Below the pieces are notes generated by a model. The model did no database searches and was not told the origin of the DNA. It worked only from the letters and a program-made list of their open reading frames with translations. From the NCBI GenBank assembly GCA_014860355.1, contig JACZJV010000062.1:759-64758 (forward strand): 64,000 bases of DNA, written 5' to 3'. The number at the start of each line of letters is the position of its first letter. Positions within the stretch are counted from its first letter, which is position 1. Positions 1 through 64,000 of the stretch are shown in pieces. A program made the translations under genes and the position numbers. Origin of the DNA: Burkholderiales bacterium (GTDB taxonomy: Bacteria; Pseudomonadota; Gammaproteobacteria; Burkholderiales; SG8-39).

Positions 1-1
1 G

Positions 2-286
2 GAAGCGTTCGACGACAGCGAACAGCTGCGCGACCTCAACACGCCGGAGAATGTGCTGATGAGCAAACAGATCGCACAATCCGTGAACCAAAGCATGGAT
101 CGGCTGCCTGAAGAACTGAAGGCGGCGATAATGCTGCGCGAGATCGAAGGCATGAGCTACGAAGATATCGCGAAGATAATGGATTGCCCGATCGGCACGG
201 TGCGCTCCCGCATATTCCGTGCACGCGAAGCGATCGCGGAACAGCTGCGGCCGCTGCTGGATATATCCAAAGAAAAGAGATGGTGA
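2..286 (+). CDS. rpoE: ECF sigma factor sigma-E (RpoE), C-terminal part; 5' end cut by window edge
   Basis: Frame is open from nt 2. ...LREIEGMSYEDIAKIMDCPIGTVRSRIFRAREAI is the region-4 HTH of sigma-E. It is followed by rseA-rseB-degP as in the canonical operon. Confidence 0.9.
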   Translation, partial: EAFDDSEQLRDLNTPENVLMSKQIAQSVNQSMDRLPEELKAAIMLREIEGMSYEDIAKIMDCPIGTVRSRIFRAREAIAEQLRPLLDISKEKRW

Positions 287-290
287 TGCC

Positions 291-788
291 ATGAAAGAGA
301 CTTTGTCCGCGTGGATCGACGACGAGTTGAGCGACCAACAGGCCGGCCAGCTTCCAGCGCAACTCAAGCGCGATGGTGAGCTGCGCCGCAGCTGGGACTG
401 CTACCACCTGATCGGAGACAGCCTGCGCGGCATCCAGGGTCCGGACTTGTGCGCGCAGATTCGCGCCCGGCTCGATGCCGAGCCCACGGTGCTGGCGCCG
501 CAGCGCCGCAGCAAGCCTGAAAAGCTGCGCTGGGCCGCCTTGTCGATGGCGGCGAGCGTGGCCGCAGTGGCTTTCGTCGGCTGGATGGCTCTTCCCGGCA
601 CACAGCAGGATTCCTTGCGGCTTGCTTCGGCTCCGGCGCGCGAGGTCCGGCTGGTCGCAACGGCGGCGGGCGAGGGGGCCAAGGACTACCTGCTTGCACA
701 CCAGCGCTATTCGCCGAGCAGCGCCATGCAGGGCGTCGCCCCCTATGTGCGCACCGTGGCCGCAAGCCGGGCAAGCACGCGTCGATGA
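291..788 (+). CDS. rseA: anti-sigma-E factor, RseA-like
   Basis: ATG lies 4 nt after the rpoE stop. MKETLSAWIDDELS...RSWDCYHLIGDSLRG resembles the RseA N-terminal anti-sigma domain. There is a single central TM helix (AALSMAASVAAVAFVGWMAL). The stop overlaps the rseB start (ATGA). Confidence 0.75.
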   Translation: MKETLSAWIDDELSDQQAGQLPAQLKRDGELRRSWDCYHLIGDSLRGIQGPDLCAQIRARLDAEPTVLAPQRRSKPEKLRWAALSMAASVAAVAFVGWMALPGTQQDSLRLASAPAREVRLVATAAGEGAKDYLLAHQRYSPSSAMQGVAPYVRTVAASRASTRR

Positions 789-1741
789 GATTCCTGGCGG
801 TGCTGTTGCTCGCGCTGCTGGCACAGGCAGTGCGGGCGGAAGAACCTGCGCTGTCGTGGCTGCAGCGCATGCATGTAGCAACGCAAACGCTCAGCTACAC
901 GGGAACATTCGTCTACCGCAGCGGCGAGCAGTCCGAAACGTCGCGCATCGTGCACGTGGTGGGCCGGAACGGAATACGCGAACGGCTGGAGACGCTGGAC
1001 GGCTATCCGCGCGAAATCGTGCGCGACGGCGACGAAGTGAAGTGCTACCTGCCGGACCGCATGACGGTAAAAGTCGACAAGCAGACGGATCACAAGATCT
1101 TTCCGGGATTGTTGCCGGAAAACCTGCAGGACATCAGCGCGCATTACGACCTCAGTACAGGCGCGGTCGAGCGCGTCGCAGGCTACGATTCCCGGGCTAT
1201 AATGCTGCAGCCGAGAGACAAGCTGCGATACGGCCGCAAATTATGGGCCGACATGAAAACCGGTATGCTGCTCAAATCCCAGACTTTCAACGAGGAGAAC
1301 GAACCGATCGAGCAGTTCGCTTTCACCGAGATCAGCATCGGCGGCAAGATCGACGACGAACAACTCAAACCCCGGCTCCTGGCCAGGGCGCGTGTCTGGC
1401 ATATAGAGAATTCGGCTGCCGTGGCGGCCAAGCTCTCGGTATCCGGCTGGAGCATAAAAGCGGAGCTTCCGGGATTCAAGAAAGTGACCGAGATGAAGCG
1501 CACCCAGGGCGGATCGGCCAAAGTCGGGCACGTGATCTACTCCGACGGGCTTGCCGCCATATCGGTGTTCATCGAGCCTATGTCCAACAAGACCTCGCTG
1601 CCGCCACCCGGGCTTTCGCGCCAGGGCGCGATCAACATCTACAGCCGGCAGGTCGCGGGTCATCTGGTAACCGTGGTCGGTGAGACACCTGCCGACAGCG
1701 TAAGGACGCTGGCCGAATCGGTGGAGTTCCGCACGCCGTGA
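785..1741 (+). CDS. rseB: sigma-E regulatory protein RseB/MucB
   Basis: 318 aa with a signal peptide (LLLALLAQAVRA). The LSWLQRM...LSYTGTFVYRSG N-terminus is typical of the MucB/RseB family. Operon position fits. Confidence 0.85.
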   Translation: MRFLAVLLLALLAQAVRAEEPALSWLQRMHVATQTLSYTGTFVYRSGEQSETSRIVHVVGRNGIRERLETLDGYPREIVRDGDEVKCYLPDRMTVKVDKQTDHKIFPGLLPENLQDISAHYDLSTGAVERVAGYDSRAIMLQPRDKLRYGRKLWADMKTGMLLKSQTFNEENEPIEQFAFTEISIGGKIDDEQLKPRLLARARVWHIENSAAVAAKLSVSGWSIKAELPGFKKVTEMKRTQGGSAKVGHVIYSDGLAAISVFIEPMSNKTSLPPPGLSRQGAINIYSRQVAGHLVTVVGETPADSVRTLAESVEFRTP

Positions 1742-1821
1742 TGAATTGCGCGCGGCCGCCGCAGGCCTGTGCCGGAAAAAATCCGTAATACTCCGCGAAA
1801 CGCAAATTAAGGGACGTAACG

Positions 1822-3234
1822 ATGCGAAAAATATTGAGTCTATGGCTGCTGGTGCTGCTTCCGCTAGGTGCCTATGGCCAGGTGCGCGAATTGCCGGATT
1901 TCACCGAACTGGTGGAACAACAGGGTCCGGCAGTGGTCAACATCAGCACCGCGCAGAACCAGCGCGCACATCCGCAGATCCCGCAGATGCCGAATCTGGA
2001 AGAGGACGATCCGTTCTTCGAGTTCTTTCGCCGCTTCATGCCGCAGAATCCCGGCCAGGCGCCGCGCGAGTTTTCTACCCGCTCGCTGGGTTCGGGATTC
2101 ATCATCAGCGCGGACGGCTACATTCTCACCAACGCCCACGTAGTCGACGGCGCCGATGAAATCACGGTGCGCCTCATCGACAAGCGCGAATTCAAGGCCA
2201 AGGTCATCGGCGCGGACAAGCGCACCGACGTGGCCCTGATCAGGATCGACGCGAGCGGACTGCCGGTGGTCAAGCTGGGCGATCCGAACAAGCTCAAAGT
2301 CGGAGAATGGGTGCTCGCGATCGGTTCGCCCTTCGGTTTCGACAACACCGTTACCGCCGGCATAGTCAGCGGCAAGGCGCGCTCGCTGCCGCAGGAAAAC
2401 CTGGTGCCTTTCATCCAGACGGACGCAGCCGTAAACCCCGGAAATTCAGGCGGCCCCCTGTTCAACCTGCGCGGCGAGGTTGTCGGCATCAATTCGCAGA
2501 TCTACAGCCGGACCGGTGGCTACATGGGACTGTCGTTCGCCATCCCCATCGACATCGCGCTGGATGTGCAGAGCCAGCTGCGCAGCACCGGGCGCGTCAG
2601 CCGCGGCCGCATCGGCGTGGTGATCCAGGAAGTCACCAGGGAACTGGCGGATTCCTTCGGCCTGGCCGTAGCGCATGGCGCCCTGGTCAACGCGGTGGAA
2701 CGCGGCGGCCCGGCGGACAAGGCGGGAGTCGAGGTGAGCGACATCATCATCACTTTCGACGGCAAGAAAGTTGCAAGCTCGAGCGAACTCCCGCGCATAG
2801 TCGGCGCCACCCGCCCGGGCAGCAAGGTGGGCATGCAGGTATGGCGCAAAGGCGAGACCAGGGATCTGACGGTAACCGTAGGGGAGATCCCGACGGACAA
2901 GGTCGCAGGCGGCGAAAGCAAGCGCGCCAAGCCCGTAGAGGCGGTGGCCAACCGGCTGGGGCTGGTCCTGACGGACCTGTCGGCCGATCAGCGCAAGGAA
3001 CTGAAGATCGAGAGCGGCGTGCTGGTGGACGACGTGCGCGGCCAGCCACGCGGCGACCTGCGCAAAGGCGACATCATCCTGGCGCTAATCCACAAGGGCA
3101 CCAATACCGAGGCCAAGAGCGTAGCGCAGTTCAACAAGGCGCTGAACGCCATCGACAAATCGGTCACCATCACCTTGCACGTGCGCCGCGGTGAAAACCA
3201 GAGCTTCATCACCATCAAGGGCGTCAACGAGTGA
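1822..3234 (+). CDS. degP: periplasmic serine endoprotease DegP/MucD (HtrA family)
   Basis: 470 aa with a signal peptide. Trypsin-like triad context: GSGFIISADGYILTNAHVV, TDVALIRI, GNSGGPLFN. Two PDZ-like C-terminal regions. Confidence 0.9.
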   Translation: MRKILSLWLLVLLPLGAYGQVRELPDFTELVEQQGPAVVNISTAQNQRAHPQIPQMPNLEEDDPFFEFFRRFMPQNPGQAPREFSTRSLGSGFIISADGYILTNAHVVDGADEITVRLIDKREFKAKVIGADKRTDVALIRIDASGLPVVKLGDPNKLKVGEWVLAIGSPFGFDNTVTAGIVSGKARSLPQENLVPFIQTDAAVNPGNSGGPLFNLRGEVVGINSQIYSRTGGYMGLSFAIPIDIALDVQSQLRSTGRVSRGRIGVVIQEVTRELADSFGLAVAHGALVNAVERGGPADKAGVEVSDIIITFDGKKVASSSELPRIVGATRPGSKVGMQVWRKGETRDLTVTVGEIPTDKVAGGESKRAKPVEAVANRLGLVLTDLSADQRKELKIESGVLVDDVRGQPRGDLRKGDIILALIHKGTNTEAKSVAQFNKALNAIDKSVTITLHVRRGENQSFITIKGVNE

Positions 3235-3247
3235 CGTTCCGGCAGTG

Positions 3248-3520
3248 ATGCCATCGAGCGGCGTGGACGAGGCGCGTAAGCTGCAGCTCAAGCTCTACGG
3301 CCGAAGCTACTGTCACCTGTGCGACGAGATGCTCGCCGCCCTGGCGCCCTTGCGCGAGGAGTTTGGCTTCACCATTGAGCTCGTCGACGTAGACGCCGAT
3401 GCGGCCCTGGAGCAGCGCTTCGGCATCCTCGTGCCCGTGTTGATGCACGCGGACACCGAACTGTGTCACTATCATCTGGACGCCGCCATAGTCCGGGCCT
3501 ACCTGGCCAAGCTGAGCTGA
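3248..3520 (+). CDS. glutaredoxin-like small protein (DUF836-type thioredoxin fold)
   Basis: LKLYGRSYCHLCDEM carries a CxxC motif in thioredoxin-fold context. The ORF is open from 3191. I chose ATG 3248, downstream of the degP stop. Confidence 0.6.
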   Translation: MPSSGVDEARKLQLKLYGRSYCHLCDEMLAALAPLREEFGFTIELVDVDADAALEQRFGILVPVLMHADTELCHYHLDAAIVRAYLAKLS

Positions 3521-3653
3521 CGATAGTCGAACGCCTGCGATGTGCGCGCCCATGCTTGCGCGCGTGCCCGGGCATTTGCCCGTCGCCTTCCGGCGAGTGT
3601 AGCGTTGCATCCCCAGGGCCCCGTTCTGGACGGCGGCTTATGTAGACGATCAG

Positions 3654-5678
3654 ATGGATCCAAACCCCAGGCACCTGTCCGCGCGGCATGGGTCAGCAAA
3701 CCTGACCCTGAGATCCGACATTCAAAGCCTGCGCGCACTGGCTGTTGCGCTGGTGGTCGCCGCGCATGCGCATGTGCCCGGTCTGTCGGGCGGATATGTT
3801 GGCGTGGACGTGTTTTTTGTGCTCTCCGGCTATTTGATCTCCGGGCTGATCCTGCGCGAGATCGAATCCACCGGGCAATTCGATCCCGGGCGGTTTTATG
3901 CCAAACGCCTCAAACGCCTGCTTCCCGCAATGCTCCTGGTATATGTATGCACGGCAATCGTGGCGCGGTTCGTCGTCAGCCCGCAACAACAGGCAAGCGA
4001 TTCCGCGGCAGGGCAGGCCGCCATGGTTTGGCTGAGCAACTTTTACTTTTCATCGCTCACGATCGATTATTTTTCGACTGGCGAGAACGGTAATCTATTC
4101 ATCCATACCTGGTCGCTCGCCGTCGAGGAGCAGTTCTATCTCATCTGGCCCTGGCTGCTCATGTTCTTGTACGGGTACTGGAAGTGGCAAGGGGTGCCGG
4201 CAAATCATGCCTCAACCGATCACAGGCGCCTGGCATATGGCTTGGGAATCGTGGCGGCTATTTCGCTGCTGCTATGCGCTTACCTGGCATATCGCCACGT
4301 CGAGGACGGGTTCTACCTGATGCCCGGCCGGGTCTGGGAATTCGCCCTTGGTGCCTTGTCGTTTCTGCTGAGACGCGCAGCCGAGGAGGGTCGTGCCGCG
4401 TGGCTGGAGCGCTTGCGCGGGCGATCCTTGTTGAACGCTGTGGGCTGGCTGTCCATCCTGCTGGCAGCGGTGGCCTATGGCGATGCGCTGCGCTACCCGG
4501 GGTTTTGGGCACTGCTACCATGCATGGGCGCCGTGCTGGTATTGCTCGACGCACCCCAGAAATCGCCTGAAAGCCGCGTATCGCGCCTGATGCTGCGCGC
4601 CTCGCCGCTGCAGTTCATCGGCAATGTTTCCTATGGCCTTTACCTGTGGCATTGGCCGGTTTTGATCCTCGGGGCGCAACTGTTCGGAAGCGGGGCGCTG
4701 ACTAACCTCGGTTTGGTAAGCTTGTGCGTGGGCCTGGCCGCCGCGACCTATTTTGCGGCCGAAAACCCCATCCATCGCGCGCCCTTGCGCAACGTTGCCA
4801 AGGTTCTGATCCTGTCGGTATCGGGCATGGCCCTGGGATTCCTGGTCATGTGGACATGGCAAAGAGAGGCAGCAGCTCAGTTGAAAATGCCCGAACTGGC
4901 GAAAATTCAGGCGGCAAAATTCGACCTTCCGAATGTCTATTCCCTGGATTGCGATACCTGGCATCACAGCGCGGAGCTTTCTGCCTGCGCTTACGGGCCG
5001 GAAAATGCCAGCCACACGGCCATAATGTTCGGTGACAGCGTGCTGGTGCAATGGTTTCCCGCAATCTCCGACATCTACCTGCGCAAACCGGGCTGGCGGC
5101 TGATCGTGCTGACAAAATCAGCTTGCCCGGCCTCGCAGGTGAGTTTCTACTATGAGCGGATCAAGGCCACCTATGAAGTATGCGATCTCTGGCGCCAGCG
5201 CGCGCTGGGCTACATAGAGCAATTGCGCCCGGAGGTGCTCATCATGGGCTCAAACGATTATGGTTTCAGCGCCGATCAATGGATCACGGGAACACGGGCG
5301 GTGCTGGACCGCTTGAGTCCGGCGACTCACACCGTGTTTATCATGAGTCCGACTCCGACCCTGGGCTTCGACGGCCCGAACTGCCTTTCGACGGAGGCCA
5401 ACCTGCCGCATTGGTCTCCTCGATACGGTCGTTGCGAGACCAGGCTCAAATCACCGGCCGGTCAATCCATACTCCGGATACTGAGCCGGGCGGCATCACC
5501 TTACCAGAACGTGCATGTAATCGACCTGAGCGATTCAGTGTGCCCGGACGGACTGTGCAAAGCCCGCTTCCAGGCAGGAATACGCTTTCGCGATGGAAAA
5601 CACCTGACCGCGTCCTTTGTTCGGTCCATGGCGCCAGCGCTTGAGCGTGCCTTGGGGCTCGCCGGCGAGCCGCGGTAG
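3654..5678 (+). CDS. membrane O-acyltransferase, acyltransferase-3 domain fused to SGNH-like domain (OafA/YrhL type)
   Basis: 674 aa. The N-terminal multi-TM region carries LRALAVALVVAAHA...GYVGVDVFFVLSGYLIS, the acyltransferase-3 signature. The C-terminal ~280 aa are soluble and contain IMFGDSV (SGNH block I-like). A/T-ending codons are visibly more frequent than in neighbouring genes. Confidence 0.8.
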   Translation: MDPNPRHLSARHGSANLTLRSDIQSLRALAVALVVAAHAHVPGLSGGYVGVDVFFVLSGYLISGLILREIESTGQFDPGRFYAKRLKRLLPAMLLVYVCTAIVARFVVSPQQQASDSAAGQAAMVWLSNFYFSSLTIDYFSTGENGNLFIHTWSLAVEEQFYLIWPWLLMFLYGYWKWQGVPANHASTDHRRLAYGLGIVAAISLLLCAYLAYRHVEDGFYLMPGRVWEFALGALSFLLRRAAEEGRAAWLERLRGRSLLNAVGWLSILLAAVAYGDALRYPGFWALLPCMGAVLVLLDAPQKSPESRVSRLMLRASPLQFIGNVSYGLYLWHWPVLILGAQLFGSGALTNLGLVSLCVGLAAATYFAAENPIHRAPLRNVAKVLILSVSGMALGFLVMWTWQREAAAQLKMPELAKIQAAKFDLPNVYSLDCDTWHHSAELSACAYGPENASHTAIMFGDSVLVQWFPAISDIYLRKPGWRLIVLTKSACPASQVSFYYERIKATYEVCDLWRQRALGYIEQLRPEVLIMGSNDYGFSADQWITGTRAVLDRLSPATHTVFIMSPTPTLGFDGPNCLSTEANLPHWSPRYGRCETRLKSPAGQSILRILSRAASPYQNVHVIDLSDSVCPDGLCKARFQAGIRFRDGKHLTASFVRSMAPALERALGLAGEPR

Positions 5679-5714
5679 ACCAGGGACCGGCGGGCGGCGG
5701 CCGCCAGTCCAAGC

Positions 5715-5888
5715 GGACAGCGGAGACTCGCCGGGTGAAAACCGGCTTTGCACGCCGCGCAGTCGAAAGCGATGGCGGCAGTGTTTCCCGCCGGACGGGG
5801 TCGCCTCAAGGTATAATCGGGCACCGTCCGTGAGTTTGTATGCCTTCGCGCTTTTCCCGGCCTGCGCCACTTCGATTCTCGTGAGCAT
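5715..5888 (-). pseudogene. N-terminal stub of a P4-type tyrosine integrase (arm-binding/DUF4102-like region only)
   Basis: AAGGAGG sits 8 nt upstream of the ATG. MLTRIEVAQAGKSAKAYKLTDGARLYLEATPSGGKHCRHRFRLRG resembles the integrase N-terminal pattern K.YKL.DG.GLYL.V.P.G.K.WR.RYR..GK. No catalytic domain follows. The similarity ends where the acyltransferase gene ends (5678). Confidence 0.55.
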
Positions 5889-6092
5889 GGGTACTCCCTC
5901 CTTAGGAATTCGGCAGTGACGAATGGTGGACAGCCTTGCGTTTCGCATGGTTGGCGGCAGGATGCGGACAGGTTTTTTTGGCCTGGTTGCGTCACGCCCG
6001 CGATTTGCTGCGATTGCGTGTTGCGCCTTGGTGCGAACGGTGAAAGACTTTTTTATCAAAAAAGCGTGTCAGGTATAGCGATACAAATCTAG

Positions 6093-7880
6093 ATGCAGCA
6101 CATCCGCAATTTTTCCATTATCGCCCACATCGATCACGGCAAATCGACGCTGGCCGATCGCTTCATCCAGTTGTGCGGCGGTTTGTCGGACCGCGAAATG
6201 GAGGCGCAGGTGCTCGATTCCATGGACCTGGAGCGCGAGCGCGGCATCACCATCAAGGCGCAGACGGCGGCGCTGCAGTATAAGGCGCGCGATGGGCAGA
6301 TCTATAACCTCAATCTGATCGATACCCCGGGGCACGTCGATTTTTCCTACGAAGTGTCGCGCTCGCTCGCCGCCTGCGAGGGTGCGGTGCTCGTGGTCGA
6401 CGCCTCGCAGGGCGTGGAAGCGCAGACCGTGGCCAATTGCTATACCGCGATCGAGCAGGGCGTCGAAGTGGTGCCGGTGTTGAACAAGATCGACCTGCCT
6501 TCGGCTGATCCGGAGGGCGCGATAGGCGAGATCGAGGACGTGATCGGCATCGACGCCAAGGATGCGCTGCGCGTCAGCGCCAAGACCGGCGAGGGCGTGC
6601 AGGACATACTCGAAGCGGTGATCGCGCGCATACCGGCGCCCAAGGGCGACCCCGATGCGCCGCTGAAGGCGCTCATCATCGATTCCTGGTTCGACAACTA
6701 CGTCGGCGTGGTCATGCTGGTGCGGATGATGGACGGCACGCTGCGCCCGAAGGACAAGATCCTGCTCATGTCCGCCGGCACCTCGCACCTGTGCGAGCAG
6801 GTTGGCGTGTTCACCCCCAAGTCGCAGGCGCGCAAACAGCTGCTCGCGGGCGAGGTGGGCTTCATCATCTCCGGCATCAAGGAGTTGCAGGCAGCCAAGG
6901 TGGGTGACACCGTCACCCTGCTGGAGCGCCCCGCGAGCGCGCCGCTGCCCGGCTTCAAGGTGATCAAGCCGCAGGTCTTCGCCGGCCTGTATCCGGTCGA
7001 GGCGAACCAGTACGACGACCTGCGCGATGCGCTGAACAAGCTGAAACTCAACGACGCCTCGCTGCAATACGAGCCGGAGGTGTCGCAGGCGCTCGGCTTC
7101 GGCTTTCGCTGCGGCTTTCTCGGCCTGCTGCATATGGACATCGTGCAGGAGCGGCTGGAGCGCGAGTACGACCAGAATCTGATCACGACCGCGCCGACGG
7201 TCGTGTACGAGGTGCAGATGCGCGACGGCACGCTGGAGCGGGTGGAGAATCCTGCCAAGATGCCGGACCTGTCACGGATCGAGGAGATACGCGAACCCAT
7301 CATTACCTCGACGATCTTCGTGCCGCAGGAACACGTCGGCGCGATCATGACGCTGTGCACGCAGAAACGCGGAGTGCAGAAGAACATGCAATACACCGGG
7401 CGGCACGTGATGCTGACCTACGAGCTGCCGCTCTCCGAAGTGGTGATGGATTTCTTCGACAAGCTCAAGTCGGCCAGCCGCGGCTACGCCTCGCTCGATT
7501 ACGAATTCAAGGAGTACCGCGCCGCCGACGTGGTGAAGCTGGATATCCTCATCAACGGCGATCGCGTGGACGCACTGTCGCTGATGGTGCATCGGGACAA
7601 CAGTCGTTACCGCGGGCGCGAGTTGGTATCGCGCATGCGCAAGCTGATCCCGCGGCAGATGTTCGACGTTGCGGTGCAAGCGGCGATCGGCGCCAACATC
7701 ATTGCGCGCGAGAACGTTTCGGCGCTGCGCAAGAACGTGCTGGCAAAATGCTACGGTGGCGACATCACGCGCAAGAAGAAACTGCTGGAGAAGCAAAAAG
7801 CCGGCAAGAAACGCATGAAACAGGTGGGCAACGTGGAAATCCCGCAGGAGGCCTTTCTTGCCATTTTGCAGGTGGATTAG
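6093..7880 (+). CDS. lepA: translation elongation factor 4 (LepA)
   Basis: 595 aa. GTPase motifs: [27 protein letters not shown]. LepA-specific C-terminal domain ending ...[15 protein letters not shown]. Confidence 0.97.
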
Positions 7881-8041
7881 TTGTTCATACCGTCGGCCTG
7901 CCAGGAGCGGCCATTGCGCGCTCGCGTGCGCCAACCATGTATTTGGTACGGATGGAAAGCGTATCCATACCAAAAAGTTCATTATGAATATTGGCAATTG
8001 CAGCTTGGGTTTGCTCTTATCCAAGATCGCCGATCGCGTAT

Positions 8042-8123
8042 GGACGGCTTTTCGTCCGTGCGCCATCGGCGATCCGCGCGGACGGGCCGCCGTCCGCGCA
8101 AGTGCGGACAATCTTTCGTCCGC
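8042..8123. repeat. three tandem GC-rich stem-loops sharing a GGAC/GTCC core in the lepA-lepB spacer
   Basis: Read directly from the sequence. GGACG-gctttt-CGTCC (8042-8057). GCGCGGACGG-gccg-CCGTCCGCGC (8076-8099, perfect 10-bp stem). GCGGAC-aatctttc-GTCCGC (8104-8123). Confidence 0.6.
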
Positions 8124-8185
8124 GCAGCATCGTAACTCTGTAACAATGAGCGGCGCGATTTAGGGCGTTACTCGCGGGAATACAT

Positions 8186-8974
8186 ATGAATTTTGCACTG
8201 CTGCTTTTCATTCTTCTGCTCGTCACCGGCATCTTCTCCGCCATGGACGCGGTCTATTTTGCCAAGCGCCGCGCCGCCGGCGAGAGGGAGCCATGGTGGA
8301 TCGAATATCCGAAGAGTTTCTTCCCGGTCATTCTGATCGTATTCCTGCTGCGTTCGTTCCTGGTGGAACCATTCAAGATTCCTTCCGGGTCGATGATTCC
8401 GACTTTGCTGGTGGGTGATTTCATCCTGGTCAACAAATACACCTACGGCATCCGCCTGCCGGTGATCAACAAGAAGGTCATCGACATCGGCGAGCCCCAG
8501 CGCGGCGACGTCATGGTATTCCGCTACCCTGAGGATCCGTCGGTCGACTACATCAAGCGCGTCGTCGGCCTGCCCGGAGACAAGATCGCCTACGAGGGCA
8601 AGCGGCTCTTCATCAACGGCCTGGAAGTACCGCTGCAGGACGCAGGCGATTATCTGCTCAAGGACAAGATCCAGTACCTGAAACAGTACACCGAGACGCT
8701 GGGCAAGATCGAACACCCTATCCTGCTCGACCGGAGCGAACCCAACGCCATGCCCTATGTAAAACAGTTCCCCCACCGGGAAAATTGCATTTACAATAAT
8801 AAGGGGTTGAAGTGCACGGTCCCGCCGGGCAGCTATTTCATGATGGGCGACAATCGCGACAACAGCAGCGACAGCCGGGTATGGGGTTTCGTGCCCGAAG
8901 CAAATATCGTCGGCAAAGCCTTTTTCATCTGGTTCAATTTCAGCGAGCTGAAGCGCTTCGGAAGTTTCAATTGA
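8186..8974 (+). CDS. lepB: signal peptidase I
   Basis: 262 aa with an N-terminal TM segment. Catalytic boxes are SGSMIPTL (Ser) and YIKRVVGLPGD (Lys), plus the GDNRDNSSDSR box. Confidence 0.93.
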   Translation: MNFALLLFILLLVTGIFSAMDAVYFAKRRAAGEREPWWIEYPKSFFPVILIVFLLRSFLVEPFKIPSGSMIPTLLVGDFILVNKYTYGIRLPVINKKVIDIGEPQRGDVMVFRYPEDPSVDYIKRVVGLPGDKIAYEGKRLFINGLEVPLQDAGDYLLKDKIQYLKQYTETLGKIEHPILLDRSEPNAMPYVKQFPHRENCIYNNKGLKCTVPPGSYFMMGDNRDNSSDSRVWGFVPEANIVGKAFFIWFNFSELKRFGSFN

Positions 8975-8988
8975 GGAGCCACGCAACT

Positions 8989-9360
8989 ATGCGCAACAAG
9001 CAACGCGGTGTCAGTTTTCCGGTGATCTTCCTGATCGGCGTCGTGCTCGCGCTGGCTGCAGTGGGTGCGATGAAGGTCTTGCCCGCCTATATGGACTACG
9101 CGACCGCCAGAAAAGCAATCATCGCGATAGCAGCAAGCGAAGGCCGCGCCGGCAGCGTCAGTGAAGTGCGCAAGGCTTTCGAACGCCGCGCCACCGTCGA
9201 CAACATTACGGTCGTGAATGCCGGGGAACTCGATATCAGCAAGGAGGGCGGCGACCTCGTGATCTCCTTCGAGTACGCGCAGAAGATCCCCCTGTTCGCC
9301 AATGTGTCGCTGTTAATCGACTTTTCCGCCAGCACCTCTGGCAAATCGGACACAGAGTAG
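8989..9360 (+). CDS. small membrane-anchored protein, DUF4845-like
   Basis: 123 aa. Its N-terminal hydrophobic segment is [21 protein letters not shown]. Its position between lepB and rnc and its overall sequence match what I recall for the DUF4845 family. Function unknown. Confidence 0.6.
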
Positions 9361-9380
9361 CTGCGTTCCATGCCCTGTGC

Positions 9381-10052
9381 GTGATGGACTACGGGCCGCT
9401 ACAGCGTAAGCTGGGTTACAGCTTCGTGCAGGCGCCCCTGCTGCAACAGGCGCTGACCCACCGCAGCCACAGCACGCAGCATAACGAGCGCGTAGAGTTC
9501 CTCGGCGACAGCGTGCTCAATTGCTGCATCGCGCATGAACTGTACCAGCGCTTCGCCGATCTGAAGGAAGGCGAGCTGTCGCGCCTGCGCGCCAACCTGG
9601 TGCGGCAGGAAACCCTGGCCGAACTGGCGCAGGAACTGGAACTGGGAAGCTATCTGCGTCTGGGCGAAGGCGAGTTGAGGAGCGGGGGTTTCCGCCGTCC
9701 CTCGATCCTGGCGGACGGCCTGGAAGCGCTGTTTGGCGCGGTTTTTCTGGACGGCGGCTTTGCGGCGGCGCAGGGCGTGGTTCGCGCCCGCTATGCATCC
9801 CTGCTGGAACACATGGATCCGCAAACCCTGGGCAAGGATCCCAAGACCCTGCTGCAGGAGCTGCTGCAGGCGCGCAGGCTCCCCCTGCCGCAGTATGCGG
9901 TGGTCGGGACCAAGGGTGCCGCGCATCAACAGCTGTTTCAGGTGGAATGCCAGATTCCGCAGCTGGCGATCCGCACCGTCGGCTTTGGCGCCAGCCGGCG
10001 CATCGCCGAACAGGAAGCGGCGCAGCTTGCCTACGGGCAGATGCACAAATGA
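9381..10052 (+). CDS. rnc: ribonuclease III
   Basis: RNase III signature [12 protein letters not shown] with a C-terminal dsRNA-binding domain. Start is GTG 9381 or ATG 9384. Confidence 0.95.
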
Positions 10053-10942
10053 AGCCCGCCGAGTTTCGCTGCGGCACTATCGCCATCGTCGGTCGGCCCA
10101 ACGTGGGCAAGTCCACGCTGCTGAACCACCTGATCGGGGAAAAAATCAGCATCACTTCGCGCAAGGCGCAGACGACGCGCCACCGCATCACCGGCATACT
10201 CACCGATGCGAGCACGCAGTACGTATTTGTCGATACGCCCGGATTTCAGACCAGGAATACCAGCGCCCTGAACCGCCTGATGAACCGCAGCATTACCCAG
10301 GCCTTGCAGGACGTGGACGCAATCCTGGTGGTGATCGAGGCCGGTCGCATCAGCCGGGAAGACCGTCAGGTGTTCGATTTGCTGCCGACCGGGCGGCCGG
10401 TGGTATTGGCGGTAAACAAGATCGATCGCCTTGCGGACAAGAAGCAGTTGCTGCCGCTGCTGGCGCAGTCGCAGACCGAGCACGCGTTTTCCGATGTCGT
10501 TCCTGTCAGCGCCAAAAGCGGGGAGCAGACGCGGCAATTGCTGCAAGCGCTGCGCCAGCACCTGCCGCAGCAGCCGGCGATCCATCCCGCCGGCGAGCTG
10601 ACGGACCGCAGCGAACGCTTTCTCGCGGCCGAACTGGTGCGCGAAAAACTGTTTCGGCAGCTCGGCGACGAATTGCCTTACGGCGCCAGCACGACCATCG
10701 AAAAATTCGAGACCGAAGGCAGGCTGCGCCGCATCCATGTGGCTATCATTGTCGACAAGGCCGGCCACAAGGCGATGGTCATCGGCAAAGGCGGAGAGAA
10801 ACTGAAGCTGATAGGAAGCGACGCGCGGCGCGACATGGAGAAGCTCTTCGGCGGCAAGGTGTTCCTGCAGATCTGGGTGAAGGTCAAGCACGGCTGGACC
10901 GAGGACGAACGCACGCTCAAAAACCTCGGATTCGAACCATGA
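10049..10942 (+). CDS. era: GTPase Era
   Basis: [20 protein letters not shown] and a C-terminal KH domain. The ATG overlaps the rnc stop (ATGA). Confidence 0.95.
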
Positions 10943-11661
10943 GCGCACGCGCACGCCAGGACAACCAGCCCGGGTACGTACTGCATACCTACCCCTTCCG
11001 CGAGACCAGCCTGGTGGTCGAAGCTTTCACGCGCTCGCACGGGCGCATTGCCATGGTCGCGCGCGGCGCCAAGCGCCCGCGTTCGGCGCTGCGAGGCAGC
11101 ATCATGGCATTCCAGCCCCTGGGCCTGTCCTGGTCGGGGCGGGGCGAGTTGCGCCTGTTGCTGCGCGCGGAATGGCAGGGAGGGCAGCAGCGCCTGCAGG
11201 GCAGGGCGCTGCTGTGCGGCTTTTATCTGAACGAACTGCTGTTGAAGCTCCTGCCGCGCGAAGACGCGCACGAACAGCTGTTCCTCGACTATCAGGCGGC
11301 GCTGGCGCGCCTGGCCGAGGAACCGCAGCCCGGTGCCGTGCTGCGACGCTTCGAGAAGGCGCTGCTGCGCGAACTGGGCTACGCGCTCTCACTCGAGCAC
11401 GACAGCGCCAGCGGCGCGGAGATCGACCCGCGCAAGTCCTACGCCTACGAGCCCGAGCGCGGACCTGTGGCGGTAAATGGCGCCGCGCCGGCGGGCCTGG
11501 TCGTCTCCGGGCAGACCCTGCTCGACATCGTGCGCGACGACTACAGCGACCCGCTGACCCTGCAACAGGCCAAGGCATTGATGCGCCTGCTGATCAGTCA
11601 TCGCCTGGAGCAAAAACCGCTGAACAGCCGGCGCATATTCGAGGAGCTGCGACAACTGTGA
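10939..11661 (+). CDS. recO: DNA repair protein RecO
   Basis: 240 aa. [40 protein letters not shown] is the RecO OB-fold N-terminus. The start overlaps the era stop. Confidence 0.9.
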
Positions 11662-12383
11662 TAGAACTCGGGGTGAATATCGATCACGTGGCAACGCTGC
11701 GCCAGGTGCGCGGCACGACCTACCCGGACCCGGTGCGCGCCGCCCTGCTCGCCGAGAATGCCGGCGCCGACGCGATCACGCTGCATCTGCGAGAAGACCG
11801 GCGCCACATCCAGGACCGCGATGTCGATGCGCTGCGCGCGCAGCTTTCCAGGCGCATGAATCTGGAATCCGCGGTGACGCGCGAGATGCTGCAGATCGCA
11901 CTGCGCGTGCGCCCGCACGATGTCTGCCTGGTGCCGGAACGGCGCATGGAACTGACCACGGAAGGCGGCCTCGACGTCGCGAGCCAGTTCGAGCGGGTGC
12001 GCGACGCGTGCCGGCTGCTCGGTGAATCGGGTATCCGCGTGTCCTTGTTCATCAATGCCGACAACGCCCAGATCGATGCGGCCAAGGCCGCAGGCGCGCC
12101 GGTGATCGAACTGCATACAGGCCACTACGCCGACACCGCGGGAGACGCGCAGCAGGCCGAGTTCAGGCGCATCTGCGAGGCGGTCGAATACGGCAATCTC
12201 ATCGGCCTCAAAGTCAACGCCGGCCATGGGCTGAACTATGAAAATGTAGCGCCGGTCGCTGCCCTGCCCGGGATTGCAGAACTCAATATCGGCCACGCGA
12301 TCGTGGCGCACGCCGTTTTCGTCGGCTGGGAGTCAGCCGTGCGTGAAATGAAACGGCTGATGACCGAAGCGCGGCGCGCGTGA
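11658..12383 (+). CDS. pdxJ: pyridoxine 5'-phosphate synthase
   Basis: [25 protein letters not shown] and NAGHGLNY motifs. The GTG start overlaps the recO stop. Confidence 0.93.
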
Positions 12384-12769
12384 TCCTGGGCACCGGCACC
12401 GATCTGATCGACGTGCGCCGCATCGAGCGCGCGCTGGCGCGCTTTGGCCACCGCTTTGCCCGCCGCGTCCTGGTCGAGCACGAATACCTGCGCTTCTGCG
12501 CGCACATAAAGCCCGCCCACTATCTGGCCAAGCGCTTCGCCGCCAAGGAAGCGTTCTCGAAGGCCATGGGCACCGGCATTCATTTTCCGGTCAACTGGCA
12601 TAACGTGAGCGTCGCCAACGAACGCTCGGGCAGGCCTTATCTGAAGTTTTCGCAAGCGCTCGCAGCGCTGCTCGCGCAGCGCGGCATCAGCCGGACGCAC
12701 TTGAGCCTGAGCGACGAAGTCGAAATGGCCTGCGCCTTCGTAATCCTGGAGGGCAGCGACCATGAGTGA
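12380..12769 (+). CDS. acpS: holo-[acyl-carrier-protein] synthase
   Basis: 129 aa. [15 protein letters not shown] and [13 protein letters not shown] motifs. The start overlaps the pdxJ stop. Confidence 0.9.
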
Positions 12770-13811
12770 CAGCCATGCAAGCGATGACCTGGGTCCGGTA
12801 ATGCTCGACCTGGCCGGCGTTGAATTGAGCGCCGCCGAGCGCGAAATGCTGCGCCATCCCCTCGTCGGCGGCGTGATTCTGTTTTCGCGCAATTACCGTA
12901 CACCGCAGCAGCTGTGCGAGCTTACCGCCGCGATCCGCTCGCTGCGCCGCCCCGAATTGCTGATCGCCGTCGATCACGAGGGCGGCCGGGTGCAGCGCTT
13001 CCAGGAGGGATTCTCGCGCATACCGCCCATGCGGCGCCTGGGCCTCGCCTGGGATCGCGACCGCGCCGCGGCGTGCAGGGCGGCGGGCGACATCGCCTAT
13101 GTGCTTGCGAGCGAGTTGCTTGCCTGCGGCGTGGATTTCAGTTTCGCACCGGTGCTCGACGTGGATTTCGGCGCAAGCGGCGTGATCGGCGATCGCGCCC
13201 TCCACTCGGAGCCGGCGGCGATCGCGCAACTGTCGGCAGCGCTGATCGCGGGCTTGCGCGAAGCAGGCATGGCGAGCGTAGGCAAGCATTTTCCCGGTCA
13301 CGGTCATGTACGGGCGGACTCCCACCTTGCCGTGCCGGTCGACGAGCGCAGCTTTGCCGAAATAGAGTCCGCCGACCTGGTTCCGTACAAGGAACTGATC
13401 GGGCACGGATTGACGGCGGTGATGCCGGCGCACGTGATCTATCCGGAAGTCGATGCGCATCCGGCCGGATTTTCGGCCAAATGGCTGCGGCAGATTCTAC
13501 GCGGGCAGCTGGGCTTCGAGGGCATGATCTTCAGCGACGATCTGTCGATGGAGGGAGCCAGCGTCGCCGGCGGCGTGGTCGAGCGCGCCCATGCCGCGCT
13601 CGATGCGGGCTGCGACATGGTGCTCCTGTGCAATGCCCCTGGAGCCGTTGCGGCGCTGTTGGCCGGGCTAGCCCCCGGCGCGACGAAGCAGGGTCGCGCC
13701 GAGGCGATGCGCGGCGCGCGCCTGGCGTCCGGGCTGGACGCGCTGCGGCCGAACAAGCGCTTTGCCCTGGCCCAAGCAGGGCTTGCGCGCTTTAGCTCCA
13801 CCCTGGCCTGA
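12762..13811 (+). CDS. nagZ: beta-N-acetylhexosaminidase (peptidoglycan recycling)
   Basis: GH3 motifs GGVILFSRNY, DHEGGRVQRF, KHFPGHG and FSDDLSM. It overlaps acpS by 8 nt. Confidence 0.88.
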   Translation: MSDSHASDDLGPVMLDLAGVELSAAEREMLRHPLVGGVILFSRNYRTPQQLCELTAAIRSLRRPELLIAVDHEGGRVQRFQEGFSRIPPMRRLGLAWDRDRAAACRAAGDIAYVLASELLACGVDFSFAPVLDVDFGASGVIGDRALHSEPAAIAQLSAALIAGLREAGMASVGKHFPGHGHVRADSHLAVPVDERSFAEIESADLVPYKELIGHGLTAVMPAHVIYPEVDAHPAGFSAKWLRQILRGQLGFEGMIFSDDLSMEGASVAGGVVERAHAALDAGCDMVLLCNAPGAVAALLAGLAPGATKQGRAEAMRGARLASGLDALRPNKRFALAQAGLARFSSTLA

Positions 13812-13843
13812 GCGCCCGGCCGCTGCGGCGTTCTCTGCCTTCC

Positions 13844-14497
13844 ATGCACGACAGCTTCAACCCCGATTGCCGCGATTGCGAGCGGCTCGCCGGCTTTCTC
13901 GACCAGGTGCGGCGCGACCATCCCGGCTACCACGCGCGCCCGGTGCCCGCCTTCGGCGATGCCGCAGCCGAACTGCTGATCGTGGGCCTCGCCCCGGGGA
14001 TGCATGGCGCCAACCGCAGCGGACGCCCGTTTACCGGCGACCATGCCGGCATTCTGTTATATCGCAGCCTGCATCAGTTCGGTTTCGCCAGCCATGCCGT
14101 GTCGCAAGCCGCGGACGACGCGCTGGTGCTGAAGAACTGCCGCATCAGCAACGCGGTCAAATGCCTGCCGCCGCAAAACAAGCCGCTGCCGCAGGAGATA
14201 CTCTGCTGCAACCGCTACCTCGCAGCAGAATTGCGCCGGCAGCCGCCGCGGGTGATCCTGGCCCTGGGCGCGGTCGCGCATCAGGCCGTGCTGCTGGCCT
14301 GCGGATTCAAGCGCGCGAGTTATAAGTTCGCCCACCACGCGGTACATGCCTTGCCGCCAGCGCCGAACGCACCCGCAGGCATCCGCCTCTACGACAGCTA
14401 TCACTGCAGCCGCTACAACACCCAGACCAAGAGGCTCACCGTAGCCATGTTCCACGCGGTCTTGCGCGACATCGTCGCCGAGTTGGAGCAGTCGTGA
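13844..14497 (+). CDS. uracil-DNA glycosylase superfamily protein (family 5 / UdgB-like)
   Basis: [26 protein letters not shown] resembles the family-4/5 UDG active-site motif, and the GLAP..HG.NR.GR.FTGD variant is typical of family 5. There is a C-terminal HCSRYN motif. Confidence 0.75.
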
Positions 14498-16320
14498 GTG
14501 CGCCCGCCGAACCCGCACCGGCGTTCGATGCACAGGCGCTGATCGTCAGCCTGCCGCATCTGCCCGGGGTGTATCGCATGCTCAACGGGAGAGGTGATGT
14601 GCTCTACGTGGGCAAGGCGCGCGACCTGAAAAAACGCGTGAGTTCGTATTTTCAGAAGACCGCACTAAGCCCGCGCATTGCGCTGATGCTGACGCAGGTG
14701 GCCGTGGTCGAAACCACGGTGACGCGTTCCGAGGCCGAGGCGCTGATCCTGGAGAACAACCTGATCAAGTCGCTTGCGCCGCGCTATAACATTTTGTTCC
14801 GCGACGACAAGTCCTACCCCTACCTGATGCTGAGCGGCCACGCCTATCCGCGCCTGGGGTTTCATCGCGGCGCGCTCGACGGCAGACACCGCTACTTCGG
14901 TCCGTTTCCGCACACCGGTGCGGTGCGCGAGAGCATACAACTGCTGCAGAAGATCTTCCGCCTGCGCACCTGCGAGGACTCGGTGTTCCAAAACCGCTCC
15001 CGGCCCTGCCTGCTGCACCAGATCCGGCGCTGCTCGGCGCCCTGCGTGGGCCTGATCGACAGCGACGCCTATGCCGCGGACGCGAAGAACGCGGAACTGT
15101 TCCTGCAGGGGCGCGAAGACGACGTGCTGCAGACCCTGGGCGGCAAAATGCAGCAGGCGGCCGACCTGCAGCACTATGAACAGGCTGCGTTTTACCGCGA
15201 CCAGATCCAGGCGCTGGCGACTACGCAGCAAAAGCAATACGCAGAGAGCAGCAGCGGCGGCGACGCCGACGTCATCGCCTGCGCCGGGGCGGCTGGCGCA
15301 GCCTGCGTCAACCTGGTGATGGTGCGCAACGGCCGCCATCTGGGCGACAAGAGCTTTTTTCCGCACAACGCCGAGGATCGGACCGCGCCCGAGGTGCTGC
15401 AGGCTTTCCTCGCGCAGCATTATCTCAACCGGCAGCTGCCCGCGATCATCGTGGTCGGCGCCGAATTCGATGCGCAGGAGACCGGGGCTGCGCTGGCGGA
15501 TCAGGCGGGACACGCGGTGCAGCTGGTGCTGCGGCCGCAGGGGCAGCGCCGCGCCTGGCTGGAGATGGCGCAAAAGAACGCACAGCTCGCCCTGGCGCAG
15601 CGCCTGTCGCATGCGAGCAATCAGGAGGTACGGCTCGCCGCGCTGCGCGAGGCCCTGGGCCTGCCCGATGCGGTGCAGCGCATCGAATGCTTCGACATCA
15701 GCCATACCCAGGGCGAGGCGACCGTCGCGTCCTGCGTCGTCTATGACCGCTTCGACATGCGCAACTCCGAATACCGGCGCTACAACATTGCCGGCATCCA
15801 GGCAGGGGACGATTACGCCGCCATGCGCTCGGTGCTGCAGCGACGCTACGAGAAGATTTCGCGCGGGGAGGGCGCCGTCCCCGATCTGATCCTGATCGAC
15901 GGCGGCAAGGGCCAGGTGAATGTTGCGCGCGAAGTCCTGGCCGAGCTCGGCATGAACGATATTTTCCTGTTCGGCGTGGCCAAGGGCGAGGAGCGCAAGC
16001 CCGGGCTGGAACAGCTGATCTGCGCCGATGCGAAAAGCAGCATCCAGCTCGCACGCGACAATCCGGGGCTGCATCTGATCCAGGCCATCCGCGACGAGGC
16101 GCACCGCTTCGCCATTACCGGCCATCGCGCGCGCCGCGGCAAGTCCCGGATGACTTCCTCGCTGGAGGGCATCAGCGGCATAGGCGCCAAGCGGCGCAAG
16201 GAACTGCTGGCCCGTTTCGGCGGCCTGAAAGGGGTGGTCGGCGCAAGCATAGACGACCTGGCCCAGGTTCATGGCATAAGTCGCAGCCTGGCGGAAAGAA
16301 TTTACCGCGAGTTGCACTAA
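14494..16320 (+). CDS. uvrC: excinuclease ABC subunit C
   Basis: 608 aa. GIY-YIG N-terminus ([26 protein letters not shown]), a central endonuclease domain and a C-terminal (HhH)2. The GTG start overlaps the upstream stop. Confidence 0.96.
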
Positions 16321-16435
16321 CGACCGGCTGATTGCGGTATCTTGAGAGCTGGTCTGGGGCCTCGGGCTGGCGGTACGCCATGTTTTCCGGCGCGCTTTCA
16401 GGCGCGCAATCCCGTGTCAATTTGGATATTCGGTT

Positions 16436-17005
16436 ATGCGTTTTAATGTTCCCAATGCGCTCACCTGGATGCGCATCGTGATGATTCCGCTGTTCGTCGG
16501 CGTGTATTACGCGCCGACCTCCTGGCTCACGCTGCCGCAGGAAAACCTGATCGCGACCGTCATTTTCACGGTTGCCGCGCTCACCGATCTGCTCGACGGC
16601 TACCTCGCGCGTAAACTGAATCAGGAGTCCGCGTTCGGCGCGTTTCTCGACCCGGTGGCGGACAAGCTGATCGTGGCGGCGGCGCTGATCGTGCTGGTCC
16701 ATCTTCATCGTCTCGATGCGGTCATCGCGGTGATCATCATCGGCAGGGAGATCACCATCTCAGCGCTGCGCGAGTGGATGGCCCATCTGGGCGCGGGGAA
16801 AAGCGTGGCGGTGTCCCTGATCGGCAAGATCAAGACCGTGTCGCAGCTTGTGGCCATCCCGATGCTGCTTTACCACGACCCGCTGGGCGCGTTCCAGCCG
16901 CAGCAGTGGGGCACCGGCTTGATACTGCTGGCCGCGGCGCTGACCCTGTGGTCCATGTTCTACTACCTCAAGATGGCCATGCCCACAGTGATAAAACATG
17001 GTTGA
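16436..17005 (+). CDS. pgsA: CDP-diacylglycerol--glycerol-3-phosphate 3-phosphatidyltransferase
   Basis: CDP-alcohol phosphatidyltransferase motif DLLDGYLARKLNQESAFGAFLDPVADK. Multi-TM protein of 189 aa. Confidence 0.92.
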   Translation: MRFNVPNALTWMRIVMIPLFVGVYYAPTSWLTLPQENLIATVIFTVAALTDLLDGYLARKLNQESAFGAFLDPVADKLIVAAALIVLVHLHRLDAVIAVIIIGREITISALREWMAHLGAGKSVAVSLIGKIKTVSQLVAIPMLLYHDPLGAFQPQQWGTGLILLAAALTLWSMFYYLKMAMPTVIKHG

Positions 17006-17043
17006 TCACAGAGGGCAATCCCCGGTATAATTCGCCTCCTCAT

Positions 17044-17119
17044 GCGGCAGTAGCTCAGTTGGTAGAGCGCAACCTTGCCAAGGTTGAGGTCGAGAGTTCG
17101 AGACTCTTCTGCCGCTCCA
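17044..17119 (+). tRNA. tRNA-Gly (anticodon GCC)
   Basis: 76 nt. Acceptor GCGGCAG/CTGCCGC, D-arm AGCTCAGTTGGTAGAGC, anticodon loop CTTGCCAAG, T-arm GGTTCGAG-like (GAGTTCGAGACTC), encoded CCA. Confidence 0.93.
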
Positions 17120-17223
17120 AGATTCGAAGGGAATGCGCGTAAGCGCTTGCGGCACAGGCCGCGGGCGCGTTCCCTTTATCAATTGCGGATTGCCGTCGCG
17201 CCTGGCCGGCGCGGGCTCGAGAC

Positions 17224-17297
17224 GGCGGGATGGCAGAGTGGTCATGCAGCGGCCTGCAAAGCCGTGTACGCCGGTTCGATTCCGACTCCCGCCTCCA
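17224..17297 (+). tRNA. tRNA-Cys (anticodon GCA)
   Basis: 74 nt. Acceptor GGCGGGA/TCCCGCC, anticodon loop CCTGCAAAG, T-loop GGTTCGATTCC, encoded CCA. Confidence 0.93.
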
Positions 17298-17327
17298 GAC
17301 ATTCTGCGTCGCCCTACGATTTCTTGC

Positions 17328-18575
17328 TCACCTGCCGATGCGCCCGGCCACCGCGCGTATCTGCCGCGGCGCTGCCAGCCAGATACACAGGCCGGAGGCG
17401 ATACTGCATCCGATTGCCAGGGAAAATGCCAGCGCATAGCTGCCGCTCGCGTCATACAAGGCGCCGGTGATCCAGGGGCCCAGCGCGCCGCCGGCGATGC
17501 CTATTCCCATCAGGGTTCCGAATATGCCGCCGTAATGGCGTCCCTGAAATATTTCCGCGGGAATGGCGCCGACGACCGAGGTGAGTCCGTAGCCGAGCAG
17601 GCCCTGCGCGAGCACCATGAACCAGAGCAGCGCGGGGCTGGGCCAATCGCGCATCAACAGCAGCGCGACATAGCAGAGCACGAAACCGGCGTTGCCCACG
17701 GTCCAGACCCATTCGCGTCCGATGCGGTCGGAGATGTGCCCGAGCGCGATCTGTCCGGGGATCGCGGCGAAGCTGACGAAGCCCAGCGCCCAGGCCGCGT
17801 ACATCGGTGCGAATCCGGATTCGATCAGATATTTGGTCTGGTGCACCTGCACCGCGTACCAGGAGAACAGGCCGCAAAAATAGCCCGCGGCGATCCACCA
17901 GAAGCGCGCCGTGCGCATGGCCCGGGCAAGGGTCCAGTCGATCGCGACCCAGGCGTGATCGATCACGTTTGCGTGCGGCTTGGCTGCGGTGGATGCCGGC
18001 GCGGCGACATCGCCGTCGGGTCCGGTGCCCAGGTCCTCGGGCCGGCGCCGGATCAGCAGGTTGAGGGGGGCCAGCAGGCCGAACACCAGGATGGCCATGC
18101 CGATGCAGGCGGCGCGCCAGCCGGCATGCTCGATAATCGACTGCAGCCAGGGCAGCAGCACGATGGAACCGATGCCGACGCCGGAAAAGGCGATGCTCAT
18201 CGCCAGACCCCTGCGGCGCACGAACCAGTTCGGCAGGTGCAGCGCCTGGCCGGTGAATCCCAGCGCCACGCTCCCCGCACCGACTAACACGCCCAGAGTG
18301 AGATAAAGGTGCCATGGCTGGCTCACCTGCGCGGCCAGCAGCAGACCGACACCCATGATGCCCACACCCGCCTCGAGTACGATGAGCGGTCCATGGCGAT
18401 CCATCAGGCGGCCGAGCAGGGGGCTCAGCACCGCCGAAATGAAAAAGCCGAAGGAGAATGCGCCGGCGGTGACGCCGCGCTCCCAGCCGAACTCCGCGAG
18501 GATGGGCGGAAACAGCAGCGAGAATGCAGTGCGCGCGTTGACCGCCACGCCCATGGTGACGAAGGCCACGGCCAC
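17328..18575 (-). CDS. MFS transporter
   Basis: 415 aa with ~12 TM segments and the MFS loop motif GRLMDRHGP. The ORF-track start is GTG 18575. The in-frame upstream peptide LKAPRFPFFYGWAI looks conserved-like but contains only a CTG (18617), so the N-terminus is uncertain. Confidence 0.8.
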   Translation of the reverse strand: MAVAFVTMGVAVNARTAFSLLFPPILAEFGWERGVTAGAFSFGFFISAVLSPLLGRLMDRHGPLIVLEAGVGIMGVGLLLAAQVSQPWHLYLTLGVLVGAGSVALGFTGQALHLPNWFVRRRGLAMSIAFSGVGIGSIVLLPWLQSIIEHAGWRAACIGMAILVFGLLAPLNLLIRRRPEDLGTGPDGDVAAPASTAAKPHANVIDHAWVAIDWTLARAMRTARFWWIAAGYFCGLFSWYAVQVHQTKYLIESGFAPMYAAWALGFVSFAAIPGQIALGHISDRIGREWVWTVGNAGFVLCYVALLLMRDWPSPALLWFMVLAQGLLGYGLTSVVGAIPAEIFQGRHYGGIFGTLMGIGIAGGALGPWITGALYDASGSYALAFSLAIGCSIASGLCIWLAAPRQIRAVAGRIGR

Positions 18576-18711
18576 GATGGCCCAGCCATAGAAGAACGGA
18601 AATCGCGGAGCCTTCAGGTGATCATCCTATCGTTGCGCGCGCCGCTGAAGACCCATCTACAGTGGATCGTGCGCAGGGCGCTACATTCTATACTGGATGA
18701 TGCCGCCCGCG

Positions 18712-18725
18712 CCGTGCCGGCACGG
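18712..18725 (-). terminator. candidate terminator hairpin after the large secreted-protein gene (no U-tract)
   Basis: Perfect 14-nt palindrome CCGTGCCGGCACGG, 16 nt downstream of the stop at 18741. It lacks a T-run, so its function is uncertain. Confidence 0.25.
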
Positions 18726-18740
18726 GCGTCTGGTGCGGAT

Positions 18741-21700
18741 CTAACGTTTGAATACGACCACGCCTGAAGCGGTGACTGCGGCTGGATTAGAGGATGTGTT
18801 GCCGCCGTGATTGAGCGAGTAAGCCATGCCCACGCCATTTCCGGTCTGCCCGGTAAATCCGCCGACCAGCGAGCCGGAGGTGTCGGCAGGGTTGGCCCCG
18901 AGGGACGTAGTTACGGTCATCGAACCGATGGTGTCGCCGAGTTTCTTCCCGGCCTGGAAGACATTGGCGCTGATCGGAATTCCGGTTGCGCTTGCGCCCC
19001 AGGTGTTGCCCCCGACCGTCAAATTGCTGAGCGTGGCATTGACTGTCTGCGCGGTGAAATTCGCCGTCAGGCTGGCGTTCGCAGCCGTCAGTGCCGCGCC
19101 CACGTTGCCGTTGCTGTCGACCGGGGAGGTGCCGCCTGCGAAGGTGTAGTTGAACGTTCCGGTGATCGGCAGCACGGTCGGCCCCGACTGACTGCCGCTG
19201 ATGACGAAAGGCACGCTCTGGGTTGCCGCGACCACGCCCAGCGAGGCGCCGCTGATGCGGTCGGTGACGCCGATGGTGCCGTTGCCGTAGCGGCCCCAGC
19301 GCATGCCGGTGGCGGGATCGTAACCCGCCTCGAGCACGGTTGCGGTTCCGACCGACGCGGCACCGGTCGCGCCGGCGACGGCGTAGACGACCGGAATATC
19401 GTTTACGAACGAGCAGTTAGTCGTGCATGGAGGCCCGTTGACTACCAGTACCGGCAGTTGCCCGTCCATCCTGACCGGGAGATTGTTGACGAACTGGGTC
19501 CGGTACGCCGACAGGAAGCCGCCGTCTATGCGGGTGTTTTCGCTGGGTTCCAACTCGCCTAGCAGCGTCATGCCCGGTACATTCAGGGCGAGATGGTACG
19601 GGGTCAGCGTGCTATAGGGCGTACCGTTCAAACTGAAGGCAAGCGCCCCGCTTGCGGTTTCGGTAGGGCAAGGACCGGAGGTGCAGGGGAGGAAGCCGTT
19701 CAGGTTGTAGGTAACCCCCGCGCCGCCGGCGCCGATGCCCATAAGCTGGCCCTCCATGGTGCCGAAGGTACCGGTGCTGCCGGTCAAGGTAATATTCATG
19801 TTGTCGTGCGAGCTGGTCGGCTGCACGGTAGTGCCTGAGGCTATGGTGGCGCCCGAATTTCCGGCGTTGGCGTGGAACGAGCCTTCCTGATCCAGACGGA
19901 TGCCGGGAGCGGAAACGACCCAGTTGCCCGCCGGCGTGGTCGCCTGCATATCGAAATTGACCGACGCGTTGCCAAAGTTGACCGTCAGCCCTGCAGAATT
20001 GACAGTGCCGATGGCGCCGTTCTGGTCGTGCAAAACCGAGGTGCCAAGATTATAGGTGGCGGTTCCCGGCACGACCACGCCGGTTGAATTGGTATAGCCT
20101 GCAATTGCGCCCGGCAGATAGATGGGGAAGGGCGCGGGCCCCCTGACCCAGGACAGGCCGTCACCAAGGACGGTTCGCGGTACTGGGTCCACGCATCCTG
20201 TGGTACCGAAGCAACCGTTGAAATCGACGCCGCTCACGGTCAGCGTCGGCGACGGCGACTGCCAACCGAGTAAAATGCTGCCATCGGTCGCGGTCGCAGT
20301 GCTTCCTATGGCAAGTGCCGTCGGCGTTGCGGGAGTCGCCGTGCCGCCGGACAATGCCAGTGCGCGATTGTCGCCAAACACCGAGGAATCACCCGGTTCC
20401 GTAATCGATACCAGATTCCCCGCCGCATCCGTCACCAGGCTGGTTTGCGGACGATCTGTCCAGAAGTTTCCGCTACTGCTCTGGTTGAACGAGTTGATTG
20501 CGTCAAAGTACGAGTACGTCGCGACTACCGTTACCGGGGCGACCGGTGCCGCTACGGGATAGGAGGCGCTCGTCGGAAGCACGATCTCGGGTCCCAGTTT
20601 GAATGCTACCAGTCCATTGATGTAGTCATCGACGACGCGACCCGCGGGTGGCGTAACTGCGTTCACCCCATAATTCGTATTGAAGGTGTAGCGGAAGAAT
20701 GCGCCATCGGCCGTTCCCGCATTGCCGGTCGCGCTGTCGAAACCGCCGCGTATGCGCCCGCCGTAGGCCGATACGCCGGTCGCTATATCGGGCGCACAGC
20801 CGCTGCCGAAACAGCCGATGTGCAGGTTGTCGGTGCCGGCAGGGTTGTTGGACGCGCCGCTGCTCACGTTAAATCCGCCGTTTGAAATCGGCGCATTGTC
20901 GAAGCGCGCGCTCAGGTTTTGGATCCCCAGCGATCCCGCAGGACCGCTGGGCATGGTGATTCTGACCGCGGCGCTCGCCTTGCTGTTGGTAAAGTCGGCG
21001 CTCAGGCGCGCGCCGTCCAGCGTTCCGACATTGCCGTAGCTGTCGGTCGGTGCGGTCGCGAACGACGGCGCGCCCGCGGCATCGCCGATGCGCGTGTACT
21101 GAAACACGCCCGTCAGCGGCAGCGAACTCGGTATCTGCGCCACGACCCACTGCAGGCTGCGTGCGGCGCCATCCGGGGCCAGCAGCGACTCGACGTAGCT
21201 GGTGCCGGTCGACAAATCGGTCACGTTGACGGCGCCGCCGCTCCAGCGCCCGAAGCGGATGCTGGTGGCAGGGTCAAAGTAGCTCTCGGCAGCTGTTCCG
21301 CCGCTGAACGATAGCCGCGCGTGCGCGAGCGGGGTGGGGATGGCGAACTGTGTCCGGCTTCCCGGGACATCATTCGCATGGTCGAAAACCACGTGCGGCG
21401 TATCGAGTACGCCGATCAGGTTGCCGCTGGTATCGAACAGGAAATTCGTGTTGACCGTCGATCCGGTTAGCGTTACCGGCGTAGTCGACGGTGTAGTCAG
21501 CGGTGTGTCCGGCGTCCCGGTCGCATTGTTGAACAGGTTTGAACTGGTCTTGTCGCTGACGATATAGGTGGTGACCGCCGGGTCGACCCCGGGGGCAATC
21601 TGGGTGGTGTCCCACAGCACCTCATTGCGCAGCACGGCTGTACTGGAAAAATTGGTTACTACCACGGTAGGCACGTCGACTACCGGAATAGTGCTGCCGT

Positions 21701-22622
21701 CCGGAGGTGTCACGGTCGACCCGGTCAAATCCAGGGTCGCACCGGCTGCTCCGGTTGCCGTCAGCGCTACTACAGGTGCGGAAGCTGTCGGCGAGACGGG
21801 TATGGGTGATGCGGCCGGCGCGGTGGCGGTGGCACTGGCCGGATCGACCACTGCCGTATCCCGAATCTCCCCCGTAGCCTCCGCGGCTTGCTCGCCAGGC
21901 GCCGCCGCCGCTGTTTCCTGTTGTCCTCCCTCCTTGGATTCCTCCTTGGCTTTTTGTGTTCCTGGCTCCGGCGTCGGTTTATAGAAAGGCGGAATCTTCG
22001 GCAGGATCACGGGCGCGGCCCTGGTCACCGGCGCGAACCCCACCTGGTTGGGCTGTATGTCTATGCTGCCGGCATCGTTGCGGATGAAAGCAACTCCGAC
22101 GTTGACTTTGTCGTAGCTGCCGGGCTCGGCGACGGATGTCTGCCCAGGTGCCGGCGCCAGAATTACCATGGGTTCGTGGTCCGTGCCGCGAATGCCGATG
22201 GTGGCAGTAGCCGTTTTTATCAGATAGTTCTGCTTGTTGGTGCGTCCGATGAAGCCGGTGATGGTGCGAAAACCGCCCCGCAACAGCGAAACGACGGCGC
22301 TTTCCTGGCCGTCCTCCTTGCCGCTGTAGCGGTAGGTATCGAAGCCCATGTCGGTGTTGGGCCGGATCGCGATGAATCCGCCATCGACCATCTTTATCTG
22401 CGCGGAAGAACTCGCGGCTGTGACTATCCTGTCACCTTCATTTACTTCGTCGCCTTTATTCAAGGCGCGCGTTTCACCCGCCTTGGTGACGAGCTTGACG
22501 TCGCCGATCACGAATTGCACGTTGCCGGCTGCGCCGAATGCAGCGCCCGCATAGGCGGCGAGCAGCAGCAGAGCGGGGAGGGCCTTGAGCGGATTTTTCC
22601 AGGAAAACAGCATGGCGTTCAC
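18741..22622 (-). CDS. giant secreted protein: signal peptide + FecR-type domain + P/A/E linker + three TbpB-like beta-barrel modules (putative Slam/T11SS cargo)
   Basis: 1293 aa. Sec signal LLLLAAYAGAAFG/AAG has no lipobox Cys. Residues ~33-200 (GNVQFVIGDVKL...GDRIVT...ATIGIRGTDH) resemble a FecR domain. The rest is Thr/Ser/Gly/Asn/Ala-rich. The C-terminus GSLVGGFTGQTGNGVGMAYSLNH...ASGVVVFKR resembles the terminal strands of TbpB/fHbp barrels. A 12-nt gap separates it from the upstream OMP gene. Confidence 0.8.
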   Translation of the reverse strand: MNAMLFSWKNPLKALPALLLLAAYAGAAFGAAGNVQFVIGDVKLVTKAGETRALNKGDEVNEGDRIVTAASSSAQIKMVDGGFIAIRPNTDMGFDTYRYSGKEDGQESAVVSLLRGGFRTITGFIGRTNKQNYLIKTATATIGIRGTDHEPMVILAPAPGQTSVAEPGSYDKVNVGVAFIRNDAGSIDIQPNQVGFAPVTRAAPVILPKIPPFYKPTPEPGTQKAKEESKEGGQQETAAAAPGEQAAEATGEIRDTAVVDPASATATAPAASPIPVSPTASAPVVALTATGAAGATLDLTGSTVTPPDGSTIPVVDVPTVVVTNFSSTAVLRNEVLWDTTQIAPGVDPAVTTYIVSDKTSSNLFNNATGTPDTPLTTPSTTPVTLTGSTVNTNFLFDTSGNLIGVLDTPHVVFDHANDVPGSRTQFAIPTPLAHARLSFSGGTAAESYFDPATSIRFGRWSGGAVNVTDLSTGTSYVESLLAPDGAARSLQWVVAQIPSSLPLTGVFQYTRIGDAAGAPSFATAPTDSYGNVGTLDGARLSADFTNSKASAAVRITMPSGPAGSLGIQNLSARFDNAPISNGGFNVSSGASNNPAGTDNLHIGCFGSGCAPDIATGVSAYGGRIRGGFDSATGNAGTADGAFFRYTFNTNYGVNAVTPPAGRVVDDYINGLVAFKLGPEIVLPTSASYPVAAPVAPVTVVATYSYFDAINSFNQSSSGNFWTDRPQTSLVTDAAGNLVSITEPGDSSVFGDNRALALSGGTATPATPTALAIGSTATATDGSILLGWQSPSPTLTVSGVDFNGCFGTTGCVDPVPRTVLGDGLSWVRGPAPFPIYLPGAIAGYTNSTGVVVPGTATYNLGTSVLHDQNGAIGTVNSAGLTVNFGNASVNFDMQATTPAGNWVVSAPGIRLDQEGSFHANAGNSGATIASGTTVQPTSSHDNMNITLTGSTGTFGTMEGQLMGIGAGGAGVTYNLNGFLPCTSGPCPTETASGALAFSLNGTPYSTLTPYHLALNVPGMTLLGELEPSENTRIDGGFLSAYRTQFVNNLPVRMDGQLPVLVVNGPPCTTNCSFVNDIPVVYAVAGATGAASVGTATVLEAGYDPATGMRWGRYGNGTIGVTDRISGASLGVVAATQSVPFVISGSQSGPTVLPITGTFNYTFAGGTSPVDSNGNVGAALTAANASLTANFTAQTVNATLSNLTVGGNTWGASATGIPISANVFQAGKKLGDTIGSMTVTTSLGANPADTSGSLVGGFTGQTGNGVGMAYSLNHGGNTSSNPAAVTASGVVVFKR

Positions 22623-22634
22623 CTTGTGCGAAAA

Positions 22635-23984
22635 TTATTTGAAGTCGCGGCGGATCGAAATCGAAATGTCGGTGCGGTCGAACTGGTACAGCACGATATT
22701 GGAGTTGTTGCGTATGTAGGAGACCTGCGGGCGTATCGTCCACAGCTTGTCGTAGTGCCAGTTGACGCCGATGTTGGCGTCATATTGGTTGTCGTCGCGG
22801 AACACCGGCTGGGCGGGCGTGCTGAATGAAGCATTGGCCAGATCGTACTTGCTGAACTGTGCGCCGACGCCGGCGAAGAGTTCGGTTCTCTGGTTGAGTT
22901 GCACCTGTCCACCCAGACGCAGGCCGCTGAAGTCCTTGCCGCCGTCGGCGCGCAACGGTGCGCGCTCGTTCCCGGTAAACAGGCTGGCGAACACCAGGCC
23001 CTTGCCGTCGTTGATCACGCGCAGCCAATTGGCGCCGAACAAGGATTGATCGAAGTCATTGACGCTGATCGTGGGTTCGAAGCGGTAACTCGCGTACTGC
23101 CCGAACGCGCTCACCTGGTTGGCAGGGTTGAGCAGATAACGCCATTCCGCGTTGACGCCGCTGGTGTCGCGGTTGTTCTTCCCGTCCAGATCGTATTTTC
23201 CGCCGAGCACGCCGAGGCGGAACATATTCGTAGTCTGGCCCACGGCGATGCCGGCGCGCGCGTCGACGCTGAGGGAATCAAATGTGTCCTGGGTGTTGTT
23301 GCTGCGGCCGCGTACGTCAGCGCCGGCAAAAAGGCCGAAGTTCGAATTGACCCGGTGGCTGATCTCGCCGCCGAGCCCCAGGCCCAGATAGCTGTCTGCG
23401 GTCTTGACGCCGGTCGGATCGAGGATGAAAACCAGGTCGCCCAGAGCCGGCACCGCTATCGAACTATTGCTGGTGGCGTAATTGATGTTGCTGTCGTGGC
23501 CCCAGGTGCCTTCGATATAGCCTGTGGCGACGGTTTTCTTGGCGTCTTCGTGCTTGTCGATCAATGCGAGGTAGTTGTCTATGAGCTTCTTGGCCGCCGG
23601 CGGCGGTTTTTGCGTCAGCACAGTTTCGAATTCAGCCTTGGCGCGGGTGTAGTCGCCCAATTGATAATAGGCGCGCCCCATGTCTATGCGTGCGCCGGCG
23701 AAATTGGGGTCGACTGCCAGTACGCGCTCGAAGGCGATCGTGGCTTTGTCCGGCTTGCCGCTGTCCAATGCAGCTACGCCCAGGAGGTAGTCGAACTTGA
23801 TGTTGCCGGCCTGTGCGAACTCGAACGGTTCGAGCAGGGAATACGCTTCGGCCGCTTTTCCCTGTTTGAGCAGCGCGTTCGCCTTGTCCAGATCGGCCTC
23901 CGCTGCAAGCACGGAATTTGCCGCCACCCACAAACAGAACCCCAGGGCAAGCAAGGTCCGCCTGACCGAAAATAAATTCGTCAT
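22635..23984 (-). CDS. outer-membrane TPR + beta-barrel protein with Slam/DUF560 (type XI secretion translocon) architecture
   Basis: 449 aa from ATG 23984, with GGAG 11 nt upstream. The ORF is open to 24056. Signal peptide LLALGFCLWVAANSVLA/AE. About 120 aa of TPR repeats (AEAYSLLEP..., ATIAFERVLAVDPNFAGARIDMGRAYYQLGDYTRAKAEFETVL). Then ~300 aa of alternating amphipathic strands with G/N/D turns, ending ISISIRRDFK. The family call rests on architecture and size, not on a search. Confidence 0.6.
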   Translation of the reverse strand: MTNLFSVRRTLLALGFCLWVAANSVLAAEADLDKANALLKQGKAAEAYSLLEPFEFAQAGNIKFDYLLGVAALDSGKPDKATIAFERVLAVDPNFAGARIDMGRAYYQLGDYTRAKAEFETVLTQKPPPAAKKLIDNYLALIDKHEDAKKTVATGYIEGTWGHDSNINYATSNSSIAVPALGDLVFILDPTGVKTADSYLGLGLGGEISHRVNSNFGLFAGADVRGRSNNTQDTFDSLSVDARAGIAVGQTTNMFRLGVLGGKYDLDGKNNRDTSGVNAEWRYLLNPANQVSAFGQYASYRFEPTISVNDFDQSLFGANWLRVINDGKGLVFASLFTGNERAPLRADGGKDFSGLRLGGQVQLNQRTELFAGVGAQFSKYDLANASFSTPAQPVFRDDNQYDANIGVNWHYDKLWTIRPQVSYIRNNSNIVLYQFDRTDISISIRRDFK

Positions 23985-24064
23985 GAATTTCCTACTCCCA
24001 GCGCTTGGTCTTGGACGGGTCGATAAGACCCATTTGTTCCGAATGCGAAAGCGCATGCCAATGA

Positions 24065-24081
24065 TTGATATCCGATATCAA
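24065..24081. promoter_or_regulatory. perfect 8-1-8 inverted repeat TTGATATC-c-GATATCAA; candidate Fur-family operator upstream of the Slam-like operon
   Basis: Read directly. It lies 81-97 nt upstream of the ATG at 23984, inside a ~190-bp AT-rich spacer. The inner TGATATCcGATATCA matches 10 of 14 positions of the Fur 7-1-7 core TGATAATnATTATCA. Confidence 0.4.
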
Positions 24082-24248
24082 CTTTGGCTTGCGTACGCAC
24101 GGAGCTAAACTTCATTTCCCGGATATGGCCGAATTTCTGCTTTTGTTCAGATTTTCATTCTGGCTGCAATCTAACATAGTATGGTCAGATTGGTAAATTT
24201 ATTGCTGCTATCAAGAGCATGCAGGACTCAAGTATCATTTGCATGTGC

Positions 24249-24338
24249 GCCAGGGTGGTGAAATTGGTATACACAGCGGGCTTAAAACCCGCCGCCGCTA
24301 ATCCCGGCATGCCGGTTCGACCCCGGTCCCTGGCACCA
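24249..24338 (+). tRNA. tRNA-Leu (anticodon UAA), long variable arm
   Basis: 90 nt. Acceptor GCCAGGG/CCCTGGC, D-arm GGTGAAATTGGTA, anticodon stem GCGGG/CCCGC with loop CTTAAAA, variable arm GCCG-ctaatcc-CGGC, T-arm GCCGGTTCGACCCCGGT, encoded CCA. Confidence 0.9.
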
Positions 24339-24646
24339 GTCTGAAATCAACGTCCGTGATGAATGCCCGATTGCGAAATTGGCGGCTGGGCTGACCTTGT
24401 TCTAGATCCGCCTGCCGATCAATAGACCAATCGGCCTAGTGGCGCAGAAATTTGGTCATGTATTGAGATAAATCAAAACAGACAATCCGATGGCGCGGAC
24501 CTTGTAGTCCCGTCCAGGGCGCCACAGGCAAGGAGCCGTACGTGAACATCGCGACGTTCCGCAAGCACAACCAGTCCGGGCCGGATTCGGGTTTCCTTTC
24601 CGATTTCTGCTCCGATATGGGCTAGAATGAAATCGGACATAGATGC

Positions 24647-25075
24647 ATGATCGTATTTGACCTAATCTGCCGGGAACAACATCGCTTCGAGGGCTGGTTT
24701 GCCTCGGGTGATGATTTCACTGCGCAACAAGACAGTGGCTTGCTCGCGTGCCCGGTATGCGGCGGCGCAAATGTGGAAAAACTGCCGACGGCCAAGATCC
24801 GGAAACAGCAGTCGGAGGCTGCGCCACCGGACGTACGGGCCGGCGCGGCGCAAGGCGCGCTGAAGGTGGAAGCGTCCCGTATCATCGACTACATCCTGAC
24901 CCACAGCGAGGACGTGGGCAAAAGCTTCGCTGCGGAAGCGCGCAGGATCCATTACCGGGAAGCGCCCCAGCGCAACATACGCGGCGTCGCTACCCGTTCC
25001 GAGTCCGAAGACCTGCGCGACGAAGGCGTCCAGGTGTTCACGCTGCCGGTCCCGACTCGCGACCGCTGGAACTAG
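24647..25075 (+). CDS. DUF1178 family protein (zinc-ribbon-like N-terminus)
   Basis: 142 aa. MIVFDLICREQHRFEGWFASGDDF...CPVCGG matches my recollection of the DUF1178 N-terminal pattern. Confidence 0.7.
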   Translation: MIVFDLICREQHRFEGWFASGDDFTAQQDSGLLACPVCGGANVEKLPTAKIRKQQSEAAPPDVRAGAAQGALKVEASRIIDYILTHSEDVGKSFAAEARRIHYREAPQRNIRGVATRSESEDLRDEGVQVFTLPVPTRDRWN

Positions 25076-25172
25076 GGGCACCGCGCAGTAACCGACCGCG
25101 GGTACCGAGACAATATAATGCGCATATGTGTATTATGTAAAATGTTAGCCGCAAGCAAAATGACTGTCATGC

Positions 25173-25805
25173 CTATTCCTTCGCTCCCGCCTGCCTGAGC
25201 AAGTCCGCGATATCGGTATTCCCGCCCTTTAGCGCCCATCCCAGGGCCGTAGCGCCCGAATCGCTTCTGATATTCGGATCCGCCACCTCCCACAACAGCA
25301 GCCTGACTGTCTCGAGTCGACCATAGCGGGCGGCCATCATCAGCGCCGACACGCCGCTGGGCGCAAGCGCGTCGATTTCCGCGCCTTTTTCCAGGAGAAA
25401 TTTGACCATGTCGGTGTGACCGCGCCAGGCGGCGTAAATCAAGGGGTTCCAGCCCTGGACATTGATCTGCGCGCCATGGGCCACCAGCAACTCGACCAGT
25501 TCCAGGCTGCCGCTGGCTGCCGCGAGCATGAGTGCCGTCTCCCCGTAACGGTTGCGGGCGTTGACCTTGGCCTGCAGTCGCAGCAGGTATTCGGCCATCT
25601 CGGTTTGGCCCTCCTTGACCGCGAGCATAAGCAAGGTGTGGCCTTCGGGATCGCTGGTGTTCACGTCGATGCCCTTTGCAAACAGGGCCTCGGCCGTCGA
25701 AAGATCGTTCAACTTTACCGCGTTGAGGATGTCGTCATAGGACTCCGCGAGCGCGCTTGTACTCTGAAGGGACAAAAACACAATAATGCATAATCTCAAT
25801 AACAT
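25173..25805 (-). CDS. periplasmic ankyrin-repeat protein
   Basis: Signal peptide MLLRLCIIVFLSLQSTSALA/E from ATG 25805. An alternative TTG at 25826 overlaps the tatD stop. Five to six ankyrin repeats (G.T.LM.A...G....V..LL..GA..N). Confidence 0.8.
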   Translation of the reverse strand: MLLRLCIIVFLSLQSTSALAESYDDILNAVKLNDLSTAEALFAKGIDVNTSDPEGHTLLMLAVKEGQTEMAEYLLRLQAKVNARNRYGETALMLAAASGSLELVELLVAHGAQINVQGWNPLIYAAWRGHTDMVKFLLEKGAEIDALAPSGVSALMMAARYGRLETVRLLLWEVADPNIRSDSGATALGWALKGGNTDIADLLRQAGAKE

Positions 25806-25822
25806 ATCATTCTTTATTAATG

Positions 25823-26599
25823 TCAATCCTTACTAATGGAAGGTTTGAATAATCGGAAGAAATTCGCAGTCGTCGCCGCCGCCACCGCTTCCAGGGAGGT
25901 TTCGCGCAAACGGGCGATTTCCTCTGCCACATGCCTGACCCAGCCCGGCTCGTTGGTTTTCCCGCGGTGCGGTACCGGAGCAAGATAGGGGGAATCGGTT
26001 TCCACCAGCATGCGCTCCAGCGGTATCGCTTTGGCCACCTCCTTGATGGAATGGGCGTTCTTGAAGGTGACTATGCCGGAAAAGGAGATATAGAAATCCA
26101 TATCCATGGCCGCCAGCGCAAACTCCATGGTTTCGGTGAAGCAATGCATTACCCCGCCTATCTCGCCGGCGCGTTCTTCGCGCAGGATGCGCAAAGTGTC
26201 GTCGCCGGCGTCCCGCGTATGGATGATCAATGGCTTGCCACAATCGCGCGCGGCCCGGATGTGGGTGCGAAAGCGCGCCTTTTGCCATTCGAGCTCGCCC
26301 TCCTGGCGATAGTAGTCCAGGCCGGTTTCGCCAATGGCGACGATTCTGGGGTGCTGCGCGCGCTCGAGCAGGTCCCCGAGCCCGGGACTGGCATCGTCGG
26401 CCTGGTCCGGATGCACTCCGACCGAGGCGTACAGCTGCGCATGGCCTTCCGCCAGAGCCAGGACGCGTGGAAAATCAGCGAGATTGACGGATACACACAG
26501 GGCATGTGTCACCTGATTCTGCGCCATGCCCTCGAGAATCTGCGGGATGCGATCGGCATATTGCTCGAAATCGATATGGCAATGCGAATCGACCAGCAT
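25823..26599 (-). CDS. tatD: TatD-family metal-dependent hydrolase/DNase
   Basis: 258 aa. MLVDSHCHIDF, GETGLDY, IHTRDA and ETDSPYLAP motifs. Confidence 0.9.
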   Translation of the reverse strand: MLVDSHCHIDFEQYADRIPQILEGMAQNQVTHALCVSVNLADFPRVLALAEGHAQLYASVGVHPDQADDASPGLGDLLERAQHPRIVAIGETGLDYYRQEGELEWQKARFRTHIRAARDCGKPLIIHTRDAGDDTLRILREERAGEIGGVMHCFTETMEFALAAMDMDFYISFSGIVTFKNAHSIKEVAKAIPLERMLVETDSPYLAPVPHRGKTNEPGWVRHVAEEIARLRETSLEAVAAATTANFFRLFKPSISKD

Positions 26600-26606
26600 G
26601 GCGGAT

Positions 26607-27617
26607 CTAGCCTATCTCTTTGTAGGCGATGAACAAGTCGTCGAAGAACAACCTGGTGTTCAAGGGGTGCTCGGAAATCGCCCGCAGCGATGACAGTGCA
26701 CTGTAAAAGCGCAGCAACTGCAGCAAGGGCATGCGTTCGGCCAGCAGGCTCAGTTTCCTTTCCTGGTCGATGTTGTATCGCGCCCTGCCCTTGCTCGCGA
26801 GCGCGATCAAATCGTAGGTCCACTTCAGCATCCAGTCGACCACGGGGCCAGGCTGCAGCCGCTGGCAGAAATCAGCCAGGCCCAGCGCGCTCGTGTTCGC
26901 CAGGCCGAGCAGGTCGAACAGCCTGCGACGCGTATCGGCCTCCTCGTCTGGCAGCGCAGCCGCTTCCAGGGGGGCGTCGCCGGCGAAAGCGAGCGTAGCG
27001 GGCGTGGCTTTGCTGCCCTGCTGCTGCAGCCAGCGCAGCGACAATTCCCGCGGCGGCAAAGTCAAGGCTAGCGCGTGACAGCGGCTGCGCACGGTAGCCA
27101 GCAGCCTGCTCGGCTGGTGCGAGACCAGCAGAAATACCACTCCGGCCGATGGCTCTTCCAGGTTTTTCAGCAAGGCATTGGCCGATCCCGGATTCATGCT
27201 TTCGGCCGGGTAGATCAACACTACGCGATAGCCGTTGCGATGCGAACCCAGGTTCAGAAAATCACTAAGCGCGCGAATCTGATCTATTTTGATTTGCTTG
27301 CTCGCCTTTTTCCTGGTTTCGTCGGCACCCTCGGCGGGTTCTGCCTCGTCCTGGGCAGGCGCCAGGGCTTCCGGCTGAACCAGGCGAAAATCGGGATGAT
27401 TGCCCGCGACGAACCAGGTGCACGCCGGACAGGCACCACAGGCCAGGCCCTGGTTCGACTTGTTCTCGCACAGCAGGGACTGGGCCAGAACCTGCGCCAG
27501 ATGCAGCTTGCCTATGCCGGGGCGGCCGTGGAACAGCAGCGCATGAGGCAGGCGCCCATGCATCGCGGCGAGCCGGCCCCATATCTCCTCCTGCCAAGGA
27601 AAGTAGTTTATTGACAT
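26607..27617 (-). CDS. holB: DNA polymerase III subunit delta'
   Basis: 336 aa. [15 protein letters not shown] (Walker-A-like), zinc module C..C.AC...HPD, and the SRC motif (VRSRCH). Confidence 0.88.
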
Positions 27618-28222
27618 GCTGTTACGATATATTTCTCAAGTGCATTGCGAATGTCGGCGACGCTCCGGCTGGCGTCGATAACCTGGATTCTCTGCGGGTA
27701 GCGGGCAGCGCGCGCTAGGTAGACGGAGCGTACCCGGGCGAAAAAATCCAGGTTTTCCTGTTCGAAGCGGTCAGGCGCAGCCGTGGCCGCCAGGCGCCGC
27801 TCTTTGGCCTGTTCCACCGAAAGATCGAAAACGAATGTCAGATCGGGCTGCAGCCCTTGCTGCACCCAGCCCTCGAGGCTTTCAATTCTGGCCAGATCCA
27901 GCCCGCGCCCGCCGCCCTGGTAGGCGAAAGTGGCGTCGGTAAAGCGGTCCGAAAGCACCCAGGTTCCCGCGGCCAGGGCCGGCAGGACCAGCAGCTCCAG
28001 GTGCTCGCGCCTGGCAGCGAACATGAGCAAGGTCTCGGTTTCGAGGTGCATGGGCTGCGTCAGCAGCAGTTTGCGCAGTGCTTCCCCAAGAGGCGTGCCG
28101 CCGGGCTCGCGCGTCACGGCCACCTTCTTTCCTGCCGCTTCCAGGCGCGCGGCGATCCAGTCCAGGTGGGTGCTCTTGCCCGCGCCGTCGACGCCTTCCA
28201 GGGTAATGAACTTGCCGCGCAT
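27608..28222 (-). CDS. tmk: dTMP (thymidylate) kinase
   Basis: [19 protein letters not shown]-loop plus the [11 protein letters not shown] and DRF motifs. I chose ATG 28222 within the longer ORF. It overlaps holB by 10 nt. Confidence 0.93.
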
Positions 28223-28223
28223 G

Positions 28224-29228
28224 CTAGCGTTTCTTCTTTTGCCGCTGGTACCGGGATACCGCGCGTTCGTGTTCCGCCAGGGTGCGCGAAAATTCGCTCG
28301 AACCGTCGCCGCGGGCGACAAAATACAGGGCATTGGTATCCGCCGGGTTCAGCGCCGCCTGCAGCGCCGCGAGGCCAGGCATGGCAATCGGCGTAGGCGG
28401 CAGCCCGGCCCGCGTATAGGTATTGTGCGGCGTATCGGCGCGCAGGTCTTTGGTGCGCAGATTGCCATCGAATTTTTCTCCCATCCCGTAAATCACGGAA
28501 GGATCGGTCTGGAGCAGCATGCCCATGCGCAGGCGATTGACGAATACTCCCGCGACCTGCGCGCGTTCGTTCGATTGTCCGGTCTCTTTTTCGATCACCG
28601 AAGCCATGATCAAGGCCTCATAGGGGGTGCGATAAGGCAGGTCGGGGGCGCGCTGTTCCCAGGCCGCCTGTAGCCGCCTGTCCATTGCTGCGTAAGCCCG
28701 TTTGAGGACCTCCATATCGCTGCTGCCTACGCCGAAGCGATAGGTGTCGGGGAAGAACAGGCCTTCCGGGCTGCGATCGGCCGCACCCAAGCGGGCCATG
28801 ATGTCGCCATCGCTGAGATCGGCGCTCTCGTGCCTCAGGTCCGGATCGGCCTTGAGTGCCGCGCGCAGCTGCCTGAAGGTCCAACCCTCGAGGAATGTCA
28901 CCTCCGCCTGGATCACATCTCCCGAAGTCAGCTTGTCCAGCAAGGCCAGAGGCGTAACGCCGCCGGCGACTTCATAGCTGCCGGCCTGGATCGCGCCGGC
29001 CTTGTCCAACAGGCGCACGAGCAGCTTGAATCGCCAGGCGCTCAACTCGATGCCGGAATCGACGATCTGCCGCGTTGCGGTTTTCAAGCTGCTGCCCGGT
29101 TTGATGGAGAATTGCACCCGCTCAGCGCGCAGGTCCAGCGGGCTCGAGGCATACCAGCGCAGTCCCGCTGCCGCCAGCAGCGTCAAGCACAATGCGAGGA
29201 GAAGAATGCGGATGATCCACGACGACAT
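28224..29228 (-). CDS. mltG: endolytic murein transglycosylase MltG (YceG-like)
   Basis: 334 aa with an N-terminal TM segment. Motifs [18 protein letters not shown]-like ([16 protein letters not shown]) and YFVA..DG.H.FS.T..EH. Confidence 0.92.
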
Positions 29229-29343
29229 TCGTTTGCGGGCTTATCCGTGAGGGGCTGACTGGAGATTGCCGAGGCTATAATTGACGCTTGAATTTCATAT
29301 TATCACGCATACTTAAGACATTATCCAAGTCTGCAGGACGACG

Positions 29344-30378
29344 ATGACTTCTACCTGGCAGGACTTCCTGCTCGCACGCGGGGCGCGCATCGAAGCGGGT
29401 GTGCTGAACCATTTCGGCGACGCTGCGGCCGAACTGCGCGCAGCTCGCGATGGCTGCATTGTAGCCCCGCTGACCCACCTGGGGCTGCTAGAGTTCAGCG
29501 GCGAGGACGCGCAGGCCTTCCTCCACGGCCAGCTCAGCAACGATGTCAAACAGCTCAGTCCTGGTCGCAGCGAGTATGCAGCCTACTGCTCGGCCAAGGG
29601 GCGCATGCTGGCGAATTTCCTGTTGTGGCAGGAAGGCAGGCATTATCAGCTGCAGCTTGCCCGCGCCCTGCTGCCGGCGATGCAAAAGCGGCTGGGGATG
29701 TTCGTACTCCGGGCCCAGGTGAAGCTGGCCGACGCGAGCGAGTCGCGTCCGCTGCTGGGCCTGGCCGGCAAGGGTGCCGCCGATGTGCTGCGTGAATTCT
29801 TTCCCGCGCTCCCGCAACAGGCGCATCAGGTCGTGCACGATGCGGCCGGCGCTACCCTGATCGCGCTACCGGGCGAGAGGTTTGAGTTGATCGCCGAACT
29901 CGAGACGGCAAAGAGGCTGTGGGACAGGCTGGCTGCCAGGCTGACTCCGGTAGGCACGCCCTGCTGGGAATGGCTGGAGATCAGGGGCGGCATACCTCTG
30001 ATCACCCCTGCGACGCAGGAGCAATTCGTGCCGCAGATGGCCAATATGGAGTTGATCGGCGCAGTGAGTTTTCAGAAAGGCTGCTACCCGGGGCAGGAAA
30101 TCGTCGCCCGCACCCAGTACCTGGGCCAACTCAAGCGCCGCATGCTCCTCGCCCATGTCGCGGGAGCGGCGCCGCCGCAACCCGGTGACGCCTTGTACTG
30201 CGACGACCCGGACGCACAGGCGAGCGGCACGGTAGTCAATGCGCAGGCGGCACCCGAGGGCGGCTACGACTTGCTGGCGGTGGTGCAGACGGCCAGCATC
30301 GGCCAGGGCGCGCTGCATGTTCAATCCGCCGACGGGCCGGTGCTGCGCATCCAGCCCCTGCCCTACCCGCTCCCCTGA
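29344..30378 (+). CDS. ygfZ: folate-binding protein YgfZ (Fe-S cluster repair/tRNA modification associated)
   Basis: 344 aa with GcvT-like fold signatures. The conserved KGCYPGQE motif is present (SFQKGCYPGQEIVAR). Confidence 0.8.
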   Translation: MTSTWQDFLLARGARIEAGVLNHFGDAAAELRAARDGCIVAPLTHLGLLEFSGEDAQAFLHGQLSNDVKQLSPGRSEYAAYCSAKGRMLANFLLWQEGRHYQLQLARALLPAMQKRLGMFVLRAQVKLADASESRPLLGLAGKGAADVLREFFPALPQQAHQVVHDAAGATLIALPGERFELIAELETAKRLWDRLAARLTPVGTPCWEWLEIRGGIPLITPATQEQFVPQMANMELIGAVSFQKGCYPGQEIVARTQYLGQLKRRMLLAHVAGAAPPQPGDALYCDDPDAQASGTVVNAQAAPEGGYDLLAVVQTASIGQGALHVQSADGPVLRIQPLPYPLP

Positions 30379-30388
30379 GGCCGCCTCG

Positions 30389-31153
30389 ATGTGCCTGATC
30401 CTGCTGGCGCTAGGCGCGCATCCCGACTACCCGCTGCTGATCGCCGCCAACCGCGACGAATATTACCAGCGGCCGACGGCGAAGGCGGCGTTCTGGCAGG
30501 ATCATCCGCACATCCTCGCCGGACGCGACCTGGATGGCATGGGCACCTGGCTGGGCGTGACGCGCGCGGGCCGCTTTGCCGCGCTCACCAATTTTCGCGA
30601 TCCGCGCGAGCGCAAAACCGATGCGCCCTCGCGCGGCACACTGGTAAGCGGCTTTCTCGCGTCCGCGCTGGATCCGCGCGCGTACCTCGAGGAAATTGCA
30701 GCGCAGGCGCGGCACTACAACGGTTTCAACCTGCTGGCCGGCGACATCGACGATGTGTTCTATTTTTCCAGCCGCGCAGGCGAGGTGCAACAGCTGTCGC
30801 CGGGCATCCACGGACTGTCGAATCATCTGCTGGATACGCCCTGGCCCAAAGTGGCGCGCGGAAAACAGCGCCTGCAGGCGATGCTGGCGGACGAACCCAG
30901 CGCCGAAGCGCTGCTCGAGCTGCTGCACGACCGCCAGCCGGCGGCGCAAGGCGAACTGCCCGATACCGGTGTCGGTGTGGACATGGAGCGCGTGCTTTCA
31001 CCGGCCCTGGTCGTTACGCCCCAATACGGAACCCGCGCCTCGACGGCGGTGCTGTTCGGGGGTGACGGCAGCGTCAGTTTCAACGAACGCACCGTACTGC
31101 GCGGCGGCGAAATCGGCGCTACGGTCGGCCTGCGCTTTCGCCTCGAGCGCTGA
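30389..31153 (+). CDS. NRDE-family protein (DUF833)
   Basis: Starts MCLILLALG... and contains the eponymous ANRDE motif (LLIAANRDEYYQRPT). 254 aa. Confidence 0.75.
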   Translation: MCLILLALGAHPDYPLLIAANRDEYYQRPTAKAAFWQDHPHILAGRDLDGMGTWLGVTRAGRFAALTNFRDPRERKTDAPSRGTLVSGFLASALDPRAYLEEIAAQARHYNGFNLLAGDIDDVFYFSSRAGEVQQLSPGIHGLSNHLLDTPWPKVARGKQRLQAMLADEPSAEALLELLHDRQPAAQGELPDTGVGVDMERVLSPALVVTPQYGTRASTAVLFGGDGSVSFNERTVLRGGEIGATVGLRFRLER

Positions 31154-31583
31154 TGAGATCGAGGCGCATCGCCACATGGGGAATGCCGGCTTCGATAAAC
31201 TCCGGCCCCGCGGCCTCGAAGCCGAAGCGCCGGTAGAATCCTGCGGCCTGAATCTGCGCGTTCAGGCGCACCGTCGCATGGCCATGGTCGCGCGCCAGTT
31301 TCACCAGTGCTTGCAGCAGCAGCGCCCCCACATCCAGGCCGCGCCATGCCTCCAACACCGCCATGCGCCCGATGTGACCATCGGGCAGCAGACGCGCGGT
31401 CCCGATCGCAAGGCCCTCGGGCGTATGCGCGAGCGCGTGCTCGCAATGCGGATCCTGCTCGTCGCACTCCAGCTCCAGCGGCACGCCCTGCTCGTGCACG
31501 AACACCAGCTCACGTACGCGGCGCGCCTCGGCGCGCGCCTCATCCCAATTGCAGATGCGGATGGAAAATGACGGTGTGAGCAT
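31119..31583 (-). CDS. GNAT-family N-acetyltransferase
   Basis: 154 aa from ATG 31583. Acetyl-CoA binding motif-A context RMAVLEAWRGLDVGALLLQAL...A..FY...GF. Its 3' end overlaps the convergent NRDE gene by 35 nt. Confidence 0.8.
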   Translation of the reverse strand: MLTPSFSIRICNWDEARAEARRVRELVFVHEQGVPLELECDEQDPHCEHALAHTPEGLAIGTARLLPDGHIGRMAVLEAWRGLDVGALLLQALVKLARDHGHATVRLNAQIQAAGFYRRFGFEAAGPEFIEAGIPHVAMRLDLISARGESAGRP

Positions 31584-31619
31584 GCCGGTTATAATACCCG
31601 CCTTCCTGGTGAGACGATC

Positions 31620-33590
31620 ATGCTGAGCCTGTGGGACGACAACGAAGCGGCGCAATGCCGCGGTGAACTGGCGTTGCGCGTCTACACCTCGCGCCTGCTC
31701 GGGCGCGACAAGACCCTGGTGCTGCACGGCGGCGGCAACACCTCGGTCAAAGTGGTGGAAACAAACCTGTTCGGCGAGGACGAAAATGTTCTCTACATCA
31801 AGGGCAGCGGCTGGGATCTGGAGACCATGGAGGCGGCCGGATTCGCCCCGGTACGGCTGGATCATCTGCAGCGGCTGGCGCGGCTCGAATCGCTGTCGGA
31901 CACGCAGATGGTGAACCAGCTGGCGACGCATATGCTCAGGTCATCGGCGCCGGCACCCTCGGTGGAGACCATCCTGCACGCCTGCCTGCCCCACAGGTTT
32001 GTCGACCACACCCACGCCGACGCGGTGCTGGCGATCACCAATACCGCCGACGCAGAGCGGCGCGTGCGCGAGCTCTACGGCGATACGGTCGTGGTGATTC
32101 CCTATGCCATGCCGGGTTTCGACCTCGCCCGGCTGTGCGCGCAGGAGTACCCGCGCCAGGCCGGCGCCAACACCATAGGCATGGTGCTGATGAATCACGG
32201 CATTTTTTCCTTCGGCGACAGCGCGAGGCTATCCTACGAGCGCATGATAGCCCTGGTCGGCCGCGCCGAGGATTATCTCAAGCGCAAGCGCGCCTGGGAC
32301 ATCGCGGCGCGCGCCGCTGCGCCGGCCGGCATCGACATGCTGCAGCAGGCACAGCTGCGGCGCGCGCTGTCGGACGCCGCGGGCGCTCCCATGGTAATGG
32401 CAACGCATGCGGACGCGGAGGCGCTGGCTTTTGCACAGCGCGAGGACCTGGAAGCGCTGAGCCAGCAAGGGCCGGTTACGCCAGACCATATCATCCGCAC
32501 CAAGCGCGTACCCATGCTCGGCACCGACGTGGACGCCTACACGCGCGGCTACAAAGCCTATTTCGATGAGCACGCGCCGCAGGCCAGGGAAGCCAAGACC
32601 ATGCTCGATCCGGCGCCGCGCGTGGTGCTGGCTGCGCATTTCGGCCTGGCTGCGGCCGGCAGAAGCGCGAAAGACGCCGCCATAGTGGCCGAGTTGTACC
32701 GGCACAATATGCAGGTGATGCAGCGCGCCGAGGCTTTGGGCGGATATCGCGCCCTGCCTGCGCGAGACCTGTTCGAGGTCGAATACTGGGATCTGGAGCA
32801 GGCCAAGCTGAAAAAGGGCGGCACGCCCCCGCCCTATGCCGGCGAAATCGCGCTGGTGACGGGCGCGGCTTCCGGCATCGGCAAGGCCTGCGCAGTTGCC
32901 CTGCTCGCGCGCGGCGCGGCGGTGGTCGCATTGGATATCGATCCCGCGGTCGAGACAATGTTCCAGCGCAAGGATTTCCTGGGGCTGCGCTGTGATCTCA
33001 CCGACGAGCATGCGATAGGCCGGGCGCTTGAGAGCGCGGTGACAGCCTACGGCGGTCTGGACATGCTGGTGCTCAATGCGGGCATATTCGCCGCCAGCCG
33101 CAGGATCGACGAACTCGCCACCGACGAATGGCGCAGGGTGATGGCGATCAACCTCGACGCCAACCTGTTCCTGCTGCGCGCCTGCCATCCCCTGCTCAAG
33201 CTCGCGCCCAAAGGCGGGCGTGTGGTGGTCATAGGTTCCAAGAACGTGCCCGCTCCCGGGCCGGGCGCGGCGGCGTATTCGGCGTCCAAGGCCGCGCTCA
33301 ACCAGCTCGCCCGTGTCGCCGCGCTCGAATGGGGGGCGGACGGAATACGCATCAACTCACTGCATCCCAATGCGGTGTTCGATACCGGCATCTGGACCGA
33401 AGCGGTGCTGGCGCAGCGCGCCAGGCACTACGGACTGACGGTGAGCGAGTACAAGACCAATAATGTGCTCAAGACCGAGGTCAGGAGCCGCGACGTCGCC
33501 GAACTCGCTGCCGAAATGTGCGGGCCACTGTTCGCCAAGACCACGGCGGCGCAGGTGCCGGTGGACGGCGGCAACGAAAGGGTGATCTAG
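31620..33590 (+). CDS. bifunctional class II aldolase/adducin-domain + short-chain dehydrogenase (SDR) fusion protein
   Basis: 656 aa. N-terminal LVLHGGGNTSVK ... SVETILHACLPHRFVDHTHAD indicates a class II aldolase. C-terminal ALVTGAASGIGKA ... YSASKAALNQL carries the SDR TGxxxGxG and YxxxK motifs. The stop lies 3 nt before the mtnA start. Confidence 0.85.
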   Translation: MLSLWDDNEAAQCRGELALRVYTSRLLGRDKTLVLHGGGNTSVKVVETNLFGEDENVLYIKGSGWDLETMEAAGFAPVRLDHLQRLARLESLSDTQMVNQLATHMLRSSAPAPSVETILHACLPHRFVDHTHADAVLAITNTADAERRVRELYGDTVVVIPYAMPGFDLARLCAQEYPRQAGANTIGMVLMNHGIFSFGDSARLSYERMIALVGRAEDYLKRKRAWDIAARAAAPAGIDMLQQAQLRRALSDAAGAPMVMATHADAEALAFAQREDLEALSQQGPVTPDHIIRTKRVPMLGTDVDAYTRGYKAYFDEHAPQAREAKTMLDPAPRVVLAAHFGLAAAGRSAKDAAIVAELYRHNMQVMQRAEALGGYRALPARDLFEVEYWDLEQAKLKKGGTPPPYAGEIALVTGAASGIGKACAVALLARGAAVVALDIDPAVETMFQRKDFLGLRCDLTDEHAIGRALESAVTAYGGLDMLVLNAGIFAASRRIDELATDEWRRVMAINLDANLFLLRACHPLLKLAPKGGRVVVIGSKNVPAPGPGAAAYSASKAALNQLARVAALEWGADGIRINSLHPNAVFDTGIWTEAVLAQRARHYGLTVSEYKTNNVLKTEVRSRDVAELAAEMCGPLFAKTTAAQVPVDGGNERVI

Positions 33591-33593
33591 GCA

Positions 33594-34634
33594 GTGCAAG
33601 TGGAAACCCTGCGCTGGCGCACAGGCCGGCTGGAACTGATCGATCAGCGGCGGCTGCCGCTGGAATTCGAATACGTCGCCTGCACCGATGCGCTGCAGAC
33701 CGCGGCGGCGATACGCGACATGGTGGTGCGCGGGGCGCCGGCGATCGGCTGCACCGCAGCCTATGGCGTGGCGCTGGAGGCGCAACGCCATGCGGGCGCG
33801 GCGCGCGCGCAGTTCGATACTGCGCTGCAAGCCGCATTCCGCGTGCTCGCTGCCAGCCGCCCTACCGCCGTCAACCTGTTCTGGGCAATCGAGCGAATGC
33901 GCCAGTGCCAGGTGCAGACCCGCAGCGGTTCTACCCGGGCGGCGGCCGACGCCATGCTCGAACTGGCGCATGCGATGCGTAGCGACGACATTGAAATATG
34001 CCGCGCGATCGGGCGCAACGGCGCACCGCTCATTGCGCAGGGCGCGCGCGTCATGACCCATTGCAACGCCGGCGCGCTTGCCACCGCGGGCCATGGCACG
34101 GCGCTGGGCGTGATCCGTTCGGCGCGCGACGCGGGCAAGCGCATCAGCGTGATCGCCAACGAAACCCGGCCCTATCTTCAGGGCGCGCGGCTTACTGCCT
34201 GGGAAATGGTGCAGGAAAACATTCCGGTGACCCTGGTGACGGACAACATGGCGGGCCACCTGATGCAGCTGGGCCGCGTCGATGTGGTCGTCGTCGGCGC
34301 CGACCGCATCGCGGTCAACGGCGACACCGCCAACAAGATAGGCACTTACACCGTCGCGGTGCTGGCCGAACGCCACCGAATACCGTTCTACGTGGCGGCA
34401 CCGCTTTCGACCATCGACATCGCCATCGCCGAGGGCAGCGCCATCCCGATCGAAGAGCGCGATCCGGCGGAGGTTACCGGTTTTCGCGGCCTGCACTGGG
34501 CACCCGAGGGCGTAGAGGTCGCCAACCCCGCTTTCGATGTCACGCCGGCCGCGCTGATCACCGGCATCATCACCGAAAGAGGCGTGATCATGCAGCCCGA
34601 TGCGAAGCAGATCCGCGCGCTGTTCGAAAACTGA
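33594..34634 (+). CDS. mtnA: S-methyl-5-thioribose-1-phosphate isomerase
   Basis: 346 aa, GTG start. eIF-2B/MtnA family motifs: LIDQRRLP, VRGAPAIG, THCNAGALAT, ANETRPYLQGARLTAWE, VGADRIA.NGD.ANKIGTY. Confidence 0.9.
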   Translation: MQVETLRWRTGRLELIDQRRLPLEFEYVACTDALQTAAAIRDMVVRGAPAIGCTAAYGVALEAQRHAGAARAQFDTALQAAFRVLAASRPTAVNLFWAIERMRQCQVQTRSGSTRAAADAMLELAHAMRSDDIEICRAIGRNGAPLIAQGARVMTHCNAGALATAGHGTALGVIRSARDAGKRISVIANETRPYLQGARLTAWEMVQENIPVTLVTDNMAGHLMQLGRVDVVVVGADRIAVNGDTANKIGTYTVAVLAERHRIPFYVAAPLSTIDIAIAEGSAIPIEERDPAEVTGFRGLHWAPEGVEVANPAFDVTPAALITGIITERGVIMQPDAKQIRALFEN

Positions 34635-35120
34635 TCAGGTCTCGAGGATCTCCACCGGCGTGCCCGGTGCTACCCGATCGAACAACTCGATGATGGCGCG
34701 GTTGTGCATGCGGATGCAGCCGATCGAGCCGGGGCTGCCCATTTGCGCATGGTCCGGACTGCCGTGGATATAGATGTAGCGCTGCATCGTGTCCACCTGG
34801 CCCAGGCGATTGAATCCCGGCTCGCAACCCGACAGCCAGAGTATGCGCGTCAGTATCCAGTCGCGGCCCGGATGGCGCTCACCCAGCGCCGGGGTGTAGA
34901 TCTCGCCGCTGGGCCTGCGTCCGATGAATATGGTGTTTTCCGCGACGCCTGCGCCGATTTTCGCGCGGATGATGTGGCGGCCGCGCGGCGTGCAATAACT
35001 GTCCTTCAGTTCCCCCGCGCCATTTCTGGACGTAGAAACAGAATAGCCGCGCAGCAAGCGGCCGCCCTCATCCAGCAGTTTCAGGGTTTGCCCGGCCAGG
35101 CTGATTTCTACGCGCGGCAT
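34635..35120 (-). CDS. L,D-transpeptidase (YkuD) family protein
   Basis: 161 aa. YkuD catalytic region YIHGSPDHAQMGSPGSIGCIRM (His...Cys). No obvious signal peptide. Confidence 0.8.
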   Translation of the reverse strand: MPRVEISLAGQTLKLLDEGGRLLRGYSVSTSRNGAGELKDSYCTPRGRHIIRAKIGAGVAENTIFIGRRPSGEIYTPALGERHPGRDWILTRILWLSGCEPGFNRLGQVDTMQRYIYIHGSPDHAQMGSPGSIGCIRMHNRAIIELFDRVAPGTPVEILET

Positions 35121-35121
35121 C

Positions 35122-36013
<892 letters not shown>

Positions 36014-36242
36014 GGCCTTTCTCCTTTGGTCGACTGTCGCCAATTATACCTATTACCGCCATGCCCCGGCGTCCTCAGGAACCATGCAACCTGGCTGTGT
36101 GAATAGCGGCAACGATTGCGGGCGTTCCTTGCGCTCTCAAATGCAGGTAGGCATGATGCGCTATTGCTCCGGACGCCGTACTCGCCTTCCGGGGGAAGAC
36201 GGCGAGCCCATGCGGACAGTGAATACACAGCGGTTTGGATGA

Positions 36243-37826
36243 ATGAGTTTCATGATACCTATGCACCGCATCGAAGCGTACCTGCCGGGGGCCATATTGG
36301 TCGCAGCGCTGCTGGTCAGCGGCTGCGCCAGTCTTCCGCTTGAGGTCGAGCGCAGCGAGTCGCACGCGTTGCGCGACACCGAATCGACCCGGCTGGGCGA
36401 GGCAAGCCAGGCCGCGCGCAAGGCGCACCCCGGAGAGAGCGGTTTTCGCCCGCTGCCGAACGGGGTCGAGGCGCTGCTCGCGCGCATCGTGCTGGCCGAG
36501 GCGGCCGAGCGCTCGCTAGACGTGCAGTACTACATCTGGCATGACGATCTGAGCGGGCGCCACTTCGCCCATGCGCTGTTGCGCGCGGCCGACCGCGGCG
36601 TGCGCGTGCGCATCCTGATCGACGATGTCGGCGCGCGGGCGAACGACGAGGTGCTGCTGGCGCTCGATGCACACGCCAATATCGAGATCCGGCTTTTCAA
36701 CCCGGTCGCCGCGCGCACTTTCCGCGGGCTGGGCATGCTCGCCGATTTTTCGCGCGTCAACCGGCGCATGCACAACAAGGCCCTCGTCGCCGACAATCAG
36801 GCTGCCATACTGGGCGGGCGCAACATCGGCGACGAATATTTCGGGGCCCACGGCGAGGTCGCTTTCGGCGACCTGGACGTGCTCACGCTCGGTGCCGGTG
36901 TCGACAAGGTGTCGGAATCGTTCGATCGCTACTGGAGCGCGCCATTGACGATCCCCGTGCGCGCGCTGCTCGGCCGCAGCGGCCTCGCCGTGAGCCTGGA
37001 TACGCTGCGCGCCGCGCTCGCCGCTTTCGTCGAAGCGCAGCGCGACAGCCCCTACGTCGCGCAGGCAAGAGCCCGGCTGGCGGAGCAACTGGTGGCGGGG
37101 ACAGGCGGCTACTACTGGGGAAAAGCGCATCTGCTCTATGACGACCCGGGCAAGATCGAGCGTGCGCCTGCGGATACCGAGGGGCATTTGCTGCCCCAGT
37201 TCGCCGGGCTGGGCTTGCGCAGCGAAACCGAACTATTGATCGTTTCGCCCTATTTCATTCCCGGCGACGCGGGCGTGGCCTGGCTGCGCGGGCTGGTAGC
37301 GCGCGGCGTGCGCGTTACCGTGCTGACCAATTCTCTCGCTGCGACCGACGTCGGCGCAGTGCATTCGGGCTATCAGCGCTACCGCTTGCCTTTGCTCGAA
37401 GCCGGTGTAGTACTCTATGAACTCAGGCCCGACATGATCGAACGCGCGAGCGCCAGACCCCGGACCAGCGGCGTCGGCAGTTCGCGCGCCTCGCTGCACG
37501 CCAAGACCTTCGTGTTCGACCGGCGCGCGGTATTCATCGGTTCGCTCAACCTCGATCCGCGTTCGGTAGAACTCAATACGGAAATCGGCCTCGTGTGCGA
37601 GAGTGCGCCTCTGGCCGAGGCCCTGGCCACAGCGCTGGAGCGGGAACTCGACAACATCGCCTGGCGTCTGGAGCGCAGCGCCGATGCTGCCGGCAGCGCG
37701 CGCATTGCCTGGGTGGAGAAAAGCGCCGCAGGCGTGCGCCGGCATACGGAAGAACCCGGGGTCAGTGCCTGGCGCAAGCTCTCGGTGTGGTTCCTCGGCT
37801 TGCTGCCGATCGAATCCCAGCTCTAG
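36243..37826 (+). CDS. phospholipase D / cardiolipin-synthase-like protein with two HKD motifs, probable lipoprotein
   Basis: 527 aa. Lipobox LLVSGC. HKD motif 1 is MHNKALVADNQAAILGGRNIGDEY. HKD motif 2 is LHAKTFVFDRRAVFIGSLNLDPRS. Confidence 0.85.
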   Translation: MSFMIPMHRIEAYLPGAILVAALLVSGCASLPLEVERSESHALRDTESTRLGEASQAARKAHPGESGFRPLPNGVEALLARIVLAEAAERSLDVQYYIWHDDLSGRHFAHALLRAADRGVRVRILIDDVGARANDEVLLALDAHANIEIRLFNPVAARTFRGLGMLADFSRVNRRMHNKALVADNQAAILGGRNIGDEYFGAHGEVAFGDLDVLTLGAGVDKVSESFDRYWSAPLTIPVRALLGRSGLAVSLDTLRAALAAFVEAQRDSPYVAQARARLAEQLVAGTGGYYWGKAHLLYDDPGKIERAPADTEGHLLPQFAGLGLRSETELLIVSPYFIPGDAGVAWLRGLVARGVRVTVLTNSLAATDVGAVHSGYQRYRLPLLEAGVVLYELRPDMIERASARPRTSGVGSSRASLHAKTFVFDRRAVFIGSLNLDPRSVELNTEIGLVCESAPLAEALATALERELDNIAWRLERSADAAGSARIAWVEKSAAGVRRHTEEPGVSAWRKLSVWFLGLLPIESQL

Positions 37827-37918
37827 CGCCGGGATTTCCGACAGCTGACCGCAGACCCATCGATGCGCCTCCGGCTGCACCTGCGATACGCCAGCGCGCC
37901 GAGCGTCCCGGCGCCGGC

Positions 37919-39292
37919 ATGAGAACATCGGGCACCGACGCCGACGGCCTGCCGCTGCCGCAGCGCTACTGGGCGATCGCCACCGTGGCGCTGGGCATCA
38001 CGATGGCGGTGCTAGACAGCTCCATCGCAAACGTGGCGCTGCCGACCATCGCCAGGGATTTGAACGCCGCCCCGGCCGATTCCATCTGGGTGGTCAATGC
38101 CTATCAGCTGGTCATCACCATCCTCATGCTGCCGCTCGCCTCGCTCGGTGAGATAGTCGGCTATCGCCGCGTCTACCGCGTCGGGCTAGTCGTGTTCACC
38201 CTGGCCTCGCTAGGCTGCGCCTTGTCCGATTCACTCGTCATGCTGAGCGCGGCGCGGGTGTTGCAGGGCGTGGGCGCGGCGGGCATGCTGAGCGTCAACG
38301 GCGCACTCGTGCGCTACATATACCCGCCCGGCCTGCTCGGCCGCGGTATCGGCATCAACGCACTGGTCGTCGCGGTCTCGGCGGCGCTAGGCCCGACCGT
38401 CGCCGCCGGCATTCTGTCGATCGCCTCCTGGCCCTGGCTGTTCGCGGTCAACGTTCCCATTGCCATCGCCACCCTGTTCGCGGCGCGCAAACTGCCGCGC
38501 ACGCCGCGCTCCAGCCGGCGCTTCGACTGGTCCAGCGCGCTGCTGAACGCGCTTTTTTTCGGCCTGCTGATCATCGCAGTCGATTACTTCGGCCACGGGG
38601 GACGTCCGCTTTACGCCCTGCTCGCCGTCGCTGGCGCCGCGCTTGCGGGCGTGGCGCTGGTGCTGCGCCAGCTGCCGCAGACCTCTCCGCTGCTCCCGGT
38701 CGATCTGCTGCGCATCCCGATGTTCGCGCTGTCGATTGCGACGTCGATCTGCTCCTTTACGGCGCAGATGCTGGCCTACGTTTCGATCCCCTTCTATTTC
38801 CAGCACCTGCTCGGCCGCACGGACGTGGAGACCGGACTGCTGATGACGCCCTGGCCGCTGGCGGCGGCAGTGGTGGCGCCCATAGCCGGAAGGCTGGCAG
38901 ACCGGCACCCGGCCGGCATACTCGGCGCACTCGGCCTCGTCCTTTTCGCCGCGGGCCTGGGAATGCTCGCGCTGCTGCCGGCGGCGCCCAGCGACGCCGA
39001 CATCATCTGGCGCATGGCGCTATGCGGTGCCGGATTCGGCCTGTTCCAGTCCCCCAACAACCGCGTGATCATGACTTCCGCGCCGCGCGAGCGCAGCGGC
39101 GGAGCGAGCGGCATGCTGGGCACGGCGCGGCTGCTCGGCCAGACCACAGGTGCCGCATTGGTGGCGCTGATGTTCAGCCTGTTCGGCGAGCGCGCGAACG
39201 TCTGGGCGCTGGGCCTGGCGGCCGGCATCGCGCTCCTGGCTGCGGCGGTGAGCAGTTCGCGGCTGGTCAAATCCTCCCGTGGCAAGGGTTAA
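37919..39292 (+). CDS. MFS transporter, DHA2 (EmrB/QacA-like, 14-TM) type
   Basis: 457 aa from ATG 37919, within a longer GC-shadow ORF. N-terminus WAIATVALGITMAVLDSSIANVALPTIARDL is typical of DHA2 exporters. Confidence 0.85.
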   Translation: MRTSGTDADGLPLPQRYWAIATVALGITMAVLDSSIANVALPTIARDLNAAPADSIWVVNAYQLVITILMLPLASLGEIVGYRRVYRVGLVVFTLASLGCALSDSLVMLSAARVLQGVGAAGMLSVNGALVRYIYPPGLLGRGIGINALVVAVSAALGPTVAAGILSIASWPWLFAVNVPIAIATLFAARKLPRTPRSSRRFDWSSALLNALFFGLLIIAVDYFGHGGRPLYALLAVAGAALAGVALVLRQLPQTSPLLPVDLLRIPMFALSIATSICSFTAQMLAYVSIPFYFQHLLGRTDVETGLLMTPWPLAAAVVAPIAGRLADRHPAGILGALGLVLFAAGLGMLALLPAAPSDADIIWRMALCGAGFGLFQSPNNRVIMTSAPRERSGGASGMLGTARLLGQTTGAALVALMFSLFGERANVWALGLAAGIALLAAAVSSSRLVKSSRGKG

Positions 39293-39339
39293 GGAACCAG
39301 CGTCCCAGGTCTAGGCACAGCCTCGACGGCCCGCGCGTT

Positions 39340-40920
39340 TTATTCCCACTCTATGGTCGCAGGCGGCTTGCCGCAGATGTCGTAGACCACGCGGTTGATG
39401 CCGCGCACCTCGTTGATGATGCGGTTCGACACCTTACCCAGCAGTTCGTGCGGCAGGTGCGCCCAATGGGCAGTCATGAAGTCCTGCGTCTGCACCGCGC
39501 GCAGCGCCACCACGTATTCGTAGGTGCGCCCGTCGCCCATCACGCCCACCGCCTTCACCGGCAGGAACACGGCGAACGCCTGCGAGGTGGCGTCGTACCA
39601 GCTGCGTCCCTCGCCGTCGCGCGCCGCACGCAGTTCCTCGATGAATATGGCATCGGCGCGGCGCAGCAGATCGGCATACTCGTGCTTCACCTCGCCGAGG
39701 ATGCGCACGCCCAGCCCGGGTCCGGGGAAAGGGTGGCGGTAGACCATGTCGTGGGGCAGGCCGAGGGCGATCCCGAGTTCGCGCACCTCGTCCTTGAACA
39801 ATTCGCGCAGCGGCTCGAGCAGCTTCAGGTGCAGGGTGTCGGGCAAACCGCCGACGTTGTGGTGCGACTTGATGTTAGTCGCCTTTTTGGTCTTGGCCCC
39901 GGCGGACTCGATCACATCGGGATAAATGGTGCCCTGCGCCAGCCATTTGGCGTTCCTGATTTTGGCCGCCTCGCGCTGGAACACTTCGACGAATTCGCGT
40001 CCGATGATCTTGCGCTTTTGCTCCGGATCGGCGACCCCGGCGAGCTTGCCCATGAACTGCGCGCTGTCGTCGATGTGGATCACCTTGACGCCCAGGCTCC
40101 TGGCGAAAGTCGCCATCACCTGCTCGGCCTCGTTCAGCCGCAGCAGTCCGTGGTCGACGAACACGCAGGTGAGCTTCGCGCCGATGGCGCGGTGGATCAG
40201 GGCGGCGGCAACGGAGGAATCGACTCCGCCCGAAAGCCCGAGGATCACTTCGTCCGTGCCCACCTGCTCGCGTATGCGTGCGATCGCCTCGGACACGTAA
40301 TCGGGCATGTTCCAGTCGCCTGCGCAGCCGCAGATATCGTTGACGAAGCGCCTGAGTATGGCCGTTCCCTGCAGCGTGTGCGTGACCTCGGGATGGAACT
40401 GCACCGCGTAGTAGCCGCGCGCCTCGTCCGCCATCGCCGCGATCGGGCAGGAATCGGTGGAAGCCATGAGCTTGAAGCCGGCGGGCATTTGCGTGACTTT
40501 GTCGCCGTGGCTCATCCATACCTTGAGCATACCGTGGCCCTCGGGGGTGCGGAAATCCTCGATGCCCTCGAACAGGCGGGTGTGGCCGCGCGCGCGCACC
40601 TCGGCGTAGCCGAATTCGCGCACCTTGCCCGCCTCGACCTTGCCGCCCAGCTGCCCGGCCATGGTCTGCATGCCGTAGCAGATGCCCAGCACCGGCACGC
40701 CCAGATCGAATACCGCCTGGGGGGCGCGCGCGCTGGCGTCCTCGTTCACCGACAGGTGGCTGCCGGACAGGATCACGCCCCTGGCGCCGAAATCGCGCAC
40801 GAACTGCGCGCTGACGTCATAGGGATGGATTTCGCAATAGACGCGCGCTTCGCGCACGCGCCGCGCAATCAATTGCGTGTACTGGGCGCCGAAATCGAGG
40901 ATGAGGATTTTCTGATGCAT
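39340..40920 (-). CDS. guaA: GMP synthase (glutamine-hydrolysing)
   Basis: 526 aa. GATase domain ([27 protein letters not shown]) and ATP-pyrophosphatase P-loop ([11 protein letters not shown]). Ends ATIEWE. Confidence 0.97.
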
Positions 40921-41009
40921 GCTCGGGCTTTCAATAACGGAAGGGCCGGGCGCGCCGCAGGCGGCACGACCGGCCCCGGGTCATGGGATCGGGTGGCGAT
41001 TGGGCAAGA

Positions 41010-42470
<1,461 letters not shown>

Positions 42471-42634
42471 ATGCAAAACTCCTGGCCGCAAAGCCGCATT
42501 ATACGCGCCTGTCGCTGGTCGGCAAACAAGCTGCGACTGAAACCGAATGCCGGGTCGGCGCGTTAAGTCATTTGACGGGGCGGCGAAAAGCCGCTACTTT
42601 TTGGCTGCTTGGTTTAAATGGAAGGTATCCCCGC

Positions 42635-43126
42635 ATGAATCGACTTTCGGTGGCAATCTGGCTGGTGCTGTGCGTGGCGCTGCCCGCATCCGCCCAGATG
42701 TACAAGTGGGTGGATTCGAACGGGAAGGTGCATTATTCGGACAAGGCCCCGCCGGGCAACGTCAAATCCGAAACGCTGCGCGAGGCAGCCCGCCCCCCCG
42801 GCCCGCCTGCGACCGGCGTAGCCAAGGAGGATGCGAACAAGGACGCGGCCAAGGCCGGGCCCAAAACGACGGCGGAGCAGGATCAGGCGTTTCGCAAGCG
42901 CCAGGCGGAAGAGGCCAAAGCGCGGGAGAAGCAGGACGAGGCAGAGAAGATCGCCCGCGACCGGGCCGAGAACTGCAAGCGCGCAAGGGCGGCGGCGGCC
43001 AATCTGGAATTGGGCGGGCGCCAGCTCCGTGTCGACGAAAAAGGCGAGCGCGTATACCTCACGGATGCGCAAATCGCCGAGGAAACCGCCAAGGCGAAGC
43101 AGGAAGCAGCGGCCGCCTGCAAGTAG
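42635..43126 (+). CDS. DUF4124 domain protein (periplasmic, charged coiled C-terminus)
   Basis: Signal peptide followed by MYKWVDSNGKVHYSDKAPPG, the DUF4124 signature. The C-terminal half is Lys/Glu/Ala-rich. Confidence 0.7.
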   Translation: MNRLSVAIWLVLCVALPASAQMYKWVDSNGKVHYSDKAPPGNVKSETLREAARPPGPPATGVAKEDANKDAAKAGPKTTAEQDQAFRKRQAEEAKAREKQDEAEKIARDRAENCKRARAAAANLELGGRQLRVDEKGERVYLTDAQIAEETAKAKQEAAAACK

Positions 43127-43129
43127 GGA

Positions 43130-43399
43130 CTATTTGCGCGATTTTGCCGCACGCTCGCGCCGGGCTTTCTTCGGATCGTCAAGCAAGGGTCGATAGAGTT
43201 CCACGCGGTCCCGGTCGTGCAGCCTGGTTTCCGGGCTTGCCGGCCTACCCCATATCCCGGCGCGGCTGAACTCGATCTGCGGCTCACGCCGGAGCAAACC
43301 GCTGGCCTCGATCGCGTCCAGCACCGTGCTGCCGGGGGCGAGTTCGAGCTCCAACAGTTCCTGCTTCTGCGCCAGCGCGTAGGCCACTTCGATGCGCAT
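43130..43399 (-). CDS. rnfH: RnfH-family ubiquitin-like small protein (UPF0125)
   Basis: 89 aa. MRIEVAYALAQKQELLELELAPGSTVLDAIEASG ... RDRVELYRPL is typical of RnfH. It sits adjacent to ratA and smpB, as in many proteobacteria. Confidence 0.8.
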   Translation of the reverse strand: MRIEVAYALAQKQELLELELAPGSTVLDAIEASGLLRREPQIEFSRAGIWGRPASPETRLHDRDRVELYRPLLDDPKKARRERAAKSRK

Positions 43400-43401
43400 G
43401 C

Positions 43402-43839
43402 CTAAGCCGCACCGTACAGTGCTGCTGCCCGCTTGACGAAGACTTCGACCAGGGTATTGGCGATGTGATTGAACACCGGTCCGGCAATCTTCTCCACCAG
43501 CTTGCCGGAGAGTTCATAGCTCAAGCGGAATTCGACTTTGCACGCCTGCTCCGATAGCGGAACGAAGCGCCAGAACCCGTCCAGGTGCTTGAACGGGCCG
43601 TTCATCAGCTTCATGTCGATCAGCGCGCCCTCGTCCATCTGATTCTCGGTGGTGAAGTGCAGGCGCAGGCCGTGATAGTTGACATGCAGTGTCGCCGCAG
43701 CCCGATGCGGGTCCAGTCGTTTCACCTCGGTGCCGCTGCACCAGGGCAGAAACTGCGGATACGCGTCTACGTCCGCCACCATCGCGTACATTTCGGCCGC
43801 GCTATGGCTTATCAGTACCGATTTTTCGACTATGGCCAT
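43402..43839 (-). CDS. ratA: SRPBCC-fold protein RatA/UbiK-associated (ribosome association toxin family)
   Basis: 145 aa from MAIVEKSVLISHSAAEMYAMVADVDAYPQFLPWC (polyketide-cyclase/START-like). It shows the conserved divergent arrangement with smpB. Confidence 0.8.
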   Translation of the reverse strand: MAIVEKSVLISHSAAEMYAMVADVDAYPQFLPWCSGTEVKRLDPHRAAATLHVNYHGLRLHFTTENQMDEGALIDMKLMNGPFKHLDGFWRFVPLSEQACKVEFRLSYELSGKLVEKIAGPVFNHIANTLVEVFVKRAAALYGAA

Positions 43840-43931
43840 GAAGGCGCGACGCAACTGTTAAAATTGCCTAAACTCGGCAAGCCGGAACTAGGCAAAGTGC
43901 CTCCGGCGAAGGAAAAACCCTAATCCCACGA

Positions 43932-43957
43932 ACAAGGGGGGTGCACCCCCCCCTTGT
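43932..43957. repeat. homopolymer-containing palindrome ACAAGGGGGG-TGCA-CCCCCCCCTTGT in the ratA/smpB divergent spacer
   Basis: Read directly. It has a G6 run and a C8 run flanking TGCA. GGGGGGTGCACCCCCC is a perfect 16-nt palindrome. A further C6 run lies at 43962-43967. Confidence 0.5.
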
Positions 43958-44056
43958 AAATCCCCCCGCGGATGCATGCTTGCCGTTAATTGAGATCTTC
44001 GCCATTCCCGCCAGCTCTCGACCGATAAGAGACCAATTGTACCAACACAAGCTTCC

Positions 44057-44509
44057 ATGAAGATCGCACAGAACAAAAAAGCCTTCCACGATTACTTCAT
44101 CGAGGAGCGTTATGAAGCCGGTCTGGTGCTCCAGGGTTGGGAAGCCAAGGCCATCCGCGCCGGACGGGTGCAGCTCAAGGACGCCTATGTGCTCATCCGT
44201 GGAGCCGAAATCTACATGGTCGGCGGCCATATCAGCGCGCTGCCTACGGCGTCCACCCATATCAATCCTGATCCGGTGCGCACGCGCAAGCTGCTGCTCC
44301 ATGCCGGGGAAATCCAGCACCTGATCGGCAAGGTCGAACGCGCCGGCTACACCCTGGTGCCGCTGGATATGCACTACAAGAACGGCAGAATCAAGATCGA
44401 CATCGGCCTTGCCCGCGGCAAGAAGCAGCACGACAAGCGCGAGACCGAGAAGAAGCGCGACTGGGATCGCGAGAAACAGCGCTTGATGCGGTCACACAGC
44501 AAGAGCTAG
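44057..44509 (+). CDS. smpB: SsrA-binding protein SmpB
   Basis: 150 aa. [34 protein letters not shown] ... RKLLLH and a basic C-terminal tail. Confidence 0.95.
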
Positions 44510-44603
44510 CGCTGCGTGCGCACTCGCAGGGAACGCAGCCGCGACGCGCGTCGTAGGCGCGGGCGTTTAAGCGGCTCGCAGTGGATTTTCGCGCGGGCGG
44601 TAC

Positions 44604-45395
44604 TCAAATTCGCTGGCGCACCTGCTCGAACAGGCAAATCGCCGCCGCAGCCGCGACATTCAAGGATTCCGCGCCGCCGGGCATGGGTATGCGCAATTGC
44701 TCGGCCGCTGCAGCACTCAGCGCAGCGCTCAAGCCCGCGCCTTCGTTGCCGAACGCCCAGGCCAGCGGGCCGCGCAGGTCGGCCTGATATATGGATTTTT
44801 CTGCGTGGCTGCTGGCGCAGATCAGCCGCCCCGACAGCCTGCCCAAGGAGGCATGCAGATTGACGTTGTCGTATATCTCCAGGCTGAAGTGCGCGCCCAT
44901 TCCGGCGCGCAGCACCTTGGGCGACCAGGCGAAGGCGCAGCCATGGGAGAGCAGGACGGTGGAGACGCCCGCTGCCGCCGTGCTACGCAGTATGGACCCG
45001 AGATTGCCCGCGTCCTGTATGCTTTCCAGCATCACGCAGTGTTCGATCCTGTCCGGCAACGGACCTGGCTGTGGGGTGCGTATCAGCGCAACGATTCCGG
45101 TCGGCGTCGCGACTTGGGCGACCTCGTTGAACAGCGCATCGGCGAGCACCAGCAGCGCCTGCCCGGCAATGCCTCGGGCGAGCGCGGCAGCCTGCGCGTC
45201 GGACGCGCCGCTTTCGCTCAGTATCAGCTGCTCGGGCACGCCGCCACTGGCGCGATAGGCAGCGATCAAGTGCAATCCGTCGAGCAGCGCCAGACCAGCC
45301 TTGCGCCGTTCGCGCGTGGAAGTGGCGAGCTGGCGCAGCAATTTGAAGCGCGGATTGTCGCGCGAGCGTATCAGCTTCAGGTCAGGATCGAGCAT
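44604..45395 (-). CDS. TrmH/SpoU-family RNA 2'-O-methyltransferase
   Basis: 263 aa from ATG 45395. SpoU motifs: LESIQDAGNLGSILRSTAAAG, AFGNEGAGLS and IPMPGGAESLNVAAAAAICLFE. Confidence 0.8.
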   Translation of the reverse strand: MLDPDLKLIRSRDNPRFKLLRQLATSTRERRKAGLALLDGLHLIAAYRASGGVPEQLILSESGASDAQAAALARGIAGQALLVLADALFNEVAQVATPTGIVALIRTPQPGPLPDRIEHCVMLESIQDAGNLGSILRSTAAAGVSTVLLSHGCAFAWSPKVLRAGMGAHFSLEIYDNVNLHASLGRLSGRLICASSHAEKSIYQADLRGPLAWAFGNEGAGLSAALSAAAAEQLRIPMPGGAESLNVAAAAAICLFEQVRQRI

Positions 45396-45420
45396 GCGCT
45401 GAACCCGGCGGAAGTAGTGC

Positions 45421-45987
45421 TCAGCCCTGAAGCAGCTTGCGTATCGGCGCGTAGCTGCGCCGGTGGATCTCGCACGCGCCGTGCTGCGCCAGGGCGGCGA
45501 GATGCGAGGTCGTAGGATAGCCCTTGTGACGATCGAGTCCATAACACGGATAGAGCAGGTGCAGACGCATCATTTCGGCGTCGCGCGCGGTCTTGGCCAG
45601 TATCGATGCGGCGGAAATCGCCGGGATCTTGCCATCGCCCCTGATGACGGCCTTGACCGGATATCCGATCCTGGGGCAATGATTGCCGTCGACCAGCACT
45701 TCGGCCGGCGCCACACCCAACTGCTCAACCGCGCGGCGCATGGCGAGCAGGCTCGCCTGCAGGATATTGAGTGCGTCGATTTCGGCCACGCTAGCCCACG
45801 CAATCGCCCACGCCAGCGCGCGCCCGCGTATTTGCCCGGCAACTTCCTCCCGCCGCGACGCGCTCAGCATTTTGGAATCTGCCAGACCGGCGATGTGCGC
45901 GCCGGGGTCGAGGATCACCGCTGCCGCGCAGACCGGTCCGGCGAGCGGCCCCCGCCCCGCTTCGTCCACGCCGCATACGAGATTCAT
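45421..45987 (-). CDS. rnhB: ribonuclease HII
   Basis: 188 aa from [19 protein letters not shown] (DEAGRG catalytic motif), [16 protein letters not shown]. The start overlaps the lpxB stop. Confidence 0.93.
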
Positions 45988-47153
45988 GCGGGTTGCGCAC
46001 TCGTGCGCCCGAGCAGCGGCAGCACCGCCCTGGCAGCCTGCTCCGCGGTATTGCGCTTGAGCTCGCGGTGGATGGCGGCAAAGCGCTGCGACAGACGCGC
46101 GCGCACCACACCGTCGTTGAGCGCATTGAACAAGGCCTGCGCCAGGTTTTCCGCAGTGGCGTCGTGCTGCAGCAGCTCGGGTACGACAAACTCGCCGGCC
46201 AGGATATTGGGCAGGCCGACGTAGGGCTTGTAAGCCATGCGCCGCATCAGCAGCCAGCTCGCCCCGGCCATCTTGTAGGTGATCACCATGGGTTTTTTCA
46301 GCAGCGCCGCCTCCAGCGTGGCGGTGCCGCTGGCCACCAGTGCGACATCGGCCGCTGCAAGCGCGTCCCGGGCATGTCCGAACAATATCGTCAGAGGCAG
46401 TTCGCCTGCGCCGCCCCGATATATGGCGGCTTCGAAGATCTCGCGCGTTTCGCGGCTGACCAGTGGAACGAGAAACAGCGGCCGCTCCACTTTCTGCACC
46501 AGAAGCTTGGCCGTGGCGATGAACGTGTCCGCCATGTAGCGCAATTCGGACTGCCGGCTGCCAGGCAACAGGGCGAACACTTTGCGTTCGGGCTCGATCT
46601 TGAGCCGCTCGCGCGTAGCGGCAGTCTGGTCCTCCTGCGGAATCAGGTCGGCGAGCGGATGACCGACGTAGCTGGCGGCTATGCCCGCCTTGCGATATAT
46701 CTCGGATTCGAACGGAAACAGGGTCAGCACGAGATCGACGCAATGCGCAATTGCGCCGATGCGGCCGCCGCGCCAGGCCCAGATCGAGGGGCTGACGTAG
46801 TGCACCACCCGCACCCCGGCACGCTTGAGTCCGGCCTCCAGGCCCAGGTTGAAATCCGGCGCGTCTACGCCGATGAATAACTGCGGCCTCACCTTGAGCA
46901 GCGCCAGTTTCAGCTTGTGTCGCATCCATACCAGGCCGGCATAATGCCGCAGCACCTCGGCGTAGCCGCGCACCGCAAGGCGTTCCATCGGAAACAGGCT
47001 GGTCAATCCCTGGGTTTGCATTCTCGGGCCGCCGATGCCGACAAAGCCGGCATCGGGCAAGTGCGCGCGCAAGGCCGCGATCAGGTGCGCCCCCAGCAGA
47101 TCGCCCGAGGCCTCCCCGGCCACGATGCCAATGATGAGCGGCCCTTGCCTCAC
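45984..47153 (-). CDS. lpxB: lipid-A-disaccharide synthase
   Basis: 389 aa. [19 protein letters not shown]-terminus, [10 protein letters not shown] and the [10 protein letters not shown] motif. Confidence 0.93.
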
Positions 47154-47154
47154 G

Positions 47155-47925
47155 TCAGCGCACGATCCCGCGGGTCGAGGTCTGCAGAAAATCGCTGAGC
47201 AGGCGGATTTCAGCGCAGCTGCCGGCGTGCTCGGCCAGCTGCCTCCTGGCCTGGTCCAGCGTCAGGCTGCTCTTGTACAGGGTCTTGTAGGCGCGTTTGA
47301 TCTCGGTGAGCGCCGCGGCGGAGTAGCCACGCCGGCGCAGGCCTTCGGAATTGATGCCATATGGTTTGGCCGTATCCCCAGCGGCCATTACGTAAGGAGG
47401 CAGGTCGTGTACCAGCACCGTAGCGATGGCGGTGAAGCTGTGGGCGCCGATGCGCACGAACTGGTGCACGCCGGTGAAGCCGCCGAGGATGGCGTAATCG
47501 CCGACATGCACGTGGCCGGCGAGCTGCGCGTTATTGGCGAAAATGGCATGGCTGCCGATCTGACAGTCGTGCGCAATGTGCACGTAAGCCATGATCCAGT
47601 TGTCGTTGCCCACGCGGGTGACGCCTGCATCCTGCGCGGTGCCGCAATTCAGGCTGCAGAACTCGCGTATGGTGTTGCCGTCGCCGATTTCCAGCCGCGT
47701 CGGTTCGCCCGCGTATTTCTTGTCCTGGGGTACGGCGCCCAGCGAAGAAAACTGAAAAACGCGATTGTCCCTGCCGATCCTGGTATGCCCTTCGACCACG
47801 ACGTGAGGACCGATCCGGGTATCGTTGCCGATCTCCACATGCTCGCCGATCAGGCTGTAGGCGCCGATAGTGACGTTGTCCCCGAGCCTAGCGCCGGGGT
47901 GAACGATGGCGCTCGGATGGATCAT
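47155..47925 (-). CDS. lpxA: acyl-ACP--UDP-N-acetylglucosamine O-acyltransferase
   Basis: Left-handed beta-helix hexapeptide repeats. [18 protein letters not shown] is a typical LpxA start (ATG 47925, overlapping the fabZ stop). An upstream ATG at 47946 is also open. Confidence 0.93.
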   Translation of the reverse strand: MIHPSAIVHPGARLGDNVTIGAYSLIGEHVEIGNDTRIGPHVVVEGHTRIGRDNRVFQFSSLGAVPQDKKYAGEPTRLEIGDGNTIREFCSLNCGTAQDAGVTRVGNDNWIMAYVHIAHDCQIGSHAIFANNAQLAGHVHVGDYAILGGFTGVHQFVRIGAHSFTAIATVLVHDLPPYVMAAGDTAKPYGINSEGLRRRGYSAAALTEIKRAYKTLYKSSLTLDQARRQLAEHAGSCAEIRLLSDFLQTSTRGIVR

Positions 47926-48359
47926 CAGATCGGTCGCAGGGTGCAAAGCAGCTCGGCTTCCGCCACGAGCGCGTCCCCTACATAGGCCCTACCGGCGTAT
48001 TTGACCACGTTGCGTACGGTGCGCACGATGCTCACCTCGAGCACCAGCTGGTCCCCGGGCATGACCGGTTTCTTGAAGCGCGCCTTGTCGATGCCGGCAA
48101 AATAGTACACCGATTTGTCGTCGGGTTTGGTGCCCATGGTGCGAAACGACAGGATCGCCGCGGCCTGCGCCATGGCCTCGACGATGAGCACCCCCGGCAT
48201 GACCTTGAAGTACGGAAAATGGCCGTTGAAATAGGGCTCGTTGACGCTGACGTTTTTCAGCGCCCGAATGCGCTTGCCCAGCTCGCACTCGATGACGCGG
48301 TCGATAAGCAGGAACGGATAGCGATGCGGCAGGTATTCGAGGATTTCCTGGATGTTCAA
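47925..48359 (-). CDS. fabZ: 3-hydroxyacyl-ACP dehydratase FabZ
   Basis: [19 protein letters not shown] and [11 protein letters not shown] motifs. The inferred start is TTG at 48359, overlapping the lpxD stop. No ATG or GTG is available there, so the start is uncertain. Confidence 0.88.
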
Positions 48360-49396
48360 GTTTGTTTCTCCAGCGTTGACAGGCGTTGCTCGATGTTGCG
48401 TAACCGTGCAAGCAGCGAGTCCAGATGGCGCAGCAAAGCCATATGCTTTGCCCAGCTGCGGCTGTCTTCGGCCGGGTTGCCGCCATATGTTCCGGCTTCG
48501 CGTATCGACTTGGTGACCACGGTCGCGCCGTGGATGACGACGCGGTCGGCGATTTCCACATGCCCCATGATATTGGCCCCGCCGCCGATCATGCAGTGTT
48601 TGCCTATGCGCGTACTGCCCGCAATGCCGACGCAACCGGCGATCGCGGTATGCGCGCCTACGCGCACGTTGTGCGCGATCTGGATCAGGTTATCCATTTT
48701 GACCCCGTCTTCTATCACGGTGTCGTCCAGCGCGCCCCGGTCTATGCAGGTATTGGCGCCGATCTCCACATCGTCGCCGATGAGCACGCCCCCGATCTGC
48801 GGAATTTTGCGCCAGCGCCCGCCGTCGAGCACGATGCCGAAGCCGTCCGCGCCGATCACCGCGCCCGAATGCACCAGCGCCCGCTCCCCCAGGCGACAAC
48901 CTGCGTAGACCGTGACGCGCGCGTGCAAGCGGCTGGCGGCGCCGATTTCGACCGCATCGCCCAGGTGGCAGCCCGGTCCTATTATCACTCCTTCGCCCAG
49001 CTTGACGCCGCGACCGATACAGGCGCCGGCGCCCACGCTGGCGCTCGCAGGGATACTGGTCCCGCGCTCCACGACCGCTGTGGGGTGCACCCCGCCGCTC
49101 GCCACCGCAGGCGGATTGAACAGGGAGGAGACCTTGGCAAAATACAGGTATGGATTGTCGCAGACGATGCGCGGCAGATCGGTTACATCGCTGTCCGCTT
49201 TGCCGACGATCACTGCGCCGGCGCGCGTAGCAGCAAGCAGCTTGCGGAATTTGGCGTGGCTGAGAAAGCCGACGTGCTGGGGGAGCGCATTCTCGAGCGT
49301 GGCGACCTGGCTGACCGCCGTCAGCGGGTTGCCGATGATCTCACCACCGAAGCGTTCGACAATCTGGGCCAGGCGGTATTTCTTGGCCTTAGCCAT
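48356..49396 (-). CDS. lpxD: UDP-3-O-acylglucosamine N-acyltransferase
   Basis: 346 aa. N-terminal uridine-binding domain ([14 protein letters not shown]), a long hexapeptide-repeat beta-helix and a C-terminal helix. Confidence 0.93.
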
Positions 49397-49405
49397 CGGA
49401 GCCGA

Positions 49406-49909
49406 CTATTTCCCTGCCGGTTTGTCTTCCAGAGCCTTGATCACCTTGTCTGTGAGGTCGATGCGCGGGCTGGCATAGACCGCCTCCTGGAAGATGATGT
49501 CGTATTTCTCCGACTCGGCAATGGCCTTGATGGCGCGGTTGGCGCGCTCGAGCACCGCGGCAAGCTCGTCATTGCGCCGCTGGTTCAGATCCTCGCGGAA
49601 CTCGCGTTGCTTGCGCTGAAAATCCTTGTTCAGTTCGCCAAATTCGCGCTCCTTGGTACGACGCTCGGTTTCACTCATGGTGACCGCGTTCTTCTCGAGG
49701 TTCTCCTGCAGCTTGCGAATCTGCTCGGCCATGCTCTGCATTTCCTTGTCGCGTTTGGCGAACTCCTGTTCGATTTTTTTCTGCGCACGCACCGCGGGCG
49801 CGGCATCGCGAAACACCCTCTCTGTGTTTACGAATCCAACCTTGACTTCAGCGGCGGCGGCACTGCTGCACATCAGCACAGCCAGCGCGACAAATACTAT
49901 ATTTTTCAA
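49406..49909 (-). CDS. skp: periplasmic chaperone Skp (OmpH)
   Basis: 167 aa. Signal peptide VFVALAVLMCSSAAAA followed by KVGFVNTERVF and a Lys/Glu/Gln-rich coiled region. The inferred TTG start at 49909 is preceded by GAGGAG. Confidence 0.8.
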   Translation of the reverse strand: MKNIVFVALAVLMCSSAAAAEVKVGFVNTERVFRDAAPAVRAQKKIEQEFAKRDKEMQSMAEQIRKLQENLEKNAVTMSETERRTKEREFGELNKDFQRKQREFREDLNQRRNDELAAVLERANRAIKAIAESEKYDIIFQEAVYASPRIDLTDKVIKALEDKPAGK

Positions 49910-49926
49910 CCCGATCTCCTCGATCC

Positions 49927-52206
49927 CTAAAAGACCTGACCCAACAGGAACTGCATGCGCTGAATCCTGTCGCCTTCCTGGATGTTGAGCGGGAAGCCAT
50001 AGCTCAGGCGTATCGGACCCACGGGCGATGTCCAGTTGAACGCCAACCCGGTCGAATAGCGCAAGTCGGACATGCTCATTTTCTCGCCTGCGCCCCAAAC
50101 CTGGCCGGCGTCGACAAACACGCTCAAGCGCATGGAACGGTCCATGCCCGTACCCGGCATCGGGAACAGCACTTCAGCGTTACCGACCAGGCGCCTTGTG
50201 CCACCGATGGGGTCGCCGAGATCGTCGCGCGGGCCGAGCGAGTACGAATCGTAGCCGCGCACCGAACTGACGCCGCCCGCGTAAAAATTCTTGTAAAACG
50301 GCAGGGGCTTTCCCTCCGTGCCATCGGCGGTGCCGATTTCGCCGTTGAGCATAAAGGTATAGGTGCGCGACAGCGGGTAATACCATTGCACCTGCTCCGT
50401 GAGCTTGTAGTATTTGAGCGTTCCGCCCGGCAATCCGGCTTCCAGATTGGCGCGGATCAAGGTGCCACTGGTAGGCGTAAGCGCGCTGTCGCGCTGCTCG
50501 CGTATCCAGCCTATCGTTCCAGGAACGGTGGTATTGTCGTTGCCAAAAATCTGGACAAACTCTTTGTACGTAGTCGGGCTGGTCTCGTTGATGCCGAGCT
50601 TGGTGTTTTCCACGCCGAGCCCCAAACCGAGGTTATCCACCTCGGTCAGCGGTATGCCGAAGCGCACCCCTGCACCCGTTGTGTCCGTAGTGTAATAGCC
50701 CAGGCTGAGATAGGACGCGTCGAGACGGCGTTTGTAGATGTCGAAGCCGCGGCTGACGCCGTCCACCGTGTAATAGGGATTGGTAAAGCTCAGGCTGGCA
50801 TTGCGGTTAACCTTGCTGGTGCTTAGAGCCGCCGTGATGTGCTTGCCGCTGCCAAATATATTCTGCTGCGAAATCGAGCCGCTGAGGATCACTTTTTCCT
50901 CGGAGGAAAAGCCCGCGCCGAGCGTAATGGCTCCGGTCGGCTTTTCCTTGACCTTGATACTTACATCCACCTGGTCCGAGGTGCCCGGCACCGCGGGCGT
51001 CTCGACGTCGACCTCCGTAAAATATCCCAGGCGATCCAGGCGCAGCTTGGATTTCTGTATCTTGTCGGCATCGTAGTAGGCACCCTCGAGTTGCCGCATC
51101 TCGCGGCGCACCACTTCGTCGCGGCTTCGGGTATTTCCCGAGACGTTGATACGACGCACGTAAACCCGCCGCCCCGGATCGATCATGATGGTCAATGCGA
51201 CGCGCTTTGCAGCCTTGTCCAGTTCGGGAACGGCGTTCGCGTTGGCGAATGCGTAGCCTTCGTTTCCCAGCCTGTCGGTGATGTTCTTGGTGCTCTCGTT
51301 GAGTTTCTGGCGCGAGAAGGTCTCCCCGGGCTTCAACTGGACCAGCCCGCGCAATTCGGACTCCGGCAGCAGCATATCGCCGCCCAAATTGACATCCGAC
51401 ACGGTGTACTTGTCGCCCTCGCGGATATTTACCGTAATGTAGATGTCCTTCTTGTCCGGAGTGATCGATACTTGGGTCGAGTCGATGCTGAACTCAAGAT
51501 AGCCGTTGTTAAGATAGAACGAGCGCAGGGTCTCGAGATCGCCGGACAATTTCTGTTTCGAATACTGGTCGTTCTTGGTGTACCAGGTCAGCCATCCCGG
51601 CGTCTGCAGCACAAAGAGGTCGAGCAGATCTTTCTCCCTGAATGCATTGTTGCCGATGATATTGATTTGACGGATCTTGGTGACGTCCCCTTCGTTGATG
51701 GAGAAGCTGACGCCCACGCGATTGCGCTCGAGCGGGGTGACAGTTGCAACGACGCTGGCGCCGTAGAGCCCGCGGGAGAGGTATTGCCGCTTGATCTCCT
51801 GCTCGGCCTGGTCGAGCAGCGCCTTGTCGAATGAGCGTCCCTCGGCCAGGCCGATTTCGCGCAGCCCCTTGCGCAAGGCCTCTTTTTCGAACTCCTTGTT
51901 GCCGATGAAGTCGATTTGCGTCACGGCCGGACGCTCCTCGACCATCACAATCAGCACGTCGCGCTGCACCTCGAGTCGTACATCCTTGAAGAAACCGGTC
52001 GCAAACAAGGACTTGATCGCAGCGGCCGCTTTTTCATCCGTCATGGTCTCGCCGACCTTGACCGGGAGGTAGCTGAATACGGTTCCGGCCTCGATGCGCT
52101 GGATGCCTTCGACGCGTATGTCGCGCACCACGAAAGGATCGAAGGCATGTGCCGCGCCGATCCACAGGCAGGCGCACGCGGCAGCGAGATATCTGGTCAT
52201 GGTCAC
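49927..52206 (-). CDS. bamA: outer membrane protein assembly factor BamA
   Basis: 759 aa. Five POTRA repeats ([14 protein letters not shown]...) and a C-terminal 16-strand barrel ending [11 protein letters not shown]. Confidence 0.95.
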
Positions 52207-52208
52207 GT

Positions 52209-53573
52209 TCAGCTGGAGATCAAGCGGTTAATGTCGTTATAGAAGGCAAAGGCCATCAGTACCAGCAACAGGGTCAGACCGAGTTTCTGGCCGAATTCCA
52301 TCACGCGATCCGATACCGGGCTACCCTTGAAAATTTCGATCGTATAATACATCAAATGCCCCCCATCCAATAAGGGAATCGGCAGCAGGTTGAGTACCCC
52401 GAGGCTGATGCTGATCAATGCCAGAAAGCTCAAGTATGAAACCAGCCCGAGCTGCGCCGATTGCCCGGCATAATCGGCGATGGTCACCGGACCGCTGAGA
52501 TTCTTCCACGACACCTGCCCGACCAGCATCCGTCCGAGCATCTTCAGGCTGAACACCGACGTGTCCCAGGTCTTCTCAGCCGCCTTCGCCAGTGCACTGA
52601 AGGCACCGTAGCGTACCACGGTAACGAGTTCGTCCAAAGCGTGCGGGTCGAGCTGCGCCGCCGCGCCAATGCGCCCTATGGCGGAGCCGTTCTGCTGCAC
52701 CGTTTCCGGAACCAGCGCGAGTTCGCGCTGTTCGTCTCCGCGCCGATAGTTCAGCCGCAGCTCGCGTCCTGGATGACTGCGCACGAGTTGTACCAATTCA
52801 CTCCAGGAAACGACTGGTTTGCCGTCGGCCGCAAGTATCTGATCGCCAGGCTGCAATCCCGCCCGCTGCGCCACGCCGCCGTCCACAACCTCGCCGATCA
52901 CCGGTTTGATTTCCGGCCGATATAGCCTGAAGCCGATCAAGGCCAGGGTATCGCCTTCGAGTTGCTCCGCGTCGATGGGGGACAGATCGAGCGAGCGCCA
53001 GTTGATCTGGTTATTGCGGTTGAGCACCTCCACCCTGACGCGCTGACGCTCGAGCGCCAGCTGCAGCATGCGCCAGCGCACGTCCTGCCAGGTAGCGACC
53101 GGCTCGCCATTGATGGCGCGTATGGTTTCTCCCGCCTCGAATCCGGCGCTTGCAGCCGGGGTATCCGGCTGCGGCAGATCCACTATGGGTCGCGCTTCCT
53201 GCACGCCGTGCATGAACAGCAGCCAATACAGGAGTATTGCAAACAGGAAGTTGGCCAGCGGCCCGGCAATGACCACGGCGTAACGCCGCCACACGCTCTG
53301 CCGGTTGAAGGCACGGTCGAGCTCCTGCTGCCCCACCTCGCCCTCGCGTTCGTCCAGCATCTTGACGTAACCACCCAGCGGCACCGCGGCCACCACCCAT
53401 TCGGTCTGATCGCGCCCGAATCGCCTTTTCCACAGGGGCATGCCGAAGCCGATGGAGAAACGCAATACTTTGACGCCGCATAGTCGCGCGACGAGGTAGT
53501 GTCCGTATTCGTGCACGACGACCAGCGCCCCCAGCGCGATAACGAATGCGGCTATGGTGTGCAGCAGGTTCAT
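52209..53573 (-). CDS. rseP: sigma-E protease RseP (site-2 zinc metalloprotease)
   Basis: 454 aa. [10 protein letters not shown] (HExxH), PDZ domains and [13 protein letters not shown] (NxxPxxxLDG). Confidence 0.93.
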
Positions 53574-53575
53574 GG

Positions 53576-54760
53576 CTAGACCGTCATCGCCTCGACCCGA
53601 AGTGCGGCATGCCGGCGCGCAGCGGCATCGGCGTCGAGCACATCGGCCAAGCTGCTGAGCGCGCGCGGGCGCAATTCGTTCATTACCGCCTCGATCACTG
53701 CGGTGATCGCAAGGAATGGCAGGCGCCGCTCGAGGAAGGCGCTCACGGCAACCTCATTCGCCGCATTCAGCGTCGCGGGACTGGTGCCGCCTTCCTTCAA
53801 GGCGCGATAGCCCAGCCGCAGAGCCGGAAAGCGCACGAAATCCGGCGTGCTGAAATCGAGTCTGCCGATGCGCGTCAGGTCGAGGGAACCCACGCCCGCT
53901 TCGATCCGCTCGGGAAAAGCCAGGGCGTGCGCGATCGGCGTGCGCATGTCGGGGTTGCCGAGCTGGGCGATGACCGAGCCGTCTGCGTATTCCACCATGG
54001 AATGCACCACGCTCTGCGGATGCACCACCACCTCTATCTGTTCATGCGTCGCGCCGAACAGCCAGTGCGCCTCGATGATCTCGAGCGCCTTGTTCATCAT
54101 GGTCGCCGAATCCACGGAAATCTTGCGCCCCATCACCCAGTTTGGATGCGCGCAGGCTTCCTCAGGCGTCACGCTGTGCAGGCGTTCCAGCGGTACTTCA
54201 CGGAACGGCCCGCCGGATGCGGTCAACAGCACCCGCCGCACGCCGTGTGCGCCCAGTTCGCCCGAGAACGCATCCGGCAGACACTGGAACACCGCATTGT
54301 GCTCGCTGTCTATCGGCAGCAGTGTGGCGTGATGGCTGCGCACCGCTTCCATGAATATCGGTCCGGCCATGACCAGGGCTTCCTTATTGGCGAGCAGCAG
54401 CTTCTTGCCCGCCCGCGCCGCCGCGAGCGTAGGCGCGAGGCCGGCAGCACCGACGATGGCCGCCATGACGCAGTCGGTTTCCGCGTGGGCCGCAATGCGC
54501 TCCAGGCCCTGCGGTCCTGTGAGGATTTCGGTAGCGCCTGATTGCAGGCGCCTGCCCAGCGCCTCGGCCTGGAGCGCGTGTGCCACCACCGCGTAGCGCG
54601 GCCGGTGGCGCAGGCACAACTCGGCCAGTTCATCCATGCGCTCGTTCGCGCTCAGCGCGAAAATGCGAAAACGCTGCGGATAGCGCGCGGCCACATCCAG
54701 GGTGTTGAGCCCGATGGAACCGGTGGCGCCGAGTATGGCGAGGTTCTGCAGCCCGCTCAT
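53576..54760 (-). CDS. dxr: 1-deoxy-D-xylulose-5-phosphate reductoisomerase
   Basis: 394 aa from [23 protein letters not shown] (NADPH motif). [12 protein letters not shown]-like ([13 protein letters not shown]) and NKALE motifs. The start overlaps the cdsA stop. Confidence 0.95.
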
Positions 54761-55587
54761 ATGAGATACGCCAGCGCCGCCACCGGCAGCACCGCGGTAA
54801 GCGCATCGATGCGATCCAGCACCCCGCCGTGCCCTGGCAGCAAGACGCCGCTGTCCTTGACTCCTGCCTGCCGCTTCAAAGCCGATTCGAACAAATCGCC
54901 ATAGATGCCGATCGCGGTGAGCAGCCACAGGAACAGCAGCATGCCGAAGGCGCCGTAGTGCATGGATTTAAGCGCGTGCGGGAAATACAACTGCCATGCG
55001 TAGCTCCACAGCGCGGCATATGCGCCCACGGCCAGCACCGCCCCGGTCACGCCTTCCCAGGTTTTGCCGGGGCTGATGGAGGGCGCAAGTTTGCGCCGGC
55101 CAAAGCGGCGTCCGGCGAAATAGGCGGCGATGTCCGAAATCCAGGCGACCGACAACAGCAGCAATAGCACCCAGGGACCGAGCTTGCGCAATTCCACCAG
55201 CGCAAGCCATGTCGGCACCAGGACCACGAGGCCGGTCGCCGCCCCCAGCCAGCGGGACCTGGGCAGCCAGGAGCGCCAGAGCCACAGCGGCACGACCACC
55301 ATCCAGAACAGGCCCGCAACCAGATAAACCGCGGCTTGGATGCCGATCTGGCCGATACGGGCATCCCCCCGCTCCACGGCAATCAGGGAGGCACAGGCGG
55401 CCGCGACGAGAACGACGTACAGGCCGCAGGCGGTGTGCCGGAGTTTGATCAGCTTGCCCCATTCCCATGCGGCAGGTATCACCAATGCTCCGGCAAACGC
55501 GGCCCATGCGCGAGGCGGGAGCCAGAACAGCGCCGCCAGAAACAGGACCAACAATACCAGCGCCGTGATGACCCGCGTCTTGAGCAT
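54757..55587 (-). CDS. cdsA: phosphatidate cytidylyltransferase
   Basis: 276 aa, multi-TM. C-terminal signature [28 protein letters not shown]. Confidence 0.9.
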
Positions 55588-55616
55588 CGCTCAATGTACC
55601 CGGCCGGCCCGCACAA

Positions 55617-56402
55617 TCAGGCCAGCGCCTTTTTCTGGGACGGCGCCTTCCCTGCGGACTCGAGTTGCTCGCTGGTGCGGCCGAAGCGGCGCTCGCGCCG
55701 CTGATAGGATTCGATCGCCCGGTCCAGCGCCATCGCGTCGAAGTCTGGCCACAGGATATCGGTGAAGTAAAATTCGCTGTAGGCAAGCTGCCACAGCAGA
55801 AAGTTGCTGATGCGCTGTTCCCCGCCGGTGCGGATGAACAAGTCCGGCTCCGGCGCGTAGGCCATGGCAAGGTGGCTGGCGAATTCCTCCTCGGTAAAGC
55901 CGCCACGCTGCTCCGGTCTTGACTCGATCAGGTGTTGCATGGCCTGCATCAGATCCCATCGTCCGCCGTAGTTCGCCGCTATGGTGAGAGTCATGCTCTT
56001 GTTTGCGCGGGTCAACTGCTCGGCGCGCGCCACCAGCTCGGTGATTTTCTTCCCGAACGGCGCGATGTCGCCCACTACCCGCAGGCAGATGCCGTTGCGG
56101 TGCAGTTTTTCTGCTTCCCGCTCCAGCGCAATGATGAACAACTGCTTCAGCATCGAAACTTCTTCTTCCGGCCGGCGCCAGTTCTCCGAACTGAATGCGA
56201 ACAGGGTCAGGTACTCGACGCCCCGCGCTACACAGGCTTTGACGATCTCGCGCACGATCTCCACGCCGCGCTTGTGCCCCGCGGCTCGCGGCAGCTTGCG
56301 CTGCTTGGCCCAGCGCCCGTTCCCATCCATGATAATCGCAATATGCCGCGGAACCGCCTTCACCTGCGGAATATCGCGTGTCGAGCTGGAAAATGTAGTC
56401 AT
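55617..56402 (-). CDS. uppS: di-trans,poly-cis-undecaprenyl-diphosphate synthase
   Basis: [26 protein letters not shown] and [17 protein letters not shown] motifs. Confidence 0.93.
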
Positions 56403-56430
56403 GAATGTCTCGGTCCAAGAGGCGCGCGGG

Positions 56431-56988
56431 TCAAACCGCCATCAGGTCGGCTTCTTTGGCAGCGAGCAGTTTGTCTATTTCGGCGATGAACTTGTCCGTG
56501 AGCTTCTGGATCTCGTCCTGGGCCCGGCGCTCGTCGTCCTCGGATACCTCCTTTTGCTTGAGCAGATCCTTGAGGTGGTGATTGGCGTCGCGCCGCAGAT
56601 TTCTCACCGCCACCTTGGCGTTCTCGCCTTCGCCTTTGACCACTTTGATGAGTTCGCGCCTGCGCTCCTCGGTCAGCGCCGGCATCGGTACGCGGATCAA
56701 GTCTCCCTGCGAAGCGGGATTGAGTCCAAGATCAGAATCGCGTATCGCCTTTTCGATCAACGCGCCCATCTTTTTTTCCCAGGGCGATATGCCGATGGTG
56801 CGCGCGTCGATCAGGGTCAGGTTGGCGACCTGGTTGATCGGCATCGCGGTGCCGTAGTAATCGACCGTGACGTGGTCGAGGATGCCGGTGTGCGCTCGCC
56901 CGGTGCGCACCTTGCCCAGGTCGGTCTTCAGCGCTTCGAGCGACTTTTGCATCTTCTGCTCGGCGGTTTTTTTGACATCAGCGATCAT
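56431..56988 (-). CDS. frr: ribosome recycling factor
   Basis: 185 aa. [21 protein letters not shown] and [22 protein letters not shown] motifs. Confidence 0.96.
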
Positions 56989-57004
56989 GGTCAGCCCCTC
57001 TCAT

Positions 57005-57733
57005 TCAACTATGTACCAATGTTCCTTCGTTTTCGCCCATCACCACCCGTTTCAGCGCGCCGGGCTTGAAGATGCTGAACACGTTGATCGGCAGCTTCTG
57101 ATCGCGGCACAGGGTCAGGGCGGTCGCGTCCATTACCCTGAGATTCTGGTTGATCGCGTCGTCGAAGCTTACCCGGTCATAGCGCCGCGCCTGCGCATCG
57201 GTGTTCGGGTCGGCGCTGTACACGCCGTCAACTTTGGTCGCCTTGAGCACGATATCACAGCCCATCTCGGTGCCGCGCAGCGCTGCCGCCGTGTCCGTGG
57301 TGAAGAACGGATTGCCCGTGCCGGCTGCGAAAATCACGATCTTGCCCTCCTCCAGATAGCGCATCGCTTTGCCGCGTATGTACGGTTCGACTACCTGCTC
57401 GATGTTGAGCGCCGATTGCACCCGGCCGTTCAGGCCGCCGCGGCGCATGGCGTCCTGCAGGGCGAGCGCATTCATTACGGTGGCGAGCATGCCCATGTAG
57501 TCGGCGGTGGCCCGATCCATTCCGGCGGCGGCAGGTGCCACGCCGCGGAAGATATTGCCGCCGCCGATAACCACGGCAATTTCCAGCCCCAGCGCCGCCA
57601 CTGCGGCGATTTCGGCGACGATGCGGTCTATGGTCACCCGATTTATGCCATACGCATCCTCGCCCATCAGTGCCTCGCCCGAAAGCTTGAGCAGGATGCG
57701 CTTGTAGGCCGGGGTTGCGGTCACGGCGTTCAA
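57005..57733 (-). CDS. pyrH: UMP kinase
   Basis: [38 protein letters not shown] and ATKVDGVY motifs. Confidence 0.96.
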
Positions 57734-58611
57734 CTCGTCGCGGCTTTGGCCTGCGCCGCCACTTCGGCGGCGAAATCGCTAGCTTTCTTCTCGATGCCCT
57801 CGCCCGCGACGAAAAACTTGTAGCTGAGCAGCTTGGCGTGCTTTGCGGCCAGCATCTTTTCCACCGTCAGCTTGTCGTCCTTGACGAAAGCCTGTCCAAG
57901 CAGGGTGATCTCGCCTAGAAACTTGTTCATGCCGCCTTCGACCATTTTTTCGGCAATATTGGCCGGCTTGCCCGATTCCCGCGCGCGTGCGGCGAGGACG
58001 TCGCGCTCGCGCGCAAGCGCATCGGGGGATACCTGGTCGCGCGACATGTACTGCGGCCTGGCGAACGCAATGTGCATGGCGAGATCCTTGCCGACCTCGT
58101 CTTCTCCTTCGAATTCGATCAACACGCCGATCTTGACTCCATGCAGGTATTGCGCCAGCTTGGCGCCGGTGTGCAACCGGTGAAAGCGGCGAATGCTCAG
58201 ATTCTCGCCGATCTTCTGCACCAGGGCCTGGCGCCGGGTCTCGACCGTGCCCGACTCAAGCCCGAGCGCGGAGAGCGCCGCCACGTCGGCCGGATCATCG
58301 TTTGCCACGAGTTGTGCCAGCGTCGAAGCAAATTCGAGAAAATCCGAGTTCTTGGCGACGAAATCGGTCTCGCAATTCACTTCAACCAATGCTGCGGTCT
58401 TCCCGTCTGCCGCAAGATACGCGCCGATCACGCCTTCGGCCGCCACGCGTCCGGCGGCCTTGTTCGCTTTGGCGCCGCTCTTGATGCGCAATAGATCTTC
58501 GGCGGATTTCAGGTCGCCCCCGGTCTCTACCAGGGCCTTCTTGCATTCCATCATGCCCAGGCCGGTAATTTCGCGCAATTCCCGGACCATGGTGGCGGTA
58601 ACTTCTGCCAT
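57730..58611 (-). CDS. tsf: translation elongation factor Ts
   Basis: 293 aa from [29 protein letters not shown] (UBA-like N-terminus). The ORF is open 5 codons further upstream. Confidence 0.96.
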
Positions 58612-58631
58612 TTTCTTACTCCTCAAAGTTC

Positions 58632-58656
58632 AAAAAAAGGGGCTTTCGCCCCTTTT
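58632..58656 (-). terminator. rho-independent terminator/attenuator between rpsB and tsf
   Basis: The minus strand reads AAAAGGGGC-GAAA-GCCCCTTTTTTT, a 5-bp GC stem, a GAAA tetraloop and a T7 tract. It starts 22 nt after the rpsB stop and ends 21 nt before the tsf ATG. Confidence 0.7.
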
Positions 58657-58677
58657 GCACGGTAGTACCACTGCTGC

Positions 58678-59433
58678 TTAGCCGAGGGACTCGTCCGGGG
58701 TTTCCAGTTCCACGAATTCGTCCGCGCCTGCGCCTGCGACGATCTCCTGCACCGACATGTCGCGCCCCTCGAGAATCGCGTCGGCCACGCCCCGGGCGTA
58801 CAGGCGGATCGCACGGCTGGAATCGTCGTTGCCAGGAATCACGTGGCTGATGCCCTCGGGCGAATGGTTGGTGTCGACCACGCCGATGATCGGTATGCCC
58901 AGCTTGTTGGCTTCGACCACTGCGCCTTTCTGATAGCCCACGTCAATAATGAATAGCGCATCGGGCACGCCGGTGAGATCCTTGATGCCGCCCAGGCTGC
59001 GTTCGAATTTGACCAATTCGCGCTGGATGCCCAAGGCCTCTTTTTTCGGCATTTTTTCCAGGCTGCCGTCGGCGAGCATCGCTTCCATTTCCTTCAGGCG
59101 TTTGATCGACTGCTTGACGGTCTTGAAATTGGTCAGCATGCCGCCGAGCCAGCGATGGTCGACGTAGGGCGCGCCGCAGCGCAGCGCCTCTTCCTTGATG
59201 ATCTCGCGCGCCTGGCGCTTGGTGCCTACGAACAGGATGGTGCCTTTGTTCGAGGACAGTTTCTTGACGTATTTCATCGCCTCCTGGTACATGACCAGGG
59301 TCTTTTCCAGGTTGACGATGTGAATCTTGTTGCGATGGCCGAATATGAAAGGAGCCATCTTGGGGTTCCAGAAGCGGGTCTGGTGGCCGAAATGCACCCC
59401 TGCTTCCAGCATTTGACGCATGGTCGTAGACAT
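58678..59433 (-). CDS. rpsB: 30S ribosomal protein S2
   Basis: 251 aa. [22 protein letters not shown] and [13 protein letters not shown] motifs. Confidence 0.97.
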
Positions 59434-59520
59434 TAGAACTTCTCCATTTAGGGTTGGTCATAGCCGCCCGGCTCGTTATAACCCCGTTTGGGGCACCCTA
59501 AAGAGGGGCGGATCAAATTT
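59434..59520 (-). promoter_or_regulatory. rpsB 5' leader with predicted pseudoknot ending next to the SD (candidate S2 autoregulatory leader)
   Basis: In the mRNA sense, CCGCCC (59511-59506) pairs with GGGCGG (59469-59464). Inside that loop, UUUAGGGU (59502-59495) can pair with ACCCUAAA (59454-59447), which lies outside the first stem and 1 nt upstream of the GGAG SD. There is also an inner CCCC-AAAC-GGGG hairpin (59493-59482). Confidence 0.35.
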
Positions 59521-59545
59521 AGCCAGGAAATCTGACTAGCGAAAT

Positions 59546-59575
59546 AGTATATCATGAAGCACGAGCTCTGCTCAA
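59546..59575 (-). promoter_or_regulatory. candidate sigma-70 promoter of rpsB-tsf
   Basis: The minus strand reads TTGAGC (59575-59570), an 18-nt spacer, then TATACT (59551-59546). It lies ~112 nt upstream of the rpsB ATG. Confidence 0.4.
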
Positions 59576-59783
59576 GAAATGCGCGACTAAACAGCAGATT
59601 AAGCCCTGCGTACGCGTCCAGGCGAAATCGCCGGCCGCGTTGCGCAAAATTGCTGCCGGGCACCATTGAGCAGACCGGAGCCTGTCTGCATTCAGCGCGC
59701 TGCGAGCGCGGGATGCCTCAGGCGCAGCTTCCCTTAGCCAGGGCTATCCTTTATCCTTCCCACCCTTTGGGCACAGCCAGCAG

Positions 59784-60593
59784 ATGAGCATCCAGATCAA
59801 GACCCCGGAAGATATCAAGAAAATGCATGTCGCCGGGCGCCTTGCGGCGGAAGTGCTCGATTTCATCGCCCCGCAGGTCAAATCCGGGATTACGACGGGC
59901 GAGCTCGACCGCCTTTGCCACGACTACATGGTCAAGGTGCAGAAAACGGTGCCGGCACCGCTGCATTATGCGCCGCCGGGCTACCAGCCTTATCCCAAGT
60001 CGATTTGCACCTCGATCAATCATCAGGTCTGTCATGGGATTCCCGGCGACAGGCAGCTAAAACACGGCGACATCGTCAATATCGACATCACGGTGATCAA
60101 GGACGGATACCACGGCGACACCAGCCGCATGTTCTATGTCGGCGAGCCTGCGATCCAGGCGCGCCGCCTGTGCGAAACGACCTACGAATGCATGTGGATG
60201 GGCATCCAGGCCGTCAAGCCAGGCGCCCATCTGGGCGACATCGGCGAGGCCATTCAGAAGCACGCCGAGGGGCACGGTTACAGCGTGGTGCGTGAATTTT
60301 GCGGCCACGGAATCGGCAGGAAGTTCCACGAAGAGCCGCAGGTGCTGCATTACGGCCGCGCCGGCACCGGCGTCGCCTTGCAGCCCGGAATGATTTTCAC
60401 CATCGAACCGATGATCAATGCCGGAAAGGCGGCGATCCGCGAACTCTCCGACGGTTGGACCATCGTGACCAAGGACCACAGCCTGTCGGCGCAGTGGGAG
60501 CATACCGTGCTCGTAACCGAAACCGGGCACGAGGTGCTGACCCTGTCCGAGGGTGCACCGGCGCAACCCGCTCCTAAACACGCTCCCCGCTGA
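59784..60593 (+). CDS. map: type I methionine aminopeptidase
   Basis: 269 aa. Metal ligand contexts: VCHGIP, DIVNIDITV..DGYHGD, GHGIG, FTIEP and EHTV. Confidence 0.95.
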   Translation: MSIQIKTPEDIKKMHVAGRLAAEVLDFIAPQVKSGITTGELDRLCHDYMVKVQKTVPAPLHYAPPGYQPYPKSICTSINHQVCHGIPGDRQLKHGDIVNIDITVIKDGYHGDTSRMFYVGEPAIQARRLCETTYECMWMGIQAVKPGAHLGDIGEAIQKHAEGHGYSVVREFCGHGIGRKFHEEPQVLHYGRAGTGVALQPGMIFTIEPMINAGKAAIRELSDGWTIVTKDHSLSAQWEHTVLVTETGHEVLTLSEGAPAQPAPKHAPR

Positions 60594-63178
60594 TGCCCAA
60601 CGCGCAATTGGCAGCTGTCGTGCGGCATTCCGCGGCCAGCCTGCGCGAACCGTTGCAGCGGGATCGGCGCGCTCTGCACGAGCGCTATGCCGCGGATGGG
60701 GAAGCACCGCGCCTGCTGCGCCAGCACCGGGCGCTCATCGACCGCGCGCTGCGTAGTTTGTGGAAGGAGGCGGCCCTGCCCGGCTCGCTGGCTCTTGCCG
60801 CGGTCGGCGGATACGGGCGCGGCGAGCTGTTTCCGCATTCCGACGTCGATCTGCTGGTGCTCCTGCCGTGGGAGCCGGACGCGGAACTTAAAGCCAAGCT
60901 GGAGGGGCTGATAGGCAGGCTTTGGGACACCGGCCTCGAACCCGGCCACGGTGTGCGCACGATCGAGGAATGCCTGTTCGAGTCGGCCAAGGACATTACC
61001 GTACAGACCAGCCTGCTGGAAGCGAGATGGCTGGCCGGCAGCCGCAGTCTGTATGCCGCTTTCACCCATGCCATGCGCGAGCAGCTCGATCCGCAGCATT
61101 TCTTCCAGTCCAAGCGCCTGGAGCAGGAGCAGCGACACGGCAAATACCAGGAAAGCCCCTACAGTCTCGAACCCAATTTAAAGGAGGCGCCGGGGGGCCT
61201 GCGCGACCTGCAGGTGATTCTGTGGATCTGCCGCTGCGCCGGTTTGGGCGAAAACTGGATGCAGCTCGCTGCGCGCGAACTCATAACCACCGTCGAAGCG
61301 CGCCAGCTCGCGCGATACCAGAAGTTCCTGAGCGAACTGCGTATCCGCCTGCACTACATCGCGGGCCGCCGCGAGGACCGGCTGCTGTTCGATTACCAGA
61401 GCAGCCTGGCTGCGCAGCTGGGCTTCGTCGACACACCGAGCAAGCGCGCCAGCGAACAGATGATGCAGCGCTATTACCGCACCGCCAAGGCGATCACGCA
61501 GCTCAACACGCTGCTGCTGCAGAATATCGGCGTGGAGCTGCTTTCGAGCGACGACAGTCCGCTGGAAATCCTCAACGAGCGCTTCCAGGCCGCGCACGAA
61601 CTGCTGGAGGCGCGCGATGCCGATCTGTTCGAGCGCCAGCCGGGCGCCATCCTGGAGAGCTTCCTGCTGCTGCAGCAGCACTCCGAGCTGAAAGGCATGG
61701 GCGCGCCGACGCTGCGCGCGCTGTGGCGCGCGCGCGCCGGAATCGACGCCCGCTTCCGGCGCGACCCGGCCAATTGCGCGCAGTTCATGCAGATCCTGCA
61801 GCAGCCGCGCGGACTGGTGCACGCGCTGCGGCGCATGAATCAATATTCCATACTCGGGCGCTATCTGCCCGCGTTCGGCAAGATCGTCGGGCAGATGCAA
61901 TACGATCTGTTCCACGCCTATACCGTGGACCAGCACATCCTCAACGTGATCCGCAATCTACGCCGCTTCACCATGATCGAATTCGCCCACGAGTATCCGC
62001 AGTGCAGCCGCCTGATTGCGGGGTTCGAGCGCCACTGGCTGCTTTATGTCGCAGCGCTGTTCCACGACATCGCCAAGGGCCGCGGAGGCGACCATTCCAG
62101 GCTCGGCATGCGCGACGCACGCGGTTTCTGCCGGCTGCACGGCCTGACGCGCGAGGACACCGAACTGGTCGCATTCCTGGTCGAGCACCATTTGACCATG
62201 TCTTCTGTCGCGCAGAAGCGCGATCTTTCCGATCCCGACGTCATCGAGGCCTTCGCGCGCACGGCGAAGACCGAACGCCGGCTCACTGCGCTGTACCTGC
62301 TGACGGTTGCCGATGTGCGCGGCACCAGCCCCAAGGTATGGAACGCCTGGAAGGGCAAACTGCTGGAAGACCTGTTCCTGCTCGCGCGGCGCCTGCTGCG
62401 CGGCGATGGCGTGGGCTTCGAGCAGGATATTCAGGCCAAACAGGAGGAAGCGCTGCGACTGCTGCGCCTGTACGCCCTGTCGGACGAAGTCAAGGACAGG
62501 CTTTGGAGCGAGCTCGATGTGGCCTATTTTCTGCGTCACGACGCGCAGGACATCGCCTGGCAGACCCGTACCCTGCACTACCGCGTCGACACCGACCGGC
62601 CGGTGGTGAAAGCGCGCCTCTCTCCCATAGGCGAAGGGCTGCAGGTGATGATCTATACGCGCGACCAGCGCGACCTGTTCGCGCGCATCTGCGGCTATTT
62701 CGAACAGATCAACTACAGCATCGCCGACGCCCGCATTCACACCACGGGCCACGGCTACGCCCTGGATACGTTCCTGTTGCTGGGCCCGGGCAACAATCCG
62801 CATTATCGCGACATGATCAGCCTGATCGAGACCGACCTGGCCGAACGGCTGCAGCGTCAGACGCCACTGCATCCCCCCACCCGCGGCCGCGTTTCGCGCC
62901 AGCTGCGGCATTTTCCGATCACACCGGAGGTCCATATCCGGCCGGATGAAAAAGGCGCGAGTTACGCGCTGTCCATCATCGCCGGCGACCGCCCCGGCCT
63001 GCTCTATGCCATTGCGCTGGTGCTGGGCAAGTACGACATCAACCTGGTCACCGCCAAGATCGTGACGCTGGGCGAGCGCGCAGAAGACGTGTTCCTGGTA
63101 TCGGGCGAGGCGCTTGCCATACCCAAGACCGTGCTGCAACTCGAGAGCGATCTGCTCGACGCATTGCAGCTCAACTAG
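60593..63178 (+). CDS. glnD: [protein-PII] uridylyltransferase/uridylyl-removing enzyme
   Basis: 861 aa. Nucleotidyltransferase motif AVGGYGRGELFPHSDVDLLVL, an HD domain (FHDIAKGRGGDHS) and two C-terminal ACT domains. The ATG overlaps the map stop. Confidence 0.95.
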   Translation: MPNAQLAAVVRHSAASLREPLQRDRRALHERYAADGEAPRLLRQHRALIDRALRSLWKEAALPGSLALAAVGGYGRGELFPHSDVDLLVLLPWEPDAELKAKLEGLIGRLWDTGLEPGHGVRTIEECLFESAKDITVQTSLLEARWLAGSRSLYAAFTHAMREQLDPQHFFQSKRLEQEQRHGKYQESPYSLEPNLKEAPGGLRDLQVILWICRCAGLGENWMQLAARELITTVEARQLARYQKFLSELRIRLHYIAGRREDRLLFDYQSSLAAQLGFVDTPSKRASEQMMQRYYRTAKAITQLNTLLLQNIGVELLSSDDSPLEILNERFQAAHELLEARDADLFERQPGAILESFLLLQQHSELKGMGAPTLRALWRARAGIDARFRRDPANCAQFMQILQQPRGLVHALRRMNQYSILGRYLPAFGKIVGQMQYDLFHAYTVDQHILNVIRNLRRFTMIEFAHEYPQCSRLIAGFERHWLLYVAALFHDIAKGRGGDHSRLGMRDARGFCRLHGLTREDTELVAFLVEHHLTMSSVAQKRDLSDPDVIEAFARTAKTERRLTALYLLTVADVRGTSPKVWNAWKGKLLEDLFLLARRLLRGDGVGFEQDIQAKQEEALRLLRLYALSDEVKDRLWSELDVAYFLRHDAQDIAWQTRTLHYRVDTDRPVVKARLSPIGEGLQVMIYTRDQRDLFARICGYFEQINYSIADARIHTTGHGYALDTFLLLGPGNNPHYRDMISLIETDLAERLQRQTPLHPPTRGRVSRQLRHFPITPEVHIRPDEKGASYALSIIAGDRPGLLYAIALVLGKYDINLVTAKIVTLGERAEDVFLVSGEALAIPKTVLQLESDLLDALQLN

Positions 63179-63235
63179 GCTGCGGCCAGGTTATGCGGGG
63201 TGCGTACGCCCCTGCCGGCGGGTTTCATGCCGGCC

Positions 63236-63766
63236 TCATTCCTCCAGGATTTCCTCGCCCGGGAACAGCGCCTGGATGAAACCGAACTTGCTGAAATCGC
63301 GGATGCGCATCGGGTACAAAATGCCCTGCAGATGATCGCACTCGTGCTGCACCACGCGCGCGTGGAAGCCGCTTACGCTGCGGTCGATGCGATTGCCGCG
63401 CTCGTCAAAGCCCTGGTAGCGCAGTCGCGCATGGCGCGGCACCATGCCGCGCAGCCCCGGCACCGACAGGCAACCTTCCCAGTCCTCTTCGAGTTCGTCC
63501 GAAAGCGGCGTCAGTACCGGGTTGATGAGTACCGTATCGGGCACTTCCTCGGCCCGCGGGTAGCGATCGTTCCGGTCCACGCCGAACACAACCACCTGCA
63601 GTCCGACGCCGATCTGCGGCGCGGCCAGGCCCGCGCCGTTCAAGTGCGCCATGGTTTCGCGCATGTCGGCCAGCAGGGCGTGCAATCCGGGCGTATCGAA
63701 CGCTTCCACCGGCCGCGCCGCTTGCAGCAGGAACGGATCGCCCATCTTGAGTACCTCGCGGATCAT
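63236..63766 (-). CDS. def: peptide deformylase
   Basis: 176 aa. [18 protein letters not shown] and the HECDHL motif. Confidence 0.93.
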
Positions 63767-64000
63767 GCGCGCGACGCCAGTTTCTCGATGATCCGACGCA
63801 CGCGCGCCAGCGACTGCTGCAGCACCGGCTCGATGTCCTCCAGGCGTATGCCGTGCAGGCTGTCGCCGCGGCCGGCGGCGAAATTCGCTACCACCGCGAT
63901 GGTGGCGTAATCGAGTTCCGCCTCCCGCGCCAGCGCCGCTTCGGGCATGCCGGTCATGCCCACGACATCGGCGCCGTCGCGCTCGATCCGATTGATCTCC
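63763..64000 (-). CDS. mtnP: S-methyl-5'-thioadenosine (or -thioinosine) phosphorylase, C-terminal part; 5' end beyond window
   Basis: The frame is open to the window edge. ...[32 protein letters not shown] resembles the MTAP/PNP family C-terminal region. The stop overlaps the def start. Confidence 0.75.

Follow-up and report, generated by a model that had tools for sequence, protein, structure and literature searches.

The closest described systems are those of type 11 secretion, in which Slam1 and Slam2 of Neisseria (cargo TbpB, LbpB, fHbp and HpuA) and the NilB/NilC pair of Xenorhabdus handle surface lipoproteins, and HrpB/HrpC, hemophilin (Hpl) and HphA exemplify the secretion of soluble hemophores. 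Slam1 was found to translocate unfolded cargo, with recognition of a C-terminal specificity motif in the authors' model (PMC9090332). The multi-TbpBBD surface proteins of Sphingomonas and Psychrobacter are predicted type 11 cargo as well (Grossman et al. 2025, PMC12282271). Also relevant are LapA/LapE of Pseudomonas fluorescens and MpIBP of Marinomonas primoryensis, which are type 1 secreted giant adhesins that an N-terminal retention module keeps in their outer-membrane pore.

In the window analysed here (64,000 nucleotides of a Burkholderiales bacterium, uncultured and from groundwater) a preliminary description had singled out two minus-strand genes, and their coordinates, lengths and termini were borne out: the gene of an outer-membrane protein (OMP; 22635-23984, 449 aa plus stop, ending ISISIRRDFK) and, adjacent to it on the downstream side, that of a partner, the putative cargo (18741-22622, 1293 aa from a GTG, ending ASGVVVFKR), all features given below being on the same strand. 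The 12-nt gap first reported between them holds for the GTG at 22622 and not for the more likely start, the ATG at 22613, from which the partner is of 1290 aa and the spacer (22614-22634) of 21 nt. The ATG is favoured because it is preceded by a Shine-Dalgarno-like AAGGTG, read from the sequence, and is also the start called by NCBI for P0001 (1290 aa, MLFSWKN...). Between the genes neither a promoter-like site nor a convincing terminator was found, which is consistent with one operon, and the two are probably co-transcribed. The same 449-aa OMP (P0121, 'DUF560 domain-containing protein') and the ATG-start partner (P0001, 'FecR domain-containing protein') are found as exact database matches on one NCBI contig of 64,903 nt ('MAG: Burkholderiales bacterium'); these matches, with hundreds of homologues for each protein, identify real genes rather than chance ORFs. 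By Pfam, the neighbours are a MFS transporter, tRNA genes, a DUF1178 protein and an ankyrin-repeat protein, and, as originally stated, no TonB-dependent receptor gene lies near the pair. By-eye reading of the translations of nearby ORFs gave putative uvrC, pgsA, tatD, holB, tmk and mltG.

The OMP matches Pfam PF04575 (SlipAM) with an E-value of 3e-12 and 47.1 bits (cutoff 22) over profile positions 8-288 of 288, and its AlphaFold2 (AF2) model (pLDDT 90.9) consists of a TPR domain and 14 long strands. The signal peptide (23904-23984, aa 1-27, ...NSVLA↓AEA, read from the translation), an N-terminal helix of low confidence in the model, is followed by the predicted periplasmic TPR domain (23544-23891, aa 32-147), which spans eight helices in the model and has Pfam TPR_19, TPR_2 and TPR_1 matches at aa 66-134, and by the C-terminal β-barrel (22638-23534, aa 151-449), in which DSSP on the AF2 model assigned 14 strands of 13-18 residues each between aa 151 and 448. 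The TPR repeats and β-rich remainder initially read in the translation are thereby recovered, and the OMP belongs to the Slam/DUF560 (type 11 secretion) family, as had been proposed; it is a divergent member, since it does not reach the Slam-specific TPR model PF24575 (14 bits versus a cutoff of 35). The best Foldseek match of the model is the TPR-plus-barrel protein BcsC, then FadL, with CymA further down; FadL and CymA are 14-stranded barrels. Weak TPR matches to BcsC and PgaA were obtained with NCBIfam, and some PgaA proteins are also picked up by PF04575.

The partner is, by prediction, a Sec-exported, non-lipidated, modular surface protein. Its Sec signal peptide (22533-22622, aa 1-30, ...AGAAFG↓AAGNVQF, read from the translation) has no lipobox, the first cysteine being residue 604, and belongs to an N-terminal pattern that is conserved in the family alignment A3. 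Four tight pairs of cysteines suggest an oxidising, extracytoplasmic location and do not tell periplasm and surface apart. The FecR-type head (21978-22526, aa 33-215) begins right after the cleavable signal peptide, so that there is no cytoplasmic anti-sigma region and no transmembrane helix. Pfam FecR (PF04773) matches at aa 64-152 (35.3 bits versus a cutoff of 24) and is the only Pfam domain in the protein, so that RTX-type repeats were not detected. The head also resembles adhesin retention modules. NCBIfam retention_LapA (NF033682) gave 35.5 bits, below its cutoff of 50, and is matched at E<0.01 by 37/38 related heads, while the sole PDB match of the head profile is 5IX9, the RIN periplasmic plug of MpIBP (E 3.4e-4), which doubled as modelling template for the LapA retention module; the similarity to retention_LapA spans only the first ~65 residues of the head. 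This motif is common to many FecR-type domains, and the models of Leptospira Lsa33 and LipL45, named by NCBIfam as a surface adhesin and a lipoprotein, respectively, score similarly. The head is followed by a low-complexity linker (21633-21977, aa 216-330; A 20%, T 16%, P 12%) that contains the motif IRDTAVVD; the pattern [IVL]R[DEGN]x[ASTG][VIAT][VIM][DE] is present in 46 of 133 complete partners, in long and short forms alike. The body of the protein is rich in Gly, Ala, Thr and Ser. The anatomy first sketched (signal peptide without lipobox cysteine, FecR-type domain, linker and long Thr/Ser/Gly/Asn-rich region) holds up.

Within the body three homologous handle-plus-barrel units were identified, their number being 1-6 per relative in the fetched loci. 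Unit 1 (20595-21335, aa 430-676) is matched by an HMM of the C-terminal unit at aa 436-675 (100 bits, iE 7e-31) and by unit 3 in phmmer (iE 1.6e-7), and unit 2 (19623-20315, aa ~770-1000, barrel part aa 838-997) by the same HMM at aa 844-996 (51.6 bits, iE 6e-16). Unit 3 (18744-19385, aa 1080-1293) is the conserved C-terminal unit ending GVVVFKR, modelled by AF2 with high confidence (pLDDT 92.5, pTM 0.86) as a handle plus up-and-down barrel, with five handle strands and nine barrel-region strands. The TbpB/fHbp-type barrel initially suggested for the C-terminus stands as a fold: in Foldseek against the PDB, fHbp was best (5nqz, E 3e-3, prob 1.0) and NHBA-C was also matched (5o1r, TM 0.67 on target, rmsd 3.9 Å), with no match at E<=1e-3 and TbpB itself absent from the top 50. 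It did not stand at the profile level, where Pfam TbpB_B_D gave no match in the partner, a PDB profile search with the C-terminal barrel found nothing and an hhalign test of the link to TbpB returned P=0.12. Thus, a relation of unit 3 to fHbp/NHBA/TbpB-type barrels is supported by the model at the fold level only, with weak statistics. A canonical TbpB_B_D unit is recognised by Pfam (51-53 bits) in the distant relatives P0100 and P0102, and the C-terminal-unit profile matched 1515 clusters in a library of 1.84 billion proteins.

The co-occurrence of the two genes that had been anticipated is found in about 150 related loci. In 80 genome loci, 78 Slam genes are followed by a same-strand partner and three more lie at contig ends, and 71 of the 82 partner heads that could be tested in metagenomes lie directly downstream of a Slam. 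Adjacency is kept in varied gene surroundings across Burkholderiales, Gallionellaceae and MAGs labelled Rhodospirillaceae; in Ferrigenium kumadai (complete genome record AP019536.1), for example, the pair lies amid unrelated housekeeping genes. Slam and partner are the only families that recur across 161 loci, with no recurring synthase, ECF sigma factor, TonB-dependent receptor or other candidate substrate gene; genes of ABC transporters, membrane-fusion proteins or TolC-like proteins do not recur near the pair either. Partner homologues of 800-2200 aa number 216, and across relatives the bodies repeat handle-barrel units over 1000-3000 aa, some having long Ala/Thr/Gln-rich stretches as well. 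About 30 Slams are instead paired with partners of 257-316 aa that consist of head and tail only, with no barrel, and this pairing occurs in stable subclades. Tandem Slam-partner-Slam-partner arrays occur, with pairing strictly 1:1, and nearest-relative Slams share the partner class in 95% of cases, as opposed to 36% after shuffling. The head, common denominator of all Slam partners (the 260-315-aa forms included), is the most conserved partner region (80% mean identity versus 43-64% elsewhere). Distances between Slams follow those between heads (r 0.81, partial r 0.73) but not those between C-terminal units when the head is taken into account (partial r 0.08). The role of the barrel as the Slam-coupling element, implied in the preliminary description, is therefore weakened, as it is the head that tracks Slam and barrel-less partners also pair; the covariation could, however, reflect physical linkage of neighbouring DNA and recombination within the long gene instead of contact between the proteins. 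Overall, the observation of paired genes is confirmed and the interpretation as a Slam-type OMP with a FecR-headed cargo is supported, in that examination of the family and fold of the OMP, of the C-terminal fold and of co-conservation did not refute it. From their sequences, the partners appear to form an undescribed class of type 11 secretion cargo, the novelty of which lies in head, size and gene context, soluble and multi-barrel cargo being already known (PMC8406197, PMC12282271).

On these grounds we propose, with evenly divided confidence, a self-contained two-gene type 11 (Slam-family) secretion module, the partner of which is displayed while tethered via its own translocon. Sec would deliver the partner to the periplasm, where its conserved C-terminal barrel unit would bind Slam; with the C-terminus leading, the chain would be threaded outward, and its handle-plus-barrel units would fold once outside the cell. 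The FecR-type head, exported first, could fold in the periplasm and would not pass through. By remaining where Slam opens to the periplasm, with the low-complexity linker in the pore, it would keep the displayed partner tethered, as a stand-in for the lipid anchor of classical Slam cargo or the retention module of LapA/MpIBP-type adhesins. The components of this scheme are not equally firm. That the OMP translocates the partner is very probable, and the C-terminus-first direction would follow by analogy with the Slam1/TbpB work. Tethering by the head via the Slam pore is tentatively put forward from the conservation of the head, its covariation with Slam, the head-plus-tail partners and the resemblance to retention_LapA and the MpIBP plug, and the fact that the N-terminal part of characterised type 11 cargo is an exposed effector, and not a periplasmic anchor, counts against it (PMC12282271). 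As to function, the partner most likely serves Betaproteobacteria of groundwater and sediment, and iron-oxidising ones, in adhesion or in forming a surface matrix.

Canonical soluble type 11 secretion, with the barrel recognised by Slam and the whole protein exported and released, or loosely surface-bound, as for hemophilin and HrpC, is also conceivable, though on the unlikely side. The head would then be the exposed effector, e.g. a ligand- or mineral-binding tip, and its conservation would reflect effector function rather than interaction with Slam. Soluble signal-peptidase-I cargo with a TbpB-type barrel is indeed an established class (PMC8406197), known cargo combine a variable N-terminal effector with a C-terminal barrel as proposed targeting domain (PMC12282271), and FecR-type domains also match the NCBIfam models of the Lsa33 surface adhesin and of LipL45. 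Furthermore, the C-terminal unit is the last element in 42/44 complete multi-unit relatives and exceeds the internal units in conservation (200-260 versus 30-110 bits). However, the head is the least variable region, the opposite of a variable effector, and resembles a known periplasmic plug domain, and the barrel-less partners pair with Slams all the same, in stable subclades. Strict 1:1 pairing and tandem arrays are also unexpected for a catalytic translocon, although linkage could explain them.

The presence of the head in all Slam partners, short forms included, and its covariation with Slam would also suit a partner that is not cargo and acts in the periplasm as accessory, gate or regulator of an OMP with a different true substrate: the head would dock on the TPR domain or plug the barrel from below, and the long forms would carry periplasmic or partly inserted β-rich domains. 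FecR-family domains are classically periplasmic and contact outer-membrane proteins, as in FecR/FecA signalling, in agreement with such a role. This explanation is nevertheless improbable: genes for another candidate substrate do not recur near these Slams, repeated-unit bodies of 1000-3000 aa look like an extracellular fibre or adhesin and fit the periplasm poorly, and the units resemble surface-exposed fHbp/NHBA-type barrels; the cysteine pairs are neutral as to periplasm or surface. Finally, the match to BcsC at the top of the Foldseek results, the weak NCBIfam TPR matches to BcsC and PgaA, the inclusion of some PgaA proteins in PF04575 and the Pfam FecR domain of the partner might be taken to indicate a meaningless pairing, or a PgaA/BcsC-like polysaccharide porin beside an unrelated FecR neighbour or anti-sigma factor. 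This is hardly credible with a barrel of 14 strands instead of 16, adjacency kept across lineages and varied contexts, none of the expected synthase, ECF sigma factor or TonB-dependent receptor genes recurring in the 161 loci, and a partner with FecR as sole Pfam domain and neither a cytoplasmic anti-sigma region nor a transmembrane helix.

In comparison with known systems, the OMP is like Slam1/Slam2 and NilB in being a DUF560/SlipAM protein with an N-terminal TPR domain and a predicted 14-strand barrel, and the partner is like the cargo of these systems in the adjacency of its gene, in its predicted Sec-dependent entry to the periplasm and in ending in a handle plus up-and-down barrel, best matched by fHbp and NHBA. 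Unlike such cargo, it has no lipobox, is 2-5 times larger and is built of three barrel units and a FecR-type head; unlike these systems, the pair leaves the Slam-specific TPR model and Pfam TbpB_B_D unmatched, lacks a TonB-dependent receptor or iron-regulation context and is hosted by free-living groundwater, sediment and iron-oxidising Betaproteobacteria. With HrpC, hemophilin and HphA it shares a non-lipidated cargo with a signal-peptidase-I site, adjoining a DUF560 OMP, with one dedicated OMP per cargo. However, hemophores are small, with a single barrel, a heme-binding handle and a variable N-terminal domain, and their loci include TonB, receptor and heme-oxygenase genes, a context not seen here, whereas the partner is giant and multi-unit, with a conserved N-terminal domain. 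The Sphingomonas and Psychrobacter multi-TbpBBD cargo, with two or three handle-barrel pairs, likewise have multiple units and low-complexity Pro/Thr-rich N-terminal stretches, and some are non-lipidated; they differ in their animal-associated cluster 1 neighbourhoods, in Pfam-detectable TbpBBD and in that no FecR head is reported (PMC12282271). In that work FecR is listed next to sigma-70 domains in a supplementary table of domain co-occurrence and is absent from the ten cargo architectures that are described.

Like LapA and MpIBP, the partner is predicted to be a giant, modular protein of the cell surface, conserved at both termini and variable in between, with a flexible linker after the head and a dedicated outer-membrane channel, and C-terminus-first threading is common to type 1 secretion and to the Slam model. 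The N-terminal β-domains are similar in sequence (NF033682 in 37/38 heads; 5IX9 as sole PDB match), the likeness to retention_LapA being below the curated cutoff and retention by the head putative. Unlike in these type 1 systems, a Sec signal peptide, a periplasmic intermediate and a 14-strand Slam barrel as channel would be used, no RTX-type repeats were detected in the partner and its surroundings have no recurrent gene for an ABC transporter, a membrane-fusion protein or a TolC-like protein. With FecR/PupR-type anti-sigma factors the partner shares a PF04773 domain above the gathering score, but neither a cytoplasmic anti-sigma domain nor a transmembrane helix nor a C-terminal receptor-binding domain was detected in it, and genes for an ECF sigma factor or a TonB-dependent transducer are absent from the vicinity of the pair. 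The domain appears to serve here as the head of a predicted secreted structural protein.

Both open reading frames lie on the minus strand where the preliminary description had placed them: the gene of the Slam-family outer-membrane protein at 22635-23984 (449 aa) and, directly downstream, that of its putative cargo, the partner, at 18741-22622 (1293 aa when read from GTG). The 12-nt gap claimed between them holds from the GTG at 22622, but the sequence separating the two genes (TAA-ttttcgcacaag-GTG-aac-gcc-ATG) contains a second candidate, the ATG at 22613 (-), which is most likely the actual start and brings the gap to 21 nt, a minor correction. This ATG is preceded by a Shine-Dalgarno-like AAGGTG, and agrees with the NCBI gene call (P0001, 1290 aa, 100% identical) and with the MxFSWKN starts of relatives. 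Exact matches of both proteins are found on a 64,903-nt NCBI contig labelled 'MAG: Burkholderiales bacterium', and the hundreds of homologues retrieved for each of them indicate that they are real genes rather than chance reading frames of GC-rich sequence. A promoter scan of the pair region returned no sigma-70-like site, and terminator-like matches in the same region did not clearly exceed what shuffled sequence gives; no operon boundaries were therefore assigned.

The pair is flanked by tRNA genes and coincides with a slight dip in GC content. tRNA-Leu(taa) (24249-24338, +) is found upstream of Slam, 265 nt from its start, while tRNA-Gly and tRNA-Cys (17044-17119 and 17224-17297, both +) lie downstream of the partner, just past an MFS transporter gene. 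The GC content is 0.56-0.60 at 22-26 kb of the window as opposed to approximately 0.64 elsewhere, and the MFS, partner and Slam genes may have been inserted as a block between the tRNA genes. Two genes upstream of Slam, an ankyrin-repeat protein is encoded at 25173-25826 (-; Pfam Ank_2, 162 bits), the N-terminus of which looks, by eye, like a signal peptide; a similar reading frame is present in 13 related loci, a recurrence that is probably due to synteny among close relatives.

The assignment of the outer-membrane protein to the Slam/DUF560 family stands. The PF04575 (SlipAM/DUF560) profile is matched over positions 8-288 of 288 by residues 160-448 (E 3e-12, 47.1 bits versus a cutoff of 22), and the homologues also carry PF04575, under NCBI names such as 'DUF560 domain-containing' and 'surface lipoprotein assembly modifier'. 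Several Pfam TPR families score above their cutoffs at residues 66-134, whereas the score with TPR_Slam (PF24575), the TPR model specific to Slam, stays below its cutoff (14.3 bits versus 35.2), which marks the TPR domain as divergent and the protein as a divergent member of the family. In the AlphaFold2 model (39 homologues; pLDDT 90.9), helical repeats at residues 32-147 precede 14 strands of 13-18 residues each at residues 151-448, that is, the TPR domain and the approximately 14-stranded barrel anticipated from the sequence. The nearest folds identified by Foldseek are that of the TPR-plus-barrel protein BcsC, followed by FadL, with CymA further down; FadL and CymA are 14-stranded barrels. 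No Slam protein is found among the best 50 Foldseek matches of the model, and a PDB sequence search with the protein returned TPR matches only, and no Slam. A PgaA/BcsC-like polysaccharide porin was considered as an alternative identity and rejected: the predicted barrel has 14 strands instead of 16, and no synthase recurs with the pair in 161 loci.

The translated N-terminus of the partner reads as a Sec signal peptide, with a basic region, a hydrophobic region and the sequence ...AGAAFG|AAGNVQF, a pattern that is kept in the family alignment. The absence of a lipobox cysteine noted earlier is borne out, the first cysteine being residue 604. All eight cysteines form four tight pairs (604/609, CxxxxC; 804/810, CxxxxxC; 980/985, CxxxxC; 1066/1070, CxxxC), an arrangement suggestive of small disulfide loops and of a location outside the cytoplasm. 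The N-terminal head (residues 33-215) contains the only Pfam domain of the protein, FecR (PF04773, residues 64-152, 35.3 bits versus 24), and is followed by a low-complexity, Ala/Thr/Pro-rich linker (residues 216-330). Within this low-complexity sequence, the motif ETAAAAPGE (residues 235-243, window approx. 21894-21920 (-); Thr followed by four Ala) resembles the di-alanine site at which LapG cleaves LapA-type adhesins.

The body of the partner contains three homologous units, which are matched by a profile of 53 C-terminal domains at residues 436-675 (100 bits), 844-996 (52 bits) and 1084-1293 (236 bits). The AlphaFold2 model of the C-terminal unit (residues 1085-1293; pLDDT 92.5, pTM 0.86) has beta structure only: five strands, which form the handle, come first, and nine more lie in the barrel region. 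When compared with the PDB by Foldseek, its first match is the factor H binding protein, fHbp (5nqz, probability 1.0, E 3e-3, 206 aligned columns), then the C-terminal barrel of NHBA (5o1r, probability 1.0, TM 0.67 on the target, rmsd 3.9 Å) and a second fHbp entry (8bk2), with avidins and PsbO after them; fHbp is a verified Slam1 cargo. No match of this search reached E<=1e-3, and TbpB is absent from the best 50. At the sequence level, none of the three units matched Pfam TbpB_B_D (PF01298) at E<=10, the 53 C-terminal units gave a single match of E 0.029, which is no usable signal, and a PDB sequence-profile search with their alignment was empty at E<=10. The hhalign comparison of that alignment with a small TbpB alignment, consisting of PDB fragments and two distant relatives, P0100 (1425 aa, labelled as from a Desulfurivibrionaceae MAG) and P0102 (1427 aa), was not significant (P=0.12). 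Only these two relatives carry a true, canonical TbpB_B_D unit (51-53 bits, residues approx. 1009-1140), which can be aligned with TbpB C-lobes of the PDB and sits among units of the family type. A jackhmmer search with this unit found it in 4 sequences only among all those fetched, and a homologue search with the canonical unit of P0100 gave no matches; the unit was rejected as a bridge between the families and regarded as a lineage-specific insert. Thus, of the proposal of a TbpB/fHbp-type C-terminal barrel, the predicted fold, which is fHbp/NHBA/TbpB-like, has been retained, but membership by Pfam or sequence has not, and the statistics of the fold comparison are modest; the units are filed as 'fHbp/NHBA/TbpB-like barrels by predicted fold', outside the Pfam family. 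The family is a large one: among 1.84 billion representative sequences, the terminal-unit profile matched 1,515 clusters at 50% identity, 829 of them at E<=1e-10. Short 'proteins' among these matches were rejected as stand-alone barrels, being gene fragments.

Conservation of the gene pair across related genomes, on which the earlier interpretation depended, was found from both sides. A search with the Slam alignment of one genome per species yielded 80 loci, from MAGs labelled Burkholderiales, Gallionella, Sideroxydans, Ferrigenium, Georgfuchsia, Nitrosomonadales and Rhodospirillaceae, in which 78 Slam genes are followed by a same-strand reading frame with a FecR-type head, 3 more lie at contig ends and 5 are without a partner. 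Conversely, a search of metagenomes with the head alignment yielded 88 heads, with Slam directly upstream in 71, a contig edge in 6 and no Slam in 11 (71 of the 82 testable). Six of the 11 Slam-less heads (L098, L103, L104, L109, L111 and L118; 390-510 aa) belong to a distinct class ending in DYSKL[QN] or a close variant, from which it follows that the head is not confined to proteins paired with Slam. When the reading frames of 161 loci were clustered, only the Slam and partner families recurred (153 and 152 loci, respectively), the next family, found in 32 loci, reflecting local synteny. No gene for a TonB-dependent receptor, a sigma factor, an ABC transporter or a synthase is a recurrent companion of the pair in these loci; the preliminary description was therefore correct in finding no TonB-dependent receptor beside it, as the flanking genes of the window contain none either. 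The pair is also present in the complete genome record of Ferrigenium kumadai, a cultured iron oxidiser (AP019536.1, locus L081; FGKAn22_16820 and the gene upstream of it), where it lies between radC and purB, a housekeeping context different from that of the window. The recurrence of only two families in differing housekeeping contexts indicates a self-contained module that is mobile on evolutionary timescales.

The partners fall into classes of very different size. Long partners (n=58), with two to six units, measure 795 to approximately 2,640 aa in the fetched loci, the longest of the protein library reaching 3,351 aa, and mostly end in GV[AV]AF[KRH][RQ]. Mid partners (n=19) are of approximately 510-620 aa, some of them with a single barrel that is visibly TbpB-like but divergent. 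Short partners (n approx. 30; 257-316 aa) consist of the head and a tail of 50-90 residues ending in ...VF, ...IF, ...TF or ...EQxH, which leaves no room for a barrel; examples are L046 11279-12121, L048 11265-12170 and, in L053, 11321-12136 and 13792-14709, with others in L061, L069, L075 and further loci. The Slam proteins of short partners are mostly found in Gallionella/Gallionellaceae MAGs, where two such pairs are often in tandem, and Slam-partner-Slam-partner arrays are observed in some loci. The nearest relative of a given Slam has a partner of the same class in 95% of cases, as opposed to 36% after shuffling. In a partner of locus L047 (11297-13843) and in P0241 (3351 aa, residues approx. 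600-1250), several hundred Ala/Thr/Gln/Asn/Ser-rich residues separate the head from the units, a composition that looks like that of a helical stalk as in fibrous adhesins. Published proteome tables of Sideroxydans lithotrophicus ES-1 (PMC12016527) include FecR-domain proteins that may belong to the family; one 'FecR domain-containing protein', Slit_1471, is represented by 6 peptides.

The head is the best conserved part of the partner, with a mean identity to the window protein of 80% in 15 full-length relatives versus 43-64% in every other region. In 42 long pairs, the correlation of Slam distances is r 0.81 with head distances and r 0.54 with C-terminal-unit distances, and the partial correlations are 0.73 and 0.08, respectively. 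What varies together with Slam is the head at the N-terminus and not the barrel at the C-terminus. The same covariation could, on the other hand, arise without protein contact, from linkage, since the DNA of the head adjoins the Slam gene, combined with recombination inside the long gene. As to the relations of the head, it matches the NCBIfam model NF033682 ('retention module-containing protein', LapA type) over positions 4-68 of 145 with 35.5 bits, below the cutoff of 50. The model is matched by 37 of 38 relatives at E<0.01 (best 5.4e-11), through a stretch that is shared with FecR-type Leptospira models, of which Lsa33 and LipL45 score like NF033682 on the head. The only match of the head profile in the PDB is 5IX9 (E 3.4e-4 over 72 residues), again through a motif shared with FecR-type proteins. 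This structure is that of RIN, the N-terminal domain of MpIBP, an adhesin of Marinomonas; the domain is periplasmic and has been proposed to plug a TolC-like pore and to keep the adhesin attached (PMC5550230). The retention module of LapA has been modelled on 5IX9 as well (bioRxiv 10.1101/198937). At the level of sequence profiles, the kinship of the head with the LapA/MpIBP plug may be taken as a lead, not as proof.

The outer-membrane protein and the partner are, with good probability, a genuine type 11 translocon-substrate pair, although all that concerns their function we infer. Reconstitution of Slam1 has shown that it translocates unfolded TbpB autonomously, and in the authors' model a C-terminal specificity motif is recognised by Slam and the lipid anchor comes last (PMC9090332). 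By transfer of this model, the partner would reach the periplasm through Sec, its conserved terminal unit would be engaged by Slam, and the chain would be threaded outward so that the units fold outside the cell. Having no lipid, the partner must then be either released or held by something else. Release is the main rival reading: the partner would be secreted as an ordinary soluble protein and its head exposed as an effector. This reading is in keeping with characterised cargo, in which the N-terminal part is the effector (PMC12282271), and soluble type 11 cargo is established (PMC8406197), but the conservation of the head and the existence of short partners are less readily explained by it. 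As for retention, the head, which would be the first part to emerge from Sec and can fold in the periplasm, is proposed to hold the partner, and the approximately 100 flexible residues that follow it could occupy the 14-strand pore. Such a tether would account for the one-to-one pairing of the genes, the conservation of the head, its covariation with Slam and the existence of barrel-less short partners. Tethering by the head, although it is the reading proposed, has less than even probability, and the full scheme of Sec-dependent giant surface proteins anchored inside their own Slam barrel by a pre-folded, LapA/MpIBP-related N-terminal plug is put forward with about the same reserve. If the plug reading were true, the anchoring logic of type 1 adhesins would be combined with a different translocon in a lipid-free tethering of Slam cargo, the barrel-less partners of 260-315 aa would be dedicated plugs or minimal displayed peptides, and Slam specificity would reside in this branch in the N-terminal head instead of the C-terminal barrel. 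A role of the partner as a FecR anti-sigma factor was rejected, as the head directly follows a cleavable signal peptide and no other Pfam domain is present. Overall, the interpretation advanced in the preliminary description is supported on every point accessible to computation, with the qualifications that the fold statistics are modest and that it is the head that tracks Slam.

To our knowledge, experiments on type 11 secretion have been confined to animal-associated bacteria, with small lipoproteins and hemophores as cargo. The authors of a survey of the family state that the remaining nine of the ten DUF560 clusters, whose members come mostly from water and soil, include no characterised protein (PMC8406197). 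One environmental branch now gains a concrete and very consistently paired candidate substrate, and the likely range of type 11 cargo is widened to proteins of 1,000-3,000 residues. The data also bear on what Slam recognises and on how non-lipidated cargo could stay on the cell. If the head is a plug, cargo would be anchored in a new way, and a scaffold for display might be obtained from it; if it is not, the cargo architecture is still new, and it is abundant in Gallionellaceae, in which the chemistry of the cell surface is important for iron biomineralisation. The finding extends type 11 secretion to bacteria of the environment in a solid and testable manner, and the mechanism proposed would deserve notice if it were confirmed.

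With respect to known systems, Slam-dependent surface lipoproteins have a lipobox cysteine and TonB-dependent receptor or metal-uptake neighbours, whereas the partner and its locus have neither. LapA-like adhesins have RTX repeats and a type 1 signal but no Sec peptide, unlike the partner, which has a Sec peptide and no RTX repeats by Pfam; the ABC transporter, fusion protein and TolC-like genes of the LapA-type set are not recurrent near the pair in the 161 loci. FecR/PupR anti-sigma factors share PF04773 with the head, but their cytoplasmic anti-sigma domain, transmembrane helix and C-terminal receptor-binding domain were not detected in the partner, and no sigma factor or receptor gene recurs in the 161 loci. 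Full-text literature searches returned no paper linking DUF560/Slam with Gallionellaceae or with FecR-headed cargo. Multi-barrel predicted cargo has been described for Sphingomonas and Psychrobacter; none of the ten cargo architectures described in the same work has a FecR head, and FecR appears, beside sigma-70 domains, in the co-occurrence list of its neighbourhood tables (PMC12282271). Compared with these systems, the translocon family is known, the cargo architecture and the gene context are new, and the anchoring logic is possibly new as well.
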